Part shown: piece after piece, positions 1 through 64,000 of the stretch
Layout of the letters: every line of letters starts with the position of its first letter
Numbering within the stretch: position 1 is the first letter of the stretch
Assembly (NCBI GenBank): GCA_964106645.2
Contig: OZ067038.1
Direction: 5' to 3' (one strand)
Origin: Podarcis pityusensis
Taxonomy: Eukaryota
DNA: 64,000 bases
Notes under the pieces: generated by a model
The model's database searches: none
The model's input: the letters and a program-made list of their open reading frames with translations, nothing else
What the model was told of the DNA's origin: nothing
Program-made: the position numbers and the translations under genes

Positions 1-273
1 TACTGGTTAGTGTGATAAAGGTTGATGCTTTGTAGATAGCTGAAGAAAAAAAGAGAGGAACATGTTGAAATGAAATATCCTTGTAAGGGCATGTGCCTCT
101 AGCATATCCATAGCTTTTTGCTGAATATCAGTGAAATTACTCTGGAAGAATTACTGTTTTACAAATAGCAGTGACAGTTTAAAAAAAGGAAAGCACAATA
201 ACAATTTCACCCAAAACATGGTTCATGTAATTTTCAGCAACCTGGAATCTGAAGGAAATAGCTTTATACTAAC

Positions 274-469
274 CTGACTTCTCCAACGATCTCTCCTGCT
301 AAACCCCGCAGGCTATTCCGCAACTCTTCCACTTCATGTCGCAGTTCTATAAGGCTTTTGAGCACAAAGTCCAGACGGTTCAGCACTTCAGCCTGTTCTT
401 CTTGTGTTAGATGAGCTGTATATGGGATGCTGTCACCACCTTCCACTGGTGCTTGTCTCATCCGTGGAA
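274..469 (-). CDS. RMDN3: RMDN3 second coding exon (196 nt)
   Basis: Acceptor tttctctag at 470-471, donor GTTAGT at 273; encodes VPRMRQAP...GEIVGEVR. Confidence 0.92.
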
Positions 470-1420
470 CTAGAGAAAGAAAATGAAGCAGCTACAACAC
501 AACTAGGCATGGAGAAACTCCCGGTTCAATCCCTGGCATCTCCAGGTTTGAAGGAGAATGTCCCCTGTCAGTAACCCTGGCGAAAGCCACAGCTAGTCAG
601 GTGGACAATACTAAGCTAGATGGATCAAAAGTCTGACTTGGTAGAAGGAAGCTTCTCCCAGAATGGAGAACCCAGAGACTTCCCAGGAAAAAGAGATAAA
701 AACCTGCTCTGGGGAAAAATGCAGTCAATTCCCATAGCATTGTACATATCATTGATACAGCGATGCAAACATGCTAGCCATCAACATTTTGCAGATAAAT
801 AGTACAAGGGTATATAACCTACACTAATATAACTGCTTTTCCAGTCTGCAGAAAGAGCCTTGTGCATATGCAGACTTGTACACATTAAGCATTTACAACT
901 TAACGTCTAATTGTAATTTGTTAATTTACAGAAAAATTGAATCTTTTAATATATTCCCATTTGGCAAGTTCAGCAGAGTTGTGTCTTTATTTTTAAAGTA
1001 ATTATAACTTATCAGATACAAACAGAATTCTCAACTAATCTACCCATTCATCTCAGAGCATACTTTCACTGAAATTAAGCAAATAAGAGTAATACTAGGC
1101 ATGTGAATTCCAAGTTTAATGGCGATAAATTAACCTCACAACCTCTTACCAGTTTGAGTAACTCTAGTCTTAGAAAAAATAAAAGTACAAAAGATAATTT
1201 AAAAAATGGAAACCATCTTTGTACCCTGATTATAAGGCTGTAGAATTTGTGTGTGTTCTTTAGGGTCCAGAGCATTATGTTGACTCTGTACGTTTGGTGA
1301 TTTGGATCTTTGCTGGGGCTTTTTTCTCTTTTGTTTGTAGAAGTAGTAGAAGAGACCTATTCCTGCAGCAGCTCCCAGGACCACACCAAGTCCCACACGG
1401 AAGACCACCATTTTGGACAT
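274..1420 (-). CDS. RMDN3: RMDN3/PTPIP51 (regulator of microtubule dynamics 3), 5' part; join(1420..1225, 469..274); gene continues left of the window
   Basis: Translation [31 protein letters not shown] (TM anchor)...[44 protein letters not shown] (coiled coil) matches RMDN3; GT/AG sites and phases are consistent; synteny with GCHFR. Confidence 0.93.
500..657 (+). mobile_element. Degenerate squamate SINE (tRNA-like head); related copy on minus strand ~18013-18180
   Basis: B-box-like GGTTCAATCCC followed by CTGGCATCTCCAGGT; related sequence recurs in the window. Confidence 0.5.
1225..1420 (-). CDS. RMDN3: RMDN3 first coding exon (exon begins at 1427, ATG at 1420)
   Basis: Acceptor ttgtttcag at 1428-1429, donor GTACAA at 1224; 196 coding nt, phase 1 fits the next exon. 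Confidence 0.88.
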
Positions 1421-2249
1421 GATGCATCTGAAACAATTCAAGCAGGCCATAATTTGTATTTATGAAACAGACACAACATGAAGGAGAAAGTGCTGTATTA
1501 TAACACATGGTAAGTGTTATGTGCTTAACAATATTTCAAAATAAAATAAGTCTAAAATATTTACAAGCTAAGCATTTTTTAAATAAAACAAAAACAAAGA
1601 GGGTGCAGCAACATAACCGTCAGTTCTTCGATACAAGAGATAGACAGCAACCTACTTCTCAGCATATGTAAAAATAAATACTCTGATGTTCTATCTATAT
1701 AGGAGGGAAATCCTGATTTGGTGACCTCAATGGCAAATTAATGCTTAGGAGAAACAGAATTTTACACTGAAATATAATCAAATACCAAAGGTCATTCAAT
1801 GAGATTTCATTCCACATGATAAAGTTCTGTAGTTGAAGCTATACACATTTGACTCAGATAATACAGTTCAATCCAGGAGCTCAACAGGTAACAGGGAGGA
1901 CACAAGTGATAACCTAGCAACCTTGCCAAAAACACTCCCATTTCAAAGCAGGTCACCGTCCGCATTAGTAGCAATTTCAAAGAACTGAAGCCACATAATC
2001 TTCTTCCCAGGTCACTCTTTCCCAATTTAGCTGCCTCTCTCACATACATGCATAAATACATACACAAATACACAGAAATCTAAACCCACTTACATGTAAA
2101 TATACCAGTTTCCCCTTAATACGGTTTGTCAGCACCCTCTACATGATGTGTTTCGAGATAAGAAATACTGAGCCTTAGGGGTCCAAAACCACCAAACAGG
2201 TTTTAAACTCTTGTCTACCCAGCTCAGGCGATTTGACAATTGGGCCAAG

Positions 2250-3270
2250 CCTCTGACCCCGCGATGACACTGCGGTTCTTAAACCACAAACGTTACTGAA
2301 AGAAGGAGCATGTAGGGGTCGCCACCCACTGGGTGTGCTCAGAGATAGCGGGAACTGGTGAGCCGCAGAACTGAGGCACGCGCCCCTTCCCCACCCGCAC
2401 CCCGACCCCCACCCATGGGCGACAGGAGGCGCGTTGCCCCAGCATCTCCCGCCGCTCCAGGCGCATGCGCAGAGAAGGCCGAGTTCTAAATTCCGAAGAG
2501 CCACATTATTGGTCTGTTGGCAGCAAAACGCTTTGAGAGAAAGAGAGATTTGTGGCACCGCAGAGAATTGCGTTGCGCCACAGCGGATCTCTTGGGCTGC
2601 ATTGACAAGAGATGGAGGGTGCAATCCTGCACTCACTTACATGGGAGTAAGGCCAACTGAACTCAGTGGGGTTTACTCCAGAATAGGCAAGTATGGGACT
2701 TACACCGTCCCTCTTTCAGAAATGAAACTAGACTCGCTCTCCCCCTCTGCCTGTGTGTAGTTCTATGTGCCCAGGAACTAATGCTTCAACAGGCAAGCGC
2801 CCCTTTCTCCTCCTTCGCCTCCTTCCCCTACTCGAAAAGGAGGCCGCGCGCGCGCCCAAAGAGTCAGGAAAGCCGCAAGGCGACGGTTGCGGCGCGCGAG
2901 CCGCTTGAGGAGGCTGAGTGAAAACTTCAAAGCGCTCCTTCTCCAGCTATTTAAATTACCGCTGCGCTTCTCGCTGGATATGTCCTCGAGCGGCCACCGT
3001 CCGCCGCCCTCCTCGTTCCCCGCGTTTCCCCCTTAGCCCGCCGCAGGCCAGTCCTCTCGCCGGCGCATAGAAATGACGTCGGGGCACGACTCATCCCTCC
3101 GCCGGTGGAAAGGTGGCGCGGAGAATTGACGGAGAGAAAGGCCACGCCTCTAGAACGTAGAGAGAAGCCGTGCCGGATCAGACCAGCGGCCGGGCAAAGC
3201 AGGCGTCCCGTTCTCACGGTGGCCAACCAGGCGCCCGTGAGAAGCCTACAAGCAGGAGCGGAGCACAAGT
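2250..3270. promoter_or_regulatory. RMDN3 CpG island/promoter; probable non-coding exon 1 ending at 2960 on the minus strand
   Basis: CpG-rich; minus-strand donor GCG|GTAATT at 2959; CRE-like TGACGTC at 3074-3080; NRF1 palindrome GCGCATGCGC at 2461-2470. Confidence 0.65.
2618..2707. repeat. Short imperfect-palindromic interspersed repeat (other copies ~6185-6249, ~12950-13025, ~36672-36755)
   Basis: TGCAATCCT...CACTTAC.TGGGAGTAAG...GAACTCAGTGGG..TTACT...motif recurs several times. Confidence 0.55.
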
Positions 3271-3302
3271 GTTTCTAGGAGCATTACTGCCTCCCACAGT
3301 GG

Positions 3303-3406
3303 AGACTACAATTCCCATCATCCCTGACCACTGGTCCTGTTAGCTAGGGATGGTGGGAGTTGTAGTGCCAAAAAACATCTGGATGGCCGAGTTTGCCTAT
3401 GCTTGA
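3303..3406. mobile_element. Truncated palindromic hAT MITE (same family as 4750-4884)
   Basis: GACTACAATTCCCATCATCCCTGACCACTGGTCCTGTTAGCTAGG core nearly identical to the 4750 copy. Confidence 0.75.
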
Positions 3407-3622
3407 GCAATAGGGAAACACGGGTGGGGAAAACACCAGACCGGGGCGAGGCGTGGAATCAGGAGCGCCCGGGCGGATGCCTAGACGTCTGCTAGTGGTG
3501 TGTACAATTAAAACAGAGGCTGTTCTCTGCCTAACTTGTCGCGTTGGGAGATGCCCAAATTTCGAATGGTGCAAGAATGTGAAAGGGCTTGGGGTTGGTT
3601 TGGGAGCATCAATGGCTGGGAG

Positions 3623-3937
3623 CAGTGCCGAATTTACGTGTAAGCTAAACAAGCTATAGCTTAGGACCGCACTCTCTTGGGGACCCCCAAAAAATTAAAG
3701 GGAAAAAACTGGATGTACATTTCCAAAATATAAGATAAAAAAAACATAAAATAAAGCCTACATACAGCAACGGTGGCAAATGGCTTTAGATACCTATTAG
3801 GTCCATAAATTGCCATATAGCATATATTCAACACAAAAAACAGCAAAAAATTGTTGTTGACAAAGGACAGCTGGACATATAAAGGGCCCCGTTATCATCA
3901 TTAGCTTAGGGCCTCATCAAACCTAAATCTGGCCCTG
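3623..3937. mobile_element. Non-autonomous hAT element
   Basis: Imperfect TIRs CAGTGCCGAATTTA / TAAATCTGGCCCTG; 8-bp TSD GCTGGGAG / GCTGGAAG. Confidence 0.7.
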
Positions 3938-4749
3938 GCTGGAAGTCATGATGGATATGTTCTCCCAGCATGAGAGGCAGTACGCTGCTAAATGCCAGTT
4001 GTTGGGGGAGAACAGTAGGAGAGTACTGTGGGAAACAGGATGCTGGACCATATGGGTATAGTTTTTTGGAAGTGAAGCGGCAGGGAGTTCTCTCTGCCTA
4101 TGCAGCTCTCAACTCTTTAGGGAAGACTGACAGATGGAAGTTTAGGATCAGTGTTTTCTGTCTCCTAGATGGACTACCTTCCTGGGCTGATGAGCCGGAT
4201 CTGCCTCTCACTTCCCTCTACAGGACATGTAGAAACCGCCTTCTTGGCTGTTGGACCTACTATTGGTCTCATCGGTTCAATGTGCCTTTCTTCGCACACA
4301 GACAAAGTCCCTAACTCCCCAAGAGTTTGAGACCGATCGGCTACCCTCACCTGGTTTAGCTGGCCAGTCAAAGCCGTAGCTGTTCCTGGGGTATGGCTGC
4401 TGTTGCATGCTGACAGCTTCTAGTAGCTACAGGTGAGAGCTGAGTGCAGGGTGGGGACCAAAAGTGGACAGACTGCCCCAGAAGAAGCATGTCCCCCACC
4501 AGAGGTACTACCCCTCTAAAACCCCATACACCCTGGAGGTTATGATACAGGTTTAATAAATGAATAAGACTATCTGCACATTGGGAAATTTGAATCACAC
4601 ATATCTAATCTTACAGCTTCTGTGGCAGCACACTTTCCCCCTGGGGACTTACAACAGCCTCAAAATAACCACATATTTTAAAGTTATCCATTCAATGTAA
4701 GCCTGAAAATGTCATTTTATTAATTGGACATCTAGGGTTCACCCTAGGC

Positions 4750-4884
4750 CAGTGATGGCCAAACTTGGCCCTCCAGCTGTTTTGGGACTACAATTCCCAT
4801 CACCCTGACCACTGGTCCTGTTAGCTAGGAATGATGGGAGTTGTAGTCCCAAAACAGCTGGAGGGCCAAGTTTGGCCATCACTG
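4750..4884. mobile_element. Palindromic hAT (Charlie/MER5-like) MITE, young copy
   Basis: Near-perfect long TIRs CAGTGATGGCCAAACTTGGCCCTCCAGCTGTTTTGGGACTACAA; perfect 8-bp TSD CCCTAGGC (4742-4749, 4885-4892). Confidence 0.9.
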
Positions 4885-7800
4885 CCCTAGGCCAAAGAAT
4901 TCCAGGCCAAGCCCAACATTTCTGTCAGGTCTTTCTGCTAGTCTTAATATAGCATAGTGGCTACCAGGTCCTGGTTGCTTATAATGGTTATCAGATCACC
5001 CCATCTGGATTATTTTTATTTTTCATTTATTAAATTTGTATACTGCCCTTCACCTGAAGATTACAGGGCAGTTCACAACATAAAAATACAAAATGAGAAC
5101 ACAAAATACTTAAGACAAAAACAAACCAATAAAGCCCTCCCACAAAAACATTTAAAAAGCCATAGAATGCTTTGTCGACCAAAGGCTGATGGAACAATGA
5201 CCTGGCTCTGCATAAGGCAGCTTCCTATGTTCCAAATGTGGAAGGCAGCAGGGATGCCCACATATGCTCCACTACAATCAAGAACACTGATAACACACGG
5301 TCCCTGATTGTGCAAGATCATTCAATTCACATTCAATTTAAAGTCAATGAAAGCTCCTTGCAGATCTTCCCCTCACAACTTGGGATGGTCTGTTACCGGC
5401 TGGGTTGGGAGGAAACATATGAGGATGTTGTGTGCAATATGGGAAGGTCACTGACAAAGGGGTTTGCCAATGCACATGGGTAAATTGAAAGGTGGGGCTC
5501 ATACTAAAACATGCCTTATTAGAAGTCACAAAGTTTGGTGATGCAAGACTTTGTTATAAACAATGTATAGTAATCCCATGAGGCAAGTTGACATGTTTTA
5601 AGTGCTCAGGGATTACACCTGCAAGTCACCAAACTTCCATTTTTTCCAGTAAACAATATTTGGCTTTGCATCATACAGATAATATCAGATCAGGACATAA
5701 GGCAGTCCCTGAAGTCTGTGAGTGTTCCAGCTATATAATACTGTTAGAAATCCGCTCTTGGCCTGTCAGGCTGCATTGCTGACGTAAGAGCTTTGGGTTG
5801 AAAGCAAATGGAATAGATTTCATCTGACAAATCCCTAAGGGTGAGTGGAAAAAGGAAACTACGTTGCTGTAAGCCTTCAAATTATTATTCACTATCCGTT
5901 TGTTATCAAGGAAGGAATAACAGAGGCTCAAGACAGCGGGAGTTTGAAGTTAGGCCTTTGCGGATATTAAAGATCCTATCTAGACAGTATTATAAATCAT
6001 AGCTTGGACTGTGTTTATGGGACTTGGCTGGTGTTGGAACATCAGCCTTTGTGAAAGTAATATCAAACTGTTCTCTTTAAACTAAACCCACCATAGTCAG
6101 AGTCAGACTATGGTAAAAACCCATTAAGCACTGCCATGTTCGTGATCAACACCCTCAGTGTTATCAAATAAGGCAAATTCGGCCAGTTCCTATGCACACT
6201 TAAACCTATTTCAATAAGACCTACTTATAAGCGTGGATAGGATTGCAGCTTTAAACAGAAGATGAAAAAATAATGGTAATATTCATCCTTCAAGTCAGAA
6301 GTAACAACAAACAGCTTCCAGACATCTGGGATTGGGGACCAGGCTTATAGGTGCGAAGGTGTGACTCCCGGGCTGCATTGAGTCCGGCATCTCTGAACTT
6401 TCTAGAAATTGCCCACTGAGAAAGACAGGTGTAAGAAAAGGAACTGCCTTGAGTCAGACTTAGCACAGTATTCCCTACTAAGACTGGGAGTTACTTTTCA
6501 GGACTTCCAGCTCTGTACCTGAGACCCTTTTCATAACAGATGTCAGGAATTAAGCTTTTCCTACTAGTGAGCTATTGCCCTTCTTCTAGACGTGATAGTT
6601 ATTAAATTAGCCCCATCCTTTTTCAGTTATGCTCTTCTGTGGTCAAAACAAAACCCGACAGTGATTAAGCCAAAGAAATAATGCATATAAGAGATAAGGA
6701 AATCCTGAATGGGTCAGCCAGCCCATCTTGAAGCCAGAGTAGCATTGTCGGGATTTAATTTGTTTTTAGTAATTGGGTTAGTACAAAATGTTACTTATTA
6801 GAGTTTTCTCTCCCATATGTTTCTTGTTTTTGATTTTATTTCTTCATGCTAACAGGAAAAGTCCTTAATTCTTTACTCATGACATCAAAATGAAAACCAT
6901 TGTTCCATCATAAACACACACACAAATCCATGACCTCATTTCATGGAGCAGGATCAAAGGACAGTGACAAGGTAATATTCTAGAGTAAGGTAAGCTTAAA
7001 TAATTAAGAAGAATACTAGAAAGGAAATGTAATTACTTTAATTAATTTAGTTATGCGCCAAGTTTTAGTAAAAAAATGATTTTTTAAAAAATAATAACGT
7101 TCATGTTTCCGGGGCTGGTTATATTTGCACGTGACTTTTCGCTGCAGTGTCAACACGCTGTCAGACTTTTCATCTTGTAATGAATGATCTCTTCAACTCC
7201 AGTAAAATGGCGATGGTTGAAAGTTTCTACAAACACAAAAGAGGTTTTCCCAGACAAACAAAGAAACAAAAGGAGTGGGACCCTAGGGATAAAAATGAAA
7301 AAAAAATAGAATGGGGAAAAAATAGAATGTGCAAATGATGTTTTTAGTCATCCAAATATATTAAGTGCGCATTTCAAGATTATCAAATCAATTCATAGAA
7401 TCATAGAGTTGGAAGGAACGAACCATGTAACTTTTTGTAATTATTATCTAGATTTGTATTCCATCTTTTGTCATTTATAGCAATGTCTGTAATTTCCAAA
7501 ATATCATGAACAATTAAAAATATACACAACTTAAAGCAATAAAAAAGAAACAGAATGGTCTAAAAATACTGAAAATGTGGCCTCACTGGTTCACCCCAAA
7601 TTCTTGGAAGAATAAGGATGTTTTTACTTGATGGTAGAAACTCATCATGGTCTCCACCATTTGAGCTTCCAGGGTAGGATGTTACATAGTCGGGGAGCCA
7701 CAACAGAAAACGTTTTTGAATGCACCACTGGTTGCTCAGACTGTGGGCACATTACCATTGACTCAGGCTCCAGTGCATTCCCATCACTGGTACACATACA

Positions 7801-8094
7801 GTTGCTCTTCTCTTGAAGCATCAGATCCACAGCTTGAGGGTTCTTTCTCAACCCAGCCCTGTTCCTGGATACCTAGGCAGCAACAGTGACCAGGATGACC
7901 TTTGACCTTTTTATCTTTTATGCCACTTGCACCCTTTCCTGGAAAAACCAGACCTGGCCTCAATTTCTCCTGCTCTAATCACTTTCACATTAGATTTCTG
8001 TAATGTAATGCACTGCCCTTGAAGATAGTCTGGAAGCTTCAGTGTGCAGAATGTGGATGACAGGCTTGTCTGGAGTTGGTAGATCAGATAACAG

Positions 8095-8236
8095 AATCAT
8101 AGAATTGTAGAGTTGGAAGGGACCCTGAGGATCATCTAGTCCAATCCCCTGCAATGCAGGAATATGCAGCTGTCCCATACGGGGATCGAACCTGCAAACT
8201 TGGCGTTATCAGCCCTACACTCTAACCCACAGAGCT
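8095..8236 (-). mobile_element. tRNA(Ile-like)-headed SINE with CR1-derived 3' tail
   Basis: Minus strand: AGCTC..TTAGAG..GCTGATAACGCCAAG..GGTTCGATCCCC head; GGACTAGATGA..CCCTTCCAACTCTACAATTCTATGATTCT tail. Confidence 0.8.
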
Positions 8237-8473
8237 GTGCACAGATCAGATCACACCAATCCTTTATCAGCCAAGTGGATGCTAATTTGATAGACAGACA
8301 TAACTTGGACCAAGTATATCTCAAGTATTACCTCTCCCTTTAAGAGCTAGAGAGTGGCCATGGTGCAGCCTCCTAAGAAAGTTTATTTTATCTAGACAAG
8401 AAGCAAATACTGTTTTATTTCAGGGAGCTATTTTGGGATCCCCTCCATTTTAAGGATTTTACTGCTACTGCTG

Positions 8474-8558
8474 CTTTTAGCCTTGTTGCAAACTTTGTAA
8501 AAGTTGCTTTATTGTTTTTAGCCTTGTTGCAAATCATTGTAATAGTTGCTTTATTGTT
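8474..8558. repeat. Tandem duplication, ~42 bp x2
   Basis: TTTTAGCCTTGTTGCAAA...AGTTGCTTTATTGTT occurs twice head-to-tail. Confidence 0.75.
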
Positions 8559-10016
8559 TGTAAACTGCCTCGAATATATTTTATACTGAAAGGAAGGATA
8601 GAAAAAGGATGTTCGCTCTGTGTAGGAAGCTCTCTGTCTCTTAATTTAACCATGTTGGCTGATCTCAAGAAACTATGAACAATCTTAATAAACTCAAAGA
8701 TTAGTTGTAGCACTTATAGAGTGAAGAAGAAAGCATTAATTTGAAAAAGCTGTTGCAACAACAGAAAAGGCACACACAAATCTTGCTTAAAAAGCCATTT
8801 ATCTCTAATATTATGTAAAGGAACCAAACCATAATTTACGAGGCAGCTAAATCACCTCAAGCCTTCTCAAACGTGAATTGCATGAAAAAGCTCAGAGCAC
8901 AATTGGTTGCTGTTATGTTCACCCCACTTCTCTGAGTGATGAAAAGTTCTGAGGGCACAGCACCCACCTGAATTTGGTTTCCTTTGCATGAAGGTTACTT
9001 GAGACTTAGGGTGTTTTGTAATGTTTATTTAAAATTATGCCGACTGAACAAAGATATCCATGAAAGCAACAGTGAAGCAGAAAATGAGATGCTCTGTTAA
9101 ATTACAAATGAATCATTTATTCTATATTTCTTCCATCATGGAGCTCAAGGCAGCATATATGTGGTTTCAGGTACTCACCCACCCTAGCACTGACCCAGAT
9201 CCAGACCTCATCAGTTTTAGAAAGATGGTGGCCTCATGTGTCCTCAGACTATACCTTGAGACCCTGAGAGGTTTGTGCTTTTTCCTTCAAAGATAATAAA
9301 ATAATAAATACAAGACAAAGGAAATGAATATGTAGAGACTGTTCCGTGCCCCACATTTGCTATTTCAATATTATTATTCTGTTGTGCACAGCCCCACCTC
9401 CTGGTTCAAAAGCAAAAAAATGAGTGAAAGATTGCTCCCCCAACCTTCAAACTTATTGCTCTATTTAAAGGAAGTCTATGAAGAGTATTGTTACAAGCCA
9501 CCACAACCTCCACAACAGTGTTAGATTCCAGGGGTCCAGGCACTTACCCAGGATTCGTGTTTCCTTTGGAAATGAGGCACAGCGGAGACTATGGTTTCTT
9601 TAAGATAATAAGGTTTATTTACACTTATATACAACCTGAGCCTGCCATGGAGGGGTTCAGAGCACTGCCGCTGCCCCCGCCACCCATAGACGTAGTCCTG
9701 GATTCAAATAAAAAATAGACATCCTCAAAAACATGGCCCTCTCTTCAGCTTGCTGACTTTTAGAAACTGCCACAAAACTCCATCCTAAATTACCCTTTGT
9801 CTTTCTAACTAACTGACCATTGAGGGAGGGGGGCCCCATCCCACTTGCCCTCTGGCACACAGCCACTCCTTTTGAGGCCACCTGAGCTTCAAGCGACAGC
9901 AAAGGATTCAGGAGTACCCCCAAGTTACATGCCCGCTCCTTCAGGGAAGGAATGGAAACCCTAGCGAGGGCAGATTAATGTTGCCATGTACTGCGGTAAA
10001 TATTTTTAATTATATT

Positions 10017-10180
10017 CAGTGCTTTTTTTCTGGGGGGATGAAGGAGTAGCATACCCCTAAACATTTTGTGAATCTTTGTACTTTTGTCTGTTTACTGTAT
10101 TTATTTTTCCCTATAAAATGGTGATTTTCTTGAGTCAAAATGAGAGTACCCCTAGACATTTTTTACAGGAAAAAGCACTG
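10017..10180. mobile_element. hAT MITE (inverted second copy at 61246-61410)
   Basis: TIR CAGTGCTTTTT / AAAAAGCACTG; 8-bp TSD ATTATATT / ACTATATT. Confidence 0.8.
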
Positions 10181-10202
10181 ACTATATTACATCCAGCCAA
10201 AC

Positions 10203-10675
10203 CTAGACAGCATCTTAAAAAGCAGAGACATCACCTTGCCAACAAAGGTACGTATAGTTAAAGCTATGGTTTTCCCAGTAGTGATGTATGGAAGTGATAG
10301 CTGGACTATAAAGAAGGCTGATGGCCAAAGAATTGATGCTTTTGAATTATGGTGCTGGAGGAGACTCTTGAGAGTCCCATGGACTGCAAGAAGATAAAAC
10401 CGCTCACTGGAAGGACAGATCCTGAAGCTGAGGCTCCAATACTTTGGCCACCTCATGAGAAGAGAAGACTCCCTGGAAAAGACCCTGATGTTGGGAAAGA
10501 TTGAGGGCACAAGGAGATGGGGACGGCGGAGGACGAGATGGTTGGACAGTGTTCTCGAAGCTACAAACATGAGTTTGACCAAACTGCGGGAGGCAGTGGA
10601 AGACAGGAGTGCCTGGCGTGCTCTGGTCCATGGGGTCACGAAGAGTCGGACACGACTAAACGACTAAACAACAAC
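10203..10675 (+). mobile_element. BovB (RTE clade) LINE, 5'-truncated 3' end
   Basis: Encodes ...MRREDSLEKTLMLGKIEG..RWLDSV...WRALVHGVTKSRTRLND; (CAA)n tail; perfect 17-bp TSD ATTACATCCAGCCAAAC (10186-10202, 10676-10692). Confidence 0.92.
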
Positions 10676-10779
10676 ATTACATCCAGCCAAACTGAAATGC
10701 TTCTCATTCCCATCGAATTCTTCGGGAGAGTAAAACTAAAGTTTGCAGTCCTGTGCGTGCCTTATTTTGTGACATGTAT

Positions 10780-11600
10780 AGGATCGCACGGGAAGATCGG
10801 CAGGTGTATCATGCCGTATATTTCACAGAGGGGGTGCCGACGGAGGCTGGTCTATGAGGGCATATGGGTCACCGCCCCACCACCCTCTTGTCTGTCTGCG
10901 GCGACAGAAACGCCTGAAGGGAGGAGCAGGAGGAGGTTGGTGGCGGTGCACGGCTTTCGACGCGGAGGAGTTTAAGGCTGTGGGGGAAAAAGCCTCTGCC
11001 CCGCGGAGCCTTGAGGCTGTGGGGTGACCCACCCGGGTATGCAACGCAGCAGAGTGCAGACGAGAGGGGGGGCCCTCGCACGTGACCCCCTGGCAGTCCA
11101 GGTCCGAGCGCAAAAGCGACGGAACGCCGCCGCGTGCCCCTTAAGCCGCCCGCGCCCCCGAAGCCAAGCAATTCGCGTTCCAGCGCCGCAGCCCGCTCGC
11201 CGATTGGCTCCTCGGAGCGAGGGCGTGGCCGCGGCGTGGCAGGATGTCACGTGGGCGTTGCGCTGCAAAAGCGGGGCGTGCGGGAGCGGCGGCCACCTTG
11301 AGGGCAGCGCTTCGCGGCGGGGCATCATGCCGTACGTCCTCATCAGTACTCAGATCCGCATGGTGAGCAGCTCGGGGGGAGCTCTAGGTGGGCTTGCCGG
11401 GATGGTGCTGAGCAGGAGCCCGTCGGTGCCCATGCCCAGGAAGGCGAGGGGCGGCCCCGAATGGGTTGCTGCCCGCCCGTGTCCGCTTGCAGAGGTGGAC
11501 TGGGGCGCGGGACAGAGTTGATCCCATTTGCCTTGCAGGAGGTGCCGCTGCTTCCAGGCTATAATACGTCCCTGCATTAAATAGCGGCCGGCCCTTGTTT
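10780..11600 (+). promoter_or_regulatory. GCHFR CpG-island promoter
   Basis: CpG-rich; E-boxes CACGTGAC (11079-11086) and GTCACGTG (11246-11253); inverted CCAAT (11203-11207); GC boxes just upstream of the ATG. Confidence 0.8.
11327..11362 (+). CDS. GCHFR: GCHFR coding exon 1
   Basis: [12 protein letters not shown] then donor GTGAGC. Confidence 0.95.
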
Positions 11601-13614
11601 CTCGCTTTGGCCTCTGAGCGTGCATAAGTATTTTCGGATCCCGATGGGGCTGCCTCTTTCTGTGCTGTGCTGGTGGCGGTGTGATTGGCAACCCCCCCCC
11701 CCCAGGGTGGCTTTGTGATCTCGGCATGGATCGAAACATACCTGGCTGTTTCCTGGTTTCCTTCCTTTTTCAGGGATGCCACCTGCTAAAGTGTCCAGGT
11801 AACTTAGTGCAGCAGTTCTCAACGGATGCTCGACAGGTGGCTTCTTCCGCTGAGCGATGGTCCCGAGGGTGGTCTGTCTGTTAGCGTGAACCTACTGTGG
11901 ATATATCTCAGCGTATCAGACGGGCGCCAAGTTTGCCTTTTTGATGCTAAAAGTTGCTGTTATTCAGGCTGAGGAAGCAACCAGTGATTCTGTAGAATAG
12001 TTGCGTGATAAGACAGTTTGCATGTCCTAGATTACAAACTGATAGCGCTTACTTTTTGTCTCCTTGACAAAAATAACGGACTGAAGTCCAATACTGTATG
12101 TTATAGCTTTGCATGACAAGCAGCTTGAGTCTGATGTAAATTTAGACAATGCTGCCAGAAGTTCTGTTACATGTGAATGACTAATAACTGCTTATTTATG
12201 TAGAAGATTTTAGTATTCAAATCAATTTACATTGGTACATTATTGTTGTAATTCTTATGACAGCTCCACAAGTTAGGGCAGTTTTATTACTCGCATATTG
12301 TAGTTGGGAGGCTGCGGCTCAAAGAAAGTGGTTAGGTTAATATTATCTATTTTCATGCCTGAGGTAAGATTTGAACCAAGGAATTCCTGATTCCTATATT
12401 AGACTGTTAGCTACTGCACTGCACTAGCTCACCCTACAAAAAATGGTAGAAGGCTACTATTTTGTATATTGTACCTTTTCTCCTAGGAGTTCAAAACAGC
12501 ATATATAGCCTCCTTCTTTCTATCCTCAAAACAGACCTGTGAGAGGGGCATATATATGTATGTACAGTATGTGTATGTGCAGGCATGTAAGTATGTATGT
12601 ATATATGTATTTATGTGTTTGGTGGTTTGTATGTGTATGTGTATATGCCTAGATGGAACCAAATGAGCACATTTAAAGCTGCTTGATGCATTATATTTTA
12701 TCTGCACACTTAAAAATGTAATGTGACGCAAACCCCAGGGAAAGGACCAGAGCTAAGTAGTAATGCTTATGCTTTGCATACAGAAGGTTGGGAAACACTC
12801 TGAAATTGCATACCCTGTGATATTATTTCAGCACTCCTCAGTCTGTAAATTACAGCGGAAAGATTCCATGCCATGGTAACTCCCATTGTTTGCAACTTGT
12901 GTACATAATGCAGATTAGGCATATCTTCACTCACTCTTTCCCATAATTTAGGCTGGAATCCTAAACACATCTGAGATCATGCATCGTTAAACTTACTTCT
13001 GAGTGGATATTTATTGGATTGTACTGGGCATGGAAGGGACGAGGCTAGGCATGGAAGCCGCATCTCCTAGCCAACTGAAAATGTCACTTGGCCTTTGCTG
13101 AGCACTGCCCCCACACATTCCAATTTATTTTTGCCCATAAGGACTAGAAGCTTGAGCCAAGGGAAAGGAAAGGAAAACTGTAAAGCTGAATTTCTGGTCC
13201 CCTTTTGTACTCTATGCTTTTGTGGAATCTCAGAATACCAACAGCTTTGTATGTGGTGGCAGCTTTGTATATGGTGGCACATACAGTATACCAGTTCTTT
13301 TCTGCTTTACTAAGCACGCATGCCTGGAGCCAGCCCTTACTCCTAGGTTTGGCTCTGCTGCTACACCAGTTCCCTCAACCTGCAGAAAGCTTATGTAGTG
13401 ATTAAACTGTGACCAGTCTTGGTTGAGCGGTCGCTCTGATTTTCTTATAGGGTGGTTGTATGACTATGAGCATTCATCTTGATTTGCTTGCCTTCCCATT
13501 ATTCAGTCATTTATCCTACATTTCCCAGTGCATTTCCATGTCGCTTTTTGAGCTGCAAAAAGTGTGTTAAGTGAATTTGTTGCATTGCACCAACCTAAAT
13601 CTCTGATACATGTT

Positions 13615-13660
<46 letters not shown>

Positions 13661-16600
13661 CTACCCCACCCATCTGACTGGGTTTCCCCAGCCACTCTTG
13701 GGTGGCTTCCAGCACATATAAAAACATAATAAAACATCAAACATTAAAAACCTCCTGATACAGGGAAATCCCTTCTGCAAAATAGTGACTGCCGGGAAGC
13801 ACTTTGAGTCTAGCTTTTTTAATGTGTTATTTCTCAACCTGAGTGACTTCGGGCAAAGGGGGGCAGGAACTGTGCAGATGTATTGCTCTGTTCTTGCTGG
13901 GTAGAGACTCTAGCAGAGTCCCATTATATTCATTGCAGGGGCCTCTGCCTGCCAGCCAGAGTATCAAGCTGCATGGGCTAGGTGTATTGAATGTTAGCAA
14001 AGGAAAGAAATGGAGTTACAAAACAACTGGAAACTGAGTGAAGAGTGGCAAAGGGCAACGTGGAAGAAACTTCCAGTCATTTTGATCTGTAAACACAAAG
14101 GCAGTGTGTCGCAGTGCATAGTGAATCAAATGGGGTTGCACAGTCGTGCTTTAAAAATCGAATAAAAGTTAAAAATTCCAGTTCCTCTCTGATACACAAA
14201 TGGATACTCTTGCCCTCATTTGTTATGAAAAGCTCTATCAAGTTTCACCTTTGCTCCCTTGTGTCTCTGTGTGGTACACTATACATTGCAGCACATTAAA
14301 AAAAAAAGTTTTTAAGAAATCTGTAGTGGATCATGTCAGATAACCAGCCTCAAATAACCTACATGCTTAGGTCTAATTTATGCATGAAGGGATTAAGACC
14401 ATAGAGTAAGCTGTCTTGCAAGGCTTAGCCCACCTTGGGCGGGACTGGGTAATCAAGACTTCGTTTCTGTCAGCCTACCTTGGTTGCTCGAAGCTCAGAC
14501 CACATGACTCTAACAAGCCTTTCTTGAATTCCTATGCAAATAATTTAGGAACTTTTACCACTGTAACTAAGTCAGGTTTACTGCCTGCAACTTCTTCTGA
14601 ATGCTGTGTGGAAAAGCACATGAATATGACCTTTGCAGAGTTTGTAAGTAAACCATTTTTAACTGACCAAATGTGTGGTCTTTTTCTATGATGAGGAAGA
14701 AGGGTTTTTTTGGAATTTACAGGGGGATAATTTAAAGGTCTACCAGCCTATACTTCCATGCTTTACTTTGCTGCATATTTTGTGATGTGAAAACTCTGCT
14801 GGGGTTCTCTCACCAAGGAGTACTTGCCCCAGACTTGGATCTTGGCATCTAGAAATTCTCCTTTTTATACAGTGGTGCCCCGCAAGACGAATGCCTCGCA
14901 AGACGGAAAACCCGCTAGACGAAAGGGTTTTCCGTTTTGGAGGTGCTTCGCAAAACGAATTTCCTATGTGCTTGCTTCGCAAGACGAAAATGTCTTGCGA
15001 GTTCCTGCAGGTTTTTTTTCCTTTTTCCCTTTTTCCCAAGCCGCTAAACTGCTTATCAGCTGATGGCTAAGCCGCTTAACAGCTGATGCTAAGCCGTTTA
15101 TCAGCTTATCGTTAAGCCGCTTATCAGCTGATCCTTAAGCCGCTTATCAGCTTATCGTTAAGCCGCTTATCAGCTGATCCACTAAGCCTGCTAAGCCCTG
15201 TAGCACTAATCCGCTAAACTGCTAATGGGCTTGCTTCGCAAGACGAAAAAACCCGCAAGACGAAGAGACTCGCGGAACGGATTCTTTTCGTCTTGCGAGG
15301 CACCACTGTACCTACAGTATTTTCCCCTTGCCACCAACATATCACACATTTGCTTAAGCAATAAACACCACAATCCTACTGTTTACTCACAAGTAAGTTG
15401 AGTTCAGGGTGACTTGCTCCCAAATGAATTTGTTTAGGATTACACCCTCAGTATGAATAAATTCTAGCTTTCTATAGGAGTCTGACATTTTTTTATTTGC
15501 AATGCATATTTTGTAGGAAATGAAAGGGGAGCAAATTTTGAGAAGCTTTAGAACACTGACTAGACCATTAACTAATATGAATAAAGGGGGGGGGGGGACC
15601 ATAGGGTGACAACATTTTGTTGTCTGCCTACAGCCATTTCAAACAATGCAAGTTTCTCTTTCCCAAATACAGTCCAGGGATGTACAAAGCTTATTCGCCA
15701 GTTCCTGCAGCACTCGGTCCCTTTACTCAAAGGGCTTATGAAGCTGGAATGCCAAGTCATTTCCTGGACAAATTGGCCAGGAAACGCTGTTGCACTGAAT
15801 ATGTTTTCTGCTGGACAAGAGGGTTTGCGAGGTCATTTGGCTGTGGCGTGCTCTTGTAGACATTGCTCTGCAGTGCATGCCACAGTGAGCGTGAAAGAGC
15901 TCCTTCGTGGTTTCTGAATAAGCTGTGGCAGTTGCACTGTTTTCTTCTTTCCCTTTCCTGAACCGTGGTCTGGTCACACAGTGGACCCTTTTAGCATTGC
16001 AGCCTCTTTGTCGCACAGCCATTGTGGGTTCCCTTTGCTGTTTGGCAAGCATCTTGACCTTTGGGGTAAAAGTTGCTTCTTAGCATATTTTGAGACTCCA
16101 TGCTCTGAACATTTTAAAGCAGTATATTTGCAAAGTGGCTCCTTTGAGATCTAAGTAAGATTTTGCAAGCATTCAAATGGTTCACCTTTAGCTTGTGGTG
16201 AGTAGGAAGTGGCTCCAGGCAATTAGTCAAAGCTGCTGCTTCTGCTTCTGCTTCTTCTTCTTCTTCAATGGAAAAGAAGTGGAAGTGCTCTCCGCCTCTC
16301 TCCTTGCTCCCCTAATAGGTTGATATGACTTGTAGGTTTGGGCAGGCAGGCTAGTAAAAAGTGTGGCTAGTGATCTTGGTTGCAGCTAAGGCTTCTTCAG
16401 CCTCTAAGTAGCGTAACTGTTTAAACAGTTATTCTTCTAACCCTTCACTGCGTTTCTCTTCTCTCTAGTTAATCTGAATTTAAGCATAATAACTAACTTG
16501 GCAGGATAAACGATGCATATGGAAATCCTGGTGTCCCTTGTTCAGCCTGCAGGAGGAGCTCTAGCAGAATGTTTCCTTTTGCATTCCTGCTGTATCCACC

Positions 16601-19600
16601 TTCCTGGGCCATGCATAGAAGTCTCTGAGTCGCTATAAATAATATCATCATCGGAATAAGGAAAAAATAAGAGTAATCAATCAATATCAGGATGGCCACA
16701 AGTTCCTGACCCTTGGATTAGATGGATTAGACACTCTTGCTAGATGGACTGAATGAATGCCCTGATCCCAATATGATTTTCAGTAATGAAACCGGGTATT
16801 TCTCCCTGCAGGAGGTTGGGCCCACCATGGTTGGTGATGAGCACTCTGACCCAAACCTGATGCATTACCTTGGGGCCACGAAAAGAAACATGCTGGGGAA
16901 CCATTTGTAAGTATTTCTGTGGGTATTTGATCTCCCATCTTTTTGCTTCTCCATCCTTTGGTTAACCAGTCAGAGATTTTGAGAGTACAACGTGACTGTC
17001 GCCTTTTGATTTTGCATGTGCACTGCAAATTCAATACTTATGGGCAATTCAAATGTCCTTGTGTTCATCACAGGATGCCTGCAGTATCAAATAGCGCCTT
17101 GCATGTGTGAATAGGCCATCACAGCTACAGCACTGCAGGCAAGATGTTTCTATCACCTCTCAAACTGGAGGTTTTTCAGTGGATTTCGGTCCACACATCC
17201 AGTTGCTAGTCTAAATGAAACAAAAATAAAGTAACAAGTGTAGATAAGCCAAGTGAATATGAGAACCAGACTTCAGTTTAGTTTTTAGGCAATACTGAGT
17301 TCAATAGACCAGTGGTTTGACCCGTACAGTGTAAGGCAGTTTTTTATATGTTCATATGTGAATTGGAATCTAAAATTTGGAGGCACAGTGAAAAGTCCAT
17401 TACCAACTCAGTGTCTGCATTTTATGTCAACATGTGGAGGGCACCATGTTGGCTACCCCTGATCTAAGTGGTTAAAAACATTTCCTCACACACTGCATCT
17501 ATGGCCAAACCGTGCCCTGCTGGTCACCTTCATCATTCAGCTCTGTGAAAACTCTGTGTATTCTTTAGGATGGATGGAACACTCCACCCTGCTGCCGAGA
17601 TGTTTCCTGGACTTCAGTCCAAAGTAAATGAAAAGAGTCCTCTTCAGGCCTAGCTGGATCCACCCCTTCCATCTCATCCCCTGCTGGCCCTGCCTCTGCT
17701 ATCCATGCATTAGGGAGGGGAAAATCTGAAGCAAGAAGCCTGCTGTATACTTGTACACTCGCAGGTCAGGCTCCCTGCTTTAGACCTTTCCACTCAATGC
17801 ATGGGCAATGGGGTTGTGACCAGCAAGTGTGGCCCCACTCTTCCTCTCATGCAGTAAACATTGTGTGAGGGCTTAATGCCAGAGTAGGGTTGGAACAACA
17901 GTAAAAAAATAAAATAAAAATGAAGGCCCATTCATGCTGAGAAATTTCAGGAGGAGTGTTCCAGCCACTGTCCCTTGCAGGACTTTCATCTTGCTTCAGC
18001 CCCTAAATATATAGGAAGCTGCCTTGCACTGAGTCAGACCATTGGTCCATCTAGCTCTAAATTCCTGCACTGACTGGCAGCAGCTCTCCAGGATTTCAGG
18101 TGGAGCTCTCCCCCAGACCTACCTGGAGATGCCAGGGATTGGACCTGGGACCTTCCACATGCAGAGTAAATGTTTTACCACTTCCTCATCATTAGTTCAA
18201 CTTCTGCCTTGTGCATTCTCCCCTTCCTGTCCTCAGTCTGTTTTCAGTCTGGTGTTCCTTTGACACTCTCTCAAGTATGTCTGAAGCCCTTTTCAGGTGT
18301 TATAATCTCCCCCACAAGTAGCATTGTGTGATGAAGAGCACCCAAAGCTTTGGCCCACCATCACTGTTAATGTCGCCCTCCAATGCTGGAGAGTGAACTT
18401 TTGAAGCAGGAAGCCTCCTATACTTGTGGAAGGTCCCCACACAATACAGAACCCTGTAATTACGATTTAAACACACAGTTTTGAAGGTGATACTTTATTG
18501 TTTCATAACTATAAGGTGAGACTGAAAATCTCTTGAAACAAACAAGTATTTCAGATTTGAAGAAAAAGAAAATTAAGGAACATTTTTCTCCCACATGAAT
18601 ATTTACCTCAGAGATAAGAACTAAGAAATGGTGAAGAAGAACTAGCATCCCCCCCTTGTCATTTATAATCATGCCCTTCTTAAAACCACAATGCACTCTT
18701 AATGATGTTTTCTGCTCTTTCCCTTCTCATTGTCGTATTCCCTGATCGTACAGTTTATACTTGAAAGCAACTATTTTACTAGTAGAGAAAAAGCGATTTA
18801 ATGTGTAAAATTGCATTGCTGGAAAATGGCATTTGTTGGAAGCACCAGCTTGTCTTGAGAGGCCCCCTAGAATTCTGATCAGCTGCCTTCCTGCAAGTGC
18901 CTTCAAGAAGGAGTGAGGACCTTTAAGCCTTGGGTGATGAGTGTGGCCCTCGAGGCCTCATTTTGACCCTTGAGACTGTCCCTAGGCCAAGCCCCCTCCA
19001 GGTGTGTGCATGTGGGGGAAAACAACCCTCTGGCTTTTGTGTGGATGGAATGTAGCTTCATGTCGAAAGGTAACAGGGAGAAATGTAAAGTATTGCACTT
19101 GGGCAAAAAAAATGAGAGGTACAAATACAAGATGGGTGACACCTGGCTTGAGAGCAGTACATGTGAAAAGGATCTAGGAGTCTTGGTTGACCACAAACTT
19201 GACATGAGCCAACAGTGTGACGCGGCAGCTAAAAAAGCCAATGCAATTCTGGGCTGCATCAATAGGAGTATAGCATCTAGATCAAGGGAAGTAATGGTGC
19301 CACTGTATTCTGCTCTGGTCAGACCTCACCTGGAGTACTGTGTCCAGTTCTGGGCACCACAGTTCAAGAAGGACACTGACAAACTGGAACGTGTCCAGAG
19401 GAGGGCAACCAAAATGGTCAAAGGCCTGGAAACGATGCCTTATGAGGAACGGCTAAGGGAGCTGGGCATGTTTAGCCTGGAGAAGAGGAGGTTAAGGGGT
19501 GATATGATAGCCATGTTCAAATATATAAAAGAATGTCACATAGAGGAGGGAGAAAGGTTGTTTTCTGCTGCTCCAGAGAAGCGGACACGGAGCAATGGAT

Positions 19601-22465
19601 CCAAACTACAAGAAAGAAGATTCCACCTAAACATTAGGAAGAACTTCCTGACAGTAAGAGCTGTTCGACAGTGGAATTTGCTGCCAAGGAGTGTGGTGGA
19701 GTCTCCTTCTTTGGAGGTCTTTAAGCAGAGGCTTGACAACCATATGTCAGGAGTGCTCTGATGGTGTTTCCTGCTTGGCAGGGGGTTGGACTCGATGGCC
19801 CTTGTGGTCTCTTCCAACTCTATGATTCTATGATTCTATGATTCTAAGAGTCGCATCAATTGCTGCATCCACTTTTACCTCTAACCCCACCCACCACTGG
19901 CATGTTTCCCCTGGAAGGTGGTACATGAGAGAATGTGGCCTTTGGACTGAAAAAGTTACCTGCCACTGAGTTCTCGTGCTCACCAGAGAAGTGTCCTTGT
20001 TCATTTCCAGCAGGTGTGTGGCAACTATGTGGTGGGATGTATCAACAACAACAACTTTATTATTCATACAACAACAGCAGCAGCAACAACAACAACTTTA
20101 TTATTCATACCCTGCCCATCTGGCTGGGTCTCCCCAGCTACTCTGGGTGGCTTTCAGCATATCTAAAAACACAAAACATCAAGCATTAAAAACCTTGATG
20201 CGAAAGGAATCCTACCTGAGACCTTGTTTTAGATTGGATATAGTCAACATGGTGCCCTCCAGAATTTGGGAATTGCAACTCCCATCAGCCCCAGAAGGCA
20301 GGGCCAATGGTCAAGGATGATGGGGTTTGTAAACCAAAACAACTGGAGGGCAGCACGTGGCCTTTCCCTGCTCTAGGGCTTGCTGTGAGAAGTGTCACTC
20401 CCTCATGTCAACTTTTGTACTTGTCTCTGGCTGATGTGTCTCCAAACATTGCAAGTTCTAATTCTTACCCCATCCATTTCTAGGATGCAATCACTGTTTA
20501 GTCAGTAGATGCTTTTCCTGTCTCTGTTGCCACGGCAAAAGGCTGCGTAGCTTGCCTCCTCCCTTTTGTAATTGAAGAGGAGGAAGAGGGGGAAAAACAA
20601 AAAACAAACCTGCCTTGGTGGAATGTAGGGCTATACTTGGCATCTTTGCTGTGGGTGTGAAAACCTGCATTCCAGGAAGGTTAAGTCAGAGGGATCAGTT
20701 TAGAGAACCAAGTAGGAACACAACCAAGGGAGGCCTATTAAAATATCAAGGCAGAGATTGAGCCATACTAAGGGAAGATTGCTTTTCTAAGCAATTATGG
20801 CGCTCTTCAAGTTGTAAACGACTTGTGAAGGGCATATCTACAACACTTAAAGTGTTATAACTAAGTAGCTTCTAACTGTATTAAAAATCCAGTTGCACTA
20901 AATGATTATGCAGGTAATCCACTCTTTCAGTAAAATAATTCCTGTTAGTTTTAAAGCAGATGTAGGGAACCTGAGGCTCTCCAGATATCGTTGGATTCTA
21001 GCTCCAGCCAGAATGGTCAGTATTGAGGGATGATGGGGGTTCTGGTTCAGCCGGAACTAGAAGGTCACACGTTCCCCACCCCTGTTTTAAAGGTGCAAGT
21101 GGATGGTTTTTTAATTGAAAAAAGTATTTTGGAGTAAGCCTGGAAATCTTAAAACAAGCATGCATCAGCTGGGATTACAAATGTAGTTAACAAGAAAGTA
21201 CCTAAATAAATGGAGATTGTGTGGCTTGATCTGGGTCATACACAGCCATGGATTTCCCCACGGAGCAAGACAACCTCTCATCTAGCCCGAAATATGTGGC
21301 AAGAACCATCGGCGATGTTAATTATCCTTTATTAGTTTGGATGTATCAAGAGCAGAGTCGATTTGGATTCCCTTGTTAATTTCTTCTTATCAGTTAGATT
21401 CCCAAGTTGTAGGCCATCCTTCCTATTTCCTCATTATTCAATGGGCATTTTAATGTTTCTATAAGTGACCCCTAAACTGAAAAAAGAAGATAAGCTGAAG
21501 ATTCCACAGCCAAGTTCAACTCCAAACTTGCATTTACAATTGGTTTTGACCTCACTCTGCCATGAAAGTGTGTAAGCTTCATGCTAATCCTATCTAGATC
21601 ACCCAATACCCAAGTTGGCAAGAGCTGATGGGAGTTGTGGTCCAAAACATCTGAAGGGCACCAGGTTGGATAAAGCTGCTCCAGATCAGGGGTCAGCACC
21701 CTTCTTCAGCCGTGGGCCGGTCCACTGTCTCTCAGATCATGGGGTGTGCCAGACTATATTTTGAAGAAAAAACATGAATGAATTCCTATGCCCCACAAAT
21801 AACCCAGAGATGCATTTTAAATAAAAGGGCACATTCTACTCATGTAAAAACATGCTGATTCCCGGACCGTCCGCGGGCCGGATTGAGAAGGCAGTTGGGC
21901 CGCATCTAGCCCCCGGGCCTTAGGTTGCCTACCCCTGATCTGGATGGTGTGATTGGTCTGTATGGAGCCTACTACTAGCAAATCAGAGGTTAAACTAACC
22001 CCTTTCCAGGCCCAGGAGGAGCTGGAAAGAACTACCTTTGGCCCCAAGGCCTGAGGTTTCCCAACCCTGTCCTAAGTCTTCCAAAAAATTGGGCTGGCAA
22101 AGCCGTAACTGGGCATAACCCTGATCTGTACCACTTTAGTTTACACGTCCAGTTACTTTCTACAGATTGCGCTGTCAGAACCTTGAGGGAATTTGGTAGC
22201 CTTCCCCAAGTGGCGGTTACAGTTCAGTTGAAGTTATTTGGGAAACTGCTTCTTCTCATTGTTTCCACATCTTGTTTACAACAGCTGGGAATACTATGTG
22301 CACGATGCCCCTCGGATCGTCTTGGACAAGCTGGAGAAGCGTGGTTATCGTGTGATCAGCATGACGGGAGTGGGCCAGACACTGGTGTGGTGCCTCCACA
22401 AAGAAAGTACAGAGAACTCTGATTTTCTCTCTGCTCAAGATATTGCTGTAAATCGCCCAGCATAG
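11327..22465 (+). CDS. GCHFR: GTP cyclohydrolase I feedback regulator (GFRP); join(11327..11362, 16812..16906, 22285..22465), 103 aa
   Basis: [84 protein letters not shown] matches GFRP; canonical splice sites; 312 nt in frame. Confidence 0.97.
12550..12646. repeat. Degenerate (TATG)n microsatellite
   Basis: tatgtatgta-type low-complexity run. Confidence 0.7.
13617..13765 (-). mobile_element. (AAT)n tail plus L2-type LINE 3' end (related copies ~20060-20195 and 59356-59735)
   Basis: (AAT)n followed by CCCATCTG.CTGGGTTTCCCCAGCCACTCT.GG.GGCTTCCA shared among copies. Confidence 0.7.
14870..15308. mobile_element. Tc1/mariner (Tigger-like) MITE with an internal minisatellite
   Basis: TA TSD; TIR CAGTGGTGCCCCGCAAGACGA / TCGTCTTGCGAGGCACCACTG; second copy at 45715-45950. 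Confidence 0.88.
16812..16906 (+). CDS. GCHFR: GCHFR coding exon 2
   Basis: ccctgcag acceptor, [14 protein letters not shown]..., donor GTAAGT. Confidence 0.96.
19070..19846 (+). mobile_element. CR1 LINE, 5'-truncated, with an open ORF2 C-terminus
   Basis: ORF 18970-19761 reads KCKVLHLG...EKDLGVLVD...[15 protein letters not shown]...[11 protein letters not shown]; ends in (ATTCTATG)n tail. Confidence 0.95.
20957..21084. mobile_element. hAT MITE, older copy related to the 4750 family
   Basis: CAG...CTG ends; perfect 8-bp TSD TTTTAAAG. Confidence 0.75.
21687..21937. mobile_element. hAT-Charlie (MER30-like) non-autonomous element
   Basis: TIR CAGGGGT / ACCCCTG; internal GCGGGCCGGA / GGGCCGCAT motifs. 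Confidence 0.7.
22285..22465 (+). CDS. GCHFR: GCHFR coding exon 3 (TAG at 22463-22465; AATAAA at 23030)
   Basis: acaacag acceptor; [10 protein letters not shown]...CLHKE plus a 19-aa extension. Confidence 0.9.
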
Positions 22466-23238
22466 TCCTGCCTTCGTTTTCCAGCGTGTTACTTGTTTTA
22501 AGGCATTATGAAACATAGGTACCACTACCACAAGCGCATCATAGGAAGGTGGCCCAGTTAGGGCTGGCGTTGGCCTGAAGAGATCAATCCTTTTTGAGCA
22601 TTAATTGGAATGCCAGTCCAGAACTGCCAATATAGCAGCATTATCCTCATTTGTTCCTGTTGAATGATGAAAAGCTGGCATTAAAGTAACTCTCTCAGGC
22701 TAGAGTGGCTGAGGGGAGAAAAGGCCAAGCTTATAAGTTTGTTACTTTGCTGAGAAAGGGGTGGGTGCTGCTGCAGAACAAGTTGATCACCAGTAAGCAC
22801 AGCATATCTCCAAGCTGAAAATAATCTAGGGTGAACTCAAGTTAACGAGTATGAATAGAATCCTGAATGTGGTTTTTTTAGTTACCCCTTCTATATGCAA
22901 ACTGGAAAATGGAGGCGAAAGGTCCTGTAAATATTTGAACATCAGTTTTGTAATTGTACCAGTCCATTCATTGCTGGGATTATTTGGAACTGTGTTTATG
23001 CAGTTAGCCGTTCTTAAAATAGCTGGCAAAATAAAATAATTTAACAAACAGACTTCACATTGTCCAAAGTTTAATTCCTTTGAAGTAGCAGCGGGCAAGC
23101 GTTTTAACTCTTGAATGAATTTCTGAGAAATAATGAGCAGCTGCCGCTAAAAGGCTTTAGAAGTACACAGATAATGACCCTGGATATGGGCCAGTTCCTG
23201 CATTGCCAGATAATGAATCAGAGGCCCACAGCCTTAGT

Positions 23239-23373
23239 AGAATCATAGAATTGTAGAGTTGGAAGGGACCACAAGGGTCATCTAGTCCAGCCCCCTGGAA
23301 TGCAGCAATCTTTTGCCCAGTGGGCTCAATCCCACAACCCTAAAGTCTCATGCTCTACCAACTGAGCTATCCC
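23239..23373 (-). mobile_element. tRNA(Lys-like)-headed SINE with CR1 tail
   Basis: Minus strand GGGATAGCTCAGTTGGTAGAGCATGAGACT head and CCCTTCCAACTCTACAATTCTATGATTCT tail. Confidence 0.8.
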
Positions 23374-24157
23374 AACTTGTACAGCCTTCCATTCTTCAAG
23401 AAGCTGTAGGAACATGGCAGTATCATGGGCTATTTACTGATTTAGTAGTGTAGTGCCAAACCATTTACTCCCCTTGTGTTTGAAAATATGGTCATGTACT
23501 GTGGCCAACACTGATTATATAGAATCTCCATGTTTCCCTGTTAATGAGAACAGTGAGAAAAGACCAAAAACAGCACCAGTACCTGCCATGATGATTGCTG
23601 CAGATTTGAGGGTGCATCCAATGTATTTCAGAACCCTTTTTTAAAAAAAAGCCTTCCATGTGGGAACAGAAGCAATAGGTTTCTCAAAGGTCCATTGCAC
23701 GACAACCTTCTGGTGACTTCTTCTCAACTAATAAATGCAACCAATGTGTCTATCTATTAATCACATCACCATTTCAGTGTCTTTGAAACTCCCTTTAACA
23801 CACAATTTTTTTAACACAGAAGTTGCTGGAGATACCTTGTAAACATGGCAATCATTTATATAACTTATACCCATCTGTGGAGTTGCCAACAGCAGGAACC
23901 ATTTTCTGGCAGTTTCCATAAGATTAAAACTAGCCCATGGTCTGTCAATGGGAGGAGAAACTTGACTTGGTAGCTTTGACAGTGTGGGCACCCGATATCT
24001 AAGCAGAAGCAGAGCCACACACCACCAGATTTATACCCTTATTGAGGATGATCAGTTTATTTTTCAAAGAAAACCACGGCTGTTTTTAAAAAGGATATTT
24101 ATTGACTTAATTTAAGTATAAGCAAACACACAAGATAATGCTATTTTTCTCCTTGTA

Positions 24158-24280
24158 CTATGTGGAAGGTTCTTCCTCATCTTCCTGTTTCATCTGCTCA
24201 ATCAGCTTCTGTCTCTCAGCGGCTTGGCGCATCCGCATCATCACGAGGCTTTCGTAATCCCGCTCCGAGACAACTGAACC
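24158..24280 (-). CDS. DNAJC17: DNAJC17 exon 11 (last); minus-strand AATAAA at 24103-24098
   Basis: [40 protein letters not shown]. Confidence 0.95.
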
Positions 24281-27200
24281 CTAAAGAAAAAGGGATGGTA
24301 GGAAAAGTAAGGTGGGATCCCTGCTAGTTCTTTCAGAAGTCCTAAAATAAACACCACCACAATGGCACAAGAAAAGAGGTCTTCTGGTGCAGAGTACCTT
24401 ACAGACATTACTAGCTAATGTTTATTGGCGCTAAAGATTGCCCAAAGTGGGGACAACTCTAATGTAGCCACTACAAGCAAAATGTCATGCCAGAAAAAGT
24501 AAGCTCCTCCACTCTCAACTATTACAGTTGTGGCAGTTCTCATTACTACAGGTAATTGTAGCCTAGCTCACAGGGTGGTTGTAAAGGTAAAATGGGTGTG
24601 CAAGGGGACACAGACCCAAGCTAGCTCCTTACTGAAAAAGTGAAACAGAAATGTAATAAATGACAAATAAATTTCCTTTTGCTACAATATAACAGGAAGT
24701 ACTAAAGCAGCATCATAAATGTTCTAGGATCAAAATACTGTCTACTGCCTTAATTTTACAGGAACATAATATCACTTTAATTAAGAATAGGCAAAGCACT
24801 GCAAATACTCTTTTGAGGAGGGTTCCAGAATCTTAACTAGTGATTTCTTCCTCAGATTCCAAGAAGAGAACAATACAAATCCCCAAATCTAAAATTGTTG
24901 AAAACGAAACATCTTACATTGAGGGGATTCCCCTGGTCTAATATCCTGTAAAACCAGTGGAACCATTATCCTGGAAATTGTGTGTCATTTTATTTCTCAG
25001 CACTTTATTAAACAGATTCTATACGTAAAGATTTAGTGTTGTTGAGTCTCAAGAGGACTTACAGGTGGCATGGCTCTTTAATACTAACCAACCGCTTTTC
25101 ACTTTCAGCTTGGAGCTATCCAGTTCATAAACCAGGGTAAAAACAGCAATTTTTGTACATTCCTGATTAGTCAGGCCTTTTTAAAAATTTGAAGGCAGTT
25201 GGCACCTTATATTTGTGACTTAATTGCTTATGTAACATATAATGGTGTAAGAATACAATATAAAGAATAATAGAATCGTAGAACTGTAGACTTGGAAGGG
25301 ACCCCGAGGGACATCTAGTCCAACCCCCTGCAATGCAGGAATCACTAAAGCATCCATGGTAGATGACCATCCAACCTCTGCTTAAAAATCTGCTGGACTG
25401 GATCAGACCAAGGGTCCTCCTGGTTCAGCATCCTGTCTCCAGGAGTAACCACCAGTCAGGTGTCCCTGGACAGCTGCAAGCATAGCGTGATTATTTGCTT
25501 CTGTCTCTTCACCACACCTGATAGTCAGAATCTTACTGCCTCTGACCATGAAGGTGCCATTTGGGGGCGGGGAGAGATCCCATCTCCAACCCTAGGTAGA
25601 AATGCACAGGTCCCTTGAACTTGCAATTCTGAACTGGGTCTTATTGTATTTCCTTGTCCTCCCCCTCCTCCAGCAGCTACACTGAAAAGTTGTTCAAGTA
25701 GTATTCCATAGAAGCCCTGTATTCTCTTGAAGCTTTGTATGTGTGGGCTGACACTTCACAGGTCTACACACCTACTTCCTGCAATCTCTGCAATTAACTA
25801 ATAGTGTAAATCCCAGTTTCTGATGTAACTGAGTCAGCAAGGGCTTGGCACAGAACACACACAAAGGAATTGCCACCAGCAAAACACATGAGTGGCTGAG
25901 TGAGAAGGGCAAGGAGTAACACCGAAGGAATGGTGTTCTAAAGGTAGAGCTGAGAAGATACAGTGGACTTTTAAACATGGACACAGGTATGCTGTGCCCT
26001 GGGCTGGAAGGACTTCCTTCAAAATTCCCCTCTGTCTCACAGTAAGTAGCGACTCTATATTTCATTTTCTTCAATGTTAAGCTCTGCAACTACTTAAGCT
26101 CTAGAAATCCTTCATAAATATAGTTTTGCTAATTCTCGGCTCTGCCAATCCAGTAATGAGAGACTGATAATGACTTTTCTGTCATGTAACATTCAACAAT
26201 TCCACCATATGGATGCTGTTTTGTGCTCTATAATCTGGGTAAATTTGTTGAGATGATGATATGTATATACAGCCCTTTATTTGGCAGCCCCATAATTCCT
26301 TTGTGTGGTAAGGATTTAAAGTGGGCTAAAAGGGGCAAGTGGAGTTTGGTGACCTTGAGGTGGCAGATGAAGTTAGTACGTCCTGACACATTACTGCTTT
26401 CAATCTGCATTAGATCGTACCTCATTTTGCCTAACAACTGAGGAAGGAAATGAGGTAGGAAAAGTAGCAGATCAAGTGAAACAAAGGCAGGGTAGGTCAG
26501 AAAAGACTCTTTTGGAAATAATTTGGTCTTAAAGAGAGCTCTAGAGAAAGAAAGGAAAGTGGCCTGATAAATGGAAAATGGGAAGACCATCGCAGGTAGA
26601 AGGAAGAAAAAAAAAGGAGTGAGATGTGGATTTGTACAAAAAGCTGTGGAAAATTGTGTTAATGGGGGTGACAGATAAGGAGACATAGGAATGAAGAATA
26701 CCAGAGAGGTGTTCTAAGGGACCACTGGATAAGAAGATGATTTGAAGCAGGGAGGCAGGGAAGAAGGCTGATGCTGATGGAGATAGGTCAGTAACTCTCA
26801 AATAGTACTATACTGGTTGCCACTGTCCTGAATAAAGGCTACTGCAGAAGCATGGCAGAGTCAAGCAGCAGAGGAATAAGAAGGGTCAAGCCCCATCCTG
26901 TACACTGCAATAACTCATCTGCTGCATCTCAGCCAGCTGGGATGACAGAGCCTCAACTACAAATGCTTTAAAACACAACTATTTACACACTAAGAGTTAT
27001 GATTGGCTTTCAAGTTCACAATACCTGAAGTGCTTTTTATATGTCTACTTAACATTTTCTTTGAAATACTGATAACTTGGACAGTTCTACAGTTCTAATA
27101 CGGTCATGAAAGTCATGTTGGTAGAACTCTTTCCCAATGGTTTCTTTAGTGGAAGTGAGGTTTAACAGTCAAGTATTGCCTTCTCTGGGAAGCCAGCTTG

Positions 27201-30200
27201 TTAGGTTTTCTTTTTTCTTCCAGAAATTAGAAGAAAGAAGCTCCCCACTGACTCAGAAAGCCTCAATTAAGCTCAACACGGAGGCCTCTGGCCTCCTTCA
27301 TCACACAGTTGGGAGCCACCAGCCTTTTTTATTGCTTCCCTCACCATGGACACTTGGCGGAGAGGATCCATCAGATCCTCTGGTTTCTTCAAGCGCCTCT
27401 CATTCAGGAGGCATAAAAAGCTGGGCAATCAAGTCACGATCTGGAATCATAACAGCCAAACAATAGACACCAGTGGACAACAGTACAACAAAAGGGAGCT
27501 CCCAAGAGACTTGACGAGAAAGTCGGACTATTTATCGTGTCAGAGCGAGCAAAACCTACTCAGCAAGCCACTGCCACCTCCCAAACCACCTCGGCTATAT
27601 CTGGACAGTGCCAGCTGCCCCAATATAATAAACCACACTGATTCTCCCTCTACAGACATTTCTTTCCCAAGCACTTCACGTCATTTCCACAAGGCCACTC
27701 AAACACAGCCAGACCTATTTTATAGGAACCAAGCCACAAACTGGTGGCTCTCTGAAACCACCTCCTGCTACAGAAATCCTATTCGTGATCCATTAGACCC
27801 CTTTTTTTCTTTCACATTGGATTTGGGGCCCTCACTCCTTGATGATGTTTTGCAGACACTCAGAAACCAGAATTTACTGTCAGATTAGCTAGACTTGCAA
27901 ATAAAAGCAGAGGAATTAATTACACCGAACCACTGGCTCATCTTCATTGCCTGTACGCAACCGAGGCTGCTTTTTGTTTTTCTCAATGAACTGAGAACAG
28001 CAGACCAGCTAGCAGTTGAACACAGTATCTACTTGGAATTTACTAGCATTACTGTATTTCCATTCATCACACATTCCCAAGAACTTCTACTCAGAGTACT
28101 TCATTATGACAAGATGCTTCCTACATTTGGACCGTATCAGAGATTCTACAACTAATGTGTGTCTGGAAAAGGGTGGGTGGTTGTAACATGAAGGAACTAT
28201 AAGGAACTCATGGATATACAAGAGCCTTGAACTATACATGACTGAAGTTCATCTTCCTTTATGCTGGTGCATTTTTCCCTCATTAATGGGTATATTTAAG
28301 CTATTAGAAAGCCAGACCATTATTGGAAAGCAATTATTTTTCTTTCTATTTGTCACAGGGGAAAGGAAGTGTATAACTATTGCTTCCACAATAAGCTATG
28401 AATAATCCACTGTAAAATGTGAAAGAGAATATATATTTTAGACCTTATTAAAAGTATTTCATGTACTTCATTTGTGTCTCCTTTAATTTTCATTGGCAAG
28501 CACTCATGTAACAGTGTGACTGGGGAAAACCCTGTTACATCAAACTCTAGAAAGAGCAGAAAAGGGGCCACTGAAAGGAAAACCAAACAGCTACTGCTCA
28601 ACTAAGTATATCCAAACCACCTAAGACCCCCTTGTAAGAAATATCATGTCCTAAGGCTTGATTATGGAATCATGTGGCTCCAGGGCCATGTCAAAATAAT
28701 TTATTGAGTTACTGCCCTGAATAAACACTTACAATGTGTAGATGGATTCACAGTCATACTCCCTTGCTTGCTATTGCAGGTCAGTCTCAGGACCAAAATG
28801 CAAGTGTTATTTTTTTGTGTTCTTATTTTTATTATGTATTTTGTCTTTTTTATATTGTAAATTTATGTTGTGAACCATCCTGAGATCTATGGATGAAGGG
28901 TGGTATACAAACCAACAACAACAATTCCATGTTTAAACAAGAATACAAAACCTCACAGCTTTTATTTCAGAGAGAAAACAACCACTTCATATAGCTTTCC
29001 TGTGGAAAACTGCCGCATCACTGGCTGCTATTTACCTCCAAAGGTGCAATTTACTATCTGTACTGCAGATTGGAACCCTATGGCTGCTGCTGCTGCTTCA
29101 ATATAAAACAGTCAGGCTGTGCATATTTGTTTGCAATGCATGACTAACATCACATGTAGTTTTGCCCTCTGTAAAACTAACACTTGAATTGAATTATGAA
29201 CTCCACCCGTTTTTGCATACTTGCCATAATGACTGTGCCATTAAGATAAAGCTGCAGCATGCCAAGAGTTCCTAAGTAACCAGGGACTCTTACCCTTGTT
29301 TCAGCTTCTGGCTTCACATTATAAACAAGTCACGAGTCAGACGTGAGCTTAGAGTGATTTCCTCAGGTTAACAGCATGGCCTTGTGAGAAACGCACGACA
29401 CACTATACTCTAAGCAGGGGTCGGGAAACTCTAGCCCACAGTCCTCATTAGGGCCAACACAAGTCCCAGTTTGGCCTGTGAAACAGTTTTTCCCAAACCA
29501 CGCCAACCTGCTGCCATAGGTGACATCAAGTGTGGGGCAGGTGGAGATGTGGCTGCTACTGCACAACTAGGAGTCTGAAAGTGCACTCCCAGTTGTGTGC
29601 TGTCACTAATCCAATCAGCTGACTGGCTGCGAGAGCAAGTCTATTCACTGACAGGGGGTGACTTCAAGCTTGTTTTTCCTTTTCTAGCAGGGAACATGTC
29701 ACTCGATGTCAGATTGACAGGTGGGTAGGGCCCTGCCCACCTGTCAAAGTGGCCTACCAGGGTGAGCAGAACCCAGGATCTGGCCTGCTCAATGGATCTA
29801 GTTCCCACCCCTGCTCTACAGCAATGTATATTGGCATAACTTTTCAGCTAGCATGCCAGACAATTCCCACTCCAGCACAAAAAGTGATGCTTACTCAGAT
29901 GCTTAAAAAGTTGAGGTAATTTTAATGTTTTAGTATTTTAACTTTTGTATGTTTTAAAGTATGGCTGTGAATTTTTCTTGATTATGTTGTTTTATCTTTT
30001 TGTAAACAGCTTTGAGATTTATTTATTTTATTTATTTTTACAATCATGCAGTGTAGAAATGTTATGAAATAAATAAATAGCAGATTTGTCCTGGTGCAAG
30101 TGCCAAGCTAGTGTCTCTGCTGCAAAAAAGTATCTGCTTTTGAATCATCTTTGCAGATAACAGATAATTTTTCTAACAAAAAAATACATTAAGTATGCAA

Positions 30201-33200
30201 CATCACATAACTCAAGGAGCAAGCCAACAAACAGGTTAATGCCGCAAGAGTTTTCCTTTTAGAAGCATGATGACAGCACAGACAAAACAAGCACTGTGTG
30301 GGTATACAGTCTACATGCTTAATGGATTTTACAGTATTTCAGGAGGAGGGCACCTAAGTTAAGTATTTATTGGAAGGCTAGTAAACATGAACAGGATAGT
30401 AAAAAGAGCCTCAGGGCAGACAGAAGTCAAGAGATAAGAACTGATTTAAATTAGTCATTAAAATTCAATAACTTTTTTTTTAGTATGTAAATACCAACAG
30501 AATTGGAAAAGGATCCCAAAATATAAAGAGGCATTAATACAAAAGATGTCGCTTAAAATTGGGAAGAGAATGAATAGAGCAAGTTACAAGCATTCATATT
30601 CAAGTACTGCCAAACAAAATAAGTTGTGGGAAGTTTCTGTAGAAAGGATGTAAGGAATCAGTGATGTCACCTCAGGAGTAATTATACAAAAAGAGGAAGG
30701 AAGGTGATCACTGCAGGCATGGCACAAGCAACAGGAAAAAGTTTGCATATCAAAGTGAAGTTTACTGGAACTTCACTTGTCAAAGGCTAAGGGTGCAAAA
30801 TATAAGTAATCTTTTAACAGGTTTAATATTTTTGAGTAATTGTAAAAATTCTAAAAGCAATTTTAAAATCTTCTGATTAGGAATATTACCATATTTTGTG
30901 TTGTAATGTATGGATGTTTACTTTAGGTAATTTACACAGGTTGCAGGATTCAGCTTTTTCTGTACTGAATTTAGGTTACAGTACAGAAGTTTACTATCTT
31001 TTCAAGTAAAAAATCAGTATCCCCCTACTGCAATTAAAAAAAACCAAAAAACATTGGGATCGAAATCCTGCTATTTTAGGTAACCATACCAGTTCTTATG
31101 AAAAGTGATTCATAAAAACTGGCAGGCCAGTTAACTTAGGTGGAAACTATTACTTTGGGTGGGGGGGAACACTGGATTTTATCTCCAACCTGAAAGACAT
31201 ACCAGTTATATCCCTTCTATCTGGAAACCCACTGAAAAACCAGTGCTGAATCCAGGAATTACCATGAATTGCAATTACATCCCACTGAGATGGGTCCAAA
31301 AAGAAAACTTGCTAAGGTATCATCTAAGAAAGAGTTCAGAATAGCACAATCCCAATGTCTGCACTCCAGCAAGTAGCTGGAAGGCCTCTGTATCAGAGCA
31401 TCTATCATTTCCACAGAGCTATGAACTCAGTCACAGCTCCCAGCTTGGGTTCATACACATTAATCCTGTGCAGCAGGCAGAATACACGGGCTCCCAGTAA
31501 GAAACATATGGAACGGAAACAAGCCAAGATAAACTCACGTCATAAGCCAGAGGCTTCTTAAGAAGCAATAAGCTAACTTGAAAACCAACAAGAGCTTCTG
31601 TTTGGAGACAACTGTTGCTCTTCAGTCCTGAGAAAACAACTTTTATAGGCATTGTTTGTGATAAGAATGTAAGAGTCTGATGGATCAGGCTGGTGACCAA
31701 TCTAGTCCAGCATCCTGTTTTCACAATGGCCAACCCACAAGCAGGACCCAACCACAATAGCACTCTCCCCTCCTGTGGTTTCCTGGTATTGAGAAGCATT
31801 AGTGCCTCTGGCTGGGGAGGCAGGGCATAGCTATCATGCCCAGTAGCTTCGCCTATATTGCGCAAGGGAGAAAAACATCTCTTGGCCGCAAACAACCTGA
31901 AAGTACTGCTGGATTCCACCTAGTTCAGCACAACCAGTCACAGCATTTGTTCCCCACTGCACTCCAGGCAAGACTATTTGTGGCCATAAACACACAGCCC
32001 TGTGGAGTCGGGCAGGAAAGTCACTCTTTGAAAAGAGCTGAAAGTGCTCCCTAGATGGAGCCATCCAGGCTCAAGCAAAACCTCAGGGAGGCTGAGAGGC
32101 AGTTTCTCAGGTACTACTACTTGGAATTAAACACAAAGTAACCGGCTAGCAAAACAAAGGAAGACACAAATAACAGCCTCACCTGAGAAACTACCAGAAT
32201 ACCTGCTCATTAAGTAGACAGCTGCTACTTTTCCACCCACACACTATTGAAAAAGCTATTCAAGCCACGTGCACAGAGAAAAGGAGGGCAGACTTTGGCC
32301 CAGAGTTCTCTTTGCTTTTGCTTTTAAAGAATATCTGCATATGCAGAATGAATAGCTGGGCATTCCCATCTCACATATCTATAATAGATACAGTCCAAAT
32401 CAAGATAATAAAGTGGTATTTACATGTTCCCACTTCCCTCCATCACCCATTTATCTAGTCTGTTTTGTCCTTAACACATGAAGACTCTTATTTCATTTAT
32501 GACTAACAATAGGTGCTCTGATTCAAGACACGGCAAGCTATAAATGAAAAAGTAAAAACAAATGAAGCTTCAAATATAAAATGGAAGCTCAGATGATCTT
32601 GCACTCTACAGCACCGATTCCCCTGCCTTCAACAGAGTAGGGGAAGTTCTAGAAACATTAGAACAGTCTTTATAAATGTAATATTGAAATGGTGCAATAA
32701 AGCAAATCCACATTTGGGGATGTGAGGAACCTATAGCTTAGATCTGCTTTCAAAAAGATCACAGAGGTTTATTTTATCTAGCAGATTTGCAGACAGTGCA
32801 TCACGTTTGTAGGCCTCTTTCCAATGATGGGACTTTCTCAACAAACAGAAGAGAACGTATACTCTAAAGCAGGGGTGGGGAACTGGATCTGTCCCCACAT
32901 CCCCTCCCCACAAAATTGACAGGGGCTGGCAAAGACACAGTGCACAAAGTGGTGATGATCTGCTTACTTCCTGGTCTTGCAAAGTGCTGTGCACAGGGCT
33001 TTGCAAGACCTGACCATCAGCTGATGCTGGGCTGGAGGTTTCCCACCACTGCTCTAAAACCATGAGTTTCATCAGTAAAACAAGCCTTTCTTTTTGTGGG
33101 AGAATTATCTGCCCCAATCTAGTTTCTCAGAAGAGATCACTTCCCAAGGCTCATCTTTCATCAGCTGTGCATGTACTTCTTCAGCCCAACCCTAAACACA

Positions 33201-36200
33201 GCAAACATCCCATGGGATCCTCTCTATTACTCCATTTAGCAACAGCCCAATTAGTGCCGCAGCAGATCATATCTATACAAGCTCAACATCAAGCCAGATT
33301 TATACCTGCTTTCATTAGAACAAGTTCATAAATGAAAAACTTTAAATGGCTTACAGTTGCTCAGTGAATGCTTCCCAAGGCAAAAGTACAAAGATGAACG
33401 GAATATTTTTGCTAGTGCCCATACCAGGTGTATGCAGAGTTCAAACAGATTTTAAGAACCACCAAATACAAAAGTAGCAGCTTGTATTGGTCCTACCTTG
33501 GATATCTGAGGCAGGCTGGTGCCATCAGCAAACACAGGATTGCTCTGTGGTTGGCCCTCTAGCCAGGAGATTTTTAGAGGATTGCTTATCAGGCCAACTT
33601 CATTCTTCACTGCCATCTCCTAATGAATAAAAACAGCCTCTTCATTTCATGCTTCCCATACTAAGCCCAGAATAACAGAATAGCCACAGGTCAATTGATT
33701 AAACGATCATGCTAGATCAGCATTCTCCAACCTGGTGCCCTCCAGGTGTTTTGGACTATAATCCCCATTATCCCCAACCACTGATTATGCTGGGCTGATG
33801 CAAGTTGGAGTCCAAAACATCTCAAGGGCATCAGGTTGGGGAAGGTTGTGCTAGTTGGAGCTGAAAACCCCTCCAAGCTTATATATCAGCCCCTCCCAGT
33901 CCCTGATTAGCCCATCCCATTTCCATCAGTAGGTTTATGTGTGCACATTAATGTGAGAGAGCATGCCAGCGCCACAAGGATGCACCATGTGATAGGGGAG
34001 AGCTTGTGGGAAAAGTAAAACAAATCCAGCTTGCTTAAAGCAAACCACACTAAATGTATTGTATGGAAGGATGAAAAGTAAAATAGTCAGATAATCTAAT
34101 GGGAGGAAAATTCCTTCCTAACTTCATTAAGGTTTTCTTCTGCATCTAAGGCTCATCATAATATGGAGAGAAGCATCCTAGTAACAATAACAAAATCAGA
34201 TGTAGCGTTTTAGGGTTTACTGGTAACTATCTTGATAGTGGTATTTGCATACTGATGGGAGAAGGTTTTACCATGATAGTTTTGATACTCAGGGGCTAGT
34301 TTTGTTACTCAGAGTGGGTGTTTAAAGTAACGAGAAACTCTTTTCACATTAATTACTTATCTATATAGAAATATTTAAGTATGGTTGCCTAAACTGCAAT
34401 AAATGCTTTCCCTTTGTTTTGGTGAAGTTTCTCAGAGCCTCCCACCCCTCTATAAACACCCACCTGTTGCTGAAAGATGGGAAACTGGCCCTGCTTTCTG
34501 TGCCAGTCGTAAGGGTTGGGTGGGTGAAGCCCAGTTGATGAAGAAGAGTCACAGAAAGACTTCTAATGATACCTTCTTCCATAAAGGTCAATATATACCA
34601 CCATAAAGGTGCACTGAGAAATTCCAAAGTCGAAAAACTTACAGCAGCTTTCACCGTGGCAAATTCCACAACTGCACTCCCAGTCTTCTTGCTAGAGATT
34701 AGCAAATTCAGAACCTCGCCGTACTGCCAGAATCAATAAGAAATGTAAAGTCAGACATAGGTCTAGGGGAGAAACCGCATGTTCTAAAATGTGATATATG
34801 ACAGTTCTTGCCAAAGTCTCCATAAATAACAAATGGAAAAAGGACTGCAGTGGAATGAGATACAATACTGGGGAAGAGTACATTTTGTGCTGAGATATAC
34901 TATGCATAATCATGTCAAAATGCTAGTTAAAGAGTTTTTAGAGATATTACAATAGCAGTCATTGATTTGAGGCCAAGGTCATCATAACAAGCTTGAAATG
35001 CAACACAGCCATAAGTCAGTTCACAAATCACACTCTCCCAGCAAAACCCCATAGAACATCATCATCATGTGATGTAATGAATGAGGTTATTGTTCCAGCC
35101 TAGATCTGAATTAATTGTTCACACACACACAAAAAAAGAGTAAGCCCAAGCTAGTCAAATCTGCCTAGCAGTTACTGAAGTACAAATAGGGATGAAGTAA
35201 AGATCACATGTTAAACCACACCATCAAATTATTTATGAGTCATACCACAGGGATATATTAGCTGACAAGTTAATAAATTCCTTATGGTGTCCTCCTGTAC
35301 CAACAAAAAGGAATTGAATGATTTATAATTACCATGGGAGGGCCTCATTAGTTTATGAAGATATCAACTTTCTTTGCTTATTCTTACAGAATGCTAAGCA
35401 AAACCAACCAAGGTGAAAGGAGCATTTTGGAACAGGACCTTTTGTAGGATTTGCAGAAGAACTTCTTTTGAGTAGCCTCCTTTAGTTTCATCTTCTTTCT
35501 TGCATTTCCAGCGTAGCTGATGAGGAAAAGTTAGAAATTAATTTCACACTGTTCAGTGTACTGGATGCAATATATGCAGAATCTAGCATTTGGTTTTACA
35601 TCTGTGATGCTATAGAGGCAACAGATTCAGATGTTAAAATTTGTAGACATACTAAAAGGAATGTCTACACTGCACAGGAGCAGATATACATAGTCCTAGG
35701 CACAGGGAAAAGTTCACATTTAGAAGATCTGAAAATTACTACATACATCAAGCAGCATCTGGCAACCTGTCAATATCCCAAGTCACAGAGACTTAACTTC
35801 TAATTACCTTCATCCTAGTGCCTAGATTCTAGATTAAAGTGCAAGGAACACATTAAGATGAAGTAAGTGACAATTCCAGTAAGCAGCGAGGATGCCAGAG
35901 ACAGTCCAGCATTCTGTGTGGCTAGAGGCGATCCATGTGGCTTCTACTGATGGAATGATAAGTTAGTTGCTCATCTCTCTTCATAGCTCATTTTTTGGGA
36001 ATGTCTTACTTTGAGCTTGGGTGTTCCTTTGCCCTCCTCTCCATACCCATCATGTTTGCCTCAAAGAAGAAAAGAAAAAGAAAATGAAAACTACATTGAC
36101 ATTTAATGAATGAAAATACTCAAGAAAGTCTATGTTCTGCATATCCTTAGCTTGATTTAAACTCCACCACAGGGGATTTGGGTGTAGGTTGGCAATTATC

Positions 36201-39200
36201 CTGATAACTATGCAAGTTAAAAGGGGTTCTGTTTTGACTCTTGTTTCTTCCAGAAGTGGGGCTCCAATAACAGTGAGATTGGAAAATTTCACTCAGCCAT
36301 GAAGCTCACTGGGTGACCTTGGATCAGTCACCATCTCTTAGCCTAACCTACCTCACAGGGTTGTTGTGAGGATGAAATGGGCGGGGGACGACGACACACC
36401 ACGTACACCAACTTCAGATTATTGGAATATAAAGGTGGTATATAAATGTAATAAATAAAAGAATAAATAAATAAATTTGGGATAGGAGGATAAAAATAGC
36501 ACTGAATGTTCATAAACCAATCTCACATGCCAACTGGTACTGAAAAATCTATAACAAATATTGCAAAGTTCTTTGCAAACATTCATTAAAATAATCGTCA
36601 ATACCCTCCTCATTTCCACATCTGCCTGGGGCCAAAAAGGAAATAAGTGGCACAGCTTAGAAGAGACCAGAGCTGCAATCCTACACACACTGACCTGGGA
36701 GAAGGTCCCCCTGAACTCAATTTACTTCTGAGTAGACATGCATAGGAGTGTGCTGTACATCTCCCAACTTAACTCTTCTTGTTTGGCCCTTCTACTTAAT
36801 AAAAGAATATTCTGTCAATAAACTCCACAACAAGAGACGCAGCAAAGAAAAGGCTATTTTTCTACAGGCATATACTCCTTAACAACAAAAGCAAACTGGC
36901 TTTGAGCACCCATAGGCGTGTTCTGAAGAGAACCGAGGCAAGGCAACTTTGTGGCAGTCAGAGGCTCTGACCTTGCCTGGCCTTACCTCGTACTCGCTGT
37001 TCTATCTCAAGTCGTATTTGTTCCTGGATAAGTTTTTGTTGTTCCTCCAGCTGGCGGGATCCCTCCTCACGTAACCGTAGGATCTGGGGAAAGAGGCAGA
37101 AGGCAAAAAAATGGTGGCCATGTTGCCAAGAAAAGTGGCTGTTACAAAACAATCTACTCTTTAACTTGTCGGTATGAAGAAAGTGTCACAAGGAATAGAC
37201 CAGCAGTCTCTTTATCTCCTGTCTAGCAACAACAGCCAAATTGAAAAGTTTTTTTTTTTAAAGGAGAAGAATAGATACACAGGAAGCAGCCTTATATAAA
37301 TTAGACTATCTCTCTCTACAGGTTTTTTTTTAGAAAGGAGTCTTTTTGGAGATGCCAAGGATCAATACCTAGGACCTTTTGCATGTGAAGCACACTCTAC
37401 CACTGAACTATGCCCCTCAAGTTTATAATCCCTTTATGCTATGTTTTCACACAGCCTGAACCTCAGTGTTGCTACTCCTATAGGCTGCCAGCATAATTTA
37501 TCTTTCAATACCATTAACTTTCTGCTCTTCACAATGGCTGTGCACATAAAGGATCCCATCCTCACTTCTGGTATAAAATAACATTTTGTTTGGTTGCTAC
37601 CCTTACCTCTTGCTCTAATGTTCTAGTTATCTGGATCTCTTCCTCCTTGCTAACCTGGGACTGGGCTTCTTTTTCCCGGGCTTCAAGATCTATAGCAAAA
37701 GAAGAAGTCCACAAGTTGGTAGAGCAGGAGACTCTTAATCTCAGGAATGTGGATTCGAACCCCACGTTGAGCAAAAGATTACTGTATTGCAGGAGGTTGG
37801 ACTAGATGGCCCCCGTGGTCCCTTCCAACTCTACAATTCTATGATTCCAAGACAGGACAAACCCAACAGATTGGTTTTTCCTGAGATTCATTTCTAACAG
37901 GATGAATCTCTGCTCATAGTACAGTATATTTAAGAGCACCTACTGATACCACCTCAAATTTTAATGAAAACAAACGAATTGCAGACATGAACAAATGGTA
38001 AGGATCCTGCAACCTGGCATTTACTCCATATGCAAAAGAATATTCTAGATTTACATACCAAGTTTGACTTTTTTCCTCCTTTCATCAAGTTTCTGAGTCC
38101 TTTCTGCTGCCTGTTTCTTTGCTTTCCTCACTTTATCATATGCTGCCTGCAGTAGTGATAGGACAAGAAAAAATAATAAATCAAAACAAAATGAAAGTTT
38201 CAATCACATATCTAGAAATATTAAAATTAAAACAAAACAAAGATCTGCAAGTGTCATGGACATTCAGATTGTGTTTAACAAGGATAAAAATTTTAATAAT
38301 TCGAGACTTCTCAGTAACTAACATTAGTAATGTCCACAAACAGAGGAAAGAAAGATGGACCAGAATATGTGAAATCAAGAAAGATACAAATGTTTGAAAG
38401 TATTCTGAAGTATATATCTTACTTATAATGTCTGTATTAGATCACTAGCCCAGTTTAATGCTAGCACTGTAAGGGCAGCATAGTCTGAAACATACTGACA
38501 ACAGGTGTTGACAACAGGTATAGTTTTGCTTGCAGCTTTTAACAGGGATCCAAAGAATGGGCAAGAACAATAGAATTGCAAGAGCTCTACCTGCTTTCAT
38601 GTCACAGCAGTTCAAAATACAGGAGAAAACCAATGAAAAAAGCAGTTACTTTTTTCGGTAATAAGATCTGTTGCAGCAAACGGGTTTAAAGCTGTGCATA
38701 TAGTTCTCCCTCTATCTCTCTCACATTTTTTAAAATTCCATCTTATTTCTTTATATGAAGTAATATTTACTCAGATAAGTGGAACCCAGCTCATTTTAGA
38801 ACCTAAATACTTGATCATAATGCCAAAAATCTCTTCCATCCCAAGCTATCACTAATTTAGAAAGTATGCAGATCAGTTTGAAATGAAGGATTCATATCGA
38901 GCCTCCAAGGCAAGAATAAATTAGTTTTAACCTTCCCCAAGGTCAATGAACACATTTACACTATGAGATGCCACAGGGCACTATATTGTTCCCAATGATA
39001 TTCAACATCTATATGAAGCCACGGGAAGCAGTCATTTGGAGTTTTGGAGCAAGGTGTTGCCCTGATGAAACTCAACTTTATTTCTCCATTACAACTGAGT
39101 GTGGAGCAAGATGCAGTGGTGGCCTGGATCAGAGTCAATAAACTGAGCTTGAATCCTGGAAAGACGGAGGTCTTGTGACTGGATAGCTCCTGTTTCTGGG

Positions 39201-42200
39201 AGATAGGCCACTTGTCTGTTCTGGATCGGGTAGCACTTCTCCAGAAGGAGCAGGTGTGCAGTCTGGGAGTATTCTTTGATCCATCTCTGTCACTGGAGGC
39301 TCAAATGACCTCTGATGGTTATAGAGTTCTCCCTCCATGCAAGTATGACCCAGCCTCAGCCACTCATGGTTTAGAATAGGAGTCTATTGCTGAGAGAAGT
39401 AGGGAATTTCTGTACATAAGCTATCCAGAGATATGTAAGGAAACAGCCAGAAACAACTTGTTGGCTTGTACTGGCCTGAAATAAGTTTCTGACTGCACTT
39501 TTCTTTTCCAAGTATTCATGTCTTACAGCAGAGCCAGAAAATGCTTGGAGTTCTAACAGAGCATTAAAATAACTCACCCTTGCTGCTGCATCTGTTAGAA
39601 CTGCCAAAGCTTGAGACAACTGATGGAAGAGCTCAGCTAGGAAACAGAAAAAAATGAAACAGCAATAAGAGAATGCATACAATTCCTAGATATAGAACTG
39701 AGTAAATGATTGTCTGAAATTTGTCTGAGTAAATCATTTCAGAGAACACAACAAAGCTTCTTACAATATTTGAAAGTCAATCCTCACCATAACTTCAGAA
39801 CTTCAGTTTGCTCCGTTTAAAATACAGTTTGTCCCTTATGCAAGGATCAGTGCTTTATTCTTAATATCTTATTTCTAAACTTACAGGTGATTCCTAGTAA
39901 CTTGTATTTACTAGTAACCTTGGACAGTGAAAGCAAAACTTAGCCATCATGTATGAAAATACATTTTATTTTGTCTGTCCTGAATCTCAAACAATTAGCC
40001 CCCTTCTGAATACAAAATATTGCTGAGATCATTTAATTGAATATATTTATATTCCCCCAGATAAACTTATGAACATTGTAAGGCAGATTGCAGCAATAAA
40101 TATAATATATTGAGCAATTACAGAATTAACAGAAGTCAGTAAATTAAACATCTAGAATAGCCGCAGCTAAAAGATGAAGCCCACATAAAACCATCAACAA
40201 AAGCTTAGAAGAACAATAAAAATCTCAAATCTGCTTAAGACTCAAACAATGGGGGTCCACACACAATTTCTGAGGGAGCCTCAAATATCGGGGGCTACCA
40301 CAAAAAAGCTCTGTCTGTGGTACCTGCCAATCCTATGGCTCTTGGTAGCAGGCCTAAAAACTGCACCATTTGTCAACCAATGGACCTGGTACACAATAGG
40401 CTTAATGTGATTAAAGGGTCACATAAATAATCAAGCCTAGACACTGATATCCAGAACATTCCATCTATTACCAATAAAACACACCAGTGTAATTCTGGAT
40501 AAATCTAGCCACTTCTAGTGATCACACAGGGAAAACAGTCAATAAAACTAAGAGTGTCTATGAATACTTTCCATACCTGCTTTGGGGTTGTCTGGATTTT
40601 TATCTGGATGGCAGGACAAGGCCTTCTGTCTGTAGGCTTTCTTAATCTGTAAATGACAGAGCAAAAACAATGCAATGAACAGTGTGATTAGCAGATTAAG
40701 GCAGTATTCAGTTATGTAGAAGATAGGACAGCAGGCAACTAAAAGTAAATAGGAAAAGTTTTAAAATTAGCTCATTCTTTTAAGAGGTTTGTTTTGCTGC
40801 TAGAGGTTATCTGCCCAATGCAGGCCTACCTTATACCAAGCAAACCTGGTATAACACTGCTGTAGATATGACAAACACACCTGCTGCCTAATGCATCCTC
40901 AATGCTTGGACTGCAGTTGCTCAGGTAAATAAAAATATTTTATTTGTCAAAGTAACTGTTTCGCTGATTCCATCCAATGGCAACAACCTGGCCTGATAGG
41001 AACGGAACATGTGCTGACACTTGGCCAGAAGCTACAAAATACTACATGAGTTCCATGTTGGCCAGCCCCGATTGTTCTTGCTGTTTCTGCCTGTGAATCA
41101 AAAGTGCGCTCCAGAAGCCTCAACCCATCCTTGCAAATGCACATTTGATGGGTTGTTCAGTAGTGCTGGAAAAACTGTATTACTGATCTTCTCAGTAAGG
41201 AACCTCTGAGTTCTCTGGCACATTGAAAATCCGCGTGAGACTGTTAAGACACTGAATCTTTCTTCTGTTCGGGTTGCTGGATCAGATGTTGTTAGCATCT
41301 TTCCAGCTGTACAATTCTGTCACAACAGAGATACTATGAAGTATAGATCACATGCATTCATTTTAACATTAATACTCCCTATCAGAAACATTTTCATATG
41401 CAAAGCAGTGTCTTATTATTCTAAGATAACTACCCTAAAAAGTTCTGTCAATATACAGTATGCATAGACTAAAAACGTCTGGTATTTAGGCACCACCTAG
41501 TGGACCAAATGAGTACTAAAAAGACAACTTGAAGCTATTGATCCTTAAACTTAAAGCAAAATATTAACACAATAATATATAACAACACTATTTGACCACT
41601 CAAAGTGCTTAATACCCATTATTGCAGAAACTGTTACAAACATGCTTTCAAGAAGCTTCTAAAATGCTTGCCTGTAATAAGGAAATATCACCTCTAGGAA
41701 GGAAAACATGTTAAAATTTGGCTTTTTAAAAAATGCCTCAAATGGGGGTGAGGGGATCAGGATAACAAATAAAAATAAGTCTTCTAGCAACTTTTGAGGA
41801 ATATACTTGCAAGGTTGCCACAATGTTTGCCCACACAAAGTAAGACGGCATTATTATCAATTTATGCCAGATGGAGAGACTGAAAGAATTGTGGCCAAGA
41901 TCGGATGCAAACCAAGGACTTCCTAGTTCACAGTTCACCTCCCCCATCATTATACTCATCCCCTCAAGCATCCAAAGCAAACCCAAGAAGCCATCTCAAA
42001 TCACAGTTCATTCATGCAGCTCAGTACCACACACTTGCAAAGCCACTCATAAACAGATTCCCATGAGAGGTGGTGGACAGTCCTTCCTCGGAGGTTTTTA
42101 AGCGGGGGCTCGATGGCCACCTGTCATGGATGATCTAGTTGAGATTCCTGCATTGCATGGGGGGGGGGTTGGACTAGATGACTCTCGGGGGTCCCTTCCA

Positions 42201-42778
42201 ACTCTACCATTCTATGAGAGAGAGCTCGGTTGGCAGAGCACGAGACTTAAATTCCACGGTCGTGGCTTCGAGCCTCACGTTGGACAAAAGGCTCCTGCAC
42301 TGCAGGTTTGAACTAGATGACCGTCGTGGTCTTATATATAATGACTATGAGAAAACAGTATTATGATCGCATTTGAAGAAGGCGCGACTTTCGCGCAGGG
42401 CTGCACCCCGGCGCATCTCAGATTTACTGGGGAACTCAGAAGGGGGACCCATCGAGTACAGTGCCAAGTGGCCCCTAGGAAAGTGTGTGCAGTATCGCCT
42501 CAATACTTTAGGCCATGGGCCCTTGAACTCAGCAGCTCGAGGGCCCTGAGGTCTTGTCCCGTAAGGAGCGGCAGGGATAGAGCCCCCTGCTATAATTCTG
42601 GCCCTCGGGGGCCTGCGAGGGTCCGGCTAGGCCCTGAGGGATCTCCAGCGGCCGCCACCGCCGCCTCCTCTCCCTCCCCTCAGCCCGAGGCCTTGCCGAC
42701 CTCTTTATCCGACGCCTTCTCGCCAACTCCCAGAAGCGCGTACAAGTCCAACTCCAGCAGCTCCTTATCCACCGCCAT
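24158..42778 (-). CDS. DNAJC17: DnaJ homolog subfamily C member 17 (J-domain + RRM), 11 exons, 309 aa; join(42778..42701, 40646..40577, 39636..39578, 38146..38059, 37689..37607, 37083..36987, 36059..36010, 35516..35439, 34723..34643, 33619..33497, 24280..24158)
   Basis: [17 protein letters not shown]...[20 protein letters not shown] (HPD motif)...[21 protein letters not shown] (RRM)...[18 protein letters not shown]; all introns GT-AG; 930 nt in frame. Confidence 0.97.
25270..25390 (-). mobile_element. CR1 3'-end fragment
   Basis: Reverse complement of CR1 terminus: TTTAAGCAGAGGTTGGATGG...GGACTAGATG..CCCTTCCAA..TTCTACGATTCT. Confidence 0.7.
27346..27888 (+). CDS. C15orf62: C15orf62 homolog (180 aa, uninterrupted CDS), nested antisense in DNAJC17 intron 10
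   Basis: [19 protein letters not shown]...[17 protein letters not shown]...[23 protein letters not shown] matches recalled C15orf62; Kozak ACCATGG; expected nested position; AATAAA at 28720. Confidence 0.92.
   Translation: MDTWRRGSIRSSGFFKRLSFRRHKKLGNQVTIWNHNSQTIDTSGQQYNKRELPRDLTRKSDYLSCQSEQNLLSKPLPPPKPPRLYLDSASCPNIINHTDSPSTDISFPSTSRHFHKATQTQPDLFYRNQATNWWLSETTSCYRNPIRDPLDPFFSFTLDLGPSLLDDVLQTLRNQNLLSD
33497..33619 (-). CDS. DNAJC17: DNAJC17 exon 10
   Basis: [25 protein letters not shown]...ISK; AG/GT flanks. Confidence 0.93.
33718..33850. mobile_element. Palindromic hAT MITE (MER5-like family)
   Basis: CAGCATTCTCCAACCTGGTGCCCTCCAG.TGTTTTGGACT ... AGTCCAAAACATCT..AGGGCATCAGGTTGGGGAAG inverted arms. 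Confidence 0.7.
34643..34723 (-). CDS. DNAJC17: DNAJC17 exon 9
   Basis: [27 protein letters not shown]. Confidence 0.95.
35439..35516 (-). CDS. DNAJC17: DNAJC17 exon 8
   Basis: [26 protein letters not shown]. Confidence 0.94.
36010..36059 (-). CDS. DNAJC17: DNAJC17 exon 7
   Basis: (G)[16 protein letters not shown]; phase 1 to 0. Confidence 0.9.
36280..36385 (+). mobile_element. MIR/CORE-type SINE fragment
   Basis: CTGGGTGACCTTGG..CAGTCA...CCTACCTCACAGGGTTGTTGTGAGGATGAAATG core. Confidence 0.7.
36987..37083 (-). CDS. DNAJC17: DNAJC17 exon 6
   Basis: [32 protein letters not shown]. Confidence 0.94.
37607..37689 (-). CDS. DNAJC17: DNAJC17 exon 5
   Basis: [28 protein letters not shown]. Confidence 0.94.
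37713..37847 (+). mobile_element. tRNA(Lys)-headed SINE with CR1 tail
   Basis: AGTTGGTAGAGCAGGAGACTCTTAATCTCAGG..TTCGAACCCC head; TTCCAACTCTACAATTCTATGATTC tail. Confidence 0.85.
38059..38146 (-). CDS. DNAJC17: DNAJC17 exon 4
   Basis: [29 protein letters not shown]. Confidence 0.95.
39000..39310 (+). mobile_element. Degraded L2 LINE RT-region fragment
   Basis: GATGAAACTCAACTTTATTTCTCC...AATAAACTGAGCTTGAATCCTGGAAAGACGGAGG resembles L2 D-TQLY...N-LKLNP-KTE. Confidence 0.6.
39578..39636 (-). CDS. DNAJC17: DNAJC17 exon 3
   Basis: [20 protein letters not shown]. Confidence 0.95.
40577..40646 (-). CDS. DNAJC17: DNAJC17 exon 2
   Basis: [23 protein letters not shown]. Confidence 0.96.
41489..41506 (-). 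promoter_or_regulatory. Candidate CTCF site in DNAJC17 intron 1
   Basis: Minus strand GGTCCACTAGGTGGTGCC is close to the CTCF consensus CCASYAGRKGGCRS. Confidence 0.45.
42055..42330 (+). mobile_element. CR1 3' fragment followed directly by a tRNA(Lys)-headed SINE
   Basis: GTGGTGGAC..TCCTTCC..GGAGGTTTTTAAGC...TTCCAACTCTACCATTCTATGA then AGCTCGGTTGGCAGAGCACGAGACTT. Confidence 0.7.
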
Positions 42779-43480
42779 TTCTCTTCCCGCTCCGACCCGC
42801 TTCTTTACGGGGCCAAAAAGGCTGTTATTCCCTCGACTTGCCCGAACGAGCTTGCCTTCCCTCAGCTAGGCTACCCTCGCCCGCCGCCCCAACAGCGACT
42901 CGCGCTGCCCTGAGGCTGCTGGGAAACGTAGTCTTTGCCTCCTCAGCAGTTCCCCTTCCCGGGTGTGGCCAGAACTACGATTCCCGTCATTCCTCGGACC
43001 TAGAAAGGCTGGAGCTCCCAGGAGACACCGCGCAAGGGAAAGTGGGGGCGGGGAGGCCCCGTGGGCTCTTGGGAAATGTAGTTCTTCCCCTTCCGGTCTT
43101 GCCGGAGAAGAGCTGTCCGGGGTGATGGGAGTGGGTCTCTCGCCGCACCGCGCGTTTCTTGCACTATAGTGAGTATTACCGAGCCGGGCCAGTGGACGTT
43201 GCCATTAGTGAGGTTCTGCTCGTGGTTGTCTGGCGGGGAGGCGGAGGCGGCTTCTGCCTCGCTTCGCTTCCAGCCTCCTCGCCCTCCCGGCGCCCAGAGG
43301 CTGTGTCGTGTTGTGCAGCTGGGTGTTGGATTTCCAGATTTGGGACCGAGGTGTGTGCCTGGCGGGTTGTTGTTTTGCTCTTCTATGGTAAAACGGCCGT
43401 CGAGTTCCGCGCTGGTAGAGCATTTGCCTTCGACTGCTGGGTCGTGTGAATCGGCTGGATGACGCCCCGGGTCAGCCTAA
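42380..43480. promoter_or_regulatory. Bidirectional CpG-island promoter of DNAJC17 and ZFYVE19 with three ZNF143/THAP11 motifs
   Basis: Head-to-head genes; ACTACnnnTCCC motifs at 42920-42933 (-), 42973-42985 (+), 43070-43083 (-); GC box at ~43044. Confidence 0.85.
42701..42778 (-). CDS. DNAJC17: DNAJC17 exon 1 (coding part)
   Basis: ATG at 42778; [26 protein letters not shown]; donor GTCGGC. Confidence 0.94.
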
Positions 43481-44526
43481 GGTGGGTTGCTCCACAGCTT
43501 TCTCCATCATCTTTTCCATTTTTTGCCTTTTTTATTTTAACGAGGGAGTGAGAGGAAGGGGGGCGGAGAAGGCGGAGGAAGACGGAAGGAGAGATACCTG
43601 AAATGTGTGGGTTGTTCAATACATACATACATAAATGTGGGTGCCATGAATAAGGTGGGGGCTGGCATTCCTGGTCTTCAAAAAAGACTGAAATGTTTTG
43701 CTGTTGCAAGATGAGTACCAGGTGGGAAATCTCTCTGGATGTTTGCTTGTCCATGTGTCAGCCCAGCCGCATCTGCATTTTACAGTACATACAGTACAGT
43801 ATTGCGGAAATAAGTGGATCTATAGCTGTTCTGTGATCCTCTCTAAAAGCCTTGGAGCATGGCAGGAAAGTGTAGCCTCTTCTTATTTTTAAAGGTTGCC
43901 TGTAGGATGCTACCTTTAGGTGGTGGGTAATGTGCTAGCGGCCTGCGAAAGTGATGAGTCACTCCTCTTCAGAAATGTACATTGCCAGCCACCTTTCTCA
44001 CATAAATCGGTGCATTGTAGATGGTTGTGTTTGCCATCTGTGATGATGATAATGGGAACTTATGGGGTGGGTGACCCATTACACACAGACTTTGGGGGCA
44101 CTGCTTTCATCTGAAACTGATAGTGCTGAAATCTAGAATTCTGCCTTCTAGGAGACCCAATGATTTTCTCCTTTAAATTTGGAGGGGTCACCAGGATGGT
44201 CACCTCAGAAAGGATATTTATAAAAGAAGTGTAGTGTCTGTTTTCCTTTCCTTTGATTTAATGATTTAAGAACATTTCACTGGCAACCATTGCTGTTAAG
44301 GTTAAGGAAGGACCAGATCCTCACATTTTCTTCAGACTGCATGAACCTCAGGTTCCATAGCATGGCATGTTTTCAGTGGTCCATTGCTAACATTCCATAA
44401 CTGTACCGTCTCTCTTATTGTCTGGTCTCTCTCTGAAAGAGGAAGAAAGTTGAGGTAGCAGACAGAATAGAATCATGTGTCTCCATTTGTACATTTTTGA
44501 AGACTGAGTGTGCCACCTCACCTGAC

Positions 44527-44583
44527 ATGATGGATAGCAGATGTTATGGCTGTGCATCGAAGTTTACCGTCTTCAAGAAACAG
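44527..44583 (+). CDS. ZFYVE19: ZFYVE19 first coding exon (acceptor at 44502; ATG at 44527 or 44530)
   Basis: [19 protein letters not shown], donor GTATGG. Confidence 0.88.
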
Positions 44584-47500
44584 GTATGGTTTTCTCCACT
44601 AATCGTCTTTGTCATGAGAAAGGAGAGCTTGAAGAGTAGAACTTGGAACTATTATTCCAAAATGTTCCACTAGAACTTTCAATCAGGCTTTCAATCGTTT
44701 GTGACAGGTGCGCTTGCTCAAATATTACATATTTTAATGATGTGCCACTTGTTTAATCGTCTCCTGTCATTAATTTACTGGATGAGGTAGGTCTTAAGCA
44801 AATCACTTTCTTTTGTCCCAATTTTCTGTTTTGTACAGCTGTAAAGTGTATAGGTGCTAAGATAGGCAGAGGGGGCTCTCTTGCTAGTTCCTCCACCCTC
44901 AGAAGTTTGGGGTGTGGTGTGAAGGGGTGAAAATGTTATTTCTATGTTAGCTTTGCAAAGTAAGAATTAGGACTGATTAATACATTATGCTTTTTATACA
45001 CCTTTTCAATACAGTCTTGTATTGTTTTACTTTCATTGTTTATATAATAAAATATTTTGTAAACCACTTAGAGAGTATTCTTGCATTAAATGGAATATAA
45101 ATATATAAAATAAAACAAATATCCAATATCTGCAAAACTGTGTACAGTTACATGGGAGTAAGCATCACTGTGGGAAATTTCTGAATGAGTAGGCATGTTC
45201 TGTGTAGTGTGCACTTAAAAATGTAAGGTGTGCGTGAAGCAAACATACGTTTGGAATATTGTATGTATAAAAAGAACATTCACCAGAGACCCAGGATTCT
45301 CTTTTGGTAAATGAGTTTGGTGGCAAAGGTCTGCAGCTACATAATGTGTGGAATGGCTGAAATTAAGATTGATATCTTTGAGTACAGATTTAGTAAACAA
45401 AGGTTCATTTAATGTGTTTTATGGGAAGTATTTATGTTATGCTATTTATTTATTTAGAAAAAGTATAAGCAAAAACAACAAGCCAGGTTCAGTCATAAAG
45501 CATAATGTTTAGTCATAAAGCAAAACTAAAATTTACAAACCAGTTAAAAAAAAATATGGATAAACCCATCATTAAAACTAGGAAAACATTTAAAATAAAT
45601 ATCACTAAACCATGTGTCCGGTTTGGAGTGCTGAAATACTGTTAGCAAACACTTCCTGCATTCACATAAATTCTTTTGCTTTCAAAAGGTAGAAAATGGT
45701 CGAAGAAGGCTATACAGTGGTACCTCGCAAGATGAAAAACTCACAAGACGAAAGAGTTTTTCTTTTTTGAGTTGCTTTGCAAGACGAATTTCCCTATGGG
45801 CTTGCTTCGCAAGACGAAAAAGTCTTGCAAGTTTGTTTCCTTTTGGATTTTCAATGCATTCCTATGGGAAACCGTGCTTCGCAAGACGAAAAATTTGCAA
45901 GACGAAAAAACTCGCAGAACGAATTAATTTCGTCTTGCGAGGCACCACTGTAATGTTTTGATGTGGAAGCATCCCCTTTGTGAACCCTTTCCAAGAAGGA
46001 GTCATTCAGACTTCTTGGAATCATTTGCAGCTGGGTGTTAAGAGCACTTCCTTCCTTTTCCTCTTCCCTTCCTCTCTCAGTGTGGATGCAAGAAATGCGG
46101 GCGAGCGTTTTGCTCAGGCTGCCTGGGATTCAGTGCTGTTGTCCCCCATTGTGGAAACACCCAGCAGAAGGTCTGCAAGCAATGCCATGGGGAATTAACA
46201 AGGTAAGAAACCAGAGCTGTGGTTCTGATTGAGGGGTTCTCACGCTTTCCTTTTATGAAGGCAACACAGGACATTTCCTGCAGGGATTTGTCACTCCAGC
46301 ACTTCTACAGGCTAGGTGGGCATTCTCCACAACAATCTATATGATGCTGCAAGGAAGGAACGAAGGAAGTTTCTCAGGCTGTTTTTCAGCCTCAAGGCTG
46401 CATTCTCTCATAGGTAACTGGGCAGGGGCTGCATGCCTGCAAAGGGGGAGGGGGCAGAGGCAAAAGTAGTTAGCGCAACATACGTGCCTCTTAACTCTGT
46501 ACAGTAGGCTACATTCCAGTAATGCAAAAATCAGAAACTTCTACATCCCTCCCTGTCTCTCCATCTGTGCAAGCTAGCAGCATTATTCCATTTGAGGGAC
46601 ATGTTCTATCCAGGCAAAAGCATTCACGGAGGAAATGGAGCATGGCCAGTGAGGGCTACGTTTTGTCCCTGGGGCTGAGGTTCCTCAGTGAAATTGCTGA
46701 ACTTGTTAGAAAACTGGCATGTCAGGCTGAGGTTTAGGCTGGGACCTTTCTCCTTCGCATCTAGTTTTCTGTGTACTTTGATGGAAGATTGTTGCGGGGG
46801 TGCCTTCAGTCAGGCAATTCTTCATATGCAAGCCAGAGATCAACAAACAGCCTTGCCATCTCCCCTGCTGCTTTTGAGGCATAGGGTGAAATAGATTGGT
46901 GTTATACCCAGGACTTCTCAAGGATTGAAGGCAAGGCAAGATGGGGTTCTGTCTGAGGGCATGTCCTGCCATGATTAAGAATAACATTTGTTGATAAACC
47001 AGAGAGAGGAGCTGAGGGAAGTCGGGGGAGAGGGGAGGGGGGAAATGGGGGGGCAATTAAGGATGATATGTTTTTTGATAAAATGTTTTTTTGAAATCCC
47101 TAATTAAAAAAATTTAAAGAAAAAAAGAAGGGATTTATGTTCTGCCATTGTGACATTTCTCCTTTTGCTTTACAGTGGCTCACCTCAGTCAAACGCAGCT
47201 AAATGGTCTCCACCAGAGAACTATAAAAAGTGAGTTCTATATAATCTATCTATCTATATATTATCTATTAAATTTGTATACTGCTGTTCATCTGAAGATC
47301 ACAGGATGATTCATAGCATAAAAAGACAAAGTGAGAACACAAAATACATAATAAAAACGAGAGCAAAAACAAACCAATAACCCCATCCCACAAATGCATT
47401 TAAAAGGATGCCAAAGCCAAAGATGCCAAAGACCTGGTTAAAGAGAAATGTTTTCACCTGGTCCCTAAATATATGTAATGAAGATGCCAGGTGAGCCTCC

Positions 47501-50500
47501 CTGGGGAGAGCATTTGCAAGCAAGGAGCCACCACTGGAAAGGCCTGTTCTTGTGTTGCTACCCTCTGGACATCTAGTGAAGGAGGCACACGAAGAAGGGC
47601 CAACGATTATGACCACAGGGTCCACATTGGTTCATGTGAGGAGAGGCGGTCCTTGAGGTGTTGCGGTCCTGAGCCATTTAAGACTTTATAGGTCAAAAAC
47701 AGCATTTTGAATTGGGCCCCAAAATTGTCAGCCAGTGCAGTTGGGTCAGGATTGGTGTAATATGCTCAAACCATCTTTCCCCAGTGGTCAACCAGCTGAA
47801 GTTTTTGAACCGTCTTCAGAGGCCTCCTTCTGCACTGCAGTAATCTAACCTAGAGGTTACCAGAGCATAGATGACTGGCTAGACTATTCCTGTCCAGAAG
47901 GGGGAGCTGTGGGTTTAGAAATACCCCAAGCAATGTACCTGCTCCTTTAGAGGAAGTGTAACCCCATAAAAAGCAGGCAATCTCCCATCCATTTAGTCTA
48001 GGAAAGAACCCACTAACAGTGTCTCAACGTTACCTGGATTGAGCTTCAGTTCATTGGCTTTCATCCAGTTTGTGACCAAGGCGAGACATTGGTCCAGCTC
48101 TTCCACTGCCACACCTGCCGATGTGAATGAGAAGTAGACCTGTGTGTCATCAGCATATTGCTGACAATGTACTGCAAAACTCCAGATAATCCTATTCAGT
48201 AGTTTCATGCAGATGTTAATTTATTATCATCATTAAAAGGTTTATACCGCCCTTCATCCACAAGTCCTGAGGCCGTTCACCACACAAAAATACAAGATAT
48301 AAAACACCAAATACGTAATAAAAACAAGAACAAAAACAATCTAATAACTCCCTTCCCCTCACCCCCTCTCACAACACATTTAAAAGGGTATCATATGTTA
48401 ATCAGCCAAAGGCCTTGAAGAGAATTGTTTTCATCTGGCACCTAAAGGTGTATAATGAAGGTGCCAGCCGAACCTCCCTGGGGAGGGCATTCCACAAACA
48501 GGGAGCCACTGTCCTTGTCTCTCTCCCAACACATGGCATCATACACGGCAACCAAAGCAATTTCTGTGCCAAAACCAGGCCTAAACCCCAATTGAAATAG
48601 ATAGAGATAATCAGTTTCCCCCAAGAGCACCTGGATCTGGTACGCAAATAACAATCTAGCTGGTTTTATTCCATATCCTTGGTGTAAGTTGCAAACAAGG
48701 GTGTATACTTTTGCTCATTTTACAGATCCAAGTCTTTGTTCTGAACTGCCACCATTAGCTCTAGGTAATAACCAGCCACTTGTAATGTTCTCTTTCTCTA
48801 GTTTGTGTCAGGATTCGAAGCCCTAATGTAAAGGGTGGGAAGTCAAAATTGTTTTCTCAACCTCATCTAGCACTGCTTTGCTGTTGTAATGGTAGTTCTT
48901 CTTTCTTATTGGAGTAGCTGTGATTTCCACTCATATGATGAGAGAAGGCAGTTTTTCATAGTCGCTGCATAACCTTCATCCAAAATTACCCGTTGCTTAG
49001 GACCGATTCACTCATGCCTATGTACTTCGTGATTGCTCAGCACTTGATTGCTCAGTTTTTCACATCTCTGGCTGAACATGTGAATGGGCTTGGGAAACAG
49101 GACTGCGTTTTACTTGGTGGGGTGATTCCATCTGTAGTGTTTGTTTTGTGCATGCAAGTAGTCAGCTGATGCTCAAATGATCAAATGGTGTGGGTGGGTG
49201 TGAACAAACCCCTAGAGAAGCACATGGAATATGATTTTAAAATTATTATTTCCCCTTTAAAAAAACCCAAAACCCTGCTGTAAGTCCTCCTGGTTGCTCT
49301 TTCTGTAGGCGTGTAGCAGCCCTTGAAGCCAAGCAGAACCGGCCACAGGGACTCCAGAAGGGTTTGTTGAAGTCCCAAAGCCAAGCAGGCTCCAGATATC
49401 AAGGTCTATCAAAAGAGGATCGAGCTCTAGCAGAGAGACTGGAGAGGCTCAAGAAGGAAACAAAACCCAGTAAGCTGTGTACTATTTTTGGAGTGATTCG
49501 CTCTTATCACCCCTGGAAAGCCTGCTTAAAACAGAACTTAAAAAATTAATTCCCAGCCTTGCAAATGGAGGGGAAGGCTTGTCCTTAGCTTTAAGCCAAC
49601 ATGTGCTTGCAGCAGTGTGGAAAAAACCAACGATGGCAAGGTTACCTTCACTGTTTATTTGCACAATAGATCTGCCACACACTGATCCAGTTTGCACATA
49701 ATGCTACGCTAAACCATGGCTTAGTGTGAACACACTGGTTCCTGGAGAGGAGATTGTAGCCACTTTGCTCTTCCTCCGATCCTCCTGCAGTGCTGCGAAC
49801 TAAGCCACGGTTTGTTGTACAAGCCTGGCCTTGTGATTTGTTTTCCTTTGGACAAGCTGTAACCTGAGCTGTAACCTAGGTTTGCTCTAGGTTTACAGCT
49901 CATGGTTTGTCTTGAGCAAAAACAGAACTTATTTTTCAGGCAGTACTTATGGAATTGCACAGTTAGTTGATATATTGCTATTTGCTCTGGGTTGATGACC
50001 TCTGTAGCATATACATCTTTGACGCTTCCTTTTGCAGGCCGTTGTGCTGCTGCTGGAAGCTGCTTTAGATACCTTCCAATTGAAGGTGCTGAAGGGAAGG
50101 CACCAGACAATGGTCTGAATTCAGCTTGCATCTGTGTGATACTTAGGCAGGGCTATGTATAATTAGTGTGTCCCTGGGATTGCTACACAAGGCAAGCATC
50201 TGACATTTGGTAGGCATTATAAATATTCTTGTGGGCGGTTGAAAGGAACTTCTATTCATTGTTTAGTTTCTGGCGATTGAGGTCTCTGAAGCAGCATTGC
50301 TTGATATGTGAACAATGTCTGATGGAAACCTCAGACTGAATGGGAAGGCCCTCCAGTGGTCAGCAGGTGGAGTTTCTGTGTCCTGAATAGCTCTTTGTCC
50401 TGCCTGCAGAGATAGCACACAATGCAACAATTGTTGTCTGTTACTTAAGCTTTATTCAGACAGCAGGATTTGGGGTTTGCAGGGCACTGAACGTGCACAG

Positions 50501-50866
50501 GCTAGGGAATAATGCTGTGGGGGCGGAGAAGGGAAATATTTTATTCCAGTATCACAGGTGGTTCTCGGTATCCTCTGGGTCTAGTCAATATGATGGCTGG
50601 AGCAGGGGTGGGGGTGGGGAAATACTTGCCTATCTGTTTTAATGCAAAGCACGAAAGCTACAAAAGCCTCTTGGGCTCTCTTAGTAAAACAAGATTGTTC
50701 TTAATTGAACAGAGTCCATTCCATCTCAGGCTGAGATAGAGTCTAGGCTGGCAGCACTAAAAGATGACCCTGCAAGACCCATTCCATCAGCCCAGGAGAT
50801 GGAAAACCGGCTGGCAGCCTTGCAGGGCAGAACAATCCCCTCTCCAGCTCCAAAACCAGTAAGATT

Positions 50867-50898
<32 letters not shown>

Positions 50899-53800
50899 CA
50901 GTGGTCCCTTAGTTTTAGAACAGCTTAGTTTATGAACAACTTGGATTAAGAACGCTGCAAATGCAGAAGTAGGTGTTTTGGTTTGTCAACTTTGCCTTGG
51001 AATAAGAACATGTTTTGCTTCCTGTTGAGTGTGTTCTATTTGTAAATTGAGTACCATGCTATGGGAAAGCATGCCTTGGTTTAAGAACGTTTTGGTTTAA
51101 GAATGGACTTCTGGAACGGATTAAGTTCGTAAACCAAGGTACTACTATATATAATTTCCAAGGGATAAGGAACTGGTGGCCCTCAAGATGTTATTGAACT
51201 CCTATTTCCATCAGCCCAAGCCAGTATGGTAGTGAATAGGGATGCTGGGAATTGTAGTCCCAACAATATCTGAAGGGCCGCAGGATCCACTCTTTTCCAG
51301 ATTCTATTTCTAGCTGCCACATGAATATTGTCAAGGGACGTGGGTGGCGCTGTGGTCTATTCTAACACCAACCTAATGTAATAACTGTGAGATAGGCTAT
51401 GTGGAAAAATTAATTTGGCCAAGGCTACTGGTCTAAACCACTGAGCCTGTTTGTCAGCAGTTCAAATCTGCATGACGGGGTGAGCTCATAGCTGTCAAGT
51501 GTCCCTTATTTGAAGGGACAGTCCCTTATTCCAGCACCATGTCCCGCTGCTGTCCCTTATTGATGGATGTCCCTTAAATGTCCCTTAAATTTCAAAGGAA
51601 GCTGCTCCTCTCCCTCCCTCCCTGCCAGGGAGGAGGGAGGTTCCAACTGTGTTGCTTGGCTGTGTTGCTCACCCAATAAGAAGTCTAAGAACGACTTGGG
51701 GGGTGGAACTTGCATGCCTTGTGTGTGGCTAGTTAATGCAAGCTGGGGGGGGGTTTTGAAGGCTGGACGCCATTTTGTTGCACGTGCTGCTGCAAACTTT
51801 GCAGTGCAGAGCCAGGCCGGGGAGCCATCTTAAGTTGAGGCTGCATAGGCCTTGTGGTGCATGTGATTCAGATTCTATTCAGTTGAACCTCTGGTTACAA
51901 AGTTGGTTGGACAGTGTTCTCGAAGCTACCAGCATGAGTTTGACCAGACTGCAGGAGGACAGGAAGACTGGAGTGCCTGGAACAGGTGAGGCTGCAGGTC
52001 CCTTATTTTGGCTGCTGGTCCCTTATTTTCAAATCTGTAAGTTGACAGCTATGGGTGAGCTCCCATTGCTCTGTCCCATTTCCTACCAATCTAGCAGTTT
52101 GAAAGCACGCCAGTGCAAGTAGATAAATAGGTACCACTGCGGCGGGAAGGTAAACAGCGTTTCCGTGCACTCTGGTTTCTGTCACAGTGTTCCGTTGTGC
52201 CAGAAGCGGTTTACTCATGCTGGCCACATGGCCTAGAAAGATGTCTGTGGACAAACACCAGCTCCCTCGCCCTGAAAGCGAGATGAGCGCTGCAACCCTA
52301 TAGTCACCTTTGACTGGACTTAACTGTCCAGGGGCCCTATACCTTTTTACCTATTATCATTCTCTTACTAATAGGGTTTTGAAGTTTTATGAGGTACAGA
52401 ATCCACCAGAGACATTCTGGTACCTACTAGTGTTTCAAGTTCTCAGCTGTGTTCGAAAGCTGAGAGAGAGAGAGAGCAGGTGTTGGTTTTCCCTGTGCTA
52501 TCTCTGTCCAAGGCCATTTGCCTCAGAGACAGGCTATATCTGTTGTCTGGCCCCCTGAAAATAAGATTGGGTATATTAGGTTGGTGTGAAAGAATAGAAA
52601 TGTCTCTGGGCCCCTTGAGACATTTGGGAAGTTGTTGTGGCTGGGCCCCTTGTTCTTTCTTTTAGTTTTGAACCTCTGGGCTCCTTCCATTGACTGTATA
52701 ACTTAGGTTTTCTCAAAGTGGTCAACATTGACCCTCTGGGGTTGATGGGACTGTGCAGGGGTGAATAAAGATCTGGGGGTCCAAAAGGGCCTGGGGTGGA
52801 AAAGGAATTTATAAGGTACAATGTGAAAAATAAATTTAATTACAAACTATTGAGCAAGGGCATGTTCAGAGAGCCAATGAATGCCCTTGCCATTGAGGAA
52901 CCTCTGTATTTAGACAAGATGATTCCACATTGCAACAGGATTCTCAGACCACGCTTTTCTGTTCTTTTGCAAAAAAAAAATGTATGTAAGTGCAGAGTTT
53001 CACTTGTAAAATATTTTTTTACAGTGTTAAAAGACTAATTATAACACTCCTCAACCAAATATATAAAAGCAAGCTGCCTTTGGGAAACTTCAGTGAGTCT
53101 TTAAAAAGCCTCACTTTTCTTCAGGGCTCTGCTTAGCTGCTTCCCAAGGCCACCACTTTATTTCCTAAGAATTTGGGTAGAGGTTGATGGCAACTTTCTG
53201 ATATCATCCAGTGGTCAGTGAACTTGAAAGTTTGGGAATTCCGATGTAACTTGTGCAATCCCTTTCTGTTTTTCTTTCTCTTGTTACGTACACGAGGCCC
53301 CTAATGCCAGGACGCAAACCGAGCAGTCAGATGACCTGCTGAAGCAGATGTCTGAGGAAGTTGCCATTGATGAGAGCGGTGGCTCAGGAGTTACGCCACA
53401 AGGTTCCTGTCTTGTTTTAAATCTGCTCAGTCTCCCCCCCTCCGCCCCCGCAAGTTGATTAAAAATGGAGGAACAAGCAAGTACACCTCAAGACCTCAAA
53501 GGGCACCACTGCTATAGATCAATATATTCATTACAGTATCATCACTCACTCAAGCACATCACCCAACATTTACTCCTTGCTGCAGGTCCCAGTTAAATAA
53601 TGTACGGTATATAAATGAAAACAAGGTTATTTGAATTGTTTCCATATACAGTGGTACCTTGGGTTGCATATTCTTCAGGTTACATACGCTTCAGGTTACA
53701 GACTCCACTAACCCAGAAATAGTACCTTGGGTTAAGAACTTTGCTTCAGGATGAGAACAGAAATCATGGGGTGGCGGCGCGGTGGCAGTCTGAGGCCCCA

Positions 53801-56800
53801 TTACCGTATTTTTTCGCCCTATAGGACGCACCGTCCCATAAGGCGCACCTAGTTTTTTGGGGGGGAAATAAAGGGGGGGGAATTATTTCCCCCCCAGGCA
53901 CGGGGCTGGGGAAGCCCAAGCTTCCCCCGACCCCAGCCCCCAGAACACGCAACTCTCCGCAAGCCGTGGGAGCCCAGCGCCGGGCTCCCACGCCTTGCGG
54001 GGAGCTGCGCAAAGTCTGGGCGCGCTGAGCTCAGCGCGCCCAGCCTTTGGCATGCAGGCAAATCTTCGCAAGCCGCGCGAGCCCAGTGCGGGCTCCCACG
54101 GTTTGCGGAGATCTGCGCGAAGCCTGGAGAGCGAGAGGGGTCGGTGCGCACCGACCCCTCTCGCTCTCCAGGCTTCAGCAAAAGCCTGCATTCGCCCCAT
54201 AGGACGCACACACATTTCCCCTTCATTTTTGGAGGGGAAAAAGTGCGTCCTATGGGACGAAAAATACGGTAGCTAAAGTGGTGCTTCAGGTTAAGAACAG
54301 TTTCAGTTTAAGAACGGACCTCTGAAACGAATTAAGTACTTAACCCGAGGTACCACTGTATACATCTTTGTTTGCTATGATCTCTTTAGTTACAGTTCGA
54401 GAACAGTATGAGTACTTTGATCAGAGTCATGGTGCAGTGTCGTTCTTTGGCTGACATGTTTTTATTCATTTTACAGTGGTACCTTGGTTCTCGAACTTAA
54501 TCCATTCTGGGAGTCCGTTCAACTCCTGAAACCATTTGAAAACCAAGGCACGGCTTCCGATTGGCTGCAGGAGCTTCCTGCAGTTAAGTGGAAGCCACGC
54601 TGGACGTTCGGCTTCTGAAAAACGTTTGCAAATCGGAACAGTTACTTCTGGGGTCGTGGCGTTGGGGAGCCGATTTGTTCGGAAACTAAGCCATTCGGGA
54701 ACCAAGGTTCCACTGTATTTATTTCAAAAAAAAATATAAGCTACTCATTATAAAATATCAGGAGTGGAGTACAGAAAACCAAAAATAAACATAAAATATG
54801 CAGTAGCGATAATAGTTAAAATTTCAGTACAAGACCAGGAGATGATCAGTGGACAGCAATAAAACAAAACTTAAGTATGCCTCTGAAAGAGACCACTCCT
54901 GATTCAGATGTTATAGAGCAAGAAAGCTGAGTGGTCTTCAGCTTACTGAAAGCATTGTGTTGCAGATCTGCTAATGACTACTTCCAATGGCTTCATTTAG
55001 GCATTAAATAGGAATGGGGAGAAAATAGTGCCCTGTGGTGCTTCACAGCATAACTGTTAGGGGACCAAGATTGCTTTCCGAAATTGACCCAGCTGATAGA
55101 TACAGAACCACTGCAAAAGTGCACCTCTAACCCTCAGAGGAAATCCTCAATAGTATCAAACCTCTCTTTCATAAATAACTCCTACAAAGATGCATCTCCC
55201 CCCCTCCCCCAATATTTAAAAGTATACAGGGAGGTCTTACTTTTTATCATACCCACCAGAAATTTGACTCCCCTCCTATGTATATAGCAGGTGTGGGGCT
55301 GAATGTGGCCCTCCAGCCTTCTCTATCTGGCCCCCAGGACTCTCATGGAGCAGGAAGGGCCAGCATGTTGGGTTGGTGGTATGGAGCTGCCTCTCTGACA
55401 CCAGTGTCCTCTGCAGAATGGTGGCAGCAGGGATAGGGTTCTAGCAGGCACACACTAGTGGGAATGCAGGATTGACTCCACTGGTGCAGCCACACAACTG
55501 TGATGTCACCCTGCTCAACCCCCATACCGACCCAGAAAGCAGCAGTGACACTACTGTCCAGAGGGCTCCATGCTGCCTGCTCCTGTTCTTCAGTGTTGTT
55601 GTTTTTCCCGTCCTTAAACTGTGTCTTCTACTTGCCTGGAAGGCAGAGTAGGTGGGAGGTGCAGAACCCTCTGGTTTTTGTGGGGCTAGAATGTATCTGC
55701 TGCGCAAAGGTGAAAGTCACATCGATTGTTCCGCCCATGTCTGCCTCTGGCCCAACCCTCTGCTGGCATTTGGACCTTGGGAGGTTCCCTGAGAGCAGAC
55801 CTCCCTAAGCGAGTCCTAGGCTGAAGGCAAACCTAACATTTAAAGAGAAATGGTAGCGGGTTATTTGCTGTTAATTTTCACTAGGTGGGGAGAATAATTA
55901 TTCACGCCCTGCAGTGTGAACCTGGCCTGGCAATTTGCAGAACAGATTCACATACCAGAAATTCAAAATCTGCATCATCTTCCAGCCTTACCCCACCCTC
56001 TCTTTGTGCTTCAGGAGGGCTTTTCCTCTTTTATGGTTTTGGGTTTTTTTTGTTATTATTTTTTTAAAGTGCCACATGTAAATTTACACTTATTTTACTT
56101 AGCAATTGCAAACGTACGATTAAATAGAAAGGTGATGGAAGATCCTTGCTTTTCAGGCTTTAGAGGCTCTCTTGTAGGGCCTTGCAAGATCTCAAGCAGC
56201 TGGGGGAGTTCCAGCGGTTGTTTTGACTTTGCATGATTTGGCCTTTGCACATGAACCCCCAGAATGTAACCCAAGTCAAGATCGACCAGTGTTACTAATT
56301 AATCGCTATTTTTTAAAGAAAGCATTTTGAAAAATTAGTGCAAAACTATTCTGGGAGGGAGCAGAGCTTTTTTGATGTTGCAGGTGCCAGCCAACCGCAC
56401 TATCCACAGCTGGGTCCTGCTGCAAACTAGCAGAACTATTCCACTGCATCAGGCCACAGTTTTCCTGGGCACAGAAACTTACCATGAAAATTCGCTTTGA
56501 ACATCACACACTACTGGCATGAAAGTATATCCTTCAGTGTTATATCTCCAAGCGTCTTGAACCTTAGCTGCATTTCCAGGAAGATCAGCCCCATCATATC
56601 AGGCCTTCTAAAGCCCCCAAAGGCTTTAATCGTTTTCCGTCATGTTCTTGTAAACAGAATTGCATGGGGTTGTTGAATCTGCAATACCCTTCTAGCTTTA
56701 ATGATTTATGGGGTCTTAGTTATTTTATTGGGATTGATGCAGCAGTGCCCAGTGGGACAATGCTGTATTGTTGACCTGGCTTCTTGATGCCACACATCGC

Positions 56801-59356
56801 GACTGACTACTGAGAGGGAAGGCAAGGCGGCAGAGAGCTTACTGCAGGGTAGGCACAGCAGCAGGAGTATCGTGTTGGCTCCAGCACTTTGCCTGCAGTA
56901 CACCAAACTCCCTGCCGCCTTGCTCCTCCCCATCCCCCAGCTTGGTAACGCATCAGTGGTGCTTGACACTGGGAATGCAGCCTTACCGGCTGCTACCGAT
57001 TAGATGGAGGAATGGGGTGGCGCTGTGGTCTAAACCACTGAGCCTCTTGGGCCTGCCGGTCAGAATGTCAGCAGTTCGAATCCGCACGACGGAGTGAGCT
57101 CCCATTGCTCTGTCCCATCTCCTGCCAACCTAGCAGTTCGATAACATGCCAGTGCAAGTAGATAAATAAGTACCGCTGCAGTGGGAAGGTAAACGGCATT
57201 TCCATGTGGTTTTGTTTCCATCACGGTGCTCCTTTGCACCAGAAGCGGTTTAGTCATGCTGGCCACATGACCCAGAAAGCTGTCTGTGGACAAATGCTGG
57301 CTCCCTCAGCCTGAAAGCAAGATGAGTGCCGCAACCCCATAGTCGCCTTTGACTGGACTTAACCGTCTAGGGGTCCTTTACCTTTGCCTTTACTGATCAG
57401 ATGTGTTTTATTTGCTGGCTGCTGGTTCTTATTTGTTCTTGCTGTAATCACAATCCTTTTCATGGGGCGATAGACATTGCAGACTGAAATAGCATTGTTT
57501 TTATGGTGATGTGGGAGCCAGATAATAGATGTTCCATCTGCTGCATTTGGTCTGGGAGGTTTGTGCTGCGTGCATCATTTAAAGTTGCAGTCATCGTGCA
57601 ATGGTCATATATTTCTGAATTAATCCTAAGTCTCTGCTTTTCCAGAAGTTAGGACCCAAACTTTAAATGACTTAAATCGAGCCGACAGCATTGGCGGCAT
57701 TGATGATATGGATCCCAAACAGTTGGAGGAGGAGAAGAATAGATTGCTGGCATCGGCGGCGACTGAGCTGAGGGAAGACAACACCAGGCAGGAGAAGATT
57801 CTAGAAGTAGCCAAGCGATTGGCTGCACTAAAAGGCCAAGATCCTGAGAAAGGTGTGTAACATGGGATATTAAAGTAAGCAGAAAAACAGGCACTCTGTT
57901 TCCTTAAGAGGAGTCGTTCTCAACAGGAGGAGACAGTGCCAGTGCTCTTGGGTCCTGCTTGCAGGCTTCTCCGTGGAATACAGTCAAATTTCGGTTGTCA
58001 AATGTAATCCGTTCCGAAAGACCGTTTGACTTCAGAAACGTTTGACAACCGAGGCTTAGCTTCTGATTGGTTGCAAGAGCTTCTTGCACTCAAGCGGAAG
58101 CCATGTCGGATGTTTAATTTATGAAAAATGTTTGTAAACTGGAACATTTACTTCTAGGTTTTCAGCATTCAGGAGCCAAAACGTTCAAAAACGGAGCTGT
58201 TCAAGAACCGAGGTTTGACTGTATTTGGTTGGCCACTGTGAGAACAGGATGTGGGACTAGATGAGCCACTGGCCTGAACCAGCAGACCCTTCTTACGTCC
58301 TTACATTTTCTTTGTTGGCTAGTGGGAATATGCCTGACAAACAATTGTCGAAAAATATGACTGTTTCCTAGTGCTGTGATTCTGGTTTTTTAAGGAACAA
58401 GTAATTGGTATCGGTGGATAGCTCGAAGCTAACTTGTAACAGAAACCCTTAGTTTCTTTCAGAAGCGAAACTGTTTGAACAAAGCCTGATTTGCGTATAG
58501 ACAGGCCTGTAGCAAAATTCAGTACTTAGCTGTGTTTTCTCCAGCCTTGGGCATTTGCCAGGGGCCTGGTCTTCTCTCATATTTCTTCACCCCTGGGTGC
58601 CTAGCATTGCTCAGGAATTTGAAGAAACAAAAATAACAGTGCCATTTTGAAAGGTTTGGTCTTCCATTTCCCCTGAGCCATAGATTAAAAACCTGCTCCT
58701 TGATCTCAGGAACCCGCATTCAAAATGTGATTTATGATACCTTAAGAGGTGTCCAAATGTGTATCAAACAGACAAATACCTTTGCAGAACATTATTATAA
58801 TAAAATAAAATATACATACTATTCCTTCAAGTAATCCCAAGTGTTAGAAAATATTGCAGCCTGTGCAACTGGGTCAGCTGCACAGTAGCTTCATGCTCCC
58901 TCTGTAATCAATAACTGCATTCTCACATTGACTGCTAGGGTTCCCAACTAACTGAAGGAAAGACAATACCTTGGCCTAATCTTTTGCCTTTGATATAACC
59001 TTGATATGCAAGAGTGAGTGTGTGGAACTTACTTTTCCACCTAAAAAGTATCCGCTGCTAATCCTGCAAACAAAGCTGCTGTCAAAGTGACCTCTCATCC
59101 ATTAGCAGCTCCATTTGCCATAGCTAGAGTTAGCCTTGCCTACACTGATGATGGGAGAAGGAGGATCCTGGATGTCTTTAGAAATCCTACTGACTGGAAC
59201 CAAAAGTAACATGTTTCTCCTGGGACTCTACCATAAAGAATGATCAGCCTAGAGAGCCTGGGCTGAACAAGAAGGAAGAACTGGCTGCTAGAGAAACAAG
59301 GCCACAAAAGGAAGAGGGCGGATTGCTAGCTTCCTTGAGCCCAAAGGCAGCAAATA

Positions 59357-59404
<48 letters not shown>

Positions 59405-62400
59405 TTATTTGTACCCCGCCCATCTGGCTGGGTTTCCCCAGCCACTCTGGGCGGCTTCCAACAAAGATTAAAAATACATTAAAATGTCACACACTGAAAA
59501 CTTCCCTCAACAGGGCTGCCTTCAGATGTCTTCTGAATGTCAAGTAGTTGTTTATCTCTTTGACATCTGATGGGAGGGTGTTCCACAGGGCGGGTGCCAC
59601 TACCAAGAAGGCCCTCTGCCTGGTTCCCTGTAGCTTCGCTTCTCGCAGTGAGGGAACTGCCAGAAGGCCCTCGGCACTGGACCTCAGTGTCCGGGCAGAA
59701 CGATGGGGGTGGAGACACTCCTTCAGGTATACTGTGCCATCTGATGATGGAATGGAAGTGACCAGGGAACAGCCTTTATTCTTCTAAGAATACACCCGTC
59801 GGGGGTGTATTAGTGGTACATGCTATCACGTGGTCCTTTATTCTCTCTCCAGCGTTACAGGGACTAGAAATACACTAAAGAATGCGAACCAAAATAAAAA
59901 CCCATCTTCCCATAGGGAGGGCAAATCTGCAAAGGAGGGCAAGAAACATAAGATGATGATGGGCCGTCTTGATGAATTGCATCTTTAGCTCCTCAGTTTC
60001 CTCTTCTTTCTCTTGCAGTGACTTTGGATGACTACAGATTCCCCAATAGTGATGAAGAAATAGAAGAAGAAGAAGCCATTCAGAGAGTTTTGAAACAGGT
60101 CCATAGTAATTGGAATTGAGTTTTGCATTTGTTAAGCCTCTTGTTTTTGCCTTGCTGCAAAGACAAGATTTCTGCTATGCCCAGCTTCTTATCTTTGCTG
60201 TAAATCCATCCTCAGAGTGTGCTCCTAATGGTTTTCCCAAATTAGTCCATAAGCCTTGTAGAGTACTATGTAGAGCTTTCACTCTATTAAAGAAATCGTG
60301 TAATGCAGTTCCTGTGCGCGTCAGCTTAGAGTTAAAATGAAACTTACTCCCATTAAAATATGTGGACAACAGCCACTGTAGTCAATTAACTGTAGGAGTT
60401 GTGTAGTACAATTTTATTTATCTGTAAACTCATTTATAGGTTGCCTTTTGGGGTATAGCCCATCCAAGGCAGCTTACAGCATCATAAAAAGCAATACCAT
60501 CTAAAACTCACAATGGCAGCCGTTCAGCAATTGGATGCATGTTTACTCAAAACTAAAGCATTCTGTAATCTTTGGGCTCTTCCTGCAGGCTCACAACAAG
60601 GGGAGGGGAATAGGAAGTACGTAGTAAGATGAACAAATATTTGCTATTCAGTGGAAGCAATGAAAGAATGATGAAACAAAGATAGATGTAAGAAAAATAA
60701 TAAAAATCAAAGCTGTCATGCTTGAGACTTTTGAAAAGGGTTTTGAGAGGCAGAAAGACAAGCCATGCAAATGTCTGAAGGGAAGCGCATCCATATTATT
60801 GATTTTGTTACATAATTTCTAGCCAGAGGAGCTACCCACAACAACCTGTGAGGTAGGTTAGAGATATTAATTAGCTGAGTAGGAATTTGAACCCAGGTGC
60901 TCCCTGAGTATTTGATGACTAGTAATAGTATTTTTGGTCATAAATGCCCTTTGTAAAGCTGCTTTCTTTCCTGCCCAATAGTTAATCTGGTGGCTGCATG
61001 TTTGTTTACTAAACCAAAGATTAAGGAAGTAGTAGAAGAAAGACACTTCTGAGAGGAAGGTTTGTGTGAAGAAAAGTCTTTTGTTTCAACTGCTGTTGTT
61101 TCTGCCTTCAGCTTACTGAGGAGGCGGCTCTGGATGAAGCAAGCGGCTTCAATATTTCTCCAGATCGATCCACCCAACCAGCGACAGCCCAACAGAAACC
61201 AGCCAGGAAACCCGAGCAAGTAAGCAGCCAATTCAATCCTATATTCAGTGCTTTTTTTTTCTAAAAAAATGTTTGGGGGTACTCTCATTTCGACTCAAGA
61301 AAATCAGTGTTTTATAGCTCAAATCAGGAAAAATAAATACAGTAAATGGACAAAAGTACAAAGATTCACAAAATGTTTAGGGGTATGCGTACCCCCACAA
61401 AAAAGCACTGCCTATATGTGTGGCTTTCTCTGACTTTGCTGTGCTCAGTGCAGTGTCAGGCTGATCCCAGCAAGGCCCTTTTTAGTTTAGGTGTCATCCC
61501 ATCGTGCTAAATAGCACCTAAACAGAAACAACAACAAAATGCCCATGGGCCTAATGGTTAAGCTGAGAAGCGAAAGACAAAATGACTCCTCGAAGGCCAG
61601 CTAATTCTGAGCCACATTCTGTGTCCTAGTTCTGTGTTATGGCAAACAATTCAAAGCCCTCCAGCTGTAGGCAAAATTGATAGGTGTCCTCTTCTAGAAC
61701 AATAGGTTTTGATGTTTATGTGAGCAAGAAGAGATGCCCGAAGTTGTGTGTGCACTTTAAAGTAAATAGCAATCAAGCATGACTGGTGCTAATGTGGGAA
61801 ATAACAAACAGTTCTTCCACATGCTTCCTCTGTGACTTTACAAAACTCACGTCAAGGCCTCATCGCTTCAGATGGGCCCTTCCTGTACCAAGCAAAAGCG
61901 GTTCTTCCTTTATTGCTTGGGCTGTTCTGCATTGTCTTCAGGTGCCCAATATTGCACAGGGTTAGAAGTGTATTCTGGGGCCTGCAGCAGAGTTCGTAGC
62001 AGCTCAGTTTTATTTTATTTTTTGAGTTTCTGGTCCTTGTGGCTGTAAGATTTTAATACTTCACATTTATGCAGACATTTCAGGTGTCTCAAACGTTTCA
62101 TGTATATTCCCAGTATATTCCTTAAAACAGCCCTGTAACATGGGGTAACACCAGTTACAGAATCACAAAACAGAGAAACCAGTAGGAGAACACTTCAATC
62201 TCCCAGGACATTCTATACAAGATCTCAAAGTAGCTGTTTTACTACAAAGGAATTTCAGAAATAGACTGGAAAGAGAAGCTGCTGAATTACAACTCATTAC
62301 CAAACTTAAAACAATGGAGAGACCTGGTCTGAACAGAGACATCGGATTCTTATCTCATTATACATGACTAAGCCATTTCTCACCTTCTCACCCCTTGCCT

Positions 62401-63729
62401 TTTCCTGTAAGACCTATTACAGTCGTTAAGAGTCGTCAACAGGCTCATCTCAGCTATCTGCCAATCTCCGATTCCCACCACCCTTCTAAGTAATACCCCT
62501 CCCCACCTTCTCAATATATAGAAGGATCTGGCAACTTCTGTTTCAGTGTATCTGAAGAAGTGTGCATGCACACGAAAGCTTATACCAAGAACTAACTTAG
62601 TTGGTCTTTAAGGTGCTACAGGAAGGAATTTTTTTATTTCGACCATGGGGTAACACCATGAGCATCGTATTGTACATGGTGGTGAGGAGGAGGGAATATA
62701 GGCCTAGAATGAAAGAAGAACTGTCTCAGGTAAGATGAGGCCTGAAGCAGGAAATTGATGGTTCATATTAGTAACACAGTGGTTATCTCAAATCTTCAAA
62801 AAAAGAATGTGTATACAGTAGTACCTCTGGTTAAGAACTTAATTCGTTCCGGAGCTCTGTTCTTAACCTGAAACCGTTCTTAACCTGAGGTACCACTTTA
62901 GCTAATGGGGCCTCCCGCTGCCACTGCGCCCCCGGTGCATGATTTCTGTTCTCATCCTGAGGTAAAGTTCTTAACCTGAGGTACTACTTCCGGGTTTGCG
63001 GAGTCTGTAACCTGAAGCATTTGTAACCCAAAGCGTTTGTAACCCGAGGTACCACTGTATATGTAGATGTGTGCATAGCATATATTTAAAATGCTGTGAT
63101 CTTCAGGAAACAGAGTCCTGCGCCCTATCTAGTTCAGTTTCTTACCTGCTGGCCTCCAGTCTTAGGTGGGACCTTGGTGGTCATGCAGTCCAACCCATGG
63201 CTGAGTGTGGGATCTGCAATCCAGGAAACAACTACAGCATCCCTTCTATGTGCTCTGACTGCCAATCACATCTTTCCTCTTACACTCATGTGGCTTCCTG
63301 ACCTCCCCAAAAACAAATAACGCATAGGCAAGGTGTGTGTTTGTTTTTAATTTTTAAAAACTGGAATTAAAAAAAAATTGAAATGAGAACATTACATGAT
63401 ATATGTAGAAATATTGCACTGATTTTGATAAGTGGGTTTGGGTTTGTAATTGGTGCAAAGTTGTAGTGGGAGGAATTTTGCAGAATGCAAACAGTGAAGG
63501 CAATGTCACGCAGCTCCCCATTCACACCAGAAGGTACTCTTGGAGTTTCTGTTGCAACATCTATGCATATTACCCTTTCCCTTTAGGGAAAAGCTCCAGC
63601 GGTTGCTAAACCTCTCGTCTTACCGGACAGCGACGAGGAAGAGCTGCCCTGGTGCTGCATCTGCAACGAGGATGCTGTCCTACGCTGCCACGCCTGTGAT
63701 GACGACCTCTACTGCCAGCGATGCTTCCG
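44527..63729 (+). CDS. ZFYVE19: ZFYVE19/ANCHR abscission/NoCut checkpoint regulator, 3'-incomplete; join(44527..44583, 46081..46202, 47176..47229, 49309..49469, 50713..50858, 53297..53402, 57646..57852, 60019..60098, 61112..61219, 63587..63729)
   Basis: [34 protein letters not shown]...QKVCKQCH (FYVE); [16 protein letters not shown]; MIM1-like RLAAL helices; [32 protein letters not shown] (B-box); phases are consistent. Confidence 0.96.
45715..45950. mobile_element. Tigger-like MITE, same family as 14870-15308
   Basis: TA TSD; TIR CAGTGGTACCTCGCAAGA / TCTTGCGAGGCACCACTG. Confidence 0.85.
46081..46202 (+). CDS. ZFYVE19: ZFYVE19 coding exon 2 (FYVE)
   Basis: [40 protein letters not shown]. 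Confidence 0.95.
47176..47229 (+). CDS. ZFYVE19: ZFYVE19 coding exon 3
   Basis: [17 protein letters not shown]; donor GTGAGT. Confidence 0.93.
47260..48620 (-). mobile_element. Cluster of L2 LINE fragments
   Basis: Minus ORF 47993-48208 has [11 protein letters not shown]...[11 protein letters not shown] (RT); WNALP...F...KT.LF 3' ends at ~47450 and ~48430. Confidence 0.85.
49309..49469 (+). CDS. ZFYVE19: ZFYVE19 coding exon 4
   Basis: RVAALEAKQ...[24 protein letters not shown]. Confidence 0.94.
50713..50858 (+). CDS. ZFYVE19: ZFYVE19 coding exon 5
   Basis: [48 protein letters not shown]. Confidence 0.94.
50899..51147. mobile_element. Tigger-like MITE adjoining a (TC)n(TA)n microsatellite
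   Basis: CAGTGGTCCCTTAGTTT ... AAACCAAGGTACTACT ends at TA. Confidence 0.7.
51335..52351 (+). mobile_element. Sauria SINE interrupted by nested insertions
   Basis: GGGACGTGGGTGGCGCTGTGGTCTA head, GTAGATAAATAGGTACC body and ACCTTT tail; colinear with the intact copy at 57007. Confidence 0.88.
51487..52053. mobile_element. hAT (Blackjack-like) element nested in the Sauria SINE
   Basis: TIR CATAGCTGTCAA / TTGACAGCTATG; perfect 8-bp TSD GGTGAGCT; subterminal GTCCCTTATT repeats. Confidence 0.88.
53297..53402 (+). CDS. ZFYVE19: ZFYVE19 coding exon 6 (5' boundary uncertain: 53297 after AG, or 53288 after AC)
   Basis: (VHE)[35 protein letters not shown]. Confidence 0.82.
53649..54358. mobile_element. 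Tigger-like MITE hosting a nested insertion; uninterrupted inverted copy at 62816-63057
   Basis: TA TSD; TIR CAGTGGTACCT / AGGTACCACTG. Confidence 0.88.
53804..54269. mobile_element. Tc2/pogo-type mariner MITE, GC-rich, nested
   Basis: TIR CCGTATTTTTTCGCCCTATAGGACGCAC / GTGCGTCCTATGGGACGAAAAATACGG; TA TSD. Confidence 0.9.
54474..54715. mobile_element. Tigger-like MITE (relative at 57981-58221)
   Basis: TA TSD; TIR CAGTGGTACCTTGGTT / AACCAAGGTTCCACTG. Confidence 0.85.
57007..57390 (+). mobile_element. Full-length Sauria SINE
   Basis: Head GGGTGGCGCTGTGGTCTAAACCACTGAG; tail CCTTTACCTTTGCCTTT; imperfect TSD TACCGATTAGATG / TACTGATCAGATG. Confidence 0.9.
57646..57852 (+). CDS. ZFYVE19: ZFYVE19 coding exon 7
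   Basis: [11 protein letters not shown]...[43 protein letters not shown]. Confidence 0.94.
57981..58221. mobile_element. Tigger-like MITE
   Basis: TA TSD; TIR CAGTCAAA..TCGGTT / AACCGAGGTTTGACTG; body similar to the 54474 copy. Confidence 0.8.
59356..59735 (-). mobile_element. (AAT)n microsatellite tail plus L2 LINE 3' fragment
   Basis: Long (AAT)n run followed by L2-type sequence (minus strand R-AF-V-AP-LWN-LP motif region). Confidence 0.8.
60019..60098 (+). CDS. ZFYVE19: ZFYVE19 coding exon 8
   Basis: [27 protein letters not shown]. Confidence 0.94.
61112..61219 (+). CDS. ZFYVE19: ZFYVE19 coding exon 9
   Basis: [18 protein letters not shown]...KPEQ; donor GTAAGC. Confidence 0.93.
61246..61410. 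mobile_element. hAT MITE, inverted copy of the 10017-10180 family
   Basis: TIR CAGTGCTTTTT; TSD CCTATATT / CCTATATG. Confidence 0.82.
62154..62643 (+). mobile_element. Penelope-like retroelement 3' fragment (GIY-YIG endonuclease C-terminus + 3' UTR/pLTR)
   Basis: Frame 62155-62367 reads [27 protein letters not shown]...[23 protein letters not shown]; perfect 15-bp TSD CATGGGGTAACACCA (62139-62153, 62644-62658). Confidence 0.9.
62548..62585 (+). ncRNA. Minimal type I hammerhead ribozyme within the Penelope element
   Basis: GTAT-CTGAAGA-A-GTGTG(CATG)CACAC-GAAA-GC-TT-ATAC: stem I GTAT/ATAC, core CUGANGA and GAAA, stem II hairpin, palindromic AGCU stem III. Confidence 0.8.
62816..63057. mobile_element. 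Tigger-like MITE (empty-site counterpart of 53649-54358)
   Basis: TA TSD; TIR CAGTAGTACCTC / GAGGTACCACTG. Confidence 0.86.
63587..63729 (+). CDS. ZFYVE19: ZFYVE19 coding exon 10 (B-box)
   Basis: [47 protein letters not shown]; donor GTAATG. Confidence 0.93.
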
Positions 63730-64000
63730 GTAATGGCAAGAACCTCGGGGCGGAGGGTGGAAATCCCAGCATTCCATGCAGCTTGTGCAGCGTGATCGTG
63801 TGCTGCATGTTTTTTTAGAGTGTGCAGGAAGAACTGTGTGCCAAAAAGGCTGAAACAAAGCACCTGAGTTGCAAGGGCCCCACGGCAGAAAGTAGTTAGC
63901 ACCGAACGTGCAATCCCCATGACTTGGGCCTAAGGGGAGGGGACTGTCCCACTTCCTATATCCTGCTGCAACTTCCTGCTCTCCCTAAAACGGATGGAGG

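Follow-up and report, generated by a model that had tools for sequence, protein, structure and literature searches.

The insertion at 62154–62643 in the Podarcis pityusensis DNA analysed here (one stretch of 64,000 nucleotides, hereafter the window) is very probably a recent, non-fixed, 5'-truncated copy of a young Neptune-type Penelope-like element (PLE), whose hammerhead ribozyme is likely part of the 5' UTR of the element itself and probably inert in the intron that received it. The junctions of this copy and of its relatives also favour, at somewhat better than even probability, a model in which PLEs insert by two-site twin priming. Head-to-head arms, a one-sided tail and single copies would then be one outcome with different arm lengths, the window insert being an extreme case (11 versus 485 nt), and the hammerhead would be cap-proximal on templates that are mostly left uncut.

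The host gene is one that we take to be ZFYVE19, in a local gene order presumably as in human. An upstream exon on the + strand (46078–46203) matches FYVE at an E value of 1.6e-4, below the curated cut-off, and the neighbouring genes match GFRP and BORG_CEP; the homology searches for the gene name returned no named relative of the 47-aa exon. The same intron holds a high-copy repeat fragment at 61275–61404, visible as a depth spike, and a very high-copy insertion at 62812–63061 with 27-nt terminal inverted repeats and TA ends, which is present in the repeat depth of all four sequencing runs and which we assume to be a Tc1/mariner-type MITE. Elsewhere in the window, a GCHFR-like gene contains a 263-aa open frame (18967–19758) that presumably resembles the end of a CR1-type reverse transcriptase (RT). 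The features of the intron and the insertion are as follows.

61220–63586, + strand: host intron (GT..AG), 2,367 bp, whose flanking exons join in frame
62139–62153, + strand: left target-site duplication (TSD), CATGGGGTAACACCA, exact; the empty allele joins 62138 to 62644 in runs X2, X3 and X8
62151–62161, − strand: inverted stub of 11 nt; it is element +125..+135 (the tail end, with the second RT start site) in reverse complement
62159–62643, + strand: sense arm of the Neptune-type element, 485 nt, tailless, with its 3' end at the first RT start site (+99)
62161–62367, + strand: end of the element ORF, the last 68 codons (62161–62364) and the stop; C-terminal end of the endonuclease, catalytic motif missing
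62515–62522, + strand: TATA-like box, TATATAGA, 30 nt before the inferred start; putative function
62543–62547, + strand: Inr-like TCAGT, with A62545 as +1, the inferred RNA start; arm 5' ends and mirror junctions centre here
62548–62585, + strand: minimal type I hammerhead, +4..+41, CUU triplet, predicted cut 62581/62582
62586–62643, + strand: remainder of the element 5' UTR, as far as RT start site 1; the ORF ATG of full copies comes next, at +101
62644–62658, + strand: right TSD, the same CATGGGGTAACACCA, of which bases 2–5 (ATGG) match the element's continuation

The 490-bp insert between exact 15-bp repeats had been called by the original prediction, and its coordinates were reproduced exactly; 3 nt of the 15-nt TSD also match element sequence. 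Comparison with the natural full-length copy L033 identified the stub at the left junction, where the first five nucleotides of the insert (GTTAC) are not sense element sequence and instead form part of an inverted piece of the element tail. The stub reads CCAGTTACAGA, with 3 nt common to the TSD, 3 nt common to the sense arm and 5 nt of its own. The sense arm is 100% identical to four other places in the genome and differs from full-length copies by 1–6 mismatches in ∼485 bases (1–2 for L031 and L033). Its 99.6% identity to L033, whose ORF matches RVT_1 and GIY-YIG, upholds the earlier assignment to a Penelope-like element. The unbroken GIY-YIG C-terminal frame stood in part: the frame is open, but it spans 68 codons downstream of the GIY-YIG motif, and a Pfam search with it alone gave no match, its identity coming from the end of the full-length ORF that matches both domains. 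As only these last codons are present, the window copy encodes nothing active.

A DNA search of the 1.5-Gb genome returned 2,128 candidates for the element, of which 40 were scored; nearly all of these 40 are 99–100% identical. Tandem copies define a unit of 3,010 bp, and the full-length copy L033 carries a 910-aa ORF with matches to RVT_1 (E 3e-12) and GIY-YIG (E 3e-5), both above cut-off. A C-x4-C-x2-C linker (CNKPRCQLC) precedes the endonuclease (EN), which places the element with the Neptune or Nematis clade, since a CX2-5CxxC zinc-finger-like linker between RT and EN is described as the mark of these clades (PMC8557442), and the vertebrate distribution given in the available part of 10.64898/2026.07.22.740005 favours Neptune over Nematis. 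From its sequence the element reads as a Neptune-type EN+ PLE, and the family displays the traits of such elements: a single ORF with RT and GIY-YIG, tandem pseudo-LTRs (pLTRs), an inverted 5'-truncated arm, a one-sided tail and a TSD. About 0.9 kb past the full-length element with the intact ORF lies a 335-aa leucine-rich-repeat-like open frame (L033:7496–8500). Over the ORF end and 3' UTR (window 62111–62514), repeat depth in run X3 is ∼20-fold lower than in X1 and X2, which hints at a lineage-specific burst of the element, depth here not being copy number.

The youth of the window copy is also apparent from its distribution among individuals, where occupancy of the site was read from the contigs of four DNA runs as presence or absence, not allele frequency. 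The site is empty in three of the four, X2, X3 and X8 each having one contig across the unoccupied target, and in the carrier run X1 a contig extends 33 nt into the insert; X1 and X2 bear the same species label, and X1, from which the assembly may itself derive, is not independent support. An insertion that is not fixed lacks a basic property of a host regulatory element, and the fixation and conservation at the orthologous site that would characterise an exapted ribozyme or host switch were not found in X2, X3 and X8. The intactness of the hammerhead reflects youth, because the arm is 99.8–100% identical to its sister copies.

The hammerhead itself was found with all the parts listed for it (GUAU / CUGAAGA / A / GUGUG-CAUG-CACAC / GAAA / GC / UU / AUAC), on the + strand and hence in the sense strand of the intron as claimed, with the predicted scissile bond after U62581. 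It is the single match in the window to a minimal-hammerhead descriptor, versus 0.005 matches per shuffled window (200 shuffles), and it is a lone copy, with no second one in the window or the next 10 kb. The traits of the minimal type I class are present: CUGANGA and GAAA boxes, helices I and II, an NUH triplet and palindromic 15.2/16.2, and H in this triplet includes U (PMC3138052). The covariance-model check that had been proposed, with curated hammerhead families, does not recover the motif, as an Rfam search of the window gave no hammerhead up to E 10 and three chance matches at E 5–7. We agree that low activity is likely. Cleavage by U17 hammerheads is slow. No measured rate for the CUU triplet was found in the parts of PMC11875169 and PMC3138052 that were available.

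The identical 38-nt hammerhead occurs in 1,677 exact copies in the genome (820 on + and 857 on −); of a sister form, in which the loop is CUUG and the triplet CUC, there are 3,892. Across 1.26 Mb of loci the only differences between these two common forms are in loop II and at position 17, which is U17 in the window subfamily versus C17 in the sister subfamily, and the stems are invariant. Approximately one-fifth of sites carry the motif on both strands (19 head-to-head pairs, counted by eye, in the first 100 of the 1,677 places). A non-LTR retrozyme was rejected as the source, there being no tandem monomers and a single hammerhead in the window and the next 10 kb, as was a role of the palindromic loop II as a dimer-initiation signal, since the CUUG loop of the sister form is non-palindromic. 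Two-unit hammerhead tandems are seen at loci L044, L093 and L188, and L180:4939–5160 (G000:C1:6051937–6052122) holds a head-to-tail run of three 74-nt units, all of them with an intact CUC hammerhead; judged by its sequence, this natural cis trimer would be more likely to be active than the window copy.

The motif closely resembles the minimal hammerheads described in PMC4209133, with which it shares a 4-bp helix I, one extra base between positions 9 and 10.1, a G10.1–C11.1 pair, palindromic 15.2/16.2 without loop 3, and dispersal as thousands of single copies, and which are reported there in turtles and snakes. It differs from the Schistosoma families of that study in helix II (5 bp here versus 7–8), and from the high motif variability per genome noted there in having 1,677 identical copies, as in the D. 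virilis exception.

Within the element, numbered from A62545 as +1, the hammerhead is likely cap-proximal, 3 nt behind the start and within the 5' UTR, the start site being called from the spacing of motifs and from DNA junctions. The Inr-like start follows the TATA-like box at a distance of exactly 30 nt, and the ORF ATG at +101 is 60 nt past the ribozyme (+4..+41). Rotifer pLTRs similarly carry TATA and Inr-like motifs (PMC3846280). Arms were collected from the first 100 of 1,768 places of a motif 3' of the ribozyme, plus 5 extra rows, giving a set of 104 without the window copy and with one arm counted twice. Their 5' ends fall at −1..+6 in 49/104 and at +37..+39 in 4/104 (two insertions), and 977 mirror-junction matches centre on the inferred start site. 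We regard it as unlikely that this sharp 5' boundary at +1..+6 reflects a splice acceptor, or stalling of the RT at the hammerhead fold, instead of a transcription start. The boundary, TTCTGTTTCAG followed by TG, does fit a splice acceptor, and in D. virilis Penelope the end of an intron abuts helix I (PMC4209133); however, junctions examined by eye share no upstream exon, their extra bases being other arm, target or GT slip, the spacing of the TATA-like box is that of other pLTRs (PMC3846280), and a stalling RT should stop where it meets the 3' side of a stem and not beyond the stem's 5' end. A spliced leader was rejected because the junctions examined by eye have no common upstream exon. With a cap-proximal ribozyme in the 5' UTR, a hammerhead cut would decap the element RNA.

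Whether such cuts are made can be approached through the DNA junctions of genome copies, since frequent copying of cut RNA would leave arms that start at +38, and only 4 of the 104 arms start within one base of it. Mirror junctions gave an apparent signal in a first set of 43, of which 13 have both arms at +38..+41 (by eye). Flank controls do not sustain it: for one sequence variant, 13/21 mirror junctions have both arms at +42..+54, and in a matched control from the main sister subfamily the same holds for 34 of the 50 listed (55 in total). We therefore rejected these junctions as fossils of ribozyme-cut RNA, because 13 in 4 nt (3.3 per nt) versus at least 47 in 13 nt (3.6 per nt) abolishes the apparent 3-fold peak. 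A per-arm tally by eye of the first 100 of 323 matches, 5 A-insertion variants dropped, gave 11 arms at +37 and 9 at +38, six of these 20 coming from one tandem locus, with equal peaks at other A positions (+32 10, +40 9, +43 9, +46 12). DNA junction counts of the genome copies thus show no excess at the predicted cut site, and a cut fraction of a percent or two may be compatible with them. Mixed junctions between start site and cut site, considered as a one-RNA versus two-RNA test (2/16 at +38..+41), became uninformative once the cut-site peak failed. As a single case, locus L123 (G000:C2:30803585–30803840) has six tandem 35–36-nt units that start at +37/+38, beside the predicted cut site, and reads as repeated template jumps at one point.

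The lack of a cut-site excess agrees with published work, in which minimal hammerheads are described as inactive as monomers and of low activity as dimers (PMC4209133), and in which the Anolis carolinensis element PAc uses uncut RNA as its main template, is cleaved only with element protein and, in the data presented, has no RNA-seq ends at the cut (PMC11167929). Nearest-neighbour folding, which ignores tertiary contacts and protein, gives predicted probabilities of 0.52 for stem I and 0.98 for stem II in element +1..+140 RNA, versus at most 0.01 for stem I in the window copy in five contexts and 0.1–0.4 for stem II with upstream sequence, a drop attributable to predicted pairing of −15..−1 with the core. 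The hammerhead core is thus predicted to be sequestered in the host pre-mRNA. Among predicted dimers, the productive form (−10.9 kcal/mol) compares with a stem-II duplex at −31.2 kcal/mol that leaves helix III unformed. The hammerhead may act as a slow, protein-assisted brake or processing step on the element RNA in its own ribonucleoprotein, most RNA templates being used uncut, and the copy in ZFYVE19 pre-mRNA, which has upstream sequence and no tail, would misfold.

In the original prediction, this copy was a switch in which abundant Penelope RNA cuts the intronic hammerhead in trans and so tunes ZFYVE19 to transposon activity. We consider this extremely improbable. The motif is intact, in sense orientation and alone, with thousands of copies and intact ORFs in the genome partner RNA could be abundant, and a productive double hammerhead can be drawn, but a site that most runs, X2 included, lack and a motif that is one of 1,677 + 3,892 do not suit a host switch. 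Moreover, the sequence is intact through youth, the core is predicted to be sequestered with the non-productive dimer favoured by 20 kcal/mol, and at roughly one site in five the motif is in any case present on both strands. Nor does cleavage upon pairing with a second RNA alone accord with the one lizard relative that has been tested, which needed element protein in the experiments described in PMC11167929.

Depletion of sense-oriented intronic copies had been named beforehand as an observation on which the switch would depend, and none that is strong emerged from a crude proxy for orientation, the strand skew of flanks, read without gene annotation at loci from one chromosome. Calibrated on window genes, the proxy took values of +0.046, +0.046 and −0.10, each with the expected sign, and a stretch taken as intergenic gave an unexplained −0.08. 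It was then applied to 71 single-arm copies that contain the ribozyme core (32 + 39/40 fetched copies, excluding two-strand loci and arms whose start lies beyond +8); their mean skew is 0.002 ± 0.007, with 35/71 positive and, beyond 0.04, 16 positive versus 16 negative copies; a full purge of sense copies would give about −0.02 to −0.04 if half are intronic. Strong depletion is therefore unlikely, and mild depletion is compatible with the proxy. In the literature searched, no paper on the intronic orientation of Penelope hammerheads was found.

An accidental effect restricted to carriers, through protein-assisted cleavage or through a TATA/Inr-like promoter firing a sense transcript into the next exon, is easier to accommodate than a switch and still quite improbable. 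In its favour, 386 nt of sequence ahead of the inferred start survive in the copy, together with TATA-like and Inr-like motifs, and the next exon follows 1 kb downstream. Against such an effect, a simple scan of the insert found no poly(A) hexamer and no acceptor-like match, and sense copies have not been strongly purged. A cut inside an intron often leaves splicing intact, which also counts against it. Protein-assisted cleavage has been seen in vitro, but the window copy has neither the tail nor the ORF start, the protein-binding site proposed in PMC11167929.

Arm 3' ends are bimodal, with 55/104 at +82..+104 and 45/104 at +123..+142. Five complex loci aside, there are 29 head-to-head pairs, of which 27 combine an arm from one RT start site with an arm from the other and have a 12–15-bp TSD; in the remaining 2/29 the tail follows a small slip (by eye). 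The 5' ends of the two arms in such pairs correlate (rho 0.63), and in sister insertions the longest flanking repeat found by script is 12–15 bp, mostly 12–13. Among 32 single-arm insertions, only 4 have a clear inverted stub, the window copy included (3 by script, 1 by eye), which counts against the generality of two-site priming. PAc likewise has two RT starts with extension of both strands (PMC11167929), and these sites are adjacent, internal and bound a 30–40-nt tail as here. PAc belongs to Poseidon, the clade of the published biochemistry, whereas the present element is Neptune-type; the PAc ORF starts in stem II whereas the hammerhead here lies wholly in the 5' UTR, and the use of one RT start site per arm, seen here in genomic pairs, is not stated for PAc in the available part of PMC11167929.

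Head-to-head arms, a tail at one end, partial tandems and pLTRs with TATA and Inr-like motifs are also known from other EN+ PLE insertions, where the shape is explained by self-priming on an antisense template or by endonuclease resolution (PMC3846280, PMC8557442). The very unequal arms of the window insert, with 485 nt from site 1 and 11 nt from site 2, would be difficult to produce from a single folded-back cDNA, and the +125..+135 stub cannot come from fold-back since site-1 cDNA cannot contain that sequence. As an 11-nt site-2 cDNA cannot template 485 nt either, priming by both DNA ends on RNA would be the simplest account. In the twin-priming model, the element protein would cut the target with a 12–15-nt stagger and both 3' ends would prime RT on element RNA. 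The bottom strand would prime at site 1 (+99) and copy 485 nt, the terminal CCA of the top strand would pair with +133..+135 at site 2 and be extended by ∼8 nt, and the two cDNA products would join through a 3-nt overlap. Twin priming for PLEs was not found in titles and the openings of abstracts; subscription papers and supplements may describe the family or the pairing.

Mirror junctions in genome G000 cluster at palindromes and hairpins (the helix III AGCT, the AACTA/TAGTT hairpin at +46..+58, and stem II), which points to microhomology-guided joining of the two arms. Two identical mirror junctions lie 12 kb apart (G000:C1:3017397 and C1:3029395), which suggests a local duplication or an assembly repeat.

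A host switch would have been striking, and the evidence points to an ordinary passenger. As a presence/absence polymorphism, the insertion would in heterozygotes permit an allele-against-allele test of a lone intronic minimal hammerhead. The family to which it belongs, young, with intact ORFs and thousands of near-identical copies, provides a clean record of the Penelope insertion cycle, and its junction data link the two RT start sites observed in vitro to the long-noted inverted ends and one-sided tail.
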